This document shows positions 1 through 64,000 of a stretch of 64,000 nucleotides of DNA, piece by piece. The position numbers and the translations under genes are program-made. The notes beneath the pieces are model-generated. The model searched no databases, was not told the origin of the DNA, and worked only from the letters and a program-made list of their open reading frames with translations. Within the stretch, counting starts at the first letter, position 1. Each line of letters begins with the position of its first letter. The stretch is from Waterburya sp. (lineage in GTDB: Bacteria; Cyanobacteriota; Cyanobacteriia; Cyanobacteriales; Xenococcaceae), in the NCBI GenBank assembly GCA_965217895.1, contig CBDCJV010000002.1:2080001-2144000 (forward strand), written 5' to 3'.

Positions 1-225
1 TAAATTTTCATCTTGAATTATCCTTGCCCAAGGATCGTTAGAATATTTTGAAGCTATTTCATTTAAGATCGCCTCTTCAATTTCAGCAATTGATTTTGGA
101 TAGGGAAACCCTTTGTTAGCTTCAATCTCAAAAAGAAAAGCAATTGAATAGTCATCATCAATCCACACAACTCGTTCTATCGAGCCATCATTCCATTTAA
201 TTAAATCGTTAACATATAAATTCAT
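1..225 (-). CDS. tnsB: Tn7-family TnsB transposase, N-terminal part (runs off window edge)
   Basis: Hand translation from ATG at 225, open to base 1: MNLYVNDLIKWNDGSIERVVWIDDDYSIAFLFEIEANKGFP...DPW; resembles Tn7-like TnsB N-termini; directly downstream of tnsA. Confidence 0.8.
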   Translation of the reverse strand, partial: MNLYVNDLIKWNDGSIERVVWIDDDYSIAFLFEIEANKGFPYPKSIAEIEEAILNEIASKYSNDPWARIIQDENL

Positions 226-254
226 AGCTATCTTAGATTTAATTCAAATTAATA

Positions 255-1055
255 TCAAATAACTTGTTTGATAATATTTGTATATGAGTTGTTAAAGACT
301 TTTGCTTCTTCCATTTCAATTACAATTTCTTTTCTGGCAATTAAATGTTTAAATAATGACAAACAAGTATCAGCCTCAAGATCCATATCTCGATCTAATT
401 TTGATGTAATTGTACTAATTCTTGATTTTTTGCTATTTAATATATCTTTCAAAATATTGTTAATGTAATAGCGATTTTCGCTATTTTTTTCAACTGGTAG
501 TTCCCAATGATAATTTGGATGAACCCACTTGACGTTATCAGCCAAAATTTTAGATATTTCTTGTTCTGTTACTAATGCCCAATCAACATTTTGTCTTTCC
601 CAATACAGTTTTTCTATTGTCCTCTTCTTTTCCAATTCTTTAGTCATTTTTATTGTGCGGGAAATTTTAACTAATTTACCACCCTGCTTGATTATCAACA
701 TAAAATCAGTGGTTAGTACATAGGGAACATCTGTGTTTTTATCTTTGGGATATTCAATTCCTATCTCATCAGCAATACAAAATGCCAGATCCAAATCGAT
801 CAATGGATATTGTTCTTGTATATCTTGAACTGCATCACTCCATTCAAGTAAATAAAAAAACCTTAATTCCCAATCAGACATAAAATGATGTACGCGATCG
901 CTTCTCCATCCAGGCGTTCTTGAAACTCTGCCTTGTGAGGGGAAATCTTGAATGGTTATCCAGGGTTTATAATTTTTTCCACTACCTTTTCCTCTTCCCT
1001 CTTTTACAAATCGCTCGAATTTCGTTTTTGTCCAATCCTGCTTGCGTCTACCCAT
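255..1055 (-). CDS. tnsA: Tn7-family TnsA endonuclease (apparent 5-residue deletion after EKL)
   Basis: KEGRGKGSGKNYKPW, RVHHFMSDWE, EQYPL and TTDF motifs match TnsA. Confidence 0.95.
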   Translation of the reverse strand: MGRRKQDWTKTKFERFVKEGRGKGSGKNYKPWITIQDFPSQGRVSRTPGWRSDRVHHFMSDWELRFFYLLEWSDAVQDIQEQYPLIDLDLAFCIADEIGIEYPKDKNTDVPYVLTTDFMLIIKQGGKLVKISRTIKMTKELEKKRTIEKLYWERQNVDWALVTEQEISKILADNVKWVHPNYHWELPVEKNSENRYYINNILKDILNSKKSRISTITSKLDRDMDLEADTCLSLFKHLIARKEIVIEMEEAKVFNNSYTNIIKQVI

Positions 1056-1074
1056 AAAAACAAAGCATAAAAAA

Positions 1075-1166
1075 CAGTACAGTCTTATTAGTTAAGATTG
1101 TACTATTTTATGACATAATTGTCGCGTCGAATTATAAATTGTTTAACCGAATTACCATTGTACACA
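1075..1166 (-). mobile_element. Tn7-like right end inserted at attTn7 downstream of glmS
   Basis: Minus strand begins TGTGTACAAT at 1166; four ACAAT-centred motifs about 19-20 bp apart (TnsB-site-like); 24 bp separate it from the glmS stop; tnsA-proximal end faces glmS as in canonical Tn7. Confidence 0.85.
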
Positions 1167-1190
1167 AAAAACGATAAAAAAGCAAATTCG

Positions 1191-3098
1191 CTATTCAACA
1201 GTGACGCTTTTTGCGAGATTTCTCGGTTGATCCACATCTAATCCTTTAATCGCTGCAATGTGATATGACAACATCTGCAAAGGAACAACCGCCAACACAG
1301 GGGAAATCAACTCATCTACCTCTGGGACAGTCAAAATATCATCAAAGGTGTGTGCTGCTTCCGTAGCATTCATGGCAGTAGTGACACCAATTAAACGAGC
1401 ATCTCTAGCTTTTGCTTCTTGGGCGTTAGAAATCACTTTATCATAAACACTTCCAGGCATAGCAACTGCTACTACGGGTACTTTGTTATCCAATAAAGCG
1501 ATCGGTCCATGCTTCATTTCACCAGCGGGATATGCCTCTGCATGGATGTAAGAGATTTCTTTGAGCTTTAATGCACCTTCGAGAGCAATAGGAAAGTTAA
1601 TACCTCTGCCAATAAAGATAAAGTCTTCGGTTTCGGTAGTAAAGTCGTGTGCCAATTCTTCGATCGCTTCGGCTTGAGTATCTAAGATAGTTTCTATCTG
1701 ACTAGGAATATGGCGCAAGCCTTCGAGTATCTCTTCAATTCTGGTGTTGGGTATAGCCTGACGGCGATAAGCCAAGTCTAGAGATAGGAAATAAAAGCTC
1801 ATGGTTTGAGCGACAAAAGTTTTGGTAGCAGCCACACCAATTTCAATACCTGCGTGGGTGTCGATAATGCGATCGCATATTTGCGCAATACTGCTTTCGG
1901 CGCGGTTGGTAATAGCCAATAGTTTTGCCTGGAATTTAGGTTCTAAATTAGCTCTTCTGGCTCTTTCTGATTCTAAAGCAGCAATGGTATCAGCAGTTTC
2001 CCCAGATTGGGTTACACCGATGGTTAAAGTGTTAGGAATTATAGGTTTAGGAGAATAGCGAAACTCAGAAGCATAATCTACTGTAGTGGGGATACCTGCC
2101 ACTTGTTCTAATAAATATTTGCCAATCAAAGCAGCGTGCCAACTCGTACCACAGGCTAATATTTGAATATGTTGGAGATCATCCGTTAGATTGGGAGATA
2201 AACCGATATTTACAGGGCTATAATCAGGATTTTCCTCGGCGTGCCAGTTAGGATTAATATATGTATCCAAACAAGTTCTAACTACTGCTGGCTGCTCATA
2301 GATTTCCTTGAGCATATAGTGACGGAAGCCTTGTTTTTCTGTCTGTACGGGATTCCAATCTAGGGTGCGAGGAAAGCGAGAAACGCGATCGCCAGCAAAA
2401 TTGTAAATTTCCACTCCTAATGGCGTAAGCTTGGCTATTTCGCCATTTTCCAAACCAAGAACGGCACGAGTATGGGGCAGCAATGCTGTAATATCAGAGT
2501 TACAAAAAAATTCTCCTTGTCCAAAACCGATGGCTAAGGGGGCTTGTTGTCTTACGGCGATTATTTCTTCGGGATAATCAGCGCAAATAATAGCTAGCGC
2601 AAATGCTCCTTTTAATCTATTTACTGTTTTTTGAACTGCTGCCAGCAAACGAGCGTAACGAGGTAAAAAATCTTCCTCAGCGGTTTTGAGAACTTCAGCA
2701 ATCAAATTGGGAATAACTTCTGTATCTGTTTCCGAGCAAAACTCGTATCCTTTGATTTTTAATTCGTCTTTTATTTCCTGATAGTTTTCAATAATTCCAT
2801 TTTGAACCACAGCAATCCGCTTTTCCATGTCCAGATGCGGATGAGCATTGTGTTCTTCTGGTTTACCGTGAGTTGCCCAACGAGTGTGTCCAATTCCTAT
2901 TTGAGCAGGATTAACGTCCCGTTCTATTTTTTCCCGCAGATTATAAAGTTTGCCTTTTGCTTTGATGCAATTAATATCTCCTTCTAGTACCGTGGCTACT
3001 CCTGCTGAGTCGTAACCCCGATACTCTAATCTTTCTAGACCAGAAATTAAAATGTCTGTAGCAGCTTGAGTACCTATATAGCCGACAATTCCACACAT
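1191..3098 (-). CDS. glmS: Glutamine--fructose-6-phosphate aminotransferase
   Basis: MCGIVG N-terminus, GHTRWATHG, C-terminal PRNLAKSVTVE. Confidence 0.99.
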   Translation of the reverse strand: MCGIVGYIGTQAATDILISGLERLEYRGYDSAGVATVLEGDINCIKAKGKLYNLREKIERDVNPAQIGIGHTRWATHGKPEEHNAHPHLDMEKRIAVVQNGIIENYQEIKDELKIKGYEFCSETDTEVIPNLIAEVLKTAEEDFLPRYARLLAAVQKTVNRLKGAFALAIICADYPEEIIAVRQQAPLAIGFGQGEFFCNSDITALLPHTRAVLGLENGEIAKLTPLGVEIYNFAGDRVSRFPRTLDWNPVQTEKQGFRHYMLKEIYEQPAVVRTCLDTYINPNWHAEENPDYSPVNIGLSPNLTDDLQHIQILACGTSWHAALIGKYLLEQVAGIPTTVDYASEFRYSPKPIIPNTLTIGVTQSGETADTIAALESERARRANLEPKFQAKLLAITNRAESSIAQICDRIIDTHAGIEIGVAATKTFVAQTMSFYFLSLDLAYRRQAIPNTRIEEILEGLRHIPSQIETILDTQAEAIEELAHDFTTETEDFIFIGRGINFPIALEGALKLKEISYIHAEAYPAGEMKHGPIALLDNKVPVVAVAMPGSVYDKVISNAQEAKARDARLIGVTTAMNATEAAHTFDDILTVPEVDELISPVLAVVPLQMLSYHIAAIKGLDVDQPRNLAKSVTVE

Positions 3099-3165
3099 AT
3101 TAATGGTTTTTATATATAAAGTTGTTTTATCGCCTCTAGTTTAGACCAAATGTTTCAAATAGTCC

Positions 3166-3744
3166 TTAGAAATTGTCTGATTCTGGTAACGCTCCTGATT
3201 GCCCATTTTGTAAAAATAAATTTCCCGCAGCATCGTTTTGATAAACACAGTCGATTTTAGGCTTTCCTTCTAATGGCCCGATAAACCCAAAAGTATTCAT
3301 GCGTCTCTTGCAATCTCTTTCCTGTTCGGAACTGACTAATTTTCTTTGCTCTAAAATAGACCAATTAGTACGCCGTAGAACACACCCAGGCTGCATACTA
3401 GGTTGGGTTAAATAGACGCTAAAGGGGTTCAAGGTCAAAAACACCCGCATATCTGTGACGATCGCACTAGCTCCAAATTGCTGACAGAGTTCGGGGTTTG
3501 GTGCTGCGCGATCTATTTGTAAACTAGAATCGACCGATTCATTACCGCTCGAGCCACTAGAGAGGTTTAAAGATAATCCAATAACTATACCAACGACAAA
3601 AACACTGGCGATAATTGCAGCTTTAGCTACATCTATAGGACTTTTTTTGGGAGAAGGGGTAGGAGGAGTTGAGCGATAATCCTGAGGATCGTAGCGATCG
3701 CCAGGATTATCGTAACTATTTCGATTGCGATTTCTGCGAGCCAT
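3166..3744 (-). CDS. Conserved cyanobacterial single-TM protein (DUF3172-like)
   Basis: One TM segment, then LCQQFGASA..LNPF..GCVLR..CKRRMNTFG with conserved cysteines. Confidence 0.7.
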   Translation of the reverse strand: MARRNRNRNSYDNPGDRYDPQDYRSTPPTPSPKKSPIDVAKAAIIASVFVVGIVIGLSLNLSSGSSGNESVDSSLQIDRAAPNPELCQQFGASAIVTDMRVFLTLNPFSVYLTQPSMQPGCVLRRTNWSILEQRKLVSSEQERDCKRRMNTFGFIGPLEGKPKIDCVYQNDAAGNLFLQNGQSGALPESDNF

Positions 3745-3894
3745 AAATAATTACTGATAAAGTTTTAAGCAATATTGATTGTTTATATATTAATATTTTA
3801 AAAGTTTTAGTTAGTGAATCACCACAATCGGCATAAATAGGCAGAAGAATAAGACCCAGCATAAAAGCTATAGACTCTCAGAAATAATAGCTAG

Positions 3895-4215
3895 AAGCGA
3901 TGCATCGCGGTCTTTGCGAGAGGAAATGCCCTGAGTTAAAGGGCTGTCTTGGTGAGCATTCCCTTGCGCCCAGCCCTGGAGGGCTGCGACTTTCCTTCGG
4001 AAAGGCGGCGAACTCCAGTTCGCGCGACGCGGGGTCTCACCGCTATTCCACTCTCGCGGTGTTGATTTCCAAAGGCGGCTTTTGAGACAGAGTATTCTTT
4101 CTCAACCTCGACAGTTTGCTCACCCTCGACAATAACCTCAACGGGTCATAGACCCGCAACGGTTTTGTCTCGCAAAACGCGCCGTACAAAGAGCGAATGC
4201 GCCAAGAAGCTTATA
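3895..4215. repeat. Cluster of nested GC-rich small dispersed hairpin repeats
   Basis: 3987-4025 is an exact inverted copy of 30084-30122; 3945-4044 matches 16614-16712 and 40498-40549; 4121-4175 matches 57903-57956. Confidence 0.85.
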
Positions 4216-4262
4216 GCTACAGCAGTTTGATCGGTGACTAATACCGGCAAGCCTGCAACACT

Positions 4263-5168
4263 TTATGGATGAATTGAACCATCGGGTAAAGTAGCACCAG
4301 TTAATTTAACAGCGGTGATTTTTACCATTATTTTATTGTTAAAGCCAACTTTTGCACCGTTTAGGTTAGCACCGCTTAAGTCTGAACCGCTCAAGTCTGC
4401 ACCAATTAGGTTAGCATCTTGCAGATTGGCGTTTCTCAGGTTTGCCTGAAGTAAGTTAGCACCTTTTAAGTTCGCCCCCTGAAGATTAGCACCCTCCAGA
4501 ATTATCTTGTGCAAGAAAGTATCACTCAGATCGGCGTAGGAGAGATTTGCCTCGGATAGATCTCTACAAGAAAAATCCTTTTCTTTAAAGTTAGATCTGC
4601 TCAAATCCGCACCGCGAAGGTCTTTGAAGTATGGTCTTGTACAGCTATTTTCTGCTGGACGAGGTGAACTATAGCTTTTTCCAGCCTGATGGAAGTCTTG
4701 ATAACCGTCGCTGCCACTAGTTTTGCGATCGCTTGGATTACTGGATGTAGAATAATATGCCCGATAGTCCCAAGGGCGACTTTGCTGGTAGTTTCCTGAG
4801 TAGTAGCTGGATTTAGCATAAGCCTGTTGCTGATTGGCTGTATCAGCAGAGGTACGATTGCTCTTAGAGTAAGCCTGTGTATTACGAGAATAGGCTCTAG
4901 CTTGAGATCTATCGTAATAGGTTTTTGATTCAGGCTGATGTTTGGCAGTCTTTTTGTGCTGACGATGATACGAACGCAAGGAGTCTCGCGCCTCATTTAT
5001 CTGCTGCAATTTCTCAACAGATTTCTGGATCAACCGCTCATTTTCTTGTGGAAGGCGATCGGGATGCCAAATAAATACCAAATCTTTATATGCCTGATTA
5101 ACCTCTTCAAGAGATGCGCCTGGGTTTAATCCCAAGACTTTGTAGTGCTGATCTAGGTTTTGAATCAC
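4263..5168 (-). CDS. DnaJ-domain / pentapeptide-repeat protein
   Basis: J-domain with HPD; C-terminal A(N/D)Lxx repeats. Confidence 0.92.
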   Translation of the reverse strand: MIQNLDQHYKVLGLNPGASLEEVNQAYKDLVFIWHPDRLPQENERLIQKSVEKLQQINEARDSLRSYHRQHKKTAKHQPESKTYYDRSQARAYSRNTQAYSKSNRTSADTANQQQAYAKSSYYSGNYQQSRPWDYRAYYSTSSNPSDRKTSGSDGYQDFHQAGKSYSSPRPAENSCTRPYFKDLRGADLSRSNFKEKDFSCRDLSEANLSYADLSDTFLHKIILEGANLQGANLKGANLLQANLRNANLQDANLIGADLSGSDLSGANLNGAKVGFNNKIMVKITAVKLTGATLPDGSIHP

Positions 5169-5614
5169 TATGGCAATCCTTCCTCAACTGTACCTAAGTT
5201 TTACTCAAACATTTGGCGATGTAAGTGCCTAATTTTACTAATTAATTTTTATTTTAGAATAATTGTTTTCAGAATCGAAAACCCTAAATAATTTCCTTAT
5301 TATTATAGATATTAACTTTATTCATGTAAGCTTCTAATTAGATTTGTAAACCAAGCTGTCATCTAAATTAACTATAATTGGCAAGTTGTTCAACATAAAA
5401 GTCGCTATTTCACTAATTAAAATACGGTTAACTTCAATTCTAAAGGATTAATAATGCAATTGAAGCGAATAATCTGGAGAATCGAAAAGGTTTCAATTTT
5501 TAATCGTCTTTTGGAGCGATCGCAACTATTGTTCCCACCAATGACTAATTTTAAAGATGATACCTATGATTTTGAGATAGATTTGGAGAAAGGGCAGATA
5601 ACTTATTTAAAGCT

Positions 5615-6040
5615 ATGGAAGAGTTGCTGGAGTTAAGGAAATACATAGAGGAGAAAAACTACGCTAAGGCGTTAGAAATTGTTGGCGAATTAGAGGAAAT
5701 GTCAAAAGAGGATAAGTTAAATAAAATTTACAGTTACGCTGTAATCCTCTTAATTCATCTAATTAAGCAAGAGGTAGAAAAACGCACTACTAGATCTTGG
5801 AATGTATCTATTAAAAATTCGGTGCGCGAAATTGATCGTGTCAACAAAAGGAGGAAATCAGGGGGTTATTATGCCTCTGATGTCGAACTGTTAGACATTA
5901 TCAGTGAAGCAATGCCAGCAGCCGTCGATCGCTCATCTTTAGAAGTTTGCGAGGGACTTTATGAGTCCAGGGATCTGATATCTCTATTTGACCAAAATTT
6001 GATTATTAAACGAGCTTTCAAGCTGATAAAAAACTCTTGA
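5615..6040 (+). CDS. DUF29-family protein
   Basis: ELEEMSKEDK..LLIHLIK..RSW..SI motif; paralog at 30535. Confidence 0.8.
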   Translation: MEELLELRKYIEEKNYAKALEIVGELEEMSKEDKLNKIYSYAVILLIHLIKQEVEKRTTRSWNVSIKNSVREIDRVNKRRKSGGYYASDVELLDIISEAMPAAVDRSSLEVCEGLYESRDLISLFDQNLIIKRAFKLIKNS

Positions 6041-6057
6041 AAACGATCGCTTGCTTA

Positions 6058-7134
6058 TTAACTGACAGTTATCTTTATCTGACGGCTGTTAATAATTTCT
6101 GTAAACAGTTCGGTAGACAAAGCTTGTTCTACGGGATAAATACCTGGCTGCTTCAGCTTACCCTCTAAGATTAATTGGACTATCGCACCTGTGCCTATTC
6201 CCGCAGCGATCGCGGTATTTTCATGTACCATAGTGGCATAATATGTTTGAGTTTTGCCCTCTTTTTCTCCTGTAATCTCCGCCCGCATTGCCACGCCGAT
6301 ACCGCTAAATCTGTCTGTAATATTAGTCATCAGATAACTGACGCGAGCGAAAAATTCGATTCCCTGGGGACTACTTACCCAAGCTTCAGGAAATATATGC
6401 GCCGTAATCCAGGTTAAATGGTTATACCAGTCAGGAATTGAGCCAAATTTGGTAATTACGGTATCTACACCAAAAGAATCAGCAAAAGTATAGGTTTCTG
6501 GCACATCAAACCAATATACTCCAGTCTTTCCATAGGGCTGAGGAAACTCAACTACTTCTCTGTCGGTATAGGGTAAAGTGTCCTGCCATTTGCCGTTAAT
6601 CCAGGCAGAGAATTTGTTTCTCAAGCCCAAGAAGGTAGTCCGCATCACGGTTAATCCTGCACCCCCCGATCCTCCTACCACATAGCTTAAATGAATCTTC
6701 TGAGGTTGATCGAACTGTTCAACGCCTTGTTTGACCATGCTGTTGGAAATACCAGGAAAAATGCCCGTATTGAGTATCGCTGTGACTCCAGAGGCGATCG
6801 CTCTATCCTGATATTTGATTGCCCGTTCATAAAAAGAGCGGTGATCGCTCACGTCAACGTAATCTATCCCTGCCTCGATACAAGCATCTAAGACTCTACC
6901 ATCTCGATGATGAAAAGGCCCTGCACAGTGAACCACCAAATCTTGAGGAGAGATCGCCTTTTTTAGCTTTTCTAGATCTGCCAAATCTAAAGTCAAGAAT
7001 TGAAAGGGTGAATTAATCTGTTGAGGTTTACGAGAGGTTATAGTAACTTCTGCATCGGTATGATTAGCGATATCTTGAGCAACACTATTACCAATTCTGC
7101 CACTACCTCCAATTACTAAAACTTTTTTGGTCAT
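6058..7134 (-). CDS. Saccharopine dehydrogenase-like NAD(P)-dependent oxidoreductase
   Basis: GGSGRIG Rossmann motif, HCAGPF, YVDVSD, GIFPGISN. Confidence 0.85.
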   Translation of the reverse strand: MTKKVLVIGGSGRIGNSVAQDIANHTDAEVTITSRKPQQINSPFQFLTLDLADLEKLKKAISPQDLVVHCAGPFHHRDGRVLDACIEAGIDYVDVSDHRSFYERAIKYQDRAIASGVTAILNTGIFPGISNSMVKQGVEQFDQPQKIHLSYVVGGSGGAGLTVMRTTFLGLRNKFSAWINGKWQDTLPYTDREVVEFPQPYGKTGVYWFDVPETYTFADSFGVDTVITKFGSIPDWYNHLTWITAHIFPEAWVSSPQGIEFFARVSYLMTNITDRFSGIGVAMRAEITGEKEGKTQTYYATMVHENTAIAAGIGTGAIVQLILEGKLKQPGIYPVEQALSTELFTEIINSRQIKITVS

Positions 7135-7226
7135 ACTGCGATCCTCTTTGGTGCGTACAAGTCACGGGTAACACGGGTAACAATTGAGCAACTAATAAAA
7201 TTATATTTATTTTCAAAAATAAAATT

Positions 7227-8087
7227 ATGACCGAGCTTTATTTTTTAACAGTTAATTACAATTCTAGTAGTTTGATAGCTCGTTTGCTTGAATCTTTGCC
7301 CGAACAAGATAATTGTAAATACCAGGTAGTTATTGTTAATAATTCTCCTGAAGATATAGATTTGTTAAAACTAGAGAACCAGCATATAAAAAGAATAGAA
7401 GCAAACTCTAATTTGGGTTTTGGGAAAGCCTGTAATTTAGGTTTAAATTGGATTAATAATCAAAATAATAAAGCCATTGTTTGGTTGATCAATCCTGATG
7501 CCTACTTTAAAGAGGACATTGTTAAAACCATCTTACCTTTTTTCAAAAAATATTCTGAAATCTCTATTTTGGGAACTTTAGTTAACAACTCTATCGGAGA
7601 AATAACTTCTGCTGGTGGAACATTTACCTCTGGTAGTGCTGCTATATCTATTATTAATACATTGCCAAAAGATCTAAGCCAGGACTATATCAAAACTGAT
7701 TGGGTAAGCGGCTGTAGTTTGTTGATTAACTTTAAAAACTTTTCCCAATGTCCTCAATTTTGCGATCGCTATTTTTTATATTACGAAGATTTAGATTTTT
7801 GTCTGCGCTATGGTCAGCAAGGACATCAAATAGCCGTAACTCCTTTAATAGAAGTTATACACGATACATCTTCAATTACTAATCGTGATACATTTCAAAA
7901 ATACAAACACATTACCCATAGCTATTTAATTCACATTGAGAACTATGGTAACTATTCTACTTTTCTAATAACTAATATCCGAATCTTGCTTAACACCTTA
8001 AGATTGCTTGTAATCAAACCTCACCAGGGTTGGGGAAAGCTGACTGGTTTTTATAACTACTGGCGAACAAGAATTAGTAATAATTGA
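7227..8087 (+). CDS. Glycosyltransferase family 2
   Basis: VNYN, NLGFGKACN, INPD, FLYYEDLD. Confidence 0.92.
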   Translation: MTELYFLTVNYNSSSLIARLLESLPEQDNCKYQVVIVNNSPEDIDLLKLENQHIKRIEANSNLGFGKACNLGLNWINNQNNKAIVWLINPDAYFKEDIVKTILPFFKKYSEISILGTLVNNSIGEITSAGGTFTSGSAAISIINTLPKDLSQDYIKTDWVSGCSLLINFKNFSQCPQFCDRYFLYYEDLDFCLRYGQQGHQIAVTPLIEVIHDTSSITNRDTFQKYKHITHSYLIHIENYGNYSTFLITNIRILLNTLRLLVIKPHQGWGKLTGFYNYWRTRISNN

Positions 8088-8119
8088 TTAATGATTAAGT
8101 AGTGCCAAAGACTATTGAT

Positions 8120-8887
8120 TTACGGTTTTGGGAGCAGTTGTTTAAGATTTTTTTTCTGCTTCTTATAGTAGGATAGTCCCCAAAAACTACCGACTATTAA
8201 TAATCCTAAAGTTGGTGAAAATTCAAAAGGAACGGCAGTGGCACTTAGATTACCAATTCCTACCGCAGAATTATCATATTTTGTAAGAATACCAGCAACG
8301 TCGGGAGCTTCTAGAAGAGTTGCTTGTATAGTATAGCTATCAATTGGTAATCCTCCATCAATTATGAATGAATTATTACGCTTGTAACTATAAGTATTGG
8401 TTAATTGCAAATTAGAATCGAGATCGACATCAACAGTTAATGGATTTGCTCCAGTTCCCACAACAGCTACTACAAAAGTATCTAAGTTTAAACCCAAAAT
8501 GCTTTTTTGATTACCTTGAAATATCCAGTCAAATTCTATGGCTATATCTTTATTTTGATTTTCTTCTGTAATTTCAATTCCCCCAAATATTGCTGTATTT
8601 AGCACATCAATATTTATTAGTGAATTGCCATTATCAGAAATAGCCTTATCCTCTTTTGCTCCCAAAAGCACAAAAGGGCTATCAAAAAAATCATCTGTAG
8701 AATTATTGTAATTTCCAAAACCGTCAGGTGTATTTGTCTGATTTATGTTACTACTGGCAGGAACATTATTATATACCTCTCCTATACTGCTATCAAAAGT
8801 AATTTCAAATGCGTCAGCAGGTAGAGGAATAGTCAATGATAATAAGCAAAATATTGTCCAATAATTTTTGTTTTTTATTATCTTCAT
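8120..8887 (-). CDS. Secreted protein with PFE-CTERM (PEP-CTERM-like) sorting signal
   Basis: Signal peptide ending ADA; C-terminal VPFEFSPTLGLL + TM + basic tail. Confidence 0.85.
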   Translation of the reverse strand: MKIIKNKNYWTIFCLLSLTIPLPADAFEITFDSSIGEVYNNVPASSNINQTNTPDGFGNYNNSTDDFFDSPFVLLGAKEDKAISDNGNSLINIDVLNTAIFGGIEITEENQNKDIAIEFDWIFQGNQKSILGLNLDTFVVAVVGTGANPLTVDVDLDSNLQLTNTYSYKRNNSFIIDGGLPIDSYTIQATLLEAPDVAGILTKYDNSAVGIGNLSATAVPFEFSPTLGLLIVGSFWGLSYYKKQKKNLKQLLPKP

Positions 8888-9019
8888 ATAACTAGTATCT
8901 TGATAGTTATTTTTATAACAATGATAAAAATAATATTTAATAAATATAACCGTGTAAATAACTAAGTGGTGAAGTCTATAAATTTAGTACTTGATTGCAT
9001 TTAAAATTAGCAATTTTTA

Positions 9020-9058
9020 ATGTAATCTATTTTACATTCAATGTAAAATAGATTACAT
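9020..9058. promoter_or_regulatory. Perfect 19-bp inverted repeat containing two GTA-N8-TAC (NtcA-consensus) boxes
   Basis: ATGTAATCTATTTTACATT-C-AATGTAAAATAGATTACAT; boxes at 9022-9035 and 9043-9056. Confidence 0.55.
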
Positions 9059-9147
9059 ATTTGTTATTGGAGACAAAAAATATTAATTTGTTTTGTATAT
9101 TTATTTTGATTTGACTAACAGCAAACATTAAGTTTACTGATTACTGA

Positions 9148-9945
9148 TTACCTAAAAAACTTTTGTTCGTAAAGATGCTTAACTATCGTTGCATCGGTAA
9201 GATTATATTGCAGAGGCGTAATGGTAATATAGCGATCGCGAATTGCCTGAACATCTGTCAAAATATGAGGCGGTAAATTAATATCTTCTGGCTGTTCAAT
9301 ATCTTCAATAATTTCTCCTTCTAGCCAATAATAGCTTTTGCCACGAGGATCTAGTCTTTTGGCAAACTTTTCAATGTAGCGACGTAAACCCTGACGGGTA
9401 ACTAATACCCCCGTTATTTCTGAGGTTGGCACAGGAGGAATATTAACGCTTAATAATGGTGGTTTAGGATAATCTTGAGCTGCCATCTGCTGCACCAGCT
9501 TAAGGGCAAAATCTGCTGCGGGTTGAAACTCTAAAGTAGAAAAGCTTGCCAAACTAAAAGCAACGCTAGGGATACCTTCTAATACTCCTTCCATTGCTGC
9601 TGATACCGTACCAGAATATAAAACGTCTGTACCCAAATTAGGACCATGATTAATTCCCGAATAAACAACATCTGGTCGAGTTTTGAGAACGGCACTAAGG
9701 GCAAACTTAACGCAGTCAGCAGGAGTTCCCGAACAAGACCAAGCAATCACGTTATCATCAAAGACAGAATCAACTTCTTTAGCCCTAATTGGTTGATGAA
9801 GAGTTAACCCATGTCCAGTAGCCGAACGTTCGCGATCTGGACAGACAACCGTTACCTGATGACCAGCCTGTGCCAATGTATTAGCTAAAGTACGCACACC
9901 TAAAGCAAAAATACCATCATCGTTACTAATTAAGATATTGCTCAT
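9148..9945 (-). CDS. surE: 5'/3'-nucleotidase SurE
   Basis: [29 protein letters not shown]. Confidence 0.97.
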
Positions 9946-10050
9946 CGATCAGTTATTGGGTTGAAGTTGGTTATTACTACAAACCAAACCATAGCAAAAA
10001 ATAGCTTTTAAAATGATATTATGCCCTAATCTAACTTTGCACGGCTATGA

Positions 10051-11316
10051 GTGATGGTTGAACTGTACTTAGGCATCGATTTTGGTACTTCAGGTGCTAG
10101 AGCAATAGTTATTGATCGAGAAACAAACATTTTTGCCAGCACTAGTGCCAAATTTACTAATATTGCAGCTACCAAATTAGCTCAGACTTGGCAAGCAGCA
10201 TTAGATAACTTGATTTTGCAGCTACCAGTTGAGATTAGAAAACAGTTAAAGGCGATCGCAATTAACGGAACTTCTTCTACAGTCTTACTAGGCGATGCTA
10301 CAGGTAAACCTATTACTGCGCCACTGCTATATAACGACTCAAAAGGTAAAGAAGTACTAGCAGAAATTAAAGCTATTGCTCCAAAAGATCATGTAGTAAT
10401 CAGTGCGACTTCCAGTTTAGCAAAACTACTCTGGTGGCAACAGCAGCCTTATTTCACCCAAGCTCGCTATTTACTGCATCAGGCTGACTGGTTAGCTTAC
10501 TTATTACATGGCAAACTAGGCGTTAGCGATTATCATAATGCCCTCAAGCTTGGTTACGATGTAGACAATTTTAATTATCCTGACTGGCTACAAAATTTGC
10601 CCTTTAGTAACTTGTATCCTCAAGTACTTGCTCCTGGCGCGCCTGTAGGGGAAATAACGTCAGAAAATGGCGATCGCTTTGATATTGCTCCTAATTGCGT
10701 TATATGTACAGGTACTACCGACAGCATTGCAGCTTTTCTTGCCAGTGGTGCTAGTCAGCCAGGCGAAGCGGTTACTTCCCTTGGTTCAACCTTAGTTTTA
10801 AAATTGTTGAGTAAAACCAAAGTCACCGCGTCTAAATATGGCATTTATAGTCATCGCTTAGGGCAATTATGGCTGACTGGCGGTGCTTCTAATACAGGTG
10901 GTGCTGTTTTAAAGCATTTTTTCTCTGAGCAACAGTTAGAAGATTTATCAAAGCAAATAAATCCTGATATTATAAGTCCTCTAGAATACTATCCTTTATT
11001 AAAGCCAGGCGATCGCTTTCCCGTTAATAATCCTAATTTACCACCTCAGCTAACACCTCGCCCGACAAACTCCGTCGAGTTTTTACATGGCTTACTAGAA
11101 AGTATGTCCCGTATTGAACAGTTAGGTTATCAAAAGTTACAAGAATTAGGTGCTAGTCAGTTAACTCATATTTATACCGCAGGTGGAGGCGCGGAAAATG
11201 CAGTATGGCGTAAAATTCGTCAACGACACTTAAAAGTACCAGTCAGCAAAGCTACTAACACTCAAGCAGCCTATGGCACAGCTTTGTTAGCTGCGAGGAA
11301 ATCTATTTTATTATAA
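10051..11316 (+). CDS. FGGY-family carbohydrate kinase (D-ribulose kinase-like)
   Basis: GIDFGTSG, GTTDSIAAF, GGASNTGG. Confidence 0.88.
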   Translation: MMVELYLGIDFGTSGARAIVIDRETNIFASTSAKFTNIAATKLAQTWQAALDNLILQLPVEIRKQLKAIAINGTSSTVLLGDATGKPITAPLLYNDSKGKEVLAEIKAIAPKDHVVISATSSLAKLLWWQQQPYFTQARYLLHQADWLAYLLHGKLGVSDYHNALKLGYDVDNFNYPDWLQNLPFSNLYPQVLAPGAPVGEITSENGDRFDIAPNCVICTGTTDSIAAFLASGASQPGEAVTSLGSTLVLKLLSKTKVTASKYGIYSHRLGQLWLTGGASNTGGAVLKHFFSEQQLEDLSKQINPDIISPLEYYPLLKPGDRFPVNNPNLPPQLTPRPTNSVEFLHGLLESMSRIEQLGYQKLQELGASQLTHIYTAGGGAENAVWRKIRQRHLKVPVSKATNTQAAYGTALLAARKSILL

Positions 11317-11324
11317 AAGGATGC

Positions 11325-11410
11325 AAGCGTCCGACACGAGGGCATCCCTAGAAAAGCCACGCGAACTTGGGAATGCTGACTTAGCAAAGGAATGCTCACC
11401 AAGACGCTTC
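11325..11410 (-). repeat. Partial/nested small dispersed repeat copies
   Basis: Minus strand GTCTTGGTGAGCATTCC and GTCAGCATTCCCAAGT match 3946 and 16621 regions. Confidence 0.7.
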
Positions 11411-11536
11411 GTTCAGATTCATTGGTTTCTAGCTCTTCGCTACTAGATGCTTTAACTGATTTTAATAATAAGTTTACAAAAAAGAAGCCGATATTTTTAA
11501 TGGTAACTACTACCTGATGCAACCGACTCTTCTTAT

Positions 11537-12277
11537 CTACGCTGTAACTTGATCTTCAGGAACAAGCATTTGCTCCGCGCTAGGCAACTCTAAGCAATAT
11601 CCTGCACCATAAACAGTTTTGATATAGCTAGGATGACGAGGATCTGGTTCTAGCTTAGTCCGTAGGTGGCGAATATGAACCCTAATAGTTTCAATATCGT
11701 CATCAGGATCGTAACCCCAAACTTCCTTCAAGATCTCTGGAGGCGCGACAGTTTGTCCGTGACGCTGCAATAGACAATGGAGTAATTCAAACTCTAAATG
11801 AGTTAGTTTAACAGTTTTCTCAAACCAAATTGCTTCAAAACGTTCGGGAATTAAGGTCAAAGGTCCAAAGTTAAGAATTTCTGAGTGCTTGGCTGCCTGG
11901 GGTATGCGGTCTGTACGACGTAACAAAGCCCTTACCCTGGCTAGCATTTCTTCTACTTCAAAGGGTTTGGTTAAGTAGTCATCTGCGCCTGCATTAAAGC
12001 CTTCTACCTTATCTTGGGTTTGCCCCAAAGCACTCAACATTAAAACTGGAATGTCAGAGGTGCGATTATCTCGGCGTAATCTTTGACAGACGGTAAAGCC
12101 ATCGACTTTTGGCAACATCAGATCGAGCATTACTAAATCTGGCTGAAGCTGCACAGCTAAAGCTTGACCCTTGATTCCGTCTTCTGCTTGGTTGACATCA
12201 TAGCCAGCCATCTCCAAGTTGATAGAGACTAATTCAGAGATTGCGGGGTCATCGTCAATTACAAGTATTCTGGGCAT
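11537..12277 (-). CDS. rpaA: OmpR-family response regulator RpaA
   Basis: [51 protein letters not shown]. Confidence 0.95.
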
Positions 12278-12533
12278 ATCAAATATCTGGTAAATATTAT
12301 TTTTTGGTAACAGGGCAATAAGCCCAAAGGCATTGCATCGCCACGCTTAACTTTTTATTAAACACAATTGTTAAGGAATATGTAACAAACCTTATCATGA
12401 TTATAAGCAAAAATGCTTATTGTGTTAATTTCGCTTATTTTACATTAAACATTTATAAAGTTTAATTTCTGATATGAGCGTACTTTTATGGCTATTGACT
12501 TATATAAATTAAAGATTATCTTTGACGAGGATA

Positions 12534-13091
12534 CTAATTGTTAAATTGCAAAATATAGTCTGTTGATACATTATTAACCAACCATACACCGTTTTCAGAA
12601 CAGTAGAATTGAAACCCTTCTAAAACCATTCTCTCTGCATCTATTTCTAAGACAATTGGTTTTCCTCTTCTAGCACCAACTTTTTGCGCCGTCGGCCAAT
12701 CTGATGATAGGTGAACATGATGGCGCGACATTTTTCTCAAACCCTGTTGCAAAATTGATTGCAGTGCTGCTTCATAAGTACCGTGATATAAAACTGATGG
12801 TGGAGTTGATGGCTGTAGCTCTAAATCTACAACAACGCTGTGTCCTTGATTGGCTCGAATTAATTTGTCAGTCCGATCAAAAGAGAAACGCTGCTTATCG
12901 CTTTGAGCAACTACAGTTTTTAATTCAGCCAAGCTGAGAGTAAATTTATTTTTCTCTGCTGCTGCCAATAAACTATCAACCTCAACCCAACCACCAGGAG
13001 AAAGTTCTAAGCCGAGTAGATCAGGACGATGACGCAAATGATAGCTCAGAAATTTACTAATTTTAAGCAGACGACTAGAAGATATGTTCAC
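12534..13091 (-). CDS. kptA: RNA 2'-phosphotransferase (Tpt1/KptA)
   Basis: LRH, KQRF, IRANQGHS, LYHGT, HVHLS, NGVWL. Confidence 0.95.
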   Translation of the reverse strand: MNISSSRLLKISKFLSYHLRHRPDLLGLELSPGGWVEVDSLLAAAEKNKFTLSLAELKTVVAQSDKQRFSFDRTDKLIRANQGHSVVVDLELQPSTPPSVLYHGTYEAALQSILQQGLRKMSRHHVHLSSDWPTAQKVGARRGKPIVLEIDAERMVLEGFQFYCSENGVWLVNNVSTDYILQFNN

Positions 13092-13365
13092 AACTTTAAG
13101 CTTCCGTAAGTCTCAGAAATTAAATAGTGTAACGCTAGAAAAGGAAAAAGCTAGGTAATACACAAGCGTGACAACTATGTATCTCAATCTTTAGAAGCAG
13201 CTTCTGGGTGACAGGAAAGATTTTAAATATTATCTTGGATGTAAGAATTCTTAATAACAATTCTCATTAATTCAGTTTAATCTAAAAAATTAGGCAGTAT
13301 TATTAGATCTTTTGTAAAAAATATAGATCGAATAAGTTAATCATAAAAAAGCGGGAAATTTTAGT

Positions 13366-14082
13366 ATGAGCGTAAATTTAGCCACTATGTTACGTGAAGG
13401 GACGAAAAAGTCTCACACAATGGCAGAGAATGTTGGTTTTGTTAAATGTTTTCTTAAAGGAGTAGTCGAGAAAAAGTCTTATCGGAAGCTAGTCACTAGT
13501 CTTTACTTTGTCTATTCGGCAATGGAAGAGGAAATGGAGAATTTGAAAGATCATCCTGTAGTTTCTAAAATTTATTTTCCTGAACTTAATCGTAAAGAGA
13601 GTTTAGAACAGGATTTGCATTTTTACTACGGTGCAAACTGGCGCGAAGAAGCTAAAAATTCTCAAGCAGGAAAAGCTTATGTAGCTCGCATTAGAGAAAT
13701 AGCAAAATCTCAGCCAGAATTGTTAGTGGCTCACTGCTACACGCGCTACCTAGGAGATCTTTCTGGAGGACAAATCCTCAAGAAAATTTCTCAAAGAGCG
13801 ATGAATTTAACTGATGGCGAAGGAACAGCTTTTTATGAGTTTGAAGACATTGCCGACGAAAAAGCATTTAAAGACAAATACCGTCAAGCAATGAACGAAT
13901 TGCCTATTGACCAGGCTACTGCCGAAAAGATAGTTGATGAAGCTAATGATGCTTTTGCCATGAACATGGAGTTGTTCCAAGAGCTTGAAGGTAACTTAAT
14001 CAAAGCAGTTGGGGTTATGTTATTTAACACTTTAACTCGTCGTCGCGTTCGCGGTAGTACAGAGCTTGCCACTGCTGAATAA
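13366..14082 (+). CDS. ho1: Heme oxygenase 1 (biliverdin-producing)
   Basis: GTKKSHTMAEN, YTRYLGDLSGGQIL. Confidence 0.97.
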   Translation: MSVNLATMLREGTKKSHTMAENVGFVKCFLKGVVEKKSYRKLVTSLYFVYSAMEEEMENLKDHPVVSKIYFPELNRKESLEQDLHFYYGANWREEAKNSQAGKAYVARIREIAKSQPELLVAHCYTRYLGDLSGGQILKKISQRAMNLTDGEGTAFYEFEDIADEKAFKDKYRQAMNELPIDQATAEKIVDEANDAFAMNMELFQELEGNLIKAVGVMLFNTLTRRRVRGSTELATAE

Positions 14083-14125
14083 TCAATGTAAGCTTTTGAG
14101 CTTGATAATTCAAAAAAATTAATAT

Positions 14126-14213
14126 CACCAAGAACAACCTCAAAAGCTGGGTTGCGGTTATTAGACTTAAATTCTAAGGCGATCGCTTTCTAGCTCTTGA
14201 GGTTGTTTGGTGT
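14126..14213. terminator. Long imperfect stem-loop between convergent genes
   Basis: caccaagaacaacctcaaaagct ... agctcttgaggttgtttggtg. Confidence 0.5.
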
Positions 14214-14243
14214 TTTAAAAGATTACAGAAAAATTATCTGTTG

Positions 14244-14477
14244 TTATGCTTTGGGAAGGTTTTGGCTAGCGTAAGTGTCTAAAGCAAAGGCGGGAATGCG
14301 ATCACTATAATCTGTACTTTTGCCAGTAAAAGTTCTAGCCAATTGCTCAAAAGATTCTGATTTGAGGTTGCGCTCATGAATTGGCTTAGTTTGTTCCCCC
14401 AGATAATAAGCCTGTGTACCAATAACTGCTGCTGCTACCCAACCCATAAAAAATACGCCGATTAATAAAGCGATCAT
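14244..14477 (-). CDS. psb35: Psb35-like small membrane protein
   Basis: GWVAAAVIGTQAY..GEQTKPIHERN pattern, recognised from memory. Confidence 0.6.
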   Translation of the reverse strand: MIALLIGVFFMGWVAAAVIGTQAYYLGEQTKPIHERNLKSESFEQLARTFTGKSTDYSDRIPAFALDTYASQNLPKA

Positions 14478-14520
14478 AATAAACCTCTGCTACTTTTACT
14501 ATGTAAATTTTTATGTTGTT

Positions 14521-14538
14521 TATGTAAATAAATGTAAC
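14521..14538 (-). promoter_or_regulatory. HLR1 (RpaB-binding) direct repeat
   Basis: Minus strand GTTACATT-TA-TTTACATA matches (G/T)TTACA(T/A)(T/A)-N2-(G/T)TTACA(T/A)(T/A), just upstream of the psb35-like gene. Confidence 0.7.
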
Positions 14539-14642
14539 AGAATTTTGTTTATATTCGCAATATATGACTTTACGGCTTTACTCATTATCTGGCGAAAAAA
14601 CCGAACTTACGAAGCGAAATTATGCCGTAAAAAATTGCCAAA

Positions 14643-15392
14643 TCAGCTAATTTTTTTGCCGAAACGGCGATCGCGCTTTTGATATGATTGTAAAGCCCGA
14701 TCGAACTGCTGATGATTAAAATCGGGCCAAAGTGTATCAGTGACGTAAATTTCTGTATAGGCTAGCTGCCACAGCAAGAAATTACTCAAGCGCATTTCTC
14801 CACTGGTGCGAATTAGCAGATCGGGATCGGCACTGGCAGAAGTATAAAGGTGCTGAGCGATCGTCTCTTCGTTAATCGAATCTGGAGATAGTTCTCCTTG
14901 CTGCACCTTCTCGGCAATTGTGCGACAGGCTTTTACCATTTCATGACGACTACCATAGTTAATTGCTACGTTAAAAAACACTCCTTGATTATTCTTAGTC
15001 CGCTCCATCGAATGACGCATTTCCTGCTGCAAAGATGTGGGCAAAGGCGATAAATCACCAATAAAGTTGATACATACCTCTTCGGCTTCCATTTCTTTTA
15101 ATTCTTTCTGTAACAGCCTTTCAAATAATGCCATCAAAAAATTAACTTCAACCGTCGGGCGACCCCAATTTTCAGTCGAAAAGGCATAGGCGGTTAGAGT
15201 TTTAATACCCAAATCTTTGCAATAGCGCAGCATTTCCTTGAGAGTTTTTGCCCCTTGCCGATGTCCTTCAATGCGGGGTAGACCTTTTTGTTTTGCCCAG
15301 CGACCATTGCCATCCATAATTACAGCTACGTGGTGAGGCAATTTTGCTAAATTCAGTTCGGTGGATAAAGTGGTTAATAGTTGGGCTGTCAT
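14643..15392 (-). CDS. uppS: Isoprenyl transferase (undecaprenyl diphosphate synthase family)
   Basis: [31 protein letters not shown]. Confidence 0.95.
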
Positions 15393-15443
15393 GGGAATTA
15401 TCTTAAATTAAGGACGTTAAATTAAAAATTTTAGTATTACTGC

Positions 15444-16493
15444 TTAGAAAATGCTGATTTCAAGGCAATCATCCTCAAAGCTATTATTCCCAAAAAATTC
15501 TGGGGTTGCACAGCATGATTGTAAATATTCTGGTGTCAATTGGCTACTCCAGTGCCACATAGGTTTTAATACCCAAATAAAAGTGTAAATTAATTCGCCT
15601 CTAGATAAGATTGACCAAGACTGCCAATCTAAAACTGACATCATACGTTGGAAGGTTGATTTCAACAACTCGATTGGGTCTGGCGAGGTTTCCTCGCCAC
15701 CCCTCTCGTTCAAATTTGACTGAGATTGTAAACTTACTTCACAGGATATAGGCAAGATGGTATGAATTTGGCTAAGAAGATACTGAATTAGGTGTTTTGT
15801 ACCATGAGGATATAACCACATTCCCATCCCCCAAAACTTAACTAGATGATTAACTTCATCCTTTAATAATTCTGCTAATATCTGTTGAATTGTGCCTGTA
15901 GTATGGGACATCAGCCACAAATATAAACAAGCTGCGCTGTATTCTGTAGCTACGCGGTGTAATCCGTGTTTGTAGAGGTCTTGATAAGGATTTTCCCAGG
16001 CTTGATAGCTTTTTGCCGTTCGGAGTTGGGGAATAATTTTTTGATTGGTAAGCTGCTGATAAATTTTAGCTAGGGCTGGAGTGTGTCGTCGCTCTTCTTT
16101 TTCCCATAAGCCCAATTCAATTATTTTGCCATTTTCGCCTACTTCCCCACCGACAAATTTTGCCATAGAAGGATGAATAGGTTCAAGATATTGTCTACTG
16201 GTTTGGGTGTAGTCTCTGATTGGTGCTTCTGTGTCTAACGCACCTTTTATAATCGACAAAAAAATATCTAGTTCAAGACCAACGACTTGTTCTGGATTTA
16301 TATCCTGCCAATTTATAGTAGCCCATTGTCGAGGTTGGGGATTCTTAAACTGTTGGGGTAAATCTTCTAGGCGATCGCCCAATTCTTCCAAACTTAAATA
16401 TTGATCAATTAAATAATTAATTCTGGCTTTGGTTTGAAAAAAGTTGGGGCGAAAACAAACTTCTCCCGCTAAATCTCTGGCTGGTTGGTACAT
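15444..16493 (-). CDS. Ferritin-like di-iron domain protein
   Basis: EERRH and DEVNH ExxH motifs, TEAPI and ATEY; carries a probable 48-nt in-frame hairpin insert. Confidence 0.75.
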   Translation of the reverse strand: MYQPARDLAGEVCFRPNFFQTKARINYLIDQYLSLEELGDRLEDLPQQFKNPQPRQWATINWQDINPEQVVGLELDIFLSIIKGALDTEAPIRDYTQTSRQYLEPIHPSMAKFVGGEVGENGKIIELGLWEKEERRHTPALAKIYQQLTNQKIIPQLRTAKSYQAWENPYQDLYKHGLHRVATEYSAACLYLWLMSHTTGTIQQILAELLKDEVNHLVKFWGMGMWLYPHGTKHLIQYLLSQIHTILPISCEVSLQSQSNLNERGGEETSPDPIELLKSTFQRMMSVLDWQSWSILSRGELIYTFIWVLKPMWHWSSQLTPEYLQSCCATPEFFGNNSFEDDCLEISIF

Positions 16494-16613
16494 ATTACTC
16501 CCAAAAACTGTGTTTTATTTGTATGACTTACAGCTTATGTAAATTCCCGTAGTTTGTCTGTCGGGGAAAGTAGGGAGTTTTTGTCTTAGATTAAGTCGGA
16601 AAAAGTAGGGGCG

Positions 16614-16822
16614 TGTCTTGGTCAGCATTCCCAAGTCCATGTCGCCTGGGGAGACCCCAGGCGTTTATACTGGACGTTTGCGCCTTCGAACCCTTTAGGG
16701 GGTCTGACCGCTTCGCAAAACAGTCAGGTAGGGTGGGCAAGCTCAAAATGAAGTGTGTCAATTTATATCAAAACTAAGTTTGCCCACCTTACAAGTAAGG
16801 GCGAACGGTCGTTTTCCCCTAT
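16614..16822. repeat. Nested small dispersed repeat plus REP-like palindromes
   Basis: TGTCTTGGTCAG...CTGACCGCT element; gtagggtgggcaa...ttgcccaccttac; ggcgaacggtcgtt similar to the 39646 copy. Confidence 0.75.
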
Positions 16823-16823
16823 A

Positions 16824-18449
16824 TCAGTAATTAGTAATTATCTCCTGTAATTTGGCGGGAGTTAGAGAACGGATCAGAGAAAACTCAAACGCATCATTAG
16901 TCAATAGGTCTAGGCGATCGCTTTGTAGATAGTTTTTATATTTTTGTTGATGAGCAAGATAGGCTTCAAAAAAAGCAGTGCTTAGTGCTTTTAGCCCAGG
17001 ATAAGCTGAAGTTGGGCTTGGGCCTACTATGCCTTCAGGAACAGGTAAAACTCCCAAACCTTCTTGCAAAAAACTAAAGTGTGTTCCTGGTTTGACTAGC
17101 ACAAGATATTTATCAAGATCTCGATCCAGCCAAGTAAAAGGTTTTAGTTGCTCCTCAACAGAAGGCGTAACCAAATCATGAGTTCCCGAAATTAGCATAG
17201 TCGGAATTTTGATTGCACCCATTCCCTCTTGACCAAATATTTTGCCTAAGGGGTTGATGGCAACTACCGCTTTAATTCTCGGATCTCGTAACTGATAGTG
17301 AGAATCTTTTAGATCGTCAAAAGTACATTTAGCTAGAGAAGATAAATCCAGCAAAACATCTCGATAGTTTTCTGACTGACATTCCTCAGCCGTTTTATCG
17401 GCAGTTAGTTTTCCGCCAGCTAAGGCTAAAGACGTATAACCCCCTATCGATTGTCCAAGTACTCCTACCTCTTGCAAATTCAATTTATTTCGCAGCCAAG
17501 GATTTGTGGCTGACTCTTGTTCTAAACGATCTAGAACAGATTTAACATCTAAAGGTTGATCGATTAAGTTATTAGGTTCAGGAAATCTTTCTGTTCCTGA
17601 TAGAACGCGATCAAATTTATTTAAGCTAATATCATCATGCTCCACTACGGCAACAGCAAAACCATAAGAGGCGAAATGTTCAGCCAAGTAGGCAAATGTT
17701 TGACGATCGGAAGCAAGACCATGAGAAATAACGATCAAAGGAACAGGCTGCTTTACCTTTGGCTGATACAGATCGAAATATCCTTGGCGATCGCGATGAG
17801 GATTTTTATAGCTGAAAGTACGCTTGTTCCAGGTATACGTCCCTTGAGTTTGTAGCCTTTGAAGTTCGGGTTGAGCTTTGCTGCTGGTTTTTTGAGCATG
17901 GTTAAAAAAAGCGCGATCGAGTACTGCTCTATTTTTAAGCAGCGTCGATCCTCGCTTAATATACTGCTCTATCACCTCTGAATCTATATATACAGTTTCT
18001 GAAGGAAATTGACGCAGCAGGTTCATAATCGTTAATCCTCGGTCATCAAATGCAGCAGCAATAATCGCGCCTCTAAGAGCAAAAAGACCGTTGATATTAG
18101 CATCGGCTCTTATTCCTTTGCCAAAGTTTCTAATCACTGCTTCGCCTACAGTTGAGTTACTAAAATTAGAGATGCTCAAAGGATTAACTTCTAGGGGAGT
18201 AGACAATAGCTTGGGTAATTTTTTTACCTGCTGAGGAGGTAAACGATTAAGGTAGTAAGCAAGCTCAGGAGATACTTCTCTAGTATTTACAAACCTTTCT
18301 AGGTCATCAACTTGGATATTAAACCGACCAAAGGGAGATAAGTTAAAGGTAATTCTTTCGGCTGCTATTGCTGCAACTGGAAATACAGTTGTAAATGTAC
18401 CTAAAATGAAAGACGCGATCGCCAGCCTAGCAGATTGAGCAAAATTCAC
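16824..18449 (-). CDS. DUF1400 + alpha/beta hydrolase
   Basis: AAERI N-terminal domain, ISHGLAS, GQSIGG nucleophile elbow, THFSF. Confidence 0.88.
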   Translation of the reverse strand: MNFAQSARLAIASFILGTFTTVFPVAAIAAERITFNLSPFGRFNIQVDDLERFVNTREVSPELAYYLNRLPPQQVKKLPKLLSTPLEVNPLSISNFSNSTVGEAVIRNFGKGIRADANINGLFALRGAIIAAAFDDRGLTIMNLLRQFPSETVYIDSEVIEQYIKRGSTLLKNRAVLDRAFFNHAQKTSSKAQPELQRLQTQGTYTWNKRTFSYKNPHRDRQGYFDLYQPKVKQPVPLIVISHGLASDRQTFAYLAEHFASYGFAVAVVEHDDISLNKFDRVLSGTERFPEPNNLIDQPLDVKSVLDRLEQESATNPWLRNKLNLQEVGVLGQSIGGYTSLALAGGKLTADKTAEECQSENYRDVLLDLSSLAKCTFDDLKDSHYQLRDPRIKAVVAINPLGKIFGQEGMGAIKIPTMLISGTHDLVTPSVEEQLKPFTWLDRDLDKYLVLVKPGTHFSFLQEGLGVLPVPEGIVGPSPTSAYPGLKALSTAFFEAYLAHQQKYKNYLQSDRLDLLTNDAFEFSLIRSLTPAKLQEIITNY

Positions 18450-18564
18450 TTAATTTGAGTGATTTATCGAAACTTGGATATTTTCTAGTTTAAACTATTA
18501 TTTATCACCTGCTGTTTGCTATTTGAGCTTGAACACTGGAATTAAAGTGCAATATGTCAAATAT

Positions 18565-19218
18565 TTAAATTTTACGCTCAAGCAATTTCCACAAAACCTC
18601 ATCATTAAAATCTTTGATCGTCATCCTTGCTCCTGCATCCATTAAATACTCTGAAGGATAGCTAGACGTGATACCAATAGTGTATATTCCAGCACTAACA
18701 GCGGAGTTTATACCTGCTGGCGAATCTTCAAAAGCGATCGCTCTTTTATTTTTCACTCCTAAACTTTTTAAAGCTAACCTATAAGGAGCAGGATCTGGTT
18801 TTCCTGGAGGTGCATCCTTTGCCATAATTACCGTGGGAAACGTCCCTGTTAAACGCAGTATTTTGAGCATATAAACGGCATTTTCTTCGGGCGCATTGGT
18901 CACAACAGCACGTTTTAACGAGGCGGTGTCTGTCAAACTGATTAACCTATCCAACCCAGGAGTTGGTCGCAGAGAATTAGCAAGTCGCCGATAAGTTTCT
19001 TCTTTTTCTGTAGCCAGTTTCCAAGCCTCTTCTAAAGTTAGCTGGGGAATAATATCTTTAATTATCTTCGAGTTGGTTCTACCAGATATTCTTTGGCGAT
19101 AAAAGGTGCGATCAATATCAAGCTCAAACCTAACCAATAAATCTTGCCAGACGGCAAAGTGAATTGAGTCAGTATCAGCCAAAGTACCATCTAAATCGAA
19201 TAAAATCGCTTTTAACAT
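18565..19218 (-). CDS. HAD-superfamily phosphatase (beta-PGM/CbbY-like)
   Basis: FDLDGT, KPDP, FEDS. Confidence 0.92.
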   Translation of the reverse strand: MLKAILFDLDGTLADTDSIHFAVWQDLLVRFELDIDRTFYRQRISGRTNSKIIKDIIPQLTLEEAWKLATEKEETYRRLANSLRPTPGLDRLISLTDTASLKRAVVTNAPEENAVYMLKILRLTGTFPTVIMAKDAPPGKPDPAPYRLALKSLGVKNKRAIAFEDSPAGINSAVSAGIYTIGITSSYPSEYLMDAGARMTIKDFNDEVLWKLLERKI

Positions 19219-19349
19219 TAACCTTACACCACGTTTTTGTCTGTAATCAATACTGATATTTCACCAGTAGCATTTCTATTTAAGACTTTAATTCATTTAC
19301 TGTAGGGGCGACACCACAGGGTTAGAAATTGTAGAATCAAACGAAATAT

Positions 19350-21875
19350 TTAAAATCCAATAATTATCTGCCACATAGCTACAGCTAAAACTATGGTGGC
19401 TAGATGCTGGGGTAATAGATACTTGAATTGTTGACGAGCAATCTTTTGGGTCAACAAAATAGATAACAATACGCCAAAAATTAAAGAGCATCCTTGCAAA
19501 AAAGCAATTACTGCGGGATCGGCAATCAAGATCGGAAAACCTGCACCATCTAAGCCAAAGGTTGCCATCGTTACGGGTAATATTTTTCCTCCTTCTGCTA
19601 AACCCAAGCGGAGATAATGAGCTAAGTTACCTGCCAACACCAAAGGTAAATAACCATAAGCCAGTTCAACAAACTTGCGGGGTTTATATTTATTATTTAA
19701 TTTACCCACAAGTTCGGATGCGATTTGCGCCAGCAGAGGCACAGCCAGGGGTAGACTCAAAGCAATAACGGATACTAAAGCATGATTGCCAAATTGCTCA
19801 AGGTGTAGGCTAGTACCTAGTCGAGCTGATATTTCTGGTAAACGGTGTAAAAAAACCACGTTTAACAAGAGGAACAACAAAGCTACTTCATAACTGTGGG
19901 GAATGTGGGTTGTCCATAGTTCAATTCCAGGGGGACGCAGGTTAACTTCGACTGAGCGATGGGGACAGGCTTTTAAACAAGTCATACACAATACACAGTC
20001 TTTGTTATCCATTAGCTGTGCAGGATGGGAGTACAAAGGACAGCCATTGGTTTCTTGTCCCTCTCCTTTGGCTGGGCCTCCTTTGTAGCATTGATAGGTA
20101 GTGCATTCTGCCGAGCAAGTACCCTGTTGCGCTCGCAATTCCGTCATGGAAAGTTTGGCAAACAAGCCATTCATCCCGCCGATAGGACAAAGATAGCGAC
20201 ACCAAAAACGACGTTCAAAGATGGCAGAAAAGATCATTGCTCCTGCGGTAATTAGTAGCAGTAAGCAAGCGGAAAGATAGGCGGTGTTTTCTAAATTCCA
20301 TAGTTCTTCCCAAAGCAAAATTAGGGCAAACAAACCAAATAAAAACCAGCCACCCCATTTTTCCGCAGTATTTCTTGGCCATCTTTTAAGCTGTCGTGGA
20401 AACAGAATTAGCGATAGCTTTTGGGTGATTTCGCCATAAATCATAAAAGGACATACGGCGCACCATAATCTTCCCACAAAGGGAAAAGCAACTAAAATTA
20501 GGGGCCACCACCAAGCCCAAAATAAGTTTAGAGCAAAGTTATGCTGACGGTTTTGGGGAGCTAGAAAAAGGACTAAAACAATAAAGGCAAAGAAGCTGGC
20601 GGTAAAGCCATAATTAATCTTGTCAGGATACCAGTCGCTACGCAGGAAGTAACGTAGCTTGGGATATTTATTAAGGAGATTTAGGCGATACTGTTTCTTT
20701 TTACTTTGAGAGTGCCAAACAACTTCTTCGGTAATGTCATCACAACCCTGTAGCTGAGTTAAAGCTCGCTCGATGAGACTTTCTAGTTCCCTGAGATTGT
20801 TAGGAAAATCATAAGCCTGAAGGTTTCTGATTGCTTCGGGAGTTATCTTGGTTTTTCGCAGACATTTGTTGCGTCCAATCAGATTTAGATAATAATTGAT
20901 CTGCTCATCTAAATCAGTTTTTCGGACTCTTAGGGGAGGAACTTTGATCAAATTGGCGACTACAGAGTCGATCGCCTGTACAGTTTGTTCAGAAATGAGA
21001 ATTATTCTGGCTTGGGAAGTTTGTACTTGCGGGATATCTCCCCCAGGACGCATTACAGGAGTATATTGATTATCTTTAATTAAAGTGGCGATCGCATCTA
21101 TTAATTCAGTAGGTAATAAATGTATATTATTTAAGACTAAAGTTCCTCTGTCTAAGCTGGCAATTAGTCCAGGCTTCCCACCGCTACGACCAAATAACTC
21201 TGCACCACTAGTTTGTAATTTTGCACAATCAACTTTAATAATTGGCTGACGACGATTGGCTGAACCAAAATGAATTAAAGCTGCTGTATTATCCTTTTCT
21301 AATCCTGGTTCACCAAAAATTAGTACCGAGTCTCTAGTTTGAGCAGCCGCTTTAATTTGCGATCGCAATCTAGCTGCATAACGGCTTTTACCAATTATTC
21401 CCCGTCTAGCTTTACTAACTAGATAAGGTCTTAAAGTTATCTGACGCTCTTGTTCAAACTGAAGCTTATCTGATAGTTCTCTAACCTCTGTAGCTAACTG
21501 CTGGGAAAAAGTCTGAGCAATTGCGGGGTATTGCTCAATTAATTTTTGAAACTCTGCCGCCTCTAGAAACCAAATCTTGGCTTCACTAACAGTCTCGACC
21601 GTATATTGCGTCGGCCGATCTAACAACAGAGCATATAAATTCAGTACTGTCCCTGATAATAAGCTGCTGGGACGTGACTCTGATTGACTATCGCTTAATA
21701 CTTTTCCTGTATGAATAATATACAGCCCATCAGGCTGGGTATCTTCAGTAATAACGATCTCGTCTGTGGCAATTGTTTGTTCAGATAACAAATATGCGAT
21801 CGCCTCTAAAACTTCTAATGATAAATTACCCAGACAAGTTTTCTGCTGTAGAAAAGAAACTAGATCAGAATTCAT
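19350..21875 (-). CDS. cNMP-binding + degenerate sigma54-activator AAA+ + membrane 4Fe-4S (NapH/MauN-like) fusion protein
   Basis: N-terminal CAP-like domain; GEPGLEKD, VPPLRVR, NLRELE; GRLWCAVCP, WCRYLCP, CVLCMTCLKACP; several TM segments. Confidence 0.85.
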   Translation of the reverse strand: MNSDLVSFLQQKTCLGNLSLEVLEAIAYLLSEQTIATDEIVITEDTQPDGLYIIHTGKVLSDSQSESRPSSLLSGTVLNLYALLLDRPTQYTVETVSEAKIWFLEAAEFQKLIEQYPAIAQTFSQQLATEVRELSDKLQFEQERQITLRPYLVSKARRGIIGKSRYAARLRSQIKAAAQTRDSVLIFGEPGLEKDNTAALIHFGSANRRQPIIKVDCAKLQTSGAELFGRSGGKPGLIASLDRGTLVLNNIHLLPTELIDAIATLIKDNQYTPVMRPGGDIPQVQTSQARIILISEQTVQAIDSVVANLIKVPPLRVRKTDLDEQINYYLNLIGRNKCLRKTKITPEAIRNLQAYDFPNNLRELESLIERALTQLQGCDDITEEVVWHSQSKKKQYRLNLLNKYPKLRYFLRSDWYPDKINYGFTASFFAFIVLVLFLAPQNRQHNFALNLFWAWWWPLILVAFPFVGRLWCAVCPFMIYGEITQKLSLILFPRQLKRWPRNTAEKWGGWFLFGLFALILLWEELWNLENTAYLSACLLLLITAGAMIFSAIFERRFWCRYLCPIGGMNGLFAKLSMTELRAQQGTCSAECTTYQCYKGGPAKGEGQETNGCPLYSHPAQLMDNKDCVLCMTCLKACPHRSVEVNLRPPGIELWTTHIPHSYEVALLFLLLNVVFLHRLPEISARLGTSLHLEQFGNHALVSVIALSLPLAVPLLAQIASELVGKLNNKYKPRKFVELAYGYLPLVLAGNLAHYLRLGLAEGGKILPVTMATFGLDGAGFPILIADPAVIAFLQGCSLIFGVLLSILLTQKIARQQFKYLLPQHLATIVLAVAMWQIIIGF

Positions 21876-22007
21876 ATTTTAGCCATCACAAGTTAGGTGA
21901 TACCAACCAGATTAGCTTATGCCAGTAAAACAAAGGGCGAAGAAATAAAATTTCTTTTTATTCTTTCGCCCTCAATCCTCATCCCTTATCCCTTAAGGTA
22001 AGTTTAG

Positions 22008-22487
22008 CTATTGCGCCAAACTCCAACCTCTAGTACATTTCACCTTGCCCTGAATCACAGTATTAAGGTATTGCAGTCTAATACCGTACTTATTGCCTAA
22101 TTCTTTGGCTGTGCAATGTTCAGATATATTTCTTTTTTCGTTTTTCCAGCTATAGGCATTTTGATCTAAAGGTATATCTGACCGTTTGGCGGTATTTACT
22201 TCAACGGTCGAAATTAGCTCGGCAACTGAGTTTTCAATTAAAATTACAGGAGCGGTTAGCTTACCGACTTCTGGGTTAGAAGCAGCCAAATTTAATCTTT
22301 TAGTACCATCTTTTACAGTTAGCTTCTTCATCCCAAATCGGCTTGTAGCACCATCAGTAGTAAAAATAATCGGCGAAGTTACACCAGATTGCAAAAGACT
22401 TTGGACTAATTCGGGGTCTGTATAATTTTCTGTGGGAACTAAAAGTGCCAGATCTTTGAGGGTAGCTTGATAGGTGATCTTTTTCAT
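22008..22487 (-). CDS. Hypothetical protein, possible ParB/Srx-like N-terminus and NUMOD1-like C-terminal DNA-binding motif
   Basis: Likely ATG at 22487; SLLQSGVTSPII...VKDGTKRL; C-terminal YGIRLQYLNTVIQGKVKCTRGWSL. Confidence 0.5.
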   Translation of the reverse strand: MKKITYQATLKDLALLVPTENYTDPELVQSLLQSGVTSPIIFTTDGATSRFGMKKLTVKDGTKRLNLAASNPEVGKLTAPVILIENSVAELISTVEVNTAKRSDIPLDQNAYSWKNEKRNISEHCTAKELGNKYGIRLQYLNTVIQGKVKCTRGWSLAQ

Positions 22488-23421
22488 AGTTAACTTGTTT
22501 TTGTCACTATTGATTAAGAGAATGTTTACGCCAAATATTCTTAAGCGTGAAATTAATGATGATTGAATAGTACCTAATAGATTCAACATCAACTTTGCTT
22601 TCCTCTAAACAGCCTAATATAGGCGTTTTTTTGAGAAATTTATGATACTTAGATGAAGAAAACGATTTGCTGATTTGCTAAAGTTCACCAAGAAATTTAT
22701 CAGTTACTGCTCATCATACATTTAAGAATTTTCTAACTGTAAACTCTCCTAGGTGAGTGGATGTCCTTAGACACATTGTATTCATCTCAGCAATTTTACT
22801 CATCCGTATTTTTACTGTTTTTAAGTATTATTCGGCAACATTTGCTCAAAGACGACAGCCGTGATTTATAGAAAGCAAGCTTCTTGCTTGATAATCGACT
22901 TGTTTGATAATTAACAGCTAGATAGCAAAATCGAGATTAATTTCCATATATCTATAAAGTATACAAAGTATCTAGAGCAAAAATTAGTTCGGGCTTCAGA
23001 TAACAAGAAAAGCTGAGTATAATGATAAATCGCTCATTTGTACAACATTATTAGTACACTAAAAAACAAATTATGTACTAAAATGAATTTTGATCCATTT
23101 TAGCTATTGGTTAGGTTAAGTTTTCTTTTGATTGTCTATGACAAGCCGAATCTATACCTATTATTATAAAAATGCTATTGCCAGTCATTATATGCTATTA
23201 ATCTGCATTCATAAATAGCATTCACTAAATTTATTTGTCCTTTTAAGTATTGATTTTTTTAGTAACTAATCGAATGAACCTTGATTTTTTCATAAAGACT
23301 AATTGTTAATAAGAAGATTTTTATTGCCGATAGTAATTAAAGCATTTTTAAAATAAAAAATTGCCTAGTTGGTCTAATTTAGGAAATTGTCTTTTATCGC
23401 CAAAGTAAAAGGGAAATAATC

Positions 23422-25644
23422 ATGAAGTCTAAGAATCAAATTCTATGTTTAAAATCGCCTAAACAAAAGCTGATTCAAATCATACATAACGTGCCACTGT
23501 GCTTAGCAATAGCAGCACCAATTATTATTGATATCGGCATTACCTATAGCTTAATAAAATACTTTTCTTTTGATAGAGATCGACAAACCATAGAGAATAT
23601 AGCTAAACAAGCACAAAATCAAATTAGCGATCGCCTATTTTTACATCTGAATAAATACTTAAGTAAAAATAGGGATCGACGCTCAGAGATTATTTCTAAC
23701 TCAGATCTAACTAAGTCAAATTTACCCAAGATTTTGCAGCAGGTAGACGTTCCCTTTACGGCAAAAGTCCTGATTATCCGAAAAAATACGGTTGTAGCTA
23801 CTAATTTTCAGCAGCAAATTAACAGCAATCAAGCAATTATCAAGGCATTGAAACAATCGTTGTCTGAAATAGAAGATATTGAGGGTAAGCCTTTTAGGTT
23901 TACAGCTAAACAGCAGAATTTTTGGGGGCAGATATATCCTTGGCAGCATCAAGGTGGTCAAGACAAGCTAATAGTAGTAATACCTGAATTCTTGCTAGCT
24001 AGCTATGTTGCGATTAAGCCTGAAGAACAAACAAAGCAATATCAATATTTAGCTTATTTATTACCGACAATCTTATTAGGAATAATAGCCTATATTTGGA
24101 TTAAACACAGCTTCAATCGATTACAGCAAGTTTCACAGGTAGTAGGAGTAGATGCTGAATCTGACGACTTTTTTCAGACAAAACCTATTGTGAGCGTTGA
24201 TAAATCTTTAAAACAAATTGCTGCTCAACCAGAGGCAATATCTCAATCTACGACAAACTCTCTTTTGATAGATATGAGCCATGAGTTGCGATCGCCTTTA
24301 AATGCCATTTTAGGATTCGCGCAGATCATGCAGCAAGAATCATCCCTGACGCGATCGCAGCAAGAAAATATGACAATTATTAATCACAGTGGCAAGCGGA
24401 TGTTGTCAACGATTAATGACTTAGTAGACTTGTCTAAAATTGAAAATAATTGTCTGGTTTTAGCCAAAGATAGCTTCGATCTTTATCTTTGGCTTGATAG
24501 TTTTGAATGCAGCCTCAGACATAAAGCAAATAATCAAGGTTTAGACATTTCTCTAATTAAACATTCTCAGCTACCACAATATATTTGCGCCGACGAAAGG
24601 AGATTACGTCAGATCTTGACTAATTTAGTCAGCTATTGCTTAAAACACAATCAGAGCGAATCAATAATTGTTCAAATAAGTTCTTCTGCCATTGATTTAG
24701 ACTCGATTGAATCTAAGCTGCAAAATCTTCATTTTGTCATCGAAAATCTTAATTTCTCTTTTGCTTTACTAGAGCTTGTAGACTTATTCGATCCTCTCGT
24801 CAGCGTTCGCCAAAAAGGCAAGTTTTACGATCAAAGCCCCTTAAGTTTGCCTATTAGCCGTCAGCTAGCAAAACTAATGAAAGGGGACATAACCGTTGAG
24901 CATGACAACCATCGACAAGGAAGAATGATCTTTCGCTTAGATTTGGCGATTGAAGTAGTTACTAGTCAAGAAGTGGAGATTAAGGCTGAATCTTCTCCTC
25001 AAAAAGTTATTAGTCTAGAGGTAGAGCAGCCCCATTACCGAGTTCTAGTTGTGGATGATTCTAAAACCAACCGTAAAGTTTTGGCACAGATATTAGAAAA
25101 AGTAGGCTTTGAAATTCAAGAAGCAGCTAACGGCAAAGAAGCAGTTGATATCTGGCTGCGCTGGCAACCTCACATGATTTGGATGGATATCCAAATGCCC
25201 GTGATGAATGGTTATGAGGCTACAAAGCAAATTAAATCTTCCCCTCAGTCCAAAATACCGATTGTGGCATTTTCCGCTAGCAGCTTAGAAGAAGAGCGAT
25301 CGCTATACCAAGCTTCAGGATGTGATGACTTTGTAGAGAAACCTTTCTCAGAAAATATTATCTTTGAGAAGATTGCTCAACATTTAGGAGTGCGTTATGT
25401 TTATCAATCGATAACACCTTCACCCAGCAGCTTCAGATTAACTGCAAATGCTTTGAGAGTTATGCCCGATAGCTGGATCGAGCAGTTAGAAGACGCAGCA
25501 GCAGCATTAGACGACAAGTTATTAACTCAACTATTACAAGAAATTCCCCCAGAACATTCCAATCTGCAAGATGCACTGCAAAAACAGGTCAACAATTTTG
25601 ATTTTGATCGAATTCTTGATTTAGCTCAAGAGAAAAACTCATAG
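23422..25644 (+). CDS. Membrane hybrid histidine kinase-like protein with degenerate HATPase domain
   Basis: Two TM segments, H-box MSHELRSPLNAILGF, intact receiver (VDD, MDIQMP, KPF); N, G1 and G2 boxes lost. Confidence 0.85.
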   Translation: MKSKNQILCLKSPKQKLIQIIHNVPLCLAIAAPIIIDIGITYSLIKYFSFDRDRQTIENIAKQAQNQISDRLFLHLNKYLSKNRDRRSEIISNSDLTKSNLPKILQQVDVPFTAKVLIIRKNTVVATNFQQQINSNQAIIKALKQSLSEIEDIEGKPFRFTAKQQNFWGQIYPWQHQGGQDKLIVVIPEFLLASYVAIKPEEQTKQYQYLAYLLPTILLGIIAYIWIKHSFNRLQQVSQVVGVDAESDDFFQTKPIVSVDKSLKQIAAQPEAISQSTTNSLLIDMSHELRSPLNAILGFAQIMQQESSLTRSQQENMTIINHSGKRMLSTINDLVDLSKIENNCLVLAKDSFDLYLWLDSFECSLRHKANNQGLDISLIKHSQLPQYICADERRLRQILTNLVSYCLKHNQSESIIVQISSSAIDLDSIESKLQNLHFVIENLNFSFALLELVDLFDPLVSVRQKGKFYDQSPLSLPISRQLAKLMKGDITVEHDNHRQGRMIFRLDLAIEVVTSQEVEIKAESSPQKVISLEVEQPHYRVLVVDDSKTNRKVLAQILEKVGFEIQEAANGKEAVDIWLRWQPHMIWMDIQMPVMNGYEATKQIKSSPQSKIPIVAFSASSLEEERSLYQASGCDDFVEKPFSENIIFEKIAQHLGVRYVYQSITPSPSSFRLTANALRVMPDSWIEQLEDAAAALDDKLLTQLLQEIPPEHSNLQDALQKQVNNFDFDRILDLAQEKNS

Positions 25645-25692
25645 GCACTAGCCAATCTTACACACTTTCATCTTTTACACACACAAAAAACG

Positions 25693-27558
25693 ATGATTTC
25701 TTTTCCCACTCAAGACATCAATATTCTAATTGTGGATGACATGGCTGATAATTTGAAAGTTCTCGCCAATACTCTGAGTGAGCAAGGCTATCAAGTACGC
25801 TGTGCTAAAAATGGTTCGACAGCATTACGAGGTGCAAGTACAATTTTGCCCGATTTAATTTTGCTAGACATAAAAATGCCCGATCTAGATGGCTACGAAG
25901 TTTGTCAAAGACTTAAGGCAGATATTTTAACCTGTAATATACCCGTAATTTTCTTAAGTGCCTTAGATGACGTATTGGACAAGGTTAGAGCATTTGAAGT
26001 TGGGGGGGTAGACTTTATCAGTAAACCAATTCAGGTCAAAGAAGTACTGGTGCGGGTTAAAAATCAAATTGCCCTCCAGTTAGCCAACGCTAAAATATCT
26101 CAGTTAAACCAAGAGTTAGAAATAAGAGTTCAGCAGCGTACAATTGAGCTAAAAACAGTTAATCAAAGCCTCATTAGAGAAATCAATGAGCGTCAGAGAA
26201 TTCAGGAAAAGTTGGTTTACGATTCTCTCCACGATGGTTTGACGGGGTTGGGTAACCGTAGCTTATTAATGGAAAGAGTTGAGTGGACTATTAAACACGC
26301 CCAACGTCATCCAGATTATATGTATGCCCTATTATTTATCGATCTTGATCGCTTTAAAGTAATTAACGATAGCTTAGGTCATTCAACTGGCGATCAATTA
26401 TTAATTGCGGTGGCAAATTTACTGCAAAAATGTCTACGAGAAAATGACCTAGTAGCACGTTTAGGAGGAGATGAATTTGTTATTTTATTAGACGGCATTA
26501 GCAGTATTGAAGATGCAACGATGATCGGCGATCGCATTCAACGAAAATTGCGATCGCCTTTTGAACTGAAAGGTCAAAATATTTTTACTAGTGCCAGTAT
26601 TGGCATCGTCTTTAGTTCACCCAACTACAGTAACGCAGCGGAATTGCTGAGAGACGCTGATATTGCCATGTATCGTGCCAAAGCTAAAGGAAAATCGCGT
26701 TATGAAATTTTTGACATGGCTATGTACCAAGAGACTCTAAAGCTATTAGAGTTAGAAAATTGTTTGCGTCAGGCTGTCAAACGTAATGAATTTGTGCTTC
26801 ACTACCAGCCAATTATTTCTTTAAGCCATAGTAAATTAGTTGGCTTTGAAGCTTTAATTCGTTGGCAACATCCTACTAAGGGTTCTATTTCTCCTATTGA
26901 TTTTATTCCCATTGCCGAAGACACGGGCTTAATTTTAGAAATTGGCGAGTGGTTACTAAAAGAAGCTTGTCGACAGCTAAAGCAGTGGCAACAACAGTTT
27001 GCTCAGATTCCTCAAATTGCTTCTCTCAAAATGAATGTTAATATAGCCAGTCAGCAGTTACAACAACCAGAGTTTATTCAAAAGCTAGATCGCATACTAC
27101 AAGAAACTGGTTTAAACGGTAACTGTTTGCGTTTAGAGATTACAGAAAGCGTATTGATCGATCCAGAAGGAGGTATACAAGATACCCTTAAGCAAATTAG
27201 AGAGCGAAATATCAAGCTCAGTATTGATGATTTTGGGACTGGTTATTCATCTTTAAGTTATTTACGCCAATTTCCCATTGATAATTTAAAAATAGATCGC
27301 TCTTTTATCGAACAAATGAACTATGATTCAGAAAACTTGGAGATTGTTAGAGTAATTATTACTTTAGCCAAAACTTTAGGCATGGATGCTATTTCTGAGG
27401 GGGTAGAAACACCTCAGCAACTCCAGCAGCTAAAAGCCTTTGGATGCGAATTTGGTCAGGGATTTTTATTTTCTAGACCTTTACCCTCTATTGGAGTTGA
27501 ATCAATGCTAGCTCACTATCCAAGATCGTTTAATGAAAATTACCCTCATTTTAACTGA
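25693..27558 (+). CDS. REC-GGDEF-EAL diguanylate cyclase/phosphodiesterase
   Basis: LLDIKMP receiver, REND I-site, GGDEF, EAL, DDFGTGYSS. Confidence 0.96.
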   Translation: MISFPTQDINILIVDDMADNLKVLANTLSEQGYQVRCAKNGSTALRGASTILPDLILLDIKMPDLDGYEVCQRLKADILTCNIPVIFLSALDDVLDKVRAFEVGGVDFISKPIQVKEVLVRVKNQIALQLANAKISQLNQELEIRVQQRTIELKTVNQSLIREINERQRIQEKLVYDSLHDGLTGLGNRSLLMERVEWTIKHAQRHPDYMYALLFIDLDRFKVINDSLGHSTGDQLLIAVANLLQKCLRENDLVARLGGDEFVILLDGISSIEDATMIGDRIQRKLRSPFELKGQNIFTSASIGIVFSSPNYSNAAELLRDADIAMYRAKAKGKSRYEIFDMAMYQETLKLLELENCLRQAVKRNEFVLHYQPIISLSHSKLVGFEALIRWQHPTKGSISPIDFIPIAEDTGLILEIGEWLLKEACRQLKQWQQQFAQIPQIASLKMNVNIASQQLQQPEFIQKLDRILQETGLNGNCLRLEITESVLIDPEGGIQDTLKQIRERNIKLSIDDFGTGYSSLSYLRQFPIDNLKIDRSFIEQMNYDSENLEIVRVIITLAKTLGMDAISEGVETPQQLQQLKAFGCEFGQGFLFSRPLPSIGVESMLAHYPRSFNENYPHFN

Positions 27559-27574
27559 AATTATATTTACTCTA

Positions 27575-28774
27575 TTATTCTCCATATAGAGGAACAAGCC
27601 CTGCTTTTCTAACTATTGCTTGACCTTCACGAGACAGTAACATCTGGGCATAGGCTTTCCCTGCCAACTGATCGGGAGTTCCATCTTGACGAATAACTAA
27701 GAACAATCTTCGCGTCAGGGGATAATTACCGCTTTTAAATATCCTTAAGTTAGGCTTTCCTGCTATCAAGGGATTCATGTAGTTGCTCGAATTTCCCTCA
27801 GCCAAACCAAATACTTTAATTAATTGCTGATTTTGGACTAAAGATGAAGAGGCAAAAGATATTGTCCCAGGCGTGGCGATTACTTTGCGCAAAGCAAGAG
27901 TATAGTTAGAGACATATTCAGTTGCTGAAGGAATCTTAGCAGCATTATCTAAGTTCAATAGCTCAATATCCTCTGGACTAAGTAAAACTGGAGTTATCGG
28001 CAGATCCTGGTTTCCTAACTGTTTCCAATTAGTAATTTTGCCAGTGAAAATATTCCTAACCTGGTCTAAACTCAAGCCTTTATTGGGAATCTGATTATTT
28101 CCAAAAATGACAATACCGTCAATAGCAATGGGAACTTGTTGTAGTTTCATGTCCCGTAAGCGTGCTTGAGAATATTCTTGATCGACTAAAGGGCGACCAT
28201 TAAAAGCAAAGCTGAGTTCGCCATCCAACAGCATCTTAATGCCATTGCTATAGCTTTGGTCATTGTTTCGAGGTTTAGTATACCTCAGATCAAAGTTAGG
28301 GTGTTCCAAGACCATGGCATCATTCATACCATGAGCCACTAAAGAAGCAAAATATAGTGCGCCTCCATAGCTAAACAATCCGTCGGGTACATCTGGTACT
28401 TGACTCATAGAGTCGTAAAGAGCCAGACTATCTCCCTGAGCAGAAGTGATGTAGCTAGGTTGGCGAGAAATAAAATAATTAACCCAAAGAGCGATCGCAA
28501 TTCCCAAAACCGCTAAACCACTAAGCACGCTTGGCTTTTGAAGCTCCTGCCTGAAACTATTTGCTGAGGACTTAGGTATATTTGCTCGTTGAGGCTTAAC
28601 TACGGGCGGTTTTGTAGCTAATGATTTATCAGCATTGGGTTCATCAATGCTTAAGGGATAAAAACAAATCTCACAATAAACGGCAGAATTATGATTTTCA
28701 AAACCGCATTTAGGACAAATATGCTTTTGGTTCTTAAGTGTAAAAGCTTTTCTTTGGTGATTATTTGACTGCAT
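27575..28774 (-). CDS. Zinc-ribbon + TM + PstS-like periplasmic binding domain protein
   Basis: CPKC..CEIC, TM, PIAIDGI, IFTGKITNW, YPLTRRLF. Confidence 0.82.
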   Translation of the reverse strand: MQSNNHQRKAFTLKNQKHICPKCGFENHNSAVYCEICFYPLSIDEPNADKSLATKPPVVKPQRANIPKSSANSFRQELQKPSVLSGLAVLGIAIALWVNYFISRQPSYITSAQGDSLALYDSMSQVPDVPDGLFSYGGALYFASLVAHGMNDAMVLEHPNFDLRYTKPRNNDQSYSNGIKMLLDGELSFAFNGRPLVDQEYSQARLRDMKLQQVPIAIDGIVIFGNNQIPNKGLSLDQVRNIFTGKITNWKQLGNQDLPITPVLLSPEDIELLNLDNAAKIPSATEYVSNYTLALRKVIATPGTISFASSSLVQNQQLIKVFGLAEGNSSNYMNPLIAGKPNLRIFKSGNYPLTRRLFLVIRQDGTPDQLAGKAYAQMLLSREGQAIVRKAGLVPLYGE

Positions 28775-29792
28775 AAGCTTTGATAAAATTTTGATTAAAG
28801 ATTTTGGTTAAACTGGGCTTATTATCAATAGACTTTAATTTATTGACCAAAAAATCGGTGATTTTGAAGGCAGCATAGGGTAAATGTTTCATACTATCTC
28901 CTTCACTAAAAGCTTCCAAGTTCTCCTCAAGGGTAAATATTTTAGTTCCCTCTTTAAATAATTGAAATTCTTCATCGTTTACTCCAGCTCTATCTGCCAA
29001 AATTTTATCGGCTTGGGCAGAATGATCGGACATAAACTGCAAAATGTCAAACCAAGTATCGATTAAAGCCTGTACTTGTTCTGGCTGCTCTTTAATTAAC
29101 TCTTCGGTTACGACCAAAAGATCGGGAATTGCTCCAGGAAATTCTTTGGATGAGGCTATTTCCTTCGATCCTTTTCTTTGCAGCGCATTTAACCAAAAAG
29201 GAGGAAACGCGCCCACTGCATCAGCTTGCCCAGCAACAAAGGCTTCTGCTGCTGCACCAGTTTCAATATCGATGATTTGTACGTCATCCCGGGACATTCC
29301 CTCTTTTTCTAGTGCTAAAGTCAACAGAAAATCATCCACAACCCCCGCCTCAACCGCCACACGCTTATTTTTCAAGTCTTTGACTCCATTAATTCCCGCA
29401 GCAGCAACAATTTTGTCATTACCGGCTGAATTGTCGTTGACCAAAACTGCGACTTCTCCTTTTACTGCATCCACGGCAAAGCTAATTGTATCGTTGAGGG
29501 TTTGACAGTTGCCGTCTATGTAGCCAGAAGCCAAATCTTCCATCGATTTAGTATAGTTGTCGTACCATTTCAGTTCGACATTAGCTCCATTTTTGGTAAA
29601 TAATCCTTCAGATTCGGCGATCGCCCAGGGCCACCAGCCAGCCCAACTGCTATAACCAATTACCACTGCTGGTTTTGTATCCTGAGATGGATTATTAGAA
29701 GCCTTTGACGGTATTTTGTGCCAATTAGTTGTAATTACAAAGCTCAACAATAAAGAAATAGCTAAAAACCAAATTTTCTTTGCCATTTGCAA
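28761..29792 (-). CDS. NitT/TauT (SsuA/NMT1-like) ABC substrate-binding protein
   Basis: GYSSWAGWWPW, TLNDT, DNSAGND, FPGAIPD; signal peptide; no permease adjacent. Confidence 0.85.
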   Translation of the reverse strand: MQMAKKIWFLAISLLLSFVITTNWHKIPSKASNNPSQDTKPAVVIGYSSWAGWWPWAIAESEGLFTKNGANVELKWYDNYTKSMEDLASGYIDGNCQTLNDTISFAVDAVKGEVAVLVNDNSAGNDKIVAAAGINGVKDLKNKRVAVEAGVVDDFLLTLALEKEGMSRDDVQIIDIETGAAAEAFVAGQADAVGAFPPFWLNALQRKGSKEIASSKEFPGAIPDLLVVTEELIKEQPEQVQALIDTWFDILQFMSDHSAQADKILADRAGVNDEEFQLFKEGTKIFTLEENLEAFSEGDSMKHLPYAAFKITDFLVNKLKSIDNKPSLTKIFNQNFIKAYAVK

Positions 29793-29879
29793 GCGTCATT
29801 TGTCGTTATTTGTACTATTGCTTTTCAGAGCTATAGGCTATGAGCATCAATATGAGTTAATTTAGAGGCAATTAATTCA

Positions 29880-29910
29880 CAAGTAGCAAGTAGCAAGTAG
29901 CAAGTAGCAA
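29880..29910 (+). repeat. Heptamer tandem repeat (CAAGTAG)n, STRR-type
   Basis: About 4 copies; reverse-complement run at about 46688-46710. Confidence 0.85.
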
Positions 29911-29974
29911 TTTTACCTCTCGTTAAAACAAGAGGATTGAAACAAAGAAATGTGTTTTATTTTTTTTCGTCTTT

Positions 29975-30165
29975 AAAGAGCGCAACGCGCAAGCGTTGCC
30001 AGTCGTCTTCGACGACGATCTGAGCCTGAAAGGCTCTGCGCTTTAGACCAACTTCGGAGTTACTTAATTGCTATCTGTTATCTGCGCGAACTGGAGTTCG
30101 CCGCCTTTCCGAAGGAAAGTCGAGCCGCTCCACGCGGCTGCTACTTAACTCCGAAGGAGTTGGTA
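29975..30165. repeat. Cluster of GC-rich hairpin mini-repeats
   Basis: Several short hairpins; accaacttcggagtta...taactccgaaggagttggt encloses an exact inverted copy of 3987-4025. Confidence 0.8.
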
Positions 30166-30271
30166 ATTTAGTTAACAATTGCTTAGTTTCTGAATTAATT
30201 TTAAATTATAGTAATCATAAAGGAAAACGCAGCTTTTTCAAACCTTTAAATTATAAATATTTTGGCGATAA

Positions 30272-30501
30272 TTATGATTTTTGGTTATAAATCAAGCTTT
30301 TTATTTCTCTAATCAAACCAGAATTGCCAAATAAGAGTACCAAAACAAGAATTCCTGAAGCAACAGGCGCGATCGCCTATTTTGGCAAGATAGAATGACT
30401 AATAGCATCTCCTCGCAACGCTAATCTTTGTACCATCAGGTAACTACCAGCGATCGCTGCACAAAGCCGTATTACAAGGGTTCAAATATGGTTTCTGACA
30501 T
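30272..30501 (-). pseudogene. Collapsed relic of a Mn/Zn/Fe ABC permease (MntB-like)
   Basis: Hand translation: MSETIFEPL*YGFVQRS / AIAGSYLMVQRLALRGDAISHSILPK* / AIAPVASGILVLVLLFGNSGLI; junctions at HIP1 30450-30457 and 30369-30376. Confidence 0.75.
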
Positions 30502-30534
30502 TTAAAATAAGGGATAAGCAATTATAGATACAGC

Positions 30535-30957
30535 ATGGAAGAATTAATTAAGCTACGAAAAAGTATTGAAAATAAAAACTATTTAAAAGCTCTGCAAATT
30601 GTCGATGAACTAGAGGAAATGTCGGTAGAAGACAAGCTTAATAAGATATATAGCTACATGATTGTTATACTTCTACACCTTATCAAGCAATCTGCTGAAA
30701 ATAAGCTAACAAGATCTTGGGAGCTTTCGATTGCTAACTCAGTCAAGCAAATTAATAGAACAAATAAAAGACGTAAAGCTGGTGGATATTATGCCCAACA
30801 ACAAGATTTAGAAGAAATAATCAACGATGCTTTTGACATTGCTTTAAAGGGGGCAGCTATAGAAGCGTTTGATGGTGACTACAGCCAAGAAGAAATTTTG
30901 AAGTTAATCGATCCCAAAGAAATTAAAAGCCAAGCACTCTGTTTAATTGATTATTAA
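30535..30957 (+). CDS. DUF29-family protein
   Basis: Clear paralog of 5615-6040. Confidence 0.8.
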   Translation: MEELIKLRKSIENKNYLKALQIVDELEEMSVEDKLNKIYSYMIVILLHLIKQSAENKLTRSWELSIANSVKQINRTNKRRKAGGYYAQQQDLEEIINDAFDIALKGAAIEAFDGDYSQEEILKLIDPKEIKSQALCLIDY

Positions 30958-31265
30958 TAATGCTAGTTAAAAGATAATTGATGTAATAAGAGATGATACT
31001 AAATCCTGTTGAGATACAACATTTAAAACTTAGGTAAAGGCAGAGAGCAGACTGTAGAGGCAAATGATTTTAGACATTCTTAAGAGACTGTTTGTAAAAA
31101 TAAAATTCTCCTGCTGTTGGGTAGGTTAGGTTTTATATTTAATTCTGCTTACTTACTTATGATTAAAGAAATAATTCCCCTGATTTTTAGCTGTTTTGCA
31201 AAGCATTAGTAGTCATGGGCTCGAGATGCGATCGCTTAATTATAATTTTCGTAAAAGATTAATAG

Positions 31266-33263
31266 TTAAAATCTCAACTGTAAATTAAGTTTGAAATATA
31301 GTTTTCCATCACTTTCCATAATTACCTTGCCATATCTATGTCTAGTTGTGGAAGGAGTATCCAGCTTTATATTTTTAAATAAATAAGACTTTAGACTTTC
31401 CAAGTCAATAATATGAAATGCTACTTGTTCACCAGATTCTTTGACTATAATAGTTCCATTTGATTCATAACTACCATTCCATTTACTACCTGCAAAAAAG
31501 CCTAATAAAGCATCTACTAAAAGATTTTTTACTTTACTGATTAAAAAGTTTTTATCTTCATATTTAATTTTATTAATTAAATTAGTATTTTCATGAACAT
31601 GATTAATAATTTTAGAAATAGAAGAAATCCTATATTTATAAAAAGTAAGCAGTATACTACCAATAATTTCAGGCATAGAAGAATCAACCATTTTAAGATT
31701 ATATTGCATAGTTGATTTTTCTGGAGCAATGTATTTAAATAATCCTCCATATTTTTCAATTGCTTCAATCCTATCTTTCAACTTAGTTTTGGTATTAATA
31801 GAATTAATTTCGTCTACGTTTTCCTTGTTCATATTCTCGATCTCAAATATAAAATTGGTATTGCCAGAAGCATTAAGTAGCGTTGGTTTACTTCCTAAAT
31901 AAGACTTGATACCAAATCCTTCATTTTCTTTTACCAAAACATCATTTTGAATATCTAAAAAAATATCTGCCTTTTGATTGCTTGTTCCACCTTTGATTAA
32001 TGTCAAACCTAAAGCATCTTGAATAATCTCAAAACTAGGAATGGCAAAGGTACTTTTACTCGTTTTTATTTGAAAAATCAAATCATTTAATATTTTGCTG
32101 TTGATTAATTTATCTATCTGAATTCTTTCTATTATAGCTGTATTTTTATTAAAGATTTCTAGTTGATTATTATCTATCAATAAAAACTCTAAGTTTATAT
32201 TTTTTCCAGTAACTTTTGTTACATTAAAATAATTATTTGTTGGATTAAGATTTTCGTCTGCAAGTATTATTTTCCGTTCAACTAAAATTCTGATAAAAGT
32301 TAGCAATTCTGACCACTCGCCTTTATTTTTAGTTTTCTTCATTATTGTTTGGTTATCATTTAAACTATTCATATAAGCAATAATATTTTTACCTACAGCT
32401 TTTACTGCATTAACTGCAACACTATTACCAAGTTGTTTGATGGCTTGAGTGGGACTAACAGGAAATTCAAAATTATCAGGAAAACCCTGCATTTTTTTTG
32501 CTTCAATGTAACTTAGCTTCTTAACTTCGCCATCAACCAAATATGAATCCCAATTACGGCGATCCTTAATATCTGAACCACGACCACCAATTCTTAAAGT
32601 GAATCCTATTTCTCTGCTACAAACACCACCCCATACATCACTCATCTTAAATTCCAAGGGCTGTTTAACAGGAAAATTGAATCCTTTAAAAAACGATTCA
32701 TCACGAAAACCCACCATGAAAGTTCTAGGTCTTAATTGAGGTAAACCATAATCTGATGCTTTGATAATTTGAAAATAAAATGAATAGCCCAAATCTATCT
32801 CTAAAATTTCACGAATTAGTTTAAAAGTTTTACCTCGATCGTGATTAACTAACCCTCTAACATTTTCTAAAAAGTATGCTTTTGGACGTTTGGCTTCCAA
32901 AATATCGGCAATATTAAAAAATAAATTGCCTCTCTCAGAATTATGAATATCATTAAAGCCTCTCTTATATCCTGCTTGGCTAAAAGGCTGACAAGGAAAA
33001 CCGGCACACAAAATATCAAAGTCAGGAATTTCATCAGGAACAACCTGTCTTATATCTTGGTTAAATAAACCAGATTCAAATAGTTGAGGCGAGATTTTTT
33101 GGAAATTATGAATATAGGTTTTTCTGGCATATTGGTCAATTTCCGATGCAAAAACGCATTTACCTCCTAAAGTGTGCATCGCCAAATGAAATCCGCCTAT
33201 TCCTGCAAACAGATCGATGAATTTAAATCTTTCTTGTTTCATACCAAATTTGATATTACACAA
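31266..33263 (-). CDS. Fused DNA (cytosine-5) methyltransferase and HpaII-family restriction endonuclease
   Basis: FAGIGG, GFPCQPFS, LENV, QLGNSV, then in-frame NKGEWSE...KAD...GIKSYLG..PTLLNAS..TN...KLNLQLRF. Confidence 0.88.
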   Translation of the reverse strand: MCNIKFGMKQERFKFIDLFAGIGGFHLAMHTLGGKCVFASEIDQYARKTYIHNFQKISPQLFESGLFNQDIRQVVPDEIPDFDILCAGFPCQPFSQAGYKRGFNDIHNSERGNLFFNIADILEAKRPKAYFLENVRGLVNHDRGKTFKLIREILEIDLGYSFYFQIIKASDYGLPQLRPRTFMVGFRDESFFKGFNFPVKQPLEFKMSDVWGGVCSREIGFTLRIGGRGSDIKDRRNWDSYLVDGEVKKLSYIEAKKMQGFPDNFEFPVSPTQAIKQLGNSVAVNAVKAVGKNIIAYMNSLNDNQTIMKKTKNKGEWSELLTFIRILVERKIILADENLNPTNNYFNVTKVTGKNINLEFLLIDNNQLEIFNKNTAIIERIQIDKLINSKILNDLIFQIKTSKSTFAIPSFEIIQDALGLTLIKGGTSNQKADIFLDIQNDVLVKENEGFGIKSYLGSKPTLLNASGNTNFIFEIENMNKENVDEINSINTKTKLKDRIEAIEKYGGLFKYIAPEKSTMQYNLKMVDSSMPEIIGSILLTFYKYRISSISKIINHVHENTNLINKIKYEDKNFLISKVKNLLVDALLGFFAGSKWNGSYESNGTIIVKESGEQVAFHIIDLESLKSYLFKNIKLDTPSTTRHRYGKVIMESDGKLYFKLNLQLRF

Positions 33264-33342
33264 ACTATTTATAACAGTATCAATTGTATTTAGGACAATA
33301 TTAACCTTGGAGATATTGCTTTATTTCAACTTTTACAAGAAA

Positions 33343-34437
33343 TTATCCATCGCTAATTATCAATTTAAGCAGTACCTCACCCATCTCTTTACAGCCTACC
33401 GCCTTCATCCCTGGTGACATAATATCTCCTGTACGGTAGCCACGATCCAAAACTCGGTTAACTACGTTCTCAATTTCGGTTGCGGCATCGGGGACATTTA
33501 AACCGTAACGCAACATCATCGCTGCACTAAGCACCTGTGCCAGAGGATTTGCTTTATCTTGTCCTGCAATGTCGGGTGCCGATCCGTGAACAGGCTCAAA
33601 TACTCCAGGTGTACCCGCACTGCCTAAGCTAGCAGAGGGTAACATTCCAATACTGCCCGTTAGCATCGCCGCAGCATCAGAAAGAATATCCCCAAATAAA
33701 TTACCTGTAACGATGGTATCAAACTGTTTGGGAGCGCGAACTAGCTGCATTGCTGCATTGTCTACGTATAAATGGCTTAACTCTACATCATTATAATCCT
33801 TTGCCATTGCCGTAACGCGATCGCGCCACAGTTGAGAAACGTCTAGTACATTAGCTTTATCAACCGAGCATAATTTACCGCTGCGTTTTTGAGCAGTTTC
33901 AAAACCGACTTTGGCAATGCGATCTATTTCACTAACGCTATACGCCATCGTATTAACGCCCCGTTTTTCTCCTGTTTCAGTTTCAAAAATCCCTTTCGGC
34001 TGTCCAAAATATATACCGCCAGTCAACTCTCGCACCACCATAATGTCTACTCCCTCTACTATTTCTCGCTTGAGAGAAGAAGCGTCAATTAGCTGAGGTA
34101 AAATAGTTGCTGGTCGAAGATTAGCAAACAATCTTAGTCCAGCACGCATTGCCAACAAGCCAGTTTCAGGACGTTTATTGCGGGGTAAGCTATCCCATTT
34201 ATAACCACCAATTGCCGCTAGCAAGACTGCATCACTTTGACGACAGGCTGTCAATGTTTGTTTGGGTAAAGGTTCTCCTGTCTCATCGATCGCAGCACCG
34301 CCAATCAAAGCCTCCGTAAAGGTAAACTTTAAATTATGTTTAGGTGCGATCGCCTTTAATACTTCCACCGCCACAGAAATAATTTCAGGGCCAATACCAT
34401 CCCCAGGAAGTAAAGTAATGTGGTGGTTTTTAGTCAT
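33343..34437 (-). CDS. leuB: 3-isopropylmalate dehydrogenase
   Basis: [39 protein letters not shown]; likely start MTKNHH at 34437. Confidence 0.97.
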
Positions 34438-34538
34438 AATAGCTGTTGAACTTTTCTGAGAAATGCAATTTGGCAATAGCTATTAATTTACCATTTAGCA
34501 GTGACTCAAAAAGATAGAGTTAATTATTTTTGAAGTTG

Positions 34539-35210
34539 TCATACATCTACCCATTTGCGGAGAAGATTAGCAATACTCTTAGAAACTAGGTCAAATTCAG
34601 GAGTTTTGCCAGATTTAGCAAAGATAGCGCGACGAGCCGTATCTAAATCAAAGAGAATTTCGCGATCGCCCGCATCCCGAATTGTACTCTGTACCCAACC
34701 AACAGCAACTAACCTTATTCCCTGAGTCACAGAATTAACACGGTGCAGGGTAGTAGAAGGATAAACTATAGCCGAACCAGCTTCAAGTTTATAGCTTTGT
34801 TCTTCCTGCACTCCTTCAATGACTAGCTCTCCTCCTTCATAGTCTTGGGGCGAATTCAGAAATAAGGTAAAGGAAACATCAGAGCGACATAAGCTAGAGT
34901 TGCCCTTCATCAGCGCATTATCTATATGGGTGTCGTAAGACATTCCCTCGCTATAGCGACTAAAAAGCAATGAATGAACCGCTTTGGGACGAACTGTTGA
35001 TTGGAATAAAACATTGTCGGCTAAAGCAATACCAATCTTTCTTTGAAGTTCTTTTTGAAATGTTCCTGTTTTTAGTTGCTGATTGTTTTTAACTAACTTA
35101 GCGTGCCAACCTGCCGTCAGCTTACCATCAACAAATTCTGCTTGTTCTAAAACTTGTCTAATTTCGGCTAAATCTTCAGGAGAAAGAATTTGCTCAATTG
35201 AGAAAATCAT
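34539..35210 (-). CDS. PKHD-type Fe(II)/2OG dioxygenase (PiuC/YbiX family)
   Basis: DGKLTAG, HIDNA, YEGGEL, LHRV, R..LFDLD, NLLRKW. Confidence 0.92.
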   Translation of the reverse strand: MIFSIEQILSPEDLAEIRQVLEQAEFVDGKLTAGWHAKLVKNNQQLKTGTFQKELQRKIGIALADNVLFQSTVRPKAVHSLLFSRYSEGMSYDTHIDNALMKGNSSLCRSDVSFTLFLNSPQDYEGGELVIEGVQEEQSYKLEAGSAIVYPSTTLHRVNSVTQGIRLVAVGWVQSTIRDAGDREILFDLDTARRAIFAKSGKTPEFDLVSKSIANLLRKWVDV

Positions 35211-35445
35211 AACTTTTGACTTTTTAACTCTTGAAACTAAGTTGCTTTCATAGAGATAATATTATCTCGCGCAAAGGCGCAAAGGCGCAAAGAAAAACGC
35301 TGATAGTAAAGTTATAAGTTTAAATGCACATCAGCCTAGCTTGATGTCCTACACCTGAAGGACAAAGAATGCCAAAATGTATCATAGCAATGATCGATAA
35401 GCGGAGAATGATTTGTAGTTAATAACATTCTCCTGCACATCGAAC

Positions 35446-36285
35446 TTATTTGTTAAATTCGATCTGAGTTACTAGAGCAGAAATTTCACCAGGCTGTTTA
35501 ATCGGTTTTGCGGGTGGCTCAATAGATGGCCAAGCTGTTTTTAATTCTGCCAAACTATCGGTAATTATTTTATGTCCTTCTGGATCTGCCTGGCTTTTTT
35601 GGTCAGCTACGGTTTGATATAGCTCGTCGGCATAATAGACAAATCCTCTGGAATCTTGATACTCTACAACTTCGACAAACTGATTGTTGGCGATCGCTGC
35701 CTTGTATTCAGCATCTGCATTTTTCAGCATTTCTACCATCACCTCTAGCACAAATTCTGGAGAGTTGCGTTGTTCTTGGGGGACAGCAGCGATCGCTTCA
35801 TCAATAGAAGCCTCAGACTTAGCGAACAATGTTTTCATTTCAGGAGAATCAGGAGCAGATATTGCTAAATCATGTAGTTGATTTAAGGTTGGCTTAAAGT
35901 CGTTCACCCCCTTCTGCGGTAATACAGTTTCAATATCGCTATAAAGTTCTTCTACAGGATGACCAATATGAGGTTCAGCTTCTTCATAGTTTTTTTTAGC
36001 GATCAATTCTTTGGCTGCGAGCAAATGTCCTTTCATCAAACCTAGAGAAGTCATATAGTCTACATTGGGATCTCCAGTAGCAGTTCCATCTTCACCACCG
36101 CCCTCTGCACCCTCACCGCCTTCACCGCCTTCTGCACCTTGTGCCAAGAGTAAATAAGTTTGGGAAGTAGATGCCTCTAGCATATCATCAGTTTCATGAG
36201 CATTTGAGGGTAGAGCTTGAGTCCCCACTGCTGTTACAAAACCACAGGCTAAAAATAATTCTATAGTTTTAATTCGAGTAGACAT
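35446..36285 (-). CDS. Secreted helical protein, putative iron-binding component
   Basis: Signal peptide, GAEGGEGGEG linker, KGHL, HIGHPVEELY, EYQDSRGF; lies between MCO and PKHD genes. Confidence 0.55.
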   Translation of the reverse strand: MSTRIKTIELFLACGFVTAVGTQALPSNAHETDDMLEASTSQTYLLLAQGAEGGEGGEGAEGGGEDGTATGDPNVDYMTSLGLMKGHLLAAKELIAKKNYEEAEPHIGHPVEELYSDIETVLPQKGVNDFKPTLNQLHDLAISAPDSPEMKTLFAKSEASIDEAIAAVPQEQRNSPEFVLEVMVEMLKNADAEYKAAIANNQFVEVVEYQDSRGFVYYADELYQTVADQKSQADPEGHKIITDSLAELKTAWPSIEPPAKPIKQPGEISALVTQIEFNK

Positions 36286-36336
36286 AAATTTGAATTTGGC
36301 ATTTATACGTAATTGTTCTGAATTAGTAATTTACTA

Positions 36337-36359
36337 TTATTGCGAATTTAAGTCAATAA
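36337..36359. promoter_or_regulatory. Candidate Fur-type operator
   Basis: TTATTG-N11-CAATAA inverted repeat upstream of the putative iron gene. Confidence 0.4.
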
Positions 36360-36568
36360 TTTTAAAAATAGTAAATTTATTTTTAGGTTGAGCCAAATTA
36401 TGTATCTGATGTTACGCATTTATCGATCTGTGAAGACTGGGTAGTGAGGTGTTTGGGGTAATGAGGTATTTGTGGTGGTGAGGTGTTTGAGGTAATTACT
36501 CCAAAGATCGACCCTATCTTCTATACTCATTACTCACTACTCCATGACCCCATGCTGCGTAATATCAG

Positions 36569-37573
36569 TTATGTATCTTCAGGAATTACGTCAAAATAAC
36601 CCATACAGCCATATTCAGCAATATAGTCTTGATGGGGATGAAACATATATTTGCCAGGATACTTATAAGCAAATTCTAGAATGTGTCGCTCGGCTGTCCC
36701 CATCGTAATTACGTCACTTTCTTCATTGGGTTCTAGACTTCTGCCAGTACGATAAACCTGAAACATATTGGCATGAATATGAAAAGTGATAGCTGGATCG
36801 AACTCAATCATGTTGAGTACATAGAGACGAATCAATTGATTTTGATAAATGGGAATTGGATAATCGCGATAATAGTTAGGAATCCCATTAAAAGCGTATA
36901 GTTCGTTTTTGCCATCAGTATCAAGATCGTAAGCACCCATCACCATCACCATTTCATCTGCGGGAGGACGACCTTCGGGGGGATCGACAATAAACAAGCC
37001 ATATAAACCTTTACTTACATGACGAGTAACAGGAGCAACATGACAATGATAGGGATAAACACCATAAAGTTCGGCATCAAATTCATAGATCATTGTTTTG
37101 CCCCTACGTACAGATGTGACTCCATCCATTTCAACTGGGTGAGTGCCATGAAAATGCAGGCTATGAGAATGCCCATCTTCGTTATGGAAAATAATGCGAA
37201 CGCGATCGCCTTCTGTGGCTCTCAGGGTAGGGGCGGGAACGCGATTGTTTAAATTCCAGCTTACAAAAGTAATGGCACTATTAAGCTGTAAGGTCGTACT
37301 GTGAGCAGCAAGTTCAAATTCTCGGATGGTACGCCCAGCTTCTTCTTTGACTGTGCCATAGTTAAAATCTCGCAAAACTGCCATCGGCTCAAAACTTTGA
37401 GCTAATGAACTATTGGTTTGGGGAAGGGGAGGAATTTTGACTGGTTCAGCAGCCTTAACCTCGCTACTACAAAGCTTTAATGCCGTAGCAGAAATGCCTG
37501 CTGCTAATAAACCCCAGCGAATAACCTGCCGACGACTTCTCAGTTGACGGTCTAATGGGAATATATCTGACAT
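36569..37573 (-). CDS. Tat-exported two-domain multicopper oxidase
   Basis: SRRQVI Tat motif; HSLHFH, YHCH, FHIHA, FHPH copper ligands. Confidence 0.92.
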   Translation of the reverse strand: MSDIFPLDRQLRSRRQVIRWGLLAAGISATALKLCSSEVKAAEPVKIPPLPQTNSSLAQSFEPMAVLRDFNYGTVKEEAGRTIREFELAAHSTTLQLNSAITFVSWNLNNRVPAPTLRATEGDRVRIIFHNEDGHSHSLHFHGTHPVEMDGVTSVRRGKTMIYEFDAELYGVYPYHCHVAPVTRHVSKGLYGLFIVDPPEGRPPADEMVMVMGAYDLDTDGKNELYAFNGIPNYYRDYPIPIYQNQLIRLYVLNMIEFDPAITFHIHANMFQVYRTGRSLEPNEESDVITMGTAERHILEFAYKYPGKYMFHPHQDYIAEYGCMGYFDVIPEDT

Positions 37574-37812
37574 AAAAAATTATTTTATACGTGAACAAAT
37601 CTATAGAAAAGTGCTAATTAAATAATTGCATATTTTTCTTATTAAGGAAAATTTGGTTTACCGACCTCACTATAAATACGTAAACAGAAATTAATTTACC
37701 CTGACTACGATCGAATTAAGTATATTTTCGATTAGACTAATCGATATATCGGGAGTAAATTAGATCCGACTCAGATAAAGCTACGCAAATTTCTTCGGAG
37801 AAATAAATCAAA

Positions 37813-38853
37813 GTGGGTTTTCTTAATCGTTTTAATCTTTCGCGGGACATGGGTATCGATCTAGGTACTGCTAATACACTAATTTACGTATCCGGTAAGG
37901 GAATCGTCTTAGAAGAACCTTCTGTGGTGGCAATAGATCGCAAAACGGAAATCCCACAGGCATTTGGTAAAGAAGCAAAATTGTTGTTAGGTCGCTCTCC
38001 CGAACATATTCAGGCTTTGCGTCCGCTCAAAGATGGTGTAATTGCTGATTTTGATGCGACAGAAGCCATGATTCATGAGTTTGTCAAACGAGCTTATGAA
38101 GGCAAGCCCTTAGTTCATCCCCGCATGGTTATTGGTATTCCTAGCGGAGTTACCAAATTAGAGCGTCGTGCTGTAATTGAAGCAGCCTCTAATGCAGGGG
38201 CAAGAGAGGTAGATTTGATTGAAGAACCCCTCGCAGCAGCTATTGGCGCAGGATTACCTATTAGTGAACCCACAGGTAACATGATTGTCGATATTGGTGG
38301 TGGCACAACGGAGGTGGCGGTAATTAGCTCTCAGGGCAAAGTAATTAGCGAATCAATCCGCATTGCTGGAGATGAATTGAGCGAAGTAATTGCTAATCAG
38401 ATCAAAAGAGAGCATAAGCTAGCTATTGGCGAAAATACAGCCGAAGCGATCAAGTTCAAGCTAGGTTCAGCTTATCCTGTGGATGAAACTAACAATCGCA
38501 CCATAGAAGTAAGAGGTTTACACCTATTATCAGGCTTACCTCGCACTATTGAAGTTAGTGAATCAGAAATTCGCCAATGTTTACAAGAACCAGTCAAAAG
38601 TATTATTGAAACGATTAAACTTACCCTTGAGCAAACTCCCCCAGATTTAGCTGCGGATATTATTGACCGTGGCATTATGTTGGCTGGTGGAGGAGCATTA
38701 TTAAGGGGGTTAGACGTTTTAATTAGCCATGAAACAGGAATTGTCACTCATATTGCTGCTGAACCTTTAAAATGCGTCGTTTTAGGGACAGGTAGAGTAT
38801 TGGAAGATAAAACCTTAGATCGAGTATTTAGCGATCGCTCCATACTTATTTAA
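37813..38853 (+). CDS. mreB: Rod shape-determining protein MreB
   Basis: GIDLGTANT, DIGGGTTEVA, GGGALL. Confidence 0.97.
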   Translation: MGFLNRFNLSRDMGIDLGTANTLIYVSGKGIVLEEPSVVAIDRKTEIPQAFGKEAKLLLGRSPEHIQALRPLKDGVIADFDATEAMIHEFVKRAYEGKPLVHPRMVIGIPSGVTKLERRAVIEAASNAGAREVDLIEEPLAAAIGAGLPISEPTGNMIVDIGGGTTEVAVISSQGKVISESIRIAGDELSEVIANQIKREHKLAIGENTAEAIKFKLGSAYPVDETNNRTIEVRGLHLLSGLPRTIEVSESEIRQCLQEPVKSIIETIKLTLEQTPPDLAADIIDRGIMLAGGGALLRGLDVLISHETGIVTHIAAEPLKCVVLGTGRVLEDKTLDRVFSDRSILI

Positions 38854-38878
38854 ATCGTCATTACCAATTGGATGAAAT

Positions 38879-39625
38879 ATGGGTCGCTGGTGGGATAAAT
38901 TTGGTTTTCGCACAACAATAGTTATAGTGGCTTTAATTATTGCCCTCTTGATTAGACAAACTCAGGCTGCAATTTTATCAGAGATGTATTATTTTGTGGT
39001 CAGTCCTTTTCAGTCCCAAAAGCAGCTAACTCTAGAAGATAGACTAACCAACGCTCGTATTTTAGAGTTAGAACAGCGGGTAACAGAATTAGAACAGCAA
39101 AATAAGCAGCTAAAACAGTTGCTAAATTACAGTTCGACTCAAACAAGCAAAACTATAGCTGCACCAGTAATTAGCCGTAGTCGCGATCGCTGGTGGGAGC
39201 AAGTTACCCTAGGTAAAGGTAGCCAAGATAATATTAAACCAGGTTTTATCGTGTCGGGAATTGGCGGTTTGGTAGGTAGAGTTACCAGCGTTACTCCTCA
39301 CACTAGTAAAGTACTGCTAATTAGCGATGATACTAGTCGAGTTGGCGCAGTTATCAGCCGTAGTCGTCAATTGGGCTATGTTCAAGGTGAAAAAGCATCT
39401 AGTGTGGTGATGCACTTTTTTGAAGAGGTTACAGGCATTAAACCTGGAGATCAAATAGTCACTTCAAATCTGAGTAAGCTATATCCCCCTGGTTTACCTA
39501 TTGGCAAAGTAAAAGCTCAAGAACTAAAAGAAGAAGCCGTTTCGGAAATAGAAATAGAATTAACTGCACCTATTGATGTTTTGGAATGGGTTATTGTTCA
39601 GCCTTTTGAACCTAAAATTAAGTAA
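38879..39625 (+). CDS. mreC: Rod shape-determining protein MreC
   Basis: TM + coiled coil, GLVGRV, YPPGLPIG; follows mreB. Confidence 0.93.
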   Translation: MGRWWDKFGFRTTIVIVALIIALLIRQTQAAILSEMYYFVVSPFQSQKQLTLEDRLTNARILELEQRVTELEQQNKQLKQLLNYSSTQTSKTIAAPVISRSRDRWWEQVTLGKGSQDNIKPGFIVSGIGGLVGRVTSVTPHTSKVLLISDDTSRVGAVISRSRQLGYVQGEKASSVVMHFFEEVTGIKPGDQIVTSNLSKLYPPGLPIGKVKAQELKEEAVSEIEIELTAPIDVLEWVIVQPFEPKIK

Positions 39626-39675
39626 TAGGTAATCAGTAATCAGTTAGGGGCGAACGGCCGTTCGCTCGTACAGTA

Positions 39676-40224
39676 ATGCCTAGTAAAAAAACACCATCAA
39701 TAGACGTATTAAAAATTTTAAATGTCCTGTTTATTTTTGCTTCTGTAGTTATATGTTCTTTTTTAATGCTGTTGCATATTCCTGGAATGGAACTGTTAGG
39801 CACAAATCCTAATTGGCTGTTAATTTGGGTAGTTGCTTGGAGTATCAAGCGTAATATTTGGCAAGGTGCGATCGCAGGCTTAATGATCGGCTGTATCTAT
39901 GACGGTATAGTTGTTAGCACCCCTTCTTATATACTTAGTTTTGTTTTGGTTGGGGTGTTAACCTCTAGTCTGCAAAAGCAAAAATATATTGGAGAAGACT
40001 TTATCTCTGTAGCTTTTATTGTCTTTTTTATGACGATTCTGGCTGAAACAGTCTATGGATTGCAATATGCAAGATATCATTTTTTTAGTATCTCAGAAAT
40101 TATCGATAAGTATCAGCAGATAGCTATCATCTCGGCAATTATAAATAGTCTCTGGAGTCCAGCTTTTTATTATCCTTTTAATCTTTGGAATAATAGAATG
40201 ACCAAGAGAGCAAGTCAGTTTTGA
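39676..40224 (+). CDS. mreD: Rod shape-determining protein MreD
   Basis: Hydrophobic, PNWLLIWVVAWS; follows mreC. Confidence 0.92.
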   Translation: MPSKKTPSIDVLKILNVLFIFASVVICSFLMLLHIPGMELLGTNPNWLLIWVVAWSIKRNIWQGAIAGLMIGCIYDGIVVSTPSYILSFVLVGVLTSSLQKQKYIGEDFISVAFIVFFMTILAETVYGLQYARYHFFSISEIIDKYQQIAIISAIINSLWSPAFYYPFNLWNNRMTKRASQF

Positions 40225-40322
40225 GCTAACAAATGAAAAAGCAAAATGTAAAATAAAGCTGAAGTTAATAGCGATGTAAGAAATGGATATTGGATAACTA
40301 TAACCTATTTAAAATATTAAAA

Positions 40323-41090
40323 TTAATCAGGCAAAAGTTGATTTAAGGCGATCGCAATCTTCGGAAAAGCTAGAGGCGAAATCGCACCTGTTTTGTATTC
40401 GGAAATTTGCCTATAACCGTCAGCTTGAGGTTCAGTATGAACTATTAGTTTTTGATTAACTAAGTCACAGATTACTCCGCCCTAAACGGACGGAGCCTGT
40501 CTTGGACAGCGTTCCCTTGCGCCTGACGGCGACGCGGGGTCTGTCCGCTGCTGTGACCGTTGGTCAATTACCCAATATTCAGGAATGCTATTGCAAGCAT
40601 AAATAATTGTTTTCTGTTCCAAGTCCTTCTTGAAACAATCGCTGCACAACGCGAAGCGTTGAGTCGCGTCTAGCGACGCTCTGGGCGCATAGCCCTGCGG
40701 GGAAACCCCCAAGACCGCGTTGTTTCGCTTCCTCAAGGTTTCCTTAGAAACTTCTATTAGCCAATAGATATTCTCTGGATAGGGATGATGAGCATCATAA
40801 ATGCTCTCTGGTAACTGAACAATGGCGATATCTGGTTCTGGTTCGCTTGCTCTCGAATAGGGGGAGTTGTTTAAAGTAATCGGGTGGGATTCATAGACTT
40901 CCGCTAATCCATCTAAAAGCTTTCTCAAGTATTTAACAGCCCTATGATTGGTATTGCGGTGAGGGACTCCTTCGTGACTCATGGCAGTTATTTCTCCCTC
41001 TAAAAATTCGACTTTTTTACCAGCCAAAACTCCTGAATCAACTAGATCGTGCCATTCTTCAATTGACCATTTATAAGTAGTTATAGTCAT
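40323..41090 (-). pseudogene. Uma2-family endonuclease interrupted by three in-frame mini-element insertions, the last carrying a stop
   Basis: Removing 40845-40862, 40632-40733 and 40464-40562 restores NNSEPEPD, ETLKKDL and EYWVIDLVNQKLIVH...LLPD* (stop at 40323). Confidence 0.85.
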
Positions 41091-41298
41091 ATTATTGTTT
41101 ATGCTTGATCGATAAAGGATTTAAGATCTATCTCTAACTTTCTCCATAATTTTGATAGCTTCTACCACGACATTTTATAGGTTTTTCGGACAATTGTAAT
41201 GTGAATATCGATAAAGATGAGTCTGAATGGAGATTATTGCACTTAATTGGGGAAAAGTAAGAAGAGTTAGGTAAAGCATGAATATTAGATGACAACTA

Positions 41299-41838
41299 AT
41301 GAACTACAAATCGAAAAAAGAGATTGCTCAAAGTAAAACTACTATTTTTTGGATTGTTTTAATCTTATTATCTCTATGGTTGGGTTGGAAGGCTCAGAAT
41401 CAAGAACCTGCTTATTCTTTTGAACAATATCCAACTGAGAACAATATCATCAAAACCAAAGAACAAGAAATTAAAGTAAGCCGAGTTTACATAACCAAAT
41501 CATTTGTAGCAGGTTTGACAAACGAAGTTCGCACTGCGAAAGGAAAATATTTAGTTTTAGAGGTAGATGTTACTAACACTAGTAAAAAAACAGATTCAAT
41601 AGAAGACCATAGTTTAAAGCTTAAAGATAACCAAGGAAGAACTTATCAACAAGATTTTTCAGTTGAAAGTGATTTGATTTGGAATAATAAAAATAAGTTT
41701 GACGAAGGTTTAATTTTGCCTGGAATGACCAATAGAGATCTATTAGCTTATGATGTTCTCGAAGATGCTCAAGGAGTGACATTAAATTACAGAGACTCGT
41801 TAGGAATGGAAGAATATACTATTCCAATTACTCAATGA
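41299..41838 (+). CDS. DUF4352-like membrane-anchored protein
   Basis: TM, KYLVLEVDVTN, LKDNQGRTY, ILPG, LAYDV. Confidence 0.7.
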   Translation: MNYKSKKEIAQSKTTIFWIVLILLSLWLGWKAQNQEPAYSFEQYPTENNIIKTKEQEIKVSRVYITKSFVAGLTNEVRTAKGKYLVLEVDVTNTSKKTDSIEDHSLKLKDNQGRTYQQDFSVESDLIWNNKNKFDEGLILPGMTNRDLLAYDVLEDAQGVTLNYRDSLGMEEYTIPITQ

Positions 41839-41898
41839 AAATTGATAAAATGTTTAGTCCGCTTAATAAACGATTTGTCCTTGGTCAATGAGTTAAAC

Positions 41899-42474
41899 CT
41901 ATTTAAATTCAATATTTTCATACAGATCGGCAATTTTGAACTGTACGTCCACTGAACTCAAGGTTAAAGTCATTTCGGAGTCGGTATATTCCGATAATAA
42001 CCATTGATGAGCATTCGTTTTAACGTAATGTTCGACCTGAATTTTATATTGATCGATCAAAAGATATTCTTGAAAAGTCTCAATCGTGCGGTATGCCACA
42101 AACTTTTCACTGCGATCATAATCTTTAGTTGATTTTGATAGTACTTCCGCTATTAAACAGGGATTCATCACCGTATCAGTTCGACTTTCCTGAAGCTGAA
42201 TTGGTTTTTCCAGAACCATAATATCGGGATAAGTATAGAGATTGCGATTGGAAATCCAAAGACGCTGATCTGTAAAAAAAGTTTCATAAGGTTGTTCTTT
42301 GAAAGCGAGTTCAAGAGCAATCAGTAAATTACGGCAAATTCTATTGTGGTTGGGCGTACCTCCTGTCATTAATCTAATTTCTCCATCGTCATATTCATGA
42401 CGTTCTTCTGAGAGTATTTCCCAGTTTAAATACTCTTCAGAGGTGTAAGTTTTCTTCTCAAGTGCCTGTGTCAT
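41899..42474 (-). CDS. Uma2-family endonuclease
   Basis: MTGGTPNH, YPD, EVLSKST, EYLLIDQ. Confidence 0.92.
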   Translation of the reverse strand: MTQALEKKTYTSEEYLNWEILSEERHEYDDGEIRLMTGGTPNHNRICRNLLIALELAFKEQPYETFFTDQRLWISNRNLYTYPDIMVLEKPIQLQESRTDTVMNPCLIAEVLSKSTKDYDRSEKFVAYRTIETFQEYLLIDQYKIQVEHYVKTNAHQWLLSEYTDSEMTLTLSSVDVQFKIADLYENIEFK

Positions 42475-42523
42475 TTCACCTAATATTCAATATTTATCGC
42501 TGAAGAAAACCATGTTTGCATAG

Positions 42524-42841
42524 TTAAACCAAAGTATCTAAATGCTGAATCAACTGTTGCGCTTGCAACACGCCTTCTATTCTCTCTGCGGGTTGACCAT
42601 CTTTGAATAAAACTAAAGTAGGTAAAGCTTCTATTTGATACTTAGTAGCCAGATTAGGATACTTATCGGTATCAATTTTGACTACCTGAAGGCGATCGCG
42701 TAAATTAGCCCCTACCTGTTCTAAAATTGGGGTCATCATCTGACAAGGACCACACCAAGTTGCGTAAAAATCTACTAAAACAGGAAGCTCTGAACCTTTC
42801 AATAGATCTTCAAAACTGGAGAATTGTTTTTTAACTGCCAT
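42524..42841 (-). CDS. trxA: Thioredoxin
   Basis: WCGPC active site. Confidence 0.9.
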   Translation of the reverse strand: MAVKKQFSSFEDLLKGSELPVLVDFYATWCGPCQMMTPILEQVGANLRDRLQVVKIDTDKYPNLATKYQIEALPTLVLFKDGQPAERIEGVLQAQQLIQHLDTLV

Positions 42842-42914
42842 AGCGATCGCCTTATATACAAGTAATTGAGTCGCGAACTAGTCTAAGGGACTAATAAGCC
42901 TATATGATAGCTAA

Positions 42915-43739
<825 letters not shown>

Positions 43740-44039
43740 AATCGCTGCTGTTCTTTCGGTTTAAATTCTCAGTGATATGACTCGTAGCTATCAGCTATTA
43801 GCCATTGGTGACAAGTTAAGAAAATATACAGCTCAAGTCTATAGAAGTGGTGTAATCTTACAAAAATATCAAATAACAAATGCGATCGTACTAGATGATT
43901 TTGATTTGAAACAAGTTAATTGCGATCGCATTTTTCAATATTCAATTGCGTTAATTTAGTAGTATAGTTGTTGTCAAATACTTCCATCGAAAAAGCGAAC
44001 TCGAATGAGAAGAATATATTAAACAATAAGCATTACTCT

Positions 44040-44879
44040 TTAACTTGAAGTACGTGGAATGAAGGCGATGACTTCTATTGCTTGATTTTCCGCAGGACGC
44101 AGAATTGTATAATCGTAATCAAGGTAGCCAAGTGATGGATGATCAAATTCTTTACGCCCATTATCGCGTCCAGTAACATCTGTTTCCCTCCACCATTTGC
44201 TAAATTGAGTGCTAATATTACTTAACCGTTCTATCAACGAGACAAATATTGGATTGCCAATTTCTGTCGCATAAATTGCTCTAAATTGTCGTATGGCAAT
44301 CTTTGCGTGCCACTCCCACTGTCTTAAATATTGCGTAAAAATTGGATCGGTAAAAAATAGATAAAGTAGGTTTCTGTCGTTATCCTCAAGGTAAGACCAA
44401 GTATTAAAGAATTTATTAGCAGAGTTATTCTGCGCGAGTATTTGCCAATCTTTTCTGAGAATAAGTGCGGGTGCTTTTGACAAATGTGAAATCATGCGCT
44501 GCATAAGCTGAATGTCTGCATCTAATACTTCAGTTGGAATAGGAGTATAGTCGGCAAGAGAATAGAGGTGTCTTCGTTCTGGTTCGTTTAATTGAAAAAC
44601 TTTTGCTAATTGATTCAATACATCAGTTGAAGGACAAATGTTGCGACCTTGTTCCAACCAAGTGTACCAGTCTACGCTCATTCCAGCGAGATTAGCGACT
44701 TCGGCTCTGGATAAACCAGGATTTCGTCTGCGCGGTCGTTCGGGCAATCCCAAAATTTCTGGATTGGTACGCTGGCGACAAGATTTGAGAAATTCCGATA
44801 GCTGCGTAAGACGTTCAGAGTTGATGCGATCGATTTTATCGCGATGATTAGGATTCGTACTCCTAGGTTTAATGCTCAT
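44040..44879 (-). CDS. XRE-family regulator with MmyB-like ligand-binding domain
   Basis: RRRNPGLSRAEVA..S.DWYTWLEQGR; PA, RNLL, HPSLG. Confidence 0.9.
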   Translation of the reverse strand: MSIKPRSTNPNHRDKIDRINSERLTQLSEFLKSCRQRTNPEILGLPERPRRRNPGLSRAEVANLAGMSVDWYTWLEQGRNICPSTDVLNQLAKVFQLNEPERRHLYSLADYTPIPTEVLDADIQLMQRMISHLSKAPALILRKDWQILAQNNSANKFFNTWSYLEDNDRNLLYLFFTDPIFTQYLRQWEWHAKIAIRQFRAIYATEIGNPIFVSLIERLSNISTQFSKWWRETDVTGRDNGRKEFDHPSLGYLDYDYTILRPAENQAIEVIAFIPRTSS

Positions 44880-44981
44880 CTTGTCCCCTTACTTTTTACA
44901 AGATATTGTTAAACAGTAATAGTTGTCATAAACACTATCACAGTATGACAACGGAGCGACTGAAACCAAGGAGGTAAGCAA

Positions 44982-45338
44982 ATGAAATTAATTGAATACC
45001 AGAACATCGTGATGCCCATTAACCAATATGCGCGAGGAGCGATGGAAGGCAACAGCATCGTTATGAAACAGGGCTTTCACACATCAGCTTTGATTCACGG
45101 CTATTTGGATGGCAGCTTATTAGCAGATCCGATTCAAGTTCTCTATGACTACGTGGACACTCATCCACCAGCTAGCAATCTTAAATATGTAATACGTTCA
45201 GTTGACTGGGAAGGAAATGCAGCATCAGCAAGAGTAGAAATCGAAAACTGGCACGACCATACATACACAGATTTATTCACGCTTTTGAAAATTGAAGAAC
45301 GGTGGCAAATTACTGGCAAGATCTTCGTACAACATTGA
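44982..45338 (+). CDS. NTF2-fold (lumazine-binding-2-like) protein
   Basis: FH..A, AASARVE, YTDLFTLLK..WQITGKIF; divergent from the MmyB regulator. Confidence 0.8.
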   Translation: MKLIEYQNIVMPINQYARGAMEGNSIVMKQGFHTSALIHGYLDGSLLADPIQVLYDYVDTHPPASNLKYVIRSVDWEGNAASARVEIENWHDHTYTDLFTLLKIEERWQITGKIFVQH

Positions 45339-45574
45339 TGAAATTAAGTGGAGTTTGTATTTTAAAGATGAATAATCCTTGACGAATGAAGTTCTCAAAG
45401 ACGATCGCATTATACATCTTCAACTTTCTCCAGAACCGTTACAGCAATTAAAAAAGATAGCTGGTAGTGATGAGTATATTTTATTATGATGCAACTGCAA
45501 AAACGTACAAGAAATATAATCCTAGTTTCTCTACTCTTAAGTTTAGGTTAATTTCTACATATTGAGGAGTAAAA

Positions 45575-46288
45575 TTGAATCAGAGTCAGGTTGATCGTTA
45601 TTCACCTTTAACCGAATTTATTGCTGGCACAAAAGCTATTGTACCTTTAGTCATTGGCGCAATTCCCTTTGGTATTATTTTCGGCACTTTAGCTCAAAGT
45701 AGCGGTTTGTCTTTCGGTGGTGCGATCGCTATGTCGGCATTAGTTTTTGCTGGCTCGGCTCAGTTTATTGCTTTGGGGTTATTGGCGACAGGAACAGCTT
45801 TGCCAATAATTATCCTGACTACTTTTGTGGTCAATTTACGTCACCTGCTGTACTCTCTCAGTCTAGTTACTCACGTTCAACGCTTGTCACCAGTTTGGAA
45901 AGTTATTTTGGCTTTTTGGCTGACTGATGAAGTATTTGCAGTGGTAATCAATCGCTATAATCAAAGCGATCGCTCTATCTATAAGCACTGGTATTATTTT
46001 GGTGCAGCTATTTTTATGTATACTAACTGGCAGGTTTGCACCGTAATAGGTTTAAGCATTGGACATCTTATCCCAGATGCAACTAGTTGGGGTTTGGATT
46101 TTGCCATGTCGGTTACTTTTATCGGGATGATTATGCCGTATATCCGAAATAAACCGATGGTTGTCACCGTAATTATCTCAGGAATTATGGCTTTATTGAC
46201 TCAGAATTTTCCCTATCAGTCAGGTTTGATGGTGGCAGCTACAGCAGGAATCATGGCTGGTATGGTTGCCAAAAAAATAAACGTCTAA
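45575..46288 (+). CDS. azlC: AzlC-family amino acid exporter, large subunit
   Basis: [22 protein letters not shown]. Confidence 0.92.
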
Positions 46289-46295
46289 AAAATTT

Positions 46296-46643
46296 ATGTC
46301 CGAACAAGAATTTTACTTAATTGGGGCGATGGCGGTAGTTACATTTTTGATTCGCTATCCTCTCTTGGCTTTTAGCAATCGAATTAAACTTCCTTCTCGG
46401 CTAGTCGAAGCACTAAATTATCTTCCCCCTGCTATTCTCACGGCAATTATTGTCTCTGCGGTATTGATGCCAACGGGAGATAAAATTCTACTGAGTTATA
46501 CCAATGCTAAACTAATTGGCGCGATCGCAGCTATTTTCATTAGCTGGCGCACCAAAAATCTTCTCGCTACTATTATTGGTGGGATGCTCACGTTTTTTAT
46601 TTGGCAATGGTTGTTGACCATGTTTTATAGTCATTCCAATTAA
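46296..46643 (+). CDS. azlD: AzlD-family amino acid exporter, small subunit
   Basis: TFLIRYP, YLPPAILTA; follows azlC. Confidence 0.9.
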   Translation: MSEQEFYLIGAMAVVTFLIRYPLLAFSNRIKLPSRLVEALNYLPPAILTAIIVSAVLMPTGDKILLSYTNAKLIGAIAAIFISWRTKNLLATIIGGMLTFFIWQWLLTMFYSHSN

Positions 46644-46756
46644 TTTCCTTATGGTAGTTTTGTATTGATTGTAAGGTTAAATATTATTTGCTACTTGCTA
46701 CTTGCTACTTTTTTCAAAGATAATCTGGTTGCTATTTAAAACGACTATAGTTTGGC

Positions 46757-47275
46757 TCAAGATTGAGATTGTACTGCTACTACTTCAATCTCTACCAACC
46801 AGCCTGGGTTAACTAAACCAGCAATCTGCATTGCCGATCGCGCTGGTAAATTTGGCTGTGTTTCTGTCCCGAAAAATTGCGTATAACCTTCCATAAATCC
46901 ACCAAAGTCCATTTGTCCCCCATTATCAGGATCGCCGACTAAAAAAGCCTGCATTTTTACCACATCACCCATAGTCAAATCGAGACTTTCGAGGATGCTT
47001 TGAATTTCTTCTAAAACATTAACAGTTTGAGTCTTCGTATCGCCAAAGGCTGCAATTGAGTCTGGTTTAGCACTGTCATCAACTATGGAAGGGACTTGAC
47101 CGCTTACATACACTAAAGTGCTTTCAGGTGGTACTGACACGGATTGAGAGATCGGAAAATCTGAATCAGGAATGGGATTTCGGATGACTTGAGCTAAAGT
47201 ACCTTTGAGACTACCAATTAGCAATCCTACTGCCAGAAGCGAAATTAAAGCTATTTTTTGCCAAAATCGAAACAT
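46757..47275 (-). CDS. RidA/YjgF-family imine deaminase with signal peptide
   Basis: VYVSGQ, PARS (conserved Arg), LVEIE; N-terminal hydrophobic signal. Confidence 0.9.
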   Translation of the reverse strand: MFRFWQKIALISLLAVGLLIGSLKGTLAQVIRNPIPDSDFPISQSVSVPPESTLVYVSGQVPSIVDDSAKPDSIAAFGDTKTQTVNVLEEIQSILESLDLTMGDVVKMQAFLVGDPDNGGQMDFGGFMEGYTQFFGTETQPNLPARSAMQIAGLVNPGWLVEIEVVAVQSQS

Positions 47276-47409
47276 TTATTTTTTCCTTACATAATATTAT
47301 ACCAATTCCTCAAATCACCACTACACATAAATCCCCGTGTCTCCCCGTCCCCCAGTCTTTGAGTCAATCATAGTCACGCCAATTTAAAGAGAAACGGTAT
47401 TATGCTATT

Positions 47410-48993
47410 TTATGCTTGAGTCGCTTTTACTTTTTCAGTAATCTTGGCGATCGCTTGATATGCCGAAAGTATTGCTCCTTCTTGCCAACCCGTTAAATAG
47501 CTTAAATGTTCTCCAGCTAAGTAAATCGATCCTTCGACCTGATTAAGTGTACGATAAGCGCGATCGCGATCTTCTTCTGACCATTCTGCCCAACCACCCA
47601 GGCTATAGGGCATTTTCTCCCAAGCGATAGTTACACCCATTGCAGGATCGATAAACTCTCGGTAATTGGGGTGAACTTTTGAGCCATTGGCGATCGCTTT
47701 GGCAATTCGCTGGGCTGGCATCATTTTCCCCCAAGGATTACCAATCGAATTATCCCAGATATATGCACCGACGATAATACCTTTTTCCTGATGAAATCCG
47801 CTTGAAGGATACCAAATTTGCGTAATATCTCGATCTGTCCAGGAAATTCCGCCATAAATGTGGTCTTGTTGTTCCCAAAAGCGTTGGTTAGCTTGAAAAC
47901 CGACTTTAACTGCATTAGTGTAATTCGTCCCTTGAGTGATCGCCTGCTTTACCTGTAGTGAAAAGTTGGTATCGATCTTGTTTAAGACAGGTAAGGGAAA
48001 AGTGCAGATGGCATAATCTGCGGTCAACTCCTGTTGTCCATCTTTGTCTTGATAGACGACGCTGACTCCATTTCCAGTTTGGCGCATCTGCTTAACCACA
48101 GCCTTGTATTGAATGCGATCGCCTACTTGAGTTTCAAACGCTTTAGCAATTCGATCCATGCCGCCGACAGGTTCAAGCATTGTTGCTGCTTGATGATACC
48201 CTTCCGCGAAATTTAATTTGTATGCCCAAAAATCTGACTTGAGTAGCTCGGAAAATTCCAGTGGTTCGTAAAGTTTTCCTGGGGTTAAGCCTGCCCCTGG
48301 AGGTGAACTATATCCAGCATAATCCGTTCCTTGGTAGCGATAATCTTCACTAAGACCACCATAGCTACTAACAAATTCTAACAGTCGTTCTCGATCTTCA
48401 GCCTGTATCTCTGTATCTAAAGCTTTTTGGTTAATTGCCTTTGCCAACAACTCCGCTATATATCCCCGACTGTCATTGACGACGCGCCGATTTAGAATAG
48501 CTTGACCGCCAAAAGCCTTATCGTCCTGAAAATAAGTAGCTCTGTTTTCATTGATCCGCACCTGCAAAGGCACGCCAAATTCCCGACAATAACCTAAAAT
48601 TTCTCGATGGTGGTAGGGAATTCGGGCAGGGCCAGGATTAAAATACAAATCTTCTTCAGAATCGAAAGGACAGGCCTGTTTACTGGCTAGTTCTGCAATT
48701 TCTGTACCAGCACGAATTGTCCAGCATCTACCACCAGGGCGATCGCGTGCTTCGAGAATTGTACAATCATATCCAGCTTTGCCTAACTCATAAGCAGCTG
48801 TCATTCCCGCAATTCCTGACCCTAGAATTGCCACCTTCACTCCACCTCCTACATCAGCAGCTAATTTGGGCTTAGTTATTGCTTGCGCTGGTGAATTAAG
48901 CAAATTTAAAGTTTTCATGGTGCTGTAAACCGCTGCTACACCACCTACTCTACCAACTAATTTTAGCAGCTTGCGTCGCGTAAACTGATTCAC
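47410..48993 (-). CDS. Tat-exported flavin monoamine / L-amino acid oxidase
   Basis: TRRKLL, GSGIAG, EARDRPGGR, FNPGPARIP, AGEH..GWQEGA. Confidence 0.92.
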   Translation of the reverse strand: MNQFTRRKLLKLVGRVGGVAAVYSTMKTLNLLNSPAQAITKPKLAADVGGGVKVAILGSGIAGMTAAYELGKAGYDCTILEARDRPGGRCWTIRAGTEIAELASKQACPFDSEEDLYFNPGPARIPYHHREILGYCREFGVPLQVRINENRATYFQDDKAFGGQAILNRRVVNDSRGYIAELLAKAINQKALDTEIQAEDRERLLEFVSSYGGLSEDYRYQGTDYAGYSSPPGAGLTPGKLYEPLEFSELLKSDFWAYKLNFAEGYHQAATMLEPVGGMDRIAKAFETQVGDRIQYKAVVKQMRQTGNGVSVVYQDKDGQQELTADYAICTFPLPVLNKIDTNFSLQVKQAITQGTNYTNAVKVGFQANQRFWEQQDHIYGGISWTDRDITQIWYPSSGFHQEKGIIVGAYIWDNSIGNPWGKMMPAQRIAKAIANGSKVHPNYREFIDPAMGVTIAWEKMPYSLGGWAEWSEEDRDRAYRTLNQVEGSIYLAGEHLSYLTGWQEGAILSAYQAIAKITEKVKATQA

Positions 48994-49068
48994 AACAACC
49001 TCTTTAAAATGCGCTTAAGCTTTACTGATTTGATCGACAAGATATTTCAGTAATTTTTCTTAAGTAAG

Positions 49069-49110
49069 AAATTAGCTTTTATACCAAAAGTAGAATGTAT
49101 TGCCCTATAC
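49069..49110 (-). promoter_or_regulatory. Class II NtcA-type promoter of the flavin amine oxidase
   Basis: Minus strand GTA-TAGGGCAA-TAC, 22 nt, then TAATTT (TAN3T). Confidence 0.75.
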
Positions 49111-49300
49111 TATAATTCTTATCAAAAATTTGATGTTGCTATATTAGCCTTTGTTCGGCAGTGGATAAGGCTTGGCAAAGGTGAAAGATTTAGGCGAATC
49201 TCCGTGCAATGTCAGATATTCTAGTTTAGAGAATTATTTAAAACTTAAGAATTTTTAAAATAGGGCAAACAAGCAATAAAAGACGAGGAGACGGAAAGAC

Positions 49301-49597
49301 ATGGAAGAAAGTAATCATGCCATAGCTTTGACAGAAAAAGCGCAGCGCAAACTTCAAGAAGTAACTCTCGACTTCGGTAGTCAGTTTGCTGGTTATTATT
49401 GTCGTCGCACTAATGTATTATGTAAAGCAATTTTCCAAAGTCTCGAACAAAATGGTAAACCAAGTTTGAATAGGTCAGAAGCTGGCTTACAAAATACTCT
49501 GTTTGAACTAGACCGCGAAGTAAGACTGTGCAATATGAAGATGAAGAAGACGATGACTTCCTGGGCTTCCTATTTGAGCGGTAATGACGATAAGTGA
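49301..49597 (+). CDS. Hypothetical protein
   Basis: 98-aa ORF with purine-rich (GAGGAG/GGAAAG) leader; no recognised domain. Confidence 0.45.
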   Translation: MEESNHAIALTEKAQRKLQEVTLDFGSQFAGYYCRRTNVLCKAIFQSLEQNGKPSLNRSEAGLQNTLFELDREVRLCNMKMKKTMTSWASYLSGNDDK

Positions 49598-49641
49598 TAA
49601 GCGATCTACCTATCACTTCTGACTTCTAACTTCTGACTTCA

Positions 49642-51630
49642 TTAATGACACTTACCATGACCATTACTTGACGGTGGTACATCCATAGCTGGGTTAGCAT
49701 CAAAGAAGCCAATCGGTTTGAGCTTAAAGCCAATATATGCCACGGGCATGACGGGCCAATCTTCGGGACGAGTAACATGATGCTGTCCAAAGGTGTACCA
49801 GACAACAACATCGGTATCTTCAATAGAGCGATCGCCTTGAGTCCATTTGGTTATACCTTCATCTCCTGGATGCTGATTGGGATAGTCCCCCGTACTGTAC
49901 ATTTCATCTGGGCTGTAGGGAGTTATCCAGAGATGCTTATTCATAAAGCCAGCCCGTTTCATTACGCTTGCTTCGGGGTGGGCAAAAGGCAGAATATTAT
50001 CCCCTGGCATTAGTTTGTAGCCGACGGGCTGTCCCAAACCATTTAAGCTAGAGGGATTGGTAATTTTCCAGTAACGACCAGAAAAGGGGTTGGTAATTCG
50101 CTGTGCTGCTAACTCACTAGTTAAGGGAGTAGATTTAGCAAAAAAGGCATTACCGTAAGGGTTAGTTTCTCCTAGGGGTTCGGCTTCGGTATTTACTTCA
50201 TAAACTGTATTATCCTTGCCATCAACGCACATATCTAAGCGAACATTAAAAAAGTGCTGGTGAATTGGCGCATTAAGCTGGGGTGCTACTAGTGTGCCGT
50301 ATTTGGGGTCTTCTCCTGGTATTGCCGACGCAGTATTAACAATGCCCGTTAGCTTGATTTCGTACTGAATTGTGCCATCCTGATAAAAATACCAGAAAAA
50401 GCCGTATTCATAATTACCTACCGTAGAAATAAAAGAAACCACCAAGCGACGCGATCGCCTTACCTCTGCCTGTTCTGTGCGCCAGTCTACGTGCTTCCAG
50501 AGAATGCCAAAGTCTTCTTCGTGCATACATACTGCGTTCTCAATGGTGAAGACATCCCCTCGGCTATTGGTCATAAAGGCATCGAAGTAGCGAATTACTC
50601 CCAAACAGTCGCAGCCTAGCTTTAGGGAATTAGCTAATGTCCCAACTCCATATTCCCCTACATCAAAAGCGTTTTTACGGTAATGCTGAGGTCGAGGATC
50701 GCCGTAGGGAACGACCATATCTGATAAAGAAGCGCGATAAATAATTGGTCGTAATCGTCCGCCATCTTCATAACCAACGGTATAGAGAATTAAGCCTTCG
50801 CGAGGAGTAAAGCCGATGCGAAACTGCCACTTTTGCCAGCGCACAAAATGCCCCTCTATTTCAAAGCTAGTTCCTTGAGGCTGAGTAATGTCTAAAGGTT
50901 TGAGATCTTTGCGAAATTCATCGATAAATTCTTTGGCATAGTTTCCCGACTGGGGCGGTAAGGGAACAACTCCGTGATCTTCGACGCGAATTACCTCCAT
51001 CGTGTTCAAATCCACTACGGGAATTACTCCCTCAATAGGTCGGGCGTAACCGTTATCTGTGGGACTAGATCGCACCCAGCATAAAGCCCTTGATAGTCGT
51101 TGTCCTTTCTCCTCTTCGATCTCGTAGTAGCCAGCCGACCAAGGATCGACCATTACTAAGTCAGGGTCTTCAATGCCTCGCTTTTTAATTGCTGCTTGGA
51201 ACTCAGGGCTAGCTTTAACCGCAGCCTCACACTCTTCAAATTCATCGAGCATAATTGAAGGCTGTACGTCTGGTATATGTTCCCAGGATGTCACGGTTTC
51301 TGAGGTTAAGGATACTACCGCTTCATAGGTTGCCCCGTCGGCATTATCGAGAATAATAATAAAAACTTCGCGCTCGATTTTATCATCCTCTTCAAAGTTA
51401 AAGACAGCCTGCTTATCAGGTTCTTTTAACGTAACAGTGGGAAATCTAATTGTTTTACCTAACTGTTTCTCTCGTTTGAGAATACTAACGGCCGTTTTAA
51501 TCTCCTTTGGTGTTAATGGTTCGAGAGGGTGTTGAGGAGAAGCGAGATTGCGGAAAGTTTGCGATTGGGCTGACGCCCAGCCTTCGGATCGTGTTGTGGT
51601 TGTAGTCATGGCAATAAATTTGTGTGGCAA
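49642..51630 (-). CDS. tynA: Copper-containing primary amine oxidase
   Basis: HPLEPL, TVGNYEY (TPQ motif), HQH, HHVTRPEDWPVMP; start may be ATG 51609. Confidence 0.96.
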   Translation of the reverse strand: MPHKFIAMTTTTTRSEGWASAQSQTFRNLASPQHPLEPLTPKEIKTAVSILKREKQLGKTIRFPTVTLKEPDKQAVFNFEEDDKIEREVFIIILDNADGATYEAVVSLTSETVTSWEHIPDVQPSIMLDEFEECEAAVKASPEFQAAIKKRGIEDPDLVMVDPWSAGYYEIEEEKGQRLSRALCWVRSSPTDNGYARPIEGVIPVVDLNTMEVIRVEDHGVVPLPPQSGNYAKEFIDEFRKDLKPLDITQPQGTSFEIEGHFVRWQKWQFRIGFTPREGLILYTVGYEDGGRLRPIIYRASLSDMVVPYGDPRPQHYRKNAFDVGEYGVGTLANSLKLGCDCLGVIRYFDAFMTNSRGDVFTIENAVCMHEEDFGILWKHVDWRTEQAEVRRSRRLVVSFISTVGNYEYGFFWYFYQDGTIQYEIKLTGIVNTASAIPGEDPKYGTLVAPQLNAPIHQHFFNVRLDMCVDGKDNTVYEVNTEAEPLGETNPYGNAFFAKSTPLTSELAAQRITNPFSGRYWKITNPSSLNGLGQPVGYKLMPGDNILPFAHPEASVMKRAGFMNKHLWITPYSPDEMYSTGDYPNQHPGDEGITKWTQGDRSIEDTDVVVWYTFGQHHVTRPEDWPVMPVAYIGFKLKPIGFFDANPAMDVPPSSNGHGKCH

Positions 51631-51657
51631 ACAATAGAATAAATATTTAAATTCACT

Positions 51658-51828
51658 TTAATCTTGGAAAAGGTCGAGACAAGCGATACCAGCCCAACCG
51701 ATTAAAACTATACCGCCCAAGAAAGAAGCAATATAAACAATCGGACCCCAGCCGAAGTCTGTAGTCATGATTAGGCAAAAGAAGCAAGTTGAAACTAATA
51801 GTACAAAGATTGCCATCAAAAAATTCAT
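51658..51828 (-). CDS. Unannotated 56-aa two-TM membrane protein
   Basis: Hand translation MNFLMAIFVLLVSTCFFCLIMTTDFGWGPIVYIASFLGGIVLIGWAGIACLDLFQD*; fills the gap between the ClC and amine oxidase genes. Confidence 0.7.
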   Translation of the reverse strand: MNFLMAIFVLLVSTCFFCLIMTTDFGWGPIVYIASFLGGIVLIGWAGIACLDLFQD

Positions 51829-51838
51829 AAATTCTAGC

Positions 51839-53266
51839 CTAAGTACTCACTAATTTTTTCAGTTTATTTAAACTAGAAATTACAGTTTGTTGTTCTCCAA
51901 CTAAGGTCACTTCTGTAAGAATTAGATTAGAAGAGTCAACTTCTCCTAAGTCTCGACTTCTTTGAGTTTTAATCATGGTAATTTGGCTAGTCAAGACAAA
52001 ACTGACAAAAGAGGCGATCGCAATTACTGGTAACATTGCCGTACCTGATAGTACGCTAAGGATAATGCTGGTACTGACAGGAGTTTTGGTAACAGCTACA
52101 TTGATTGCTGCCATCAAGCAGACCATGCCAACAGTAGGATGAACTTGTGGTACTGCTAAAGATATGGCATAACCAACATTGGCACCGATAAAGAACAAGG
52201 GGAAAATAAAGCCACCTAAAAAGCCAGAATGAAGAGTAAAGCTTATAGTAAACATCTTAGCTACAGCGATCGCCAGCAACAAACCAACACCCAAACCAGC
52301 CCCCGTTTCAATTACGGTTTGAATTTGTGCCTCGCTAAAGAAGAGGGTTTGGGGAAAAGCAAAAGCAATTAGACCGATGGATAAGCCACCTAAAGTTGCT
52401 AAGACAATCGGATAGTGTTCTAAAGGTTTCAAGAGCTTACCAATGATGCGAAAGATGATAATAAACATAACTGCTAATCCAGCACCAATTACGCCCAAAA
52501 CTAAGCCTTCAGCTAAGTTCTGAGGAGATAATGCAGGAACTTCTTCAAAGTGATAAAAACCACCGATAGTTATGCCCGTATTGAGTCGGAAGACAGCAAA
52601 AGAAAAAATTGCAGAAATAATAGCCGGTGCGATCGCTTCAAAATATTGTAGACCTCGACGATGGGGAATTTCTAGGGCAAACAAAGCTGCGCCAATCGGT
52701 GCGCCAAAAAAAGCTCCCAGAGCTGCACTCATCCCGCAAAAAGTGAGAATTCTGACTGAAGTTTTGGCAAGCTTCAAGCGATCGCCCAACCAGCTACCAA
52801 AGCTACCATTAACCTGAACTAAAGGTGCTTCAGGTCCCGCGCTACCACCAGAGGTAATGGCAATTAGAGAAGCAACAATCATCGCTGGAGTTTTGCGGAT
52901 ATCAATTTTGCCTGGATCGTGAATTTTATCGACTACCTGAGCCATTTCCCCAGGAAGCCCAAAGAAATAAAGAGCTAAACCGACAAAAAATCCTCCAATA
53001 GTAGTGGCAATCCAGACATAGTTACTAACCCCAAGCCAGCTTGGAAAATAAGGCTTGACTATTTCAGGCAGCGTGTGCCACATACCGTGCATCATGGTTT
53101 CTAGCACGAAGTAGTAAATAGTAGCCACCATACCGCCAAAGATACCTATAACTATGGCGCAAAGATAAAGCTGTGAGTAAGTTAGCTGTTTATTATTGCT
53201 AGTGTTTTCTATGCTATTGCCATTTTCGTGGCGATCGCTTATTTCAATCTGACCATTCGACGACAT
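51839..53266 (-). CDS. ClC-family chloride channel/transporter-like protein
   Basis: SAGPEAP, FGAPIGAALFALE, GGFIFP; many TM segments; no CBS domains. Confidence 0.9.
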   Translation of the reverse strand: MSSNGQIEISDRHENGNSIENTSNNKQLTYSQLYLCAIVIGIFGGMVATIYYFVLETMMHGMWHTLPEIVKPYFPSWLGVSNYVWIATTIGGFFVGLALYFFGLPGEMAQVVDKIHDPGKIDIRKTPAMIVASLIAITSGGSAGPEAPLVQVNGSFGSWLGDRLKLAKTSVRILTFCGMSAALGAFFGAPIGAALFALEIPHRRGLQYFEAIAPAIISAIFSFAVFRLNTGITIGGFYHFEEVPALSPQNLAEGLVLGVIGAGLAVMFIIIFRIIGKLLKPLEHYPIVLATLGGLSIGLIAFAFPQTLFFSEAQIQTVIETGAGLGVGLLLAIAVAKMFTISFTLHSGFLGGFIFPLFFIGANVGYAISLAVPQVHPTVGMVCLMAAINVAVTKTPVSTSIILSVLSGTAMLPVIAIASFVSFVLTSQITMIKTQRSRDLGEVDSSNLILTEVTLVGEQQTVISSLNKLKKLVST

Positions 53267-53324
53267 AATGACTCCTAATATCTAAATAAAATCTGTCAAT
53301 TTCTTTACTCTTTTTGCAAAAAAA

Positions 53325-53338
53325 GTAACAATGGCTAC
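53325..53338. promoter_or_regulatory. NtcA-consensus box
   Basis: GTA-ACAATGGC-TAC between the divergent ClC gene and the 74-aa ORF. Confidence 0.6.
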
Positions 53339-53439
53339 CTTTTTTGCGATATTCTTTCTACAATTGAAATGTATGCTCTTAACGAATAGAGCGATCGCAC
53401 AATTGCTAAAAACTTGTTAACCGAGTAAAAGAGGTTGAA

Positions 53440-53664
53440 ATGAAATCCCGAAGAATGTCCCGCGATGTGTTGTATGTTCCCTTTTACTTAAGACATTTCA
53501 ACGTTAGCGAAAAAATAATCATAGCTTCGTTGGTTTTTATCTCTTCAATTACTGTGGGTTTGATTCCGATTATTTATGCTTTGACTAACACAACAGAACC
53601 AACCAAAACACCGATTTACAGGGGCGAAGTTCAACTTTGGAAAGTGCTTGGAGAAGCGGATTAG
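53440..53664 (+). CDS. Small single-TM hypothetical protein
   Basis: AGAGG ribosome-binding-like sequence, one hydrophobic segment. Confidence 0.5.
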   Translation: MKSRRMSRDVLYVPFYLRHFNVSEKIIIASLVFISSITVGLIPIIYALTNTTEPTKTPIYRGEVQLWKVLGEAD

Positions 53665-53768
53665 AGTTATCTAATCATTCTAAAATCAGGCAGAGTAAAT
53701 AATCGGTACTTAATGAACAGATCGAAGAGTTTCTTGGTAAATTTAATTGTGAATTAGGCTTAACTCTG

Positions 53769-55274
53769 TTATCGCTCGTTCGGCAATTTACTAGATACTG
53801 CTGGCGTTGGCAGTTCCAATTCTTCCTCCTCATGAGAGCCTGTAGGTTCTTTGAGAAAGAACCAAAGCAGGAAAAACATAATCAAGCTACTAATTCCCAT
53901 CGTCGAGAAGAAAATCTTGTTGCCAGCATCAGTCTTAGGTAAGAAACTGAAGAGAAGTAAGAAACTCACCCCGCCTACGTTGCCCCAAGCACCAACACTT
54001 CCCGCAATTTGACCAGTAATTTGTGGCTTAATCAGAGGGACTATTGCATAGGTCGCGCCCTCCGCTGCTTGGACAGCAAAAGAGGCAAACATAGTCACGC
54101 CAATTGCCAAAGGAAGCAACCAACCACCGTTGAGCGACCCCATTGTTAGATAGCCAACTCCTGTCACAGCCTGCAAGATAACCAATGTCCATTTTCGGCT
54201 GCCGATTGTATCAGAGATCAAACCACCTCCAGGACGGGCAACTAAATTCATAAAGGCATAGCTAGAAGCCACCGCTCCCGCTAACGCTAGAGGTAAGTTA
54301 AAGGTCGCTCGAAAAAATAGCGGTATCATCGAGACAACGGCTAGCTCTGAGCCAAAACAAACAAAGTAGGTCAGATTTAGCAAGACTACTTGGGAAAAAT
54401 CGTAGCGTTCCTCGGGGGCATAACGCTTTTGACCTGCCATTAACTGTCGGTTTACTTTCCAGTTCCAGTAAGTTTGGAATAGGTATAAAGCGAGTAACGC
54501 TACACAGGTAATGACTACCGCCGTTGAATTTAAGGCTTCAACTACGTTGAATCGCCAAGCTACGATGCCTAAAGCAGCATATAGAGGCAAATTCGAGAGC
54601 GTCATCAGCCAGAAGTCCTTTTTAGTCGTTACTTCGATCGCGCCTGGATTCTTAGCTCGCTTGAATTCCTTATCGGGTGGTGAATTTTCAACGTTGAAGA
54701 AATAAAACACCCCATAAACAGCAGCAACGACACCGCTAAGGGCGATTGTATATCGCCAGCTACTTTGACCACCCACAAAAAAGCTTGCCCCAGTCGCAAC
54801 CAGAGGTAGAGCGATCGCAGCCACACCAGAGCCAAAGTTCCCCCAGCCACCGTAAATTCCTTCTGCAAAGCCAATTTCTTGAGAAGGAAACCAATTCGCC
54901 ACCATCCGAATGCCAACGACAAATCCTGCTGCAACCACTCCAATAGCTAGGCGGCTCCAAAGCAACTGGTTATAGTTCTGGGCGAAGGCAAATGCGAAGC
55001 AGGGAATGGCAGCATAAACTAAGACACCTGAAAAAACGATGCGAGGACCGATGCGGTCTACCAACATACCAAAGATAATCCGAAACGGAATCGCCAAAGT
55101 TAAATTGCACAGAAGCATCGTCCGATATTGCAGCTCGCTTAGTCCAAACTCTTCTATGATCGGTTCAGCTAGAGGAGCTGCGTTAAATATGACTACGAAA
55201 GATAATAAGAAGGCAAACCATGATAGGTGTAAGATGCGGTATCGACCACTAAATGACCATAATCTTTTGAGCAT
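53769..55274 (-). CDS. nrtP: NarK/NRT2-family nitrate/nitrite MFS transporter (NrtP-like)
   Basis: GFVVGIRMVANWFP, GIYGGWGNFG, FGSELAVVSM, ARPGGG..SD. Confidence 0.88.
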   Translation of the reverse strand: MLKRLWSFSGRYRILHLSWFAFLLSFVVIFNAAPLAEPIIEEFGLSELQYRTMLLCNLTLAIPFRIIFGMLVDRIGPRIVFSGVLVYAAIPCFAFAFAQNYNQLLWSRLAIGVVAAGFVVGIRMVANWFPSQEIGFAEGIYGGWGNFGSGVAAIALPLVATGASFFVGGQSSWRYTIALSGVVAAVYGVFYFFNVENSPPDKEFKRAKNPGAIEVTTKKDFWLMTLSNLPLYAALGIVAWRFNVVEALNSTAVVITCVALLALYLFQTYWNWKVNRQLMAGQKRYAPEERYDFSQVVLLNLTYFVCFGSELAVVSMIPLFFRATFNLPLALAGAVASSYAFMNLVARPGGGLISDTIGSRKWTLVILQAVTGVGYLTMGSLNGGWLLPLAIGVTMFASFAVQAAEGATYAIVPLIKPQITGQIAGSVGAWGNVGGVSFLLLFSFLPKTDAGNKIFFSTMGISSLIMFFLLWFFLKEPTGSHEEEELELPTPAVSSKLPNER

Positions 55275-55448
55275 ATTAAAACTTTCTAACCAATGAATTT
55301 AGGTAGAATAAATGAGGACACATCATCAATAAAATAAAAAGTATAATTATGCTATTGATAGTAGTATCAAAATTGTGAAATTTATTATTTTTAAATCAAA
55401 AATAAATTAATTATTAACTGAACCTAATATTAATTGGTCTATGCTAGA

Positions 55449-55464
55449 TGTAGCTATAGACACA
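55449..55464. promoter_or_regulatory. Imperfect NtcA box
   Basis: TGTAGCTATAGACACA (GTA-N8-CAC) in the nrtP/nrtA divergent region. Confidence 0.5.
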
Positions 55465-55609
55465 CATTTTCCTGGCTTAATTCTTTTTTAATGTTTCTGT
55501 TTTCTGCCAACAATTATTGGTTTTAATGTCATGAATTGTTTACAAAACGAGCTTGTAAATTATAAAAGAGATGAGTTTAGAAGATTCAGCTAAAAAGTCT
55601 TATTGATTA

Positions 55610-55651
55610 GTAAAAATCGATACTAAAAAGCCGAGTCAATTTATTTATTAT
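55610..55651 (+). promoter_or_regulatory. Class II NtcA-type promoter of the nrtA-like gene
   Basis: GTA-AAAATCGA-TAC, 22 nt, then TATTAT. Confidence 0.75.
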
Positions 55652-55714
55652 TAAGTGTTAAGTGTTTAAGCACTATTGCTTAATTTATCGGATATTTAAA
55701 TAACACATTTATTA

Positions 55715-57025
55715 ATGTCGCAATTTTCCAGAAGGCGATTTGTCGGTTCGGCAGGAGCGATCGCTGCTAGCCTTCTCGGTTATGGCTGTGCGTCTAGAAC
55801 TCCTGAGAAAACCACTCAATCTATTAGCTATGCAGTTTCTAGTAGCAATGGGCTGGAAGTGAAGCAAATTCGCTTGGGATTTATTGCCCTGACTGATGCT
55901 GCCCCTTTAATAATTGCTCTAGAAAAAGGATATTTTCGCAAATACGGTCTGACTCAAGTTGAAGTTGTGCGACAAGCTTCATGGGCAAGTACCCGCGATA
56001 ATCTAGTGCGAGGTTCAGCAGCAGGTGGCATAGATGGAGCGCATATTCTCAGCCCCATGCCTTATTTAATGGCTGCGGGAACAATTACATCAGATCGGCC
56101 ACTGGCGATGAATATTTTGGCACGTTTAAATGTTAACGGTCAGGGAATTTCCTTAGCAAATATCTACAGGTCAGTTGGTTTAAAAAGCGAAAAACTCAAA
56201 GAAGAAGCAGAACAAGCCAAAAGCAAAGGTCCAGGCAGAAAACTCAAGGTAGCAATGACCTTTCCAGGAGGGACTCACGATTTATGGATTCGCTACTGGC
56301 TAGCAGCGGGAGGAATTAATCCCGATACAGATGTATCGATGTTTGTCGTCCCACCGCCACAAATGCTGGCAAACCTTAAAACAGGAACGATGAATATGCT
56401 CTGTGTGGGAGAGCCTTGGAATGCCCAGATAATCAGGCGTAATGTCGGACATTCTGCTTTAACTACAGGGCAACTATGGCAAGATCACCCCGAAAAAGCC
56501 CTGGCAATGCGTGCCGATTGGGTTGAGCGTTCTCCTCGTGCTAGTAAAGCAATGTTGATGGCGGTTTTAGAAGCGCAAATATGGTGTGAGGCTCTGGCTA
56601 ATAAAGAAGAAATGTGTCAGATAGTCTCGGCTCGAAAGTATTTTAACGTCCCTGTCAAAGATATTTTGGCGCGAAGTAAAGGTAACTTTGATTTTGGTAA
56701 CGGAGAAATTCTAACTAATAGTCCGTATCGGATGAAATTTTGGCAAAATTCGGCTTCTTATCCCTATCAAAGCCACGATCTTTGGTTTTTGATGGAAAAC
56801 ATTCGCTGGGGCTACTTACCAGCCGATACCAATACTCAAGATTTGATCAAGCAAGTTAATCGCGAAGATTTATGGCGAGAAGCAGCGCAAGCCATTGGTC
56901 AAGAGCAAGCAATCCCTAAAAGCACATCTAGAGGAATTGAAACTTTTTACGACGGCGTGCGGTTTGACCCTGAAAACCCCTCAGCTTATTTGAATAGCTT
57001 ACCAATTAAAAAGCAGCGAATATGA
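55715..57025 (+). CDS. nrtA: NrtA/CmpA-family substrate-binding lipoprotein (nitrate-type)
   Basis: SRRRF Tat motif + lipobox; GFIALTDAAPL, NGQ, TFPGGTHD, HPEK. Confidence 0.85.
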   Translation: MSQFSRRRFVGSAGAIAASLLGYGCASRTPEKTTQSISYAVSSSNGLEVKQIRLGFIALTDAAPLIIALEKGYFRKYGLTQVEVVRQASWASTRDNLVRGSAAGGIDGAHILSPMPYLMAAGTITSDRPLAMNILARLNVNGQGISLANIYRSVGLKSEKLKEEAEQAKSKGPGRKLKVAMTFPGGTHDLWIRYWLAAGGINPDTDVSMFVVPPPQMLANLKTGTMNMLCVGEPWNAQIIRRNVGHSALTTGQLWQDHPEKALAMRADWVERSPRASKAMLMAVLEAQIWCEALANKEEMCQIVSARKYFNVPVKDILARSKGNFDFGNGEILTNSPYRMKFWQNSASYPYQSHDLWFLMENIRWGYLPADTNTQDLIKQVNREDLWREAAQAIGQEQAIPKSTSRGIETFYDGVRFDPENPSAYLNSLPIKKQRI

Positions 57026-57876
57026 CTAAGACTAAACCACCTTCAGGATATCGCGATCGCCTCTCAAGACGTAAAAATACCAGAATAAACCGTTTAAAGT
57101 GCTTTATTTTCAAAATGTTAGAGGTCACTCACCACGATGACCTGTTGGGCAAAGCTTTCGATAACTTTATGATTGTGCTGATTTCCTTAAACGTCATTGC
57201 TTTCGCCTTTGAGACTGTGTATTCAATCTCTATTCCTTATAAAAGCTATTTTAATAACTTTGAAACGTTTTCCGTTATTATTTTCACTATAGAATACTGC
57301 CTGCGGTTATGGACTTGTACCCTAGAGCAGCAATATCGTCATCCTCTTTGGGGCAGAGTCAAGTTTATCTTCAAACCTTTATCGGCGATCGATTTACTGT
57401 CAATATTGCCCTATTATTTATTTATCTTTTTTCCTAATTTAGTTTTTATTCCCGAACTTCACCTGCTGCGACTGGCACGATTATTAAAAATAGGTCGTTA
57501 TTCCGAGTCCATGAGAACTTTAGGCAATGTTGTTGCTGCTAAACGTCATGACTTGCTTTCGGCTACCTTCACAGTATTTATCTTACTCATGTTTTCTGCC
57601 AGTTTGGTCTATTTCGCCGAACAAGCTTCTCAACCAGAACTCTTTTCTAGCATTCCCGCTTCAATGTGGTGGTCTGTCGTCACCTTAACCAGTGTTGGTT
57701 ATGGAGATGTCTATCCTGTCACGCCGATGGGCAAATTATTAGGCGGAGTTATTGCAGTATTGGGATTAGGGTTGGTAGCACTACCCACGGGGATTTTAGC
57801 TTCTGGCTTTGCTGAAGAAGTACAGCGTAAGCGCACTAATCCTACTTGTCCCCACTGTGGAAAACAGCTTGAATAG
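57022..57876 (+). CDS. 6-TM potassium-channel-type ion transporter
   Basis: S4-like LRLARLLK, selectivity filter TSVGYGD, C-terminal CPHCG; ATGA overlap with nrtA. Confidence 0.92.
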   Translation: MTKTKPPSGYRDRLSRRKNTRINRLKCFIFKMLEVTHHDDLLGKAFDNFMIVLISLNVIAFAFETVYSISIPYKSYFNNFETFSVIIFTIEYCLRLWTCTLEQQYRHPLWGRVKFIFKPLSAIDLLSILPYYLFIFFPNLVFIPELHLLRLARLLKIGRYSESMRTLGNVVAAKRHDLLSATFTVFILLMFSASLVYFAEQASQPELFSSIPASMWWSVVTLTSVGYGDVYPVTPMGKLLGGVIAVLGLGLVALPTGILASGFAEEVQRKRTNPTCPHCGKQLE

Positions 57877-57889
57877 CTAAATTAACTTG

Positions 57890-57960
57890 AGAATTGCGAT
57901 CGCACCCTCGACAGTTCCTACAACAGGGGAAACCCCCGCAACGGACTGTCTCGCAATTCA
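57890..57960 (+). repeat. Small dispersed hairpin repeat next to a HIP1 site
   Basis: caccctcgaca...ccgcaacgg..tgtctcgcaa shared with 4121-4175. Confidence 0.75.
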
Positions 57961-58145
57961 GATTCCTCCTCTTGGCTAATTAGATGATTAAAGAAAAAAA
58001 AGAGATTCTGGTTTGCGATGTCCTGCATAAACAGCTTTTCCATCTGATTCAGCGAGGAAAGTTACTACCAAGAAAATCTCTCTTTAGGATCGTGTTTATC
58101 TTTCTTTTAACTGTAAAACTAGATGATAAATACAAAATAAAGACT

Positions 58146-58433
58146 ATGGAAAAGACGTTGTTCGATAAAATCTTCCGTGACAGTAATGGTAATATTGTGA
58201 TTGCTCAACCACCAAACTTGCCTATTATTGTCTGGGGTGTAGCTAGTTTGCTCAAACTAATTTTTACAAGTGGCTTGATTAATATAGGATTAGACCTAAT
58301 AGCTTTTGGCTCTTTATTTACTTGGGGGTGGCTTGAATTGTTTCAAGGCGTTAATTATTTTCGCAGGATGCTAGGTTTAGTTGTATTGGTTGGATTTGTT
58401 GGGTTAAGAATTTTCAGTAATAACACAATTTAA
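58146..58433 (+). CDS. Small membrane hypothetical protein
   Basis: Likely start MEKTLFD at 58146; IAQPPNLP, ELFQGVNYFRR; about 3 TM segments. Confidence 0.7.
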   Translation: MEKTLFDKIFRDSNGNIVIAQPPNLPIIVWGVASLLKLIFTSGLINIGLDLIAFGSLFTWGWLELFQGVNYFRRMLGLVVLVGFVGLRIFSNNTI

Positions 58434-58670
58434 ACTTTGATCGCTGTTGCTGCTTAAGTCGCCTTACTACCAGAAAAATCGCCTGTGAAAACGCGCATTG
58501 ATCGCGAATATTTCCACGGGCGATCGCTCTAAAACGAGATTTCTTAGAAGTGCGATCGCCATCAATGATTATAGTAAGCCAGTTACCTGTTTGATTGATT
58601 CTTTTTTACTATTGGGTGCTTTTTGCTCGATAAATAAGGTAATGATGTATTTCAGCAGGATTTAGTACAA

Positions 58671-58783
58671 TAGGACTTACGCAGTTTAACTAGTTTTGCC
58701 CCCCTAGCCCCCCAAATCTGGGGGAACAAGAATTAAAAGTCCCCCAAATTTGGGGGATTTAGGGGGCGAGTGCATAAGACCTT
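58671..58783. mobile_element. MITE-like element with internal G/C-run palindrome
   Basis: Imperfect terminal inverted repeats TAGGACTTACGCA / TGCATAAGACCTT around gccccccta..cccccaaa..tgggggatttagggggc. Confidence 0.65.
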
Positions 58784-58796
58784 AATTCATTTTTAT

Positions 58797-60485
58797 TTAT
58801 AGCTGCAAAAATTCTTGAGCTTTATTGACCACATTAGCCAGAGAGTCAGATTTAAACGGAGAAACCAAGTTAGCCGAGCTTACCAACTCCTGAAACGGAG
58901 CTTTGCCACCCCGTTGACATAGGGCAATATAGTCAGTTAAGGTTTGTTCAAAATCAGATTCCGCTTTGACCCAAAACTGCATCGCGCAGCACAAAGCAAG
59001 GGTGTAATCGATGTAGTAAAAGGGATAGCAATAAATATGCTGTTTTTCTTGCCACAAACCACCTTGAGCAGGATATGCTAAATCGCCATACTGTCGCCAG
59101 GGAAGATAACGCGACTCCATTTGCTGCCACATTTGGTTTCTTGCTTGGGGAGTGGCTTCGGGGTTGGCATAGACTAAATGCTGAAAATGGTCAACCGCAC
59201 AGCCATAAGGCAGAAATAAAATTGATTGTGCCAAATGAATTTCCCGAAAACGATCTGCATCATTATCAAAGAACTTATCCATCTGTGACCAAGTTAAAAA
59301 CTCTAAACTCATAGAATGGATTTCGCAGGATTCATAGGTAGGCCAAAGATAGTCAGTCGGGAGATTACGGCTTTTCCAAGCCTGAAAAGCATGACCCATT
59401 TCGTGAGTGAAAACTTCAACATCCCCTTGTGTGCCATTAAAATTAGCAAAGATGTAGGGAATACCCTCTTGAGGAAAACCAGTACAGAAGCCTCCACCAG
59501 CTTTACCAGGGCGAGTTTTAAGATCGAGAAAGTTGCCTTTGTTCATCATCTCAAAAAAGCTGCCTAACTCTGGATGCAGGTTATCAAACATCGATTGTGC
59601 CTGGTTTAGCATCCAGTCATGATCTCCCTGGGGTTTGGGGTTTCCCTGTAGATCGAATACCGACTCATCCCAAAAGTTAACCGCATCTAAGTTGAGCTTT
59701 TGGGCTTTTTTGGCAATAATTTTTTGCGCTAAGGGAACGACATTATCTACTACTCCTTGACGATAATTTTCCACGTCGGCTTCCGTATAGTCGATGCGCT
59801 GCATCCGCTTGTAGCCCAAACCAATGTAGTTGTCGTAACCTAACTTTTGCGCCATACCGTGACGTAATTTAACTAACCGATCGAAAATACTGTCTAGCTG
59901 GGACTGATGCTGAGTAAAGAAATTCCAGCGTGCTTTTTCTGCTTGATAACGGACATGGCGATCGCTGTCTTGAGTATATTTACGAATCCCCGACAGGTTT
60001 ACTTTCTCTCCTTGGAACTCGATTTCGGCCGAGGCTAAAAGTTCTACATACTGATTAACAAGCTTAGACTCTTGCACCAAATCTTCTTCAATTGCAGGTT
60101 CAAAAGTGGTAACATCTGCCGACCAGAGACTAAAGGCTTGTTTGCCTAAGATTGACTCAAATTCTTCTCGATCGGGGCTATCTAACAATCTTTGCTTCAT
60201 AGCGATCGCCAGTGCAGTCAGTTTTGGCTGTAGCTCATCACTATATTCCTGCGCCCGTTTATAATCTTTGTTAGTGGTATCTTGACTAAAATGAAGGGAG
60301 GTTAAGGCAGACCAATTATCTAAGCGACGACGCAAATTATCCCACTGTTGTAAAGCCTGTTTTTTTGCCTCGGTAGTATCTGCCTCATCTAAAGCAGCAT
60401 TAATACTCTCATACTCTGCGGTAACGTCTTCTATAGTAGGCTTTTCTGCTTTTATATCGGCAAAATTAATTGTAGTCTGGCTCAT
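58797..60485 (-). CDS. M3-family oligoendopeptidase
   Basis: HEMGH zinc motif, KAGGGFCT, EIHSMSLE, PFYYIDY. Confidence 0.95.
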   Translation of the reverse strand: MSQTTINFADIKAEKPTIEDVTAEYESINAALDEADTTEAKKQALQQWDNLRRRLDNWSALTSLHFSQDTTNKDYKRAQEYSDELQPKLTALAIAMKQRLLDSPDREEFESILGKQAFSLWSADVTTFEPAIEEDLVQESKLVNQYVELLASAEIEFQGEKVNLSGIRKYTQDSDRHVRYQAEKARWNFFTQHQSQLDSIFDRLVKLRHGMAQKLGYDNYIGLGYKRMQRIDYTEADVENYRQGVVDNVVPLAQKIIAKKAQKLNLDAVNFWDESVFDLQGNPKPQGDHDWMLNQAQSMFDNLHPELGSFFEMMNKGNFLDLKTRPGKAGGGFCTGFPQEGIPYIFANFNGTQGDVEVFTHEMGHAFQAWKSRNLPTDYLWPTYESCEIHSMSLEFLTWSQMDKFFDNDADRFREIHLAQSILFLPYGCAVDHFQHLVYANPEATPQARNQMWQQMESRYLPWRQYGDLAYPAQGGLWQEKQHIYCYPFYYIDYTLALCCAMQFWVKAESDFEQTLTDYIALCQRGGKAPFQELVSSANLVSPFKSDSLANVVNKAQEFLQL

Positions 60486-60542
60486 GATCGATGGAGATAG
60501 ATAGTTACACCTAAAATTTTAACGAAGTTTGCTATTGCAAAT

Positions 60543-61154
60543 ATGGATCGAACATTTATTGCTAATATACATAAGTTAATTCAGCGCGATCGCGATTTGG
60601 CGAAGATAATTGAAGCTTATGGCTATCCGCCTCAGTGGCAAAGAGATCCTGGCTTTGCGACTTTAATTCAGATTATCTTAGAACAACAGGTTTCACTCGC
60701 TTCGGCTAAGGCAGCTTTTGAACGTCTGAAGAACTTTGTAGGAGAATTGACTCCAGCTAGCTTTTTGGCTTTAGATGATGCTGAACTTAAAACAATTGGC
60801 TTTAGTCGCCAGAAAACCAGATATGGTCGTGAATTGGCTCAAGCGATCGCCGATCGCACTATAGATTTAGCAAGTTTGCACGAACTAGATGATGCAGCTA
60901 TTAGAAAGAAACTAACCGCAATCAAAGGCATTGGTGACTGGACTGTAGATATGTACCTGATGATGGCTTTGCAACGCCTAGATGTATTCCCCTCTAAGGA
61001 TTTAGCTGTGGCGATCGCCATCAAAGAAATTAAAAACCTCACAACTCGTCCCAAAGTAGCAGAATTAGAGTCAATTACTCAATCTTGGCAACCTTATAGA
61101 GCCGTGGCTACGCAAATTCTTTGGCACTATTATCTTAATCGCCAAGCACACTGA
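60543..61154 (+). CDS. alkA: DNA-3-methyladenine glycosylase II (AlkA family)
   Basis: ILEQQVS, HhH motif IKGIGDWT, WQPYR. Confidence 0.88.
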   Translation: MDRTFIANIHKLIQRDRDLAKIIEAYGYPPQWQRDPGFATLIQIILEQQVSLASAKAAFERLKNFVGELTPASFLALDDAELKTIGFSRQKTRYGRELAQAIADRTIDLASLHELDDAAIRKKLTAIKGIGDWTVDMYLMMALQRLDVFPSKDLAVAIAIKEIKNLTTRPKVAELESITQSWQPYRAVATQILWHYYLNRQAH

Positions 61155-61471
61155 ATCAGTACTTCGTGGCGGTAGTCATGACGTTTTTGAAATGACTGCT
61201 CTCAATTAATTTTATTTTTGAAATTGATTAATTATCGGCGCGAGGCATAACTAGATTTTTGGTAAAATGCGATCGCGCTTTTTGCTGACAATATATAATT
61301 TTTGCAATAAGCAATTATCTCGCCCAGAGGCGCACCAGGTGCAAAGAGATACAGAAAACTATAATTTTATCTAAAAAAAAGGCAGCTTGTTAAGCTACCT
61401 TCTCAATTTAATTAAACATTTAAGCTTAATTTATTAGCTAAATTTTAATTAGCAATCAACTATTAACAATC

Positions 61472-63262
61472 TTACCTATTTGCTAGTTTCTTAGTTTTCA
61501 ACTTACGCAGACGGATAGATTCGGGAGTTACTTCTACAAGTTCATCAGAACCAATATATTCTAAAGCCCTTTCTAAACTCATTTCTGTGGGTGCTTGAAG
61601 TTGAACTAGCTCGTCTCCGCTAGCTGCACGGTGGTTAGTTAGCTGCTTGGCTTTGCAGACATTGAGGTCTAAATCTTGAGAACGATTGTGTTCACCAACA
61701 ATCATACCCTTATATACTTTAGTACCAGGAGTGATAAAGAATACTCCTCGATCTTCAGCGTTTTTAAGCGCGTAAAATGTTGCCACACCTTCTTCAAAAG
61801 CAATAATTACGCCATTGAAGCGAGTTTCTAGTTCTCCAGAAAAGTGGCGATACTCTAAGAAACTATGGTTCATAATTCCTTCGCCACGAGTTATCCGTAC
61901 AAAATCCCCACGGAAACCAATTAAACCCCTAGCTGGAATAACAAACTCTAGCTGAGTACGTCCACTGCTATTCTGCATATCCTTCATCTCGCCTTTACGC
62001 TGCCCAAGACGCTCAATACAGCTACCAACAGCAGCTTCAGGGACATCTAATACAAGATACTCAAAAGGCTCACAAGGCTTACCGTTGATTTCGCGATAGA
62101 TCACCTGGGGTTGAGATACCTGAAACTCATATCCCTCACGGCGCATGGTTTCAATTAAAATACCTAAATGTAGTTCACCTCTACCTGATACGAGAAATTG
62201 CTCGGCTGATTCTCCGTCTTCGACACGCAGAGCCACATTAGTTTCCAATTCTCGCATCAGGCGATCGCGAATTTGTCTAGAAGTTACAAAATCTCCTTCT
62301 TGTCCTGCAAAAGGTGAATTATTAACCGAGAAAGTCATTTGTAAAGTTGGTTCATCTACCTTAATCAAAGGCAATGCCTGAGGTTCGCTAGGACAAGTAA
62401 TTGTCTCGCCGATATTGGCATCGGCAAAGCCTGCCACAGCGACAATGTTACCAGCACTAGCTTCATCTAATTCCACTCTGGCTAGTCCTTTAAAGCCCAT
62501 GAGCTTAGAAATTTTTGATTTAACAATCTTGCCGTCTTCTTTAATCAGCGCAGCTTGTTGTCCAGCTTTCAAGACTCCGTTGTGGATTCTACCAATAACA
62601 ATCCGACCTAAATAGTCAGAATAGTCGAGAGTAGTAACCTGTAGCTGTAAAGGCTTGTCTGCGTCTCCTGCTGGTGGTGGAACATGATTGAGAATCGCTT
62701 CAAATAAAGGCTTCATATCTACCCCTTCTTCTTCCAGGGTTTCTTTGACGTAACCTTCCAATCCAGAAGCATAAAGGGTGGTAAAGTCGCACTGATCGTC
62801 ATCTGCACCCAACTCCACAAATAGATCGAATACTTTATCTACTGCACCATCGGGGTGAGCGCGAGGGCGATCAATTTTATTGACCACTACAATGGGACGC
62901 AAGCCCTTTTCTAAGGCTTTTTTGAGTACAAAGCGAGTTTGAGGCATTGGTCCTTCGTTGGCATCGACGATTAGTACACAGCCATCCACCATACCCAAGA
63001 CTCGTTCCACTTCTCCACCGAAGTCAGCGTGTCCAGGAGTATCAACAATATTAATTAAGGTATCTTGATAGCTAACAGCGGTATTTTTAGACAGAATTGT
63101 GATTCCTCGCTCTCTTTCGAGGTCATTGGAGTCCATGACACAATCTGGTACGTCTTCCCCCTCGCGGAAAATCCCCGACTGTTTTAGTAATGCGTCTACG
63201 AGAGTGGTTTTACCGTGATCGACGTGGGCAATGATTGCAATGTTACGAATGGGAAGAGACAT
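61472..63262 (-). CDS. typA: Translational GTPase TypA/BipA
   Basis: [24 protein letters not shown]. Confidence 0.98.
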
Positions 63263-63349
63263 AAAGGTAGTCTATAGACTTTTGTATCGTCAGCTCAAAG
63301 TTTCTTAATAATTATAACTCAGTTCCGTTTTTATTTATATTTAAATGTT

Positions 63350-63847
63350 ATGAGCAGTAAATTTATTAGACGAAAACGCGGCTTTTGGCTAGTTGCTATT
63401 TTGGGTATTATTTTTGATCAAATAACTAAATATTTAGTAGTCCAGAATTTTACTAATGTCCGTGACACTATTCCCTTATGGGAAGGCGTATTTCATTTAA
63501 CTTATGTAATTAATACAGGAGCAGCTTTTAGCTTTTTTACAGGACAGGTAGATATATTACGCTGGGTTTCGCTAATTGTTAGCTTATTATTAGTTATTTT
63601 TGTTTGGTATACTCCAAAATTAACTTTGATTGAGCAACTGGGCTATGGATTTATTTTGTCTGGGGCGGTGGGCAACGGTATTGACCGCTTTTTATTTGGT
63701 TATGTAGTCGATTTTATAGATTTTCGTTTAATCAACTTTCCCGTATTTAATATCGCTGATGTAGCAATCAATATTGGAGTATTACTATTGCTAATTGCCA
63801 GTTTCACTCCACCTCCCAGACCTCAAACAAAGGTCGAGCGAAAATAA
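63350..63847 (+). CDS. lspA: Lipoprotein signal peptidase II
   Basis: DQITK, NTGAAF, GNGIDR, VVDF, FNIAD. Confidence 0.97.
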   Translation: MSSKFIRRKRGFWLVAILGIIFDQITKYLVVQNFTNVRDTIPLWEGVFHLTYVINTGAAFSFFTGQVDILRWVSLIVSLLLVIFVWYTPKLTLIEQLGYGFILSGAVGNGIDRFLFGYVVDFIDFRLINFPVFNIADVAINIGVLLLLIASFTPPPRPQTKVERK

Positions 63848-64000
63848 TCCCTGGACTAAAGCTGACTGCACTATTTTCTATATCGACCTCCTTTTAGTCT
63901 CAGTTGAAGGCTAGTATATTTTTATTCCTAGTTTGTGAACGGCAAGCTCATGACATCTCTTGCAAAATTATTTTATGAATATTTGCTCCTGATAATATCA

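Follow-up and report, generated by a model that had tools for sequence, protein, structure and literature searches.

A Tn7-like element downstream of glmS in Waterburya sp., predicted to be immobile and lying in tandem with an older right-end stump

Between the stop codon of glmS and the right-end stump of an older element, the genome of Waterburya sp. carries a Tn7-like element of 25,525 bp (G000:C2:2055642-2081166, ending at window position 1166) that likely arrived by TnsD-directed insertion and is now predicted to be immobile, a reading in which we place high confidence. Judged from its sequence, it would be a decayed member of the cyanobacterial I-B1-CAST/Tn7 lineage, and it is likely an immobile relic of that known lineage rather than a working guided transposon. 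Here, the window denotes the whole stretch of 64,000 nucleotides that was analysed, G000:C2:2080001-2144000, where G000 is the window's own genome (5.29 Mb, completeness 99.89%, GC 39.1%) and a window coordinate equals the C2 coordinate minus 2080000. The features are collected in Table 1.

Table 1. Features of the element and its surroundings, from glmS leftward. Positions prefixed C2 are contig coordinates; all others are window coordinates.
Feature	Position	Strand	Evidence and remarks
glmS (glutamine-fructose-6-phosphate aminotransferase)	1191-3098	-	635 aa; Pfam SIS 8.1e-47, GATase_6 1e-17
Spacer, glmS stop to target-site duplication, 19 nt	1172-1190	.	sequence
Target-site duplication, right copy AAAAA	1167-1171	.	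sequence
Right end	1056-1166	-	TGT terminus at 1166 (alternative 1164); TnsB-type sites and ACAAT motifs
tnsA	255-1055	-	266 aa; PF08722 1.2e-10, PF08721 2.9e-18, both above cut-off
tnsB	C2:2078093-2080225; window part 1-225 (first 75 codons)	-	710 aa; runs off the left window edge
tnsC' (truncated)	C2:2077070-2077936	-	288 aa; AAA_22 2.4e-22, TniB 9.9e-14
Debris zone, 2.9 kb	C2:2074220-2077069	.	RT fragment, dispersed repeat of ~50 bp, short broken frames
Group II intron RT fragment	C2:2075777-2076478	-	233 aa; RVT_1 6.3e-34; TIGR04416 7.6e-59, positions 84-312 of 353
PKS/halogenase-like/DevBCA-type exporter block, 18.1 kb	C2:2056146-2074225	+	domain matches
Left end	C2:2055642-2055791	+	terminus TGTAAAATCA; TnsB-type sites at 2055652, 2055709, 2055774
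Target-site duplication, left copy AAAAA	C2:2055637-2055641	.	sequence
Older Tn7-like right end and tnsA 5' stump	C2:2055436-2055637	-	directly left of the newer element's left end

The first-pass annotation of the window had proposed that a Tn7-family element occupies the attachment site at glmS and turns its tnsA (right) end towards that gene. This placement is supported, and every window feature it had named (glmS, the TGT at 1166, the AAAAA at 1167-1171, four ACAAT motifs, tnsA and the start of tnsB) was recovered at the same position. The 3' end of glmS is presumed to constitute the TnsD recognition region of attTn7, and its stop codon is 24 nt (1167-1190) away from position 1166. On the reverse complement, starting at 1166, the right-end terminus reads TGTGTACAATGG..., with ACAAT at offsets 6, 25, 45 and 66; at least four ACAAT are found in 512 of the 10,585,776 70-nt windows of the genome. 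Contiguous 20-bp TnsB-type sites are predicted at 1137-1154 and 1117-1134 (TAA-N8-RACAATT), together with a degenerate third at about 1096-1115.

An opposite end had also been foreseen, and it was found 25.5 kb to the left, beginning with TGT and preceded by AAAAA on the + strand, which at C2:2055642 reads TGTAAAATCATAATTCGGTTGAACAATTTTAATT. Set against the right end read inward starting with base 3, this left end has 28 identities over 35 positions. While BLAST-short gives the match E=0.44 genome-wide, an exhaustive ungapped scan of both strands (10.6 million positions) was substituted for it in the comparison of the ends; besides the right end, the left end is the sole place in the genome with at least 25 of 35 identities, the next best having 24 of 35. 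Further, the 18-nt motif TAA-N8-RACAATY, present 146 times genome-wide, occurs five times within C2:2055400-2081400, at the two ends only and always pointing inward: three times within the left end's initial 150 nt (offsets 11, 68 and 133) and twice in the right end (offsets 13 and 33). The binding-site repeats are contiguous in the right end and spaced in the left, and the element appears to possess the TGT...ACA termini with multiple asymmetric TnsB-type repeats. The 500 bp inside the left end have no homologue in the relatives examined beyond the terminal 72 nt.

The position of the right terminus involves a choice between two TGT trinucleotides. The second lies 2 nt further in (terminus 1164) and would suit the 10-nt tip of related ends, TGT sitting 10 nt ahead of the first site at 8 cyanobacterial loci whose ends are of this family. 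A terminus at 1166 makes the 5-bp duplication AAAAA perfect, whereas one at 1164 leaves only four of five (CAAAA versus AAAAA), and 1166, which also yields the 24-nt spacing, is the more parsimonious choice. Taken alone, the AAAAA duplication is weak evidence, since it is low-complexity sequence in a genome of 39% GC.

The left boundary of the element abuts the remains of an earlier occupant of the site. Read inward, the older right end begins TGTAGAATAACCATAAAGTTGGTAAC, and its tnsA stump (C2:2055436-2055572) comprises the first ~44 codons, with a nucleotide identity of 77% and an amino-acid identity of 69% to the intact tnsA. Over its whole length, the stump shares 84.1-86.4% identity with the right ends and tnsA starts next to glmS in the congeners G021, G024 and G018, but only 76.6% with the newer element. 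At the junction, the old terminus ...TACA is followed by AAAA and then by TGT, and the newer element is a tandem insertion at attTn7 beside the older one.

These observations bear on a different reading, in which the two ends stem from separate insertions and the interval is chromosomal DNA between remnants, or the outcome of a large rearrangement. The host-like GC of the PKS block and its presence elsewhere in congeners would accord with such a history, as would a homopolymer for a duplication and a region downstream of glmS whose synteny is not conserved in the genus. However, because the right end of the older element adjoined glmS when that element inserted, the interval from stump to glmS must have arrived later. 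Moreover, this interval is bounded exactly by one left end and one right end of a single repeat family, with matching flanks, and a rearrangement with a breakpoint outside the element would have destroyed the arrangement. Separate origins for the two ends are therefore considered very unlikely.

Under the preferred reading of a tandem insertion, an older element of the genus-wide variant would have inserted first, its right end 23 nt from glmS, giving the order glmS stop, 19 nt, TTTT and the old terminus TGTAGAAT.... The present element would then have inserted by TnsD-directed cut-and-paste at the TnsD-measured position of attTn7, and this second insertion would have duplicated TTTT together with the first T of the old terminus. 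A 5-bp duplication that takes in the last base of the old element would fit an insertion point measured from glmS; if this is true, the tandem junction would be a natural record of glmS, and not the adjacent DNA, serving as the reference point for insertion. Tandem occupancy departs from what passages of PMC11014353 describe for Tn7 itself, where a second cognate insertion is as a rule prevented by target immunity. The single repeat that the stump retains differs in sequence variant, which makes it plausible that the newer element escaped immunity. No left end of the old repeat variant turned up in a search of the genome, whose only matches were the stump itself and one unrelated sequence. Placing the far boundary of the older element by synteny with G019, G023 and G020 failed, the region downstream of glmS not being conserved.

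Within the element, both tnsA and tnsB are apparently intact. TnsA matches the Tn7 TnsA structure 1f1z at 1.4e-37, and the residues at the catalytic positions, which we take to be E63, D114 and K132 of Tn7 TnsA, are conserved in that alignment. TnsB matches Mu-transpos_C at 1.1e-05 and Tn7 TnsB (7pik) at 3.3e-114 across residues 6-697, and the D, D and E aligned with 7pik are conserved. The state of these two genes would be unexpected in an element long dead, and leaves room for recent decay or retained activity. A full-length AAA+ regulator of the TnsC type is lacking: tnsC' aligns to residues 8-271 of the 523 of Tn7 TnsC (2.6e-50) and is 80% identical to residues 1-278 of the 562-aa TnsC of the relative L008 described below, with homology ending at about residue 278.

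The annotation had expected the rest of the element to lie left of the window. Cargo does lie there, and tnsC is present only in truncated form (to about residue 278 of about 560); tnsD, tniQ and cas genes are missing. Eleven queries, namely the relatives' TnsA, TnsB, TnsC, TniQ, Cas6, Cas8, Cas7 and Cas5, two TnsD-like proteins (440 and 628 aa) and a second TniQ, were searched against the whole genome by tblastn. They recovered TnsA, TnsB, residues 1-278 of TnsC and a 25%-identical TnsB at another locus. The relatives' TniQ, TnsD and Cas proteins had no match in the genome at E<=1e-2, and homologues of the expected targeting and CRISPR genes (TniQ, TnsD, Cas6, Cas8, Cas7 and Cas5) are by this measure absent from its 5.29 Mb. 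A sensitive tblastn for tniQ, tnsD and cas remnants in the debris zone and the interior of the left end returned noise only, even at E<=5. The Pfam TniQ model (PF06527) gave a lone match of 22 bits, below its cut-off, at an unrelated second Tn7-like locus. In the two non-coding stretches of the element, where a CRISPR array was sought over C2:2074200-2077100 and C2:2055400-2056200, there are no direct repeats of at least 20 nt other than TnsB sites.

The debris zone that separates the tns genes from the cargo offers a possible account of these losses. At a later stage, IS elements and a group II intron would have inserted here and, along with deletions, would have eliminated the 3' half of tnsC and all sequence as far as the cargo (tniQ, the Cascade genes, the array and/or tnsD). 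Seven short broken open reading frames, six lying among the debris and one immediately to the left of the stump of the old tnsA, had no Pfam match, and by eye only they look like IS fragments. Across 40 kb comprising the element start and the sequence to its left, no Rfam family reached its gathering score, so that neither an intact group II intron RNA nor any other RNA was identified there.

Passages of PMC9881144 describe the roles of TnsC and TnsD/TniQ as underlying target choice and activation of the transposase, and the element as it stands would be unable to do either. The prediction that it is immobile follows from the truncation of tnsC and from the failure to find tniQ or tnsD in the genome. 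It is set against the idea of a still-working Tn7-like or CRISPR-guided transposon, autonomous or mobilisable in trans, for which the intact tnsA and tnsB with their conserved catalytic residues, the two intact ends and the existence of a second Tn7-like core (tnsB-tnsC-tniQ, C2:4504856-4507941) could be cited. However, its TnsC lacks everything past the equivalent of residue 271 of the 523 of Tn7 TnsC, and homologues of TniQ, TnsD and Cas proteins from the relatives were not found in a genome that is 99.89% complete. Cross-complementation by the second core would be unlikely, because its TnsB is only 25% identical and it is without tnsA. Overall, a working element is regarded as highly improbable.

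The lineage of the element emerges from its relatives. A TnsB scan found 13 loci, and TnsB relatives that are 66-81% identical occupy the same glmS site in other cyanobacteria, while clostridial relatives at 50% carry a 628-aa TnsD. At the syntenic L019 locus (uncultured cyanobacterium), TnsB is 81% identical over residues 2-504 and the tnsB frames are broken. In Nostoc, a locus whose end belongs to the same family carries cas5 and cas7 some 1.1 kb inward of that end. Among TnsB relatives whose downstream genes are assembled, the closest is L008, from the Xenococcaceae MAG MO_167.B27 (72%; 68% by tblastn), where the order is glmS, 24 nt, right end, tnsA, tnsB, tnsC (562 aa), tniQ (310 aa), cas6, cas8, cas7 and cas5. 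Its TniQ (3.4e-26), its cas6 (TIGR02807, 8.1e-62) and both the N- and C-terminal Cmx1 domains of its cas8 are matched, and it is a type I-B CRISPR-associated transposon. The present element resembles L008 in TnsB (72%), TnsA (66%) and TnsC (80% over residues 1-278), and in site, gene order and orientation, but L008 has the full tnsC, the tniQ and the cas6/8/7/5 genes that the present copy is without. The end repeats of L008 are of the AATAAAGTTGGTAAC variant, which matches the older stump here and not the newer element.

Passages of PMC13251919 describe AvCAST, the type I-B1 system of Anabaena variabilis, as undergoing TnsD-guided insertion 24 bp past the glmS stop with the right end proximal, the right end having three contiguous TnsB sites and the left end three spaced ones. 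As summarised in parts of Hsieh and Peters (PMC9881144), I-B1 CASTs are cyanobacterial, with a separate tnsA and a glmS-targeting TnsD. The present element can be likened to AvCAST, by way of its relatives and on the anatomy that those parts of the literature give, in its separate tnsA and tnsB, end architecture, 24-bp spacing and cyanobacterial host; on the same anatomy it differs in having no tniQ, tnsD, cas6/8/7/5 or CRISPR array, and in a tnsC of half length. By pairwise comparison, transposition genes of the I-B1 clade, with a separate tnsA, are recognisable in the 72% identity of TnsB to L008 and in the end family shared with Nostoc. The tniQ and Cascade genes, the CRISPR array and the second, larger TniQ-family protein (TnsD) of an I-B1 CAST are all missing, and the CRISPR link holds only for the relatives and not for the present copy. 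With Tn7 of Escherichia coli the element has TnsA, TnsB and TnsC in common (1.4e-37, 3.3e-114 and 2.6e-50) and, going by passages of PMC9881144 and PMC11014353, also attTn7 downstream of glmS, TGT termini and a 5-bp duplication. It differs from Tn7 in having no tnsD or tnsE and in the sequence of its end repeats.

The fate of the element is shared by others at the same site. The 3' end of glmS was searched in 41 genomes, of which 37 matched and from which 30 loci were returned; the 17 same-genus loci with at least 200 nt past the glmS stop constitute the survey set. Six of the 17 have TnsA similarity within ~150 nt of the stop, two more have end repeats, three have only a tip-like TGT at the right distance, two are ambiguous and four have nothing. 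The tip-like sequence of G020 has 18 nt identical to the left-end tip of the present element. In the 8 congener loci with TnsA similarity or end repeats, 22-25 nt separate the glmS stop from the TGT, and related elements in other genomes begin 23-26 nt past the stop. TnsB relatives at E<=1e-20 are present in 7 of 39 genus genomes, G000 among them, the best being 72% identical, and in G049 tnsA is frameshifted and tnsC internally deleted. Decay at the glmS site is therefore common in the genus, for which the site is a recurrent landing pad; no fewer than 8 of the 17 congener loci retain recognisable remnants.

Good documentation already exists for Tn7-like elements at glmS, for their accumulation in tandem as islands and for their decay, and the cyanobacterial I-B1 CAST clade homing to glmS has been characterised both biochemically and structurally; by itself, the finding is of little importance. 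The locus nevertheless provides a clean and fully bounded natural example, with two ends, a duplication and an older stump, and it cautions against taking tnsA and tnsB beside glmS as a sign that an element is functional or guided by CRISPR. Something new could come only from the position of the polyketide cluster within the transposon boundaries.

This cluster encodes a PKS of 2591 aa (KS-AT-ACP-KR-DH with a C-terminal 4HBT thioesterase), an RTX-repeat protein, an SPW protein, two halogenase-like flavoproteins and an alpha/beta hydrolase, together with an exporter part consisting of a response-regulator-DevB fusion, DevC and DevA. Of 39 genomes of the genus, 6 contain the C-terminal region of the PKS. 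The block recurs in G020 and G019 at 87-92% identity with the same boundaries (C2:2056146/2056159-2074196/2074225), an identity about equal to that of glmS in the same genomes (89-90%). The flanks of the block differ among genomes, with IS transposases on both sides in G020 and G019, and within the 40 kb examined around it in these two genomes there is no Tns gene, Cas gene or end motif. The block has a GC content of 41.6%, while the tns genes have 34.0% and the genome as a whole 39.1%. Since the block stands in G020 and G019 without tns genes nearby and has a GC content unlike that of the tns genes here, the present element is not simply what transposed. The block looks native to the genus and mobile alone or via IS elements, and we incline to the view that it was captured in the genus, or acquired internally at a later stage, and not imported with the tns genes.

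Given these data, it is doubtful, though deserving of some weight, that the 18-kb block is genuine cargo that the transposon carried into attTn7, and that the lineage acts as a carrier of biosynthetic clusters in the genus. The paired ends enclose the whole block, its sharp boundaries are the same in three genomes and three contexts, and its distribution is patchy (6 of 39 genomes); against this, IS transposases and not tns genes or end motifs flank it in G020 and G019, its identity of 87-92% is close to the 89-90% of glmS, its GC is host-like, and its junction with the tns module is the debris zone. The fuller scenario, in which a transposon of the I-B1 CAST lineage picked up the 18-kb cluster within the genus and delivered it to attTn7, is considered unlikely; if true, Tn7 and CAST elements would be vehicles for natural-product clusters. 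Within a limited full-text search of the literature, no description of such Tn7-like cargo in cyanobacteria was found. A precedent for a biosynthetic cluster beside attTn7 does exist in Pseudomonas aeruginosa, where a passage of PMC5930311 places that for bicyclomycin.

The 18-kb polyketide synthase (PKS) block that lies within the decayed Tn7-like transposon of the Waterburya sp. genome (G000) has identical boundaries in three genomes, namely G000 and its congeners G020 and G019, and its surroundings are IS-rich and different in each of them. It encodes, besides the PKS, two halogenase-like flavoproteins, a hydrolase and a DevBCA-type exporter.

The glmS locus of G020 (L024) carries, 25 nt past the glmS stop, 18 nt identical to the left-end tip of the transposon (TGTAAAATCATAATTCGG). 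The tip stands isolated at the attTn7 position, oriented toward glmS, with ordinary chromosomal DNA after it, and appears to be a minimal scar left by an element of the transposon's end family that has since been lost. In G019, the closest relative, the complete glmS gene is followed ~0.9 kb downstream by a duplicate of its final ~314 nt, at 88% identity.

A short plus-strand frame directly left of the older tnsA stump, itself beside the transposon's left end, resembles, by eye, the N-terminal part of a SWIM/SNF2-associated protein, and a Pfam search of this frame gave no match. Elsewhere in G000, outside the window, is a second Tn7-like core that has no tnsA and is unrelated to the transposon at glmS; no adjoining large ORF of cas12k size was seen in the ORF list. 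The group II intron reverse-transcriptase (RT) fragment in the transposon's debris zone has three paralogues in G000, each 72% identical over 588 nt, and a dispersed repeat of ~50 bp is present on both contigs, in over 30 copies that are 84-100% identical.

Coordinates of the features described
Feature	Position	Detail
18-kb block	G000:C2:2056146-2074225	left of window
18-kb block	G020:C1:2180246-2198210	
18-kb block	G019:C2:1966610-1984660	
Partial glmS copy	G019:C2:4853712-4854024	
Frame beside tnsA stump	G000:C2:2055275-2055435	11275-11435 of L003, a locus cut from G000 left of window
Second core	G000:C2:4504856-4507941	
tnsB	within second core	567 aa; 25% identical to relative's TnsB
tnsC	within second core	288 aa; TniB 2.9e-26
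Small tniQ	within second core	175 aa; 23.8 bits, below cut-off
RT paralogue	G000:C2:36392-36972	
RT paralogue	G000:C2:274691-275271	
RT paralogue	G000:C2:2700468-2701048	
~50-bp repeat	G000:C2:2075100-2075151	
~50-bp repeat	window ~40484-40548	one copy there
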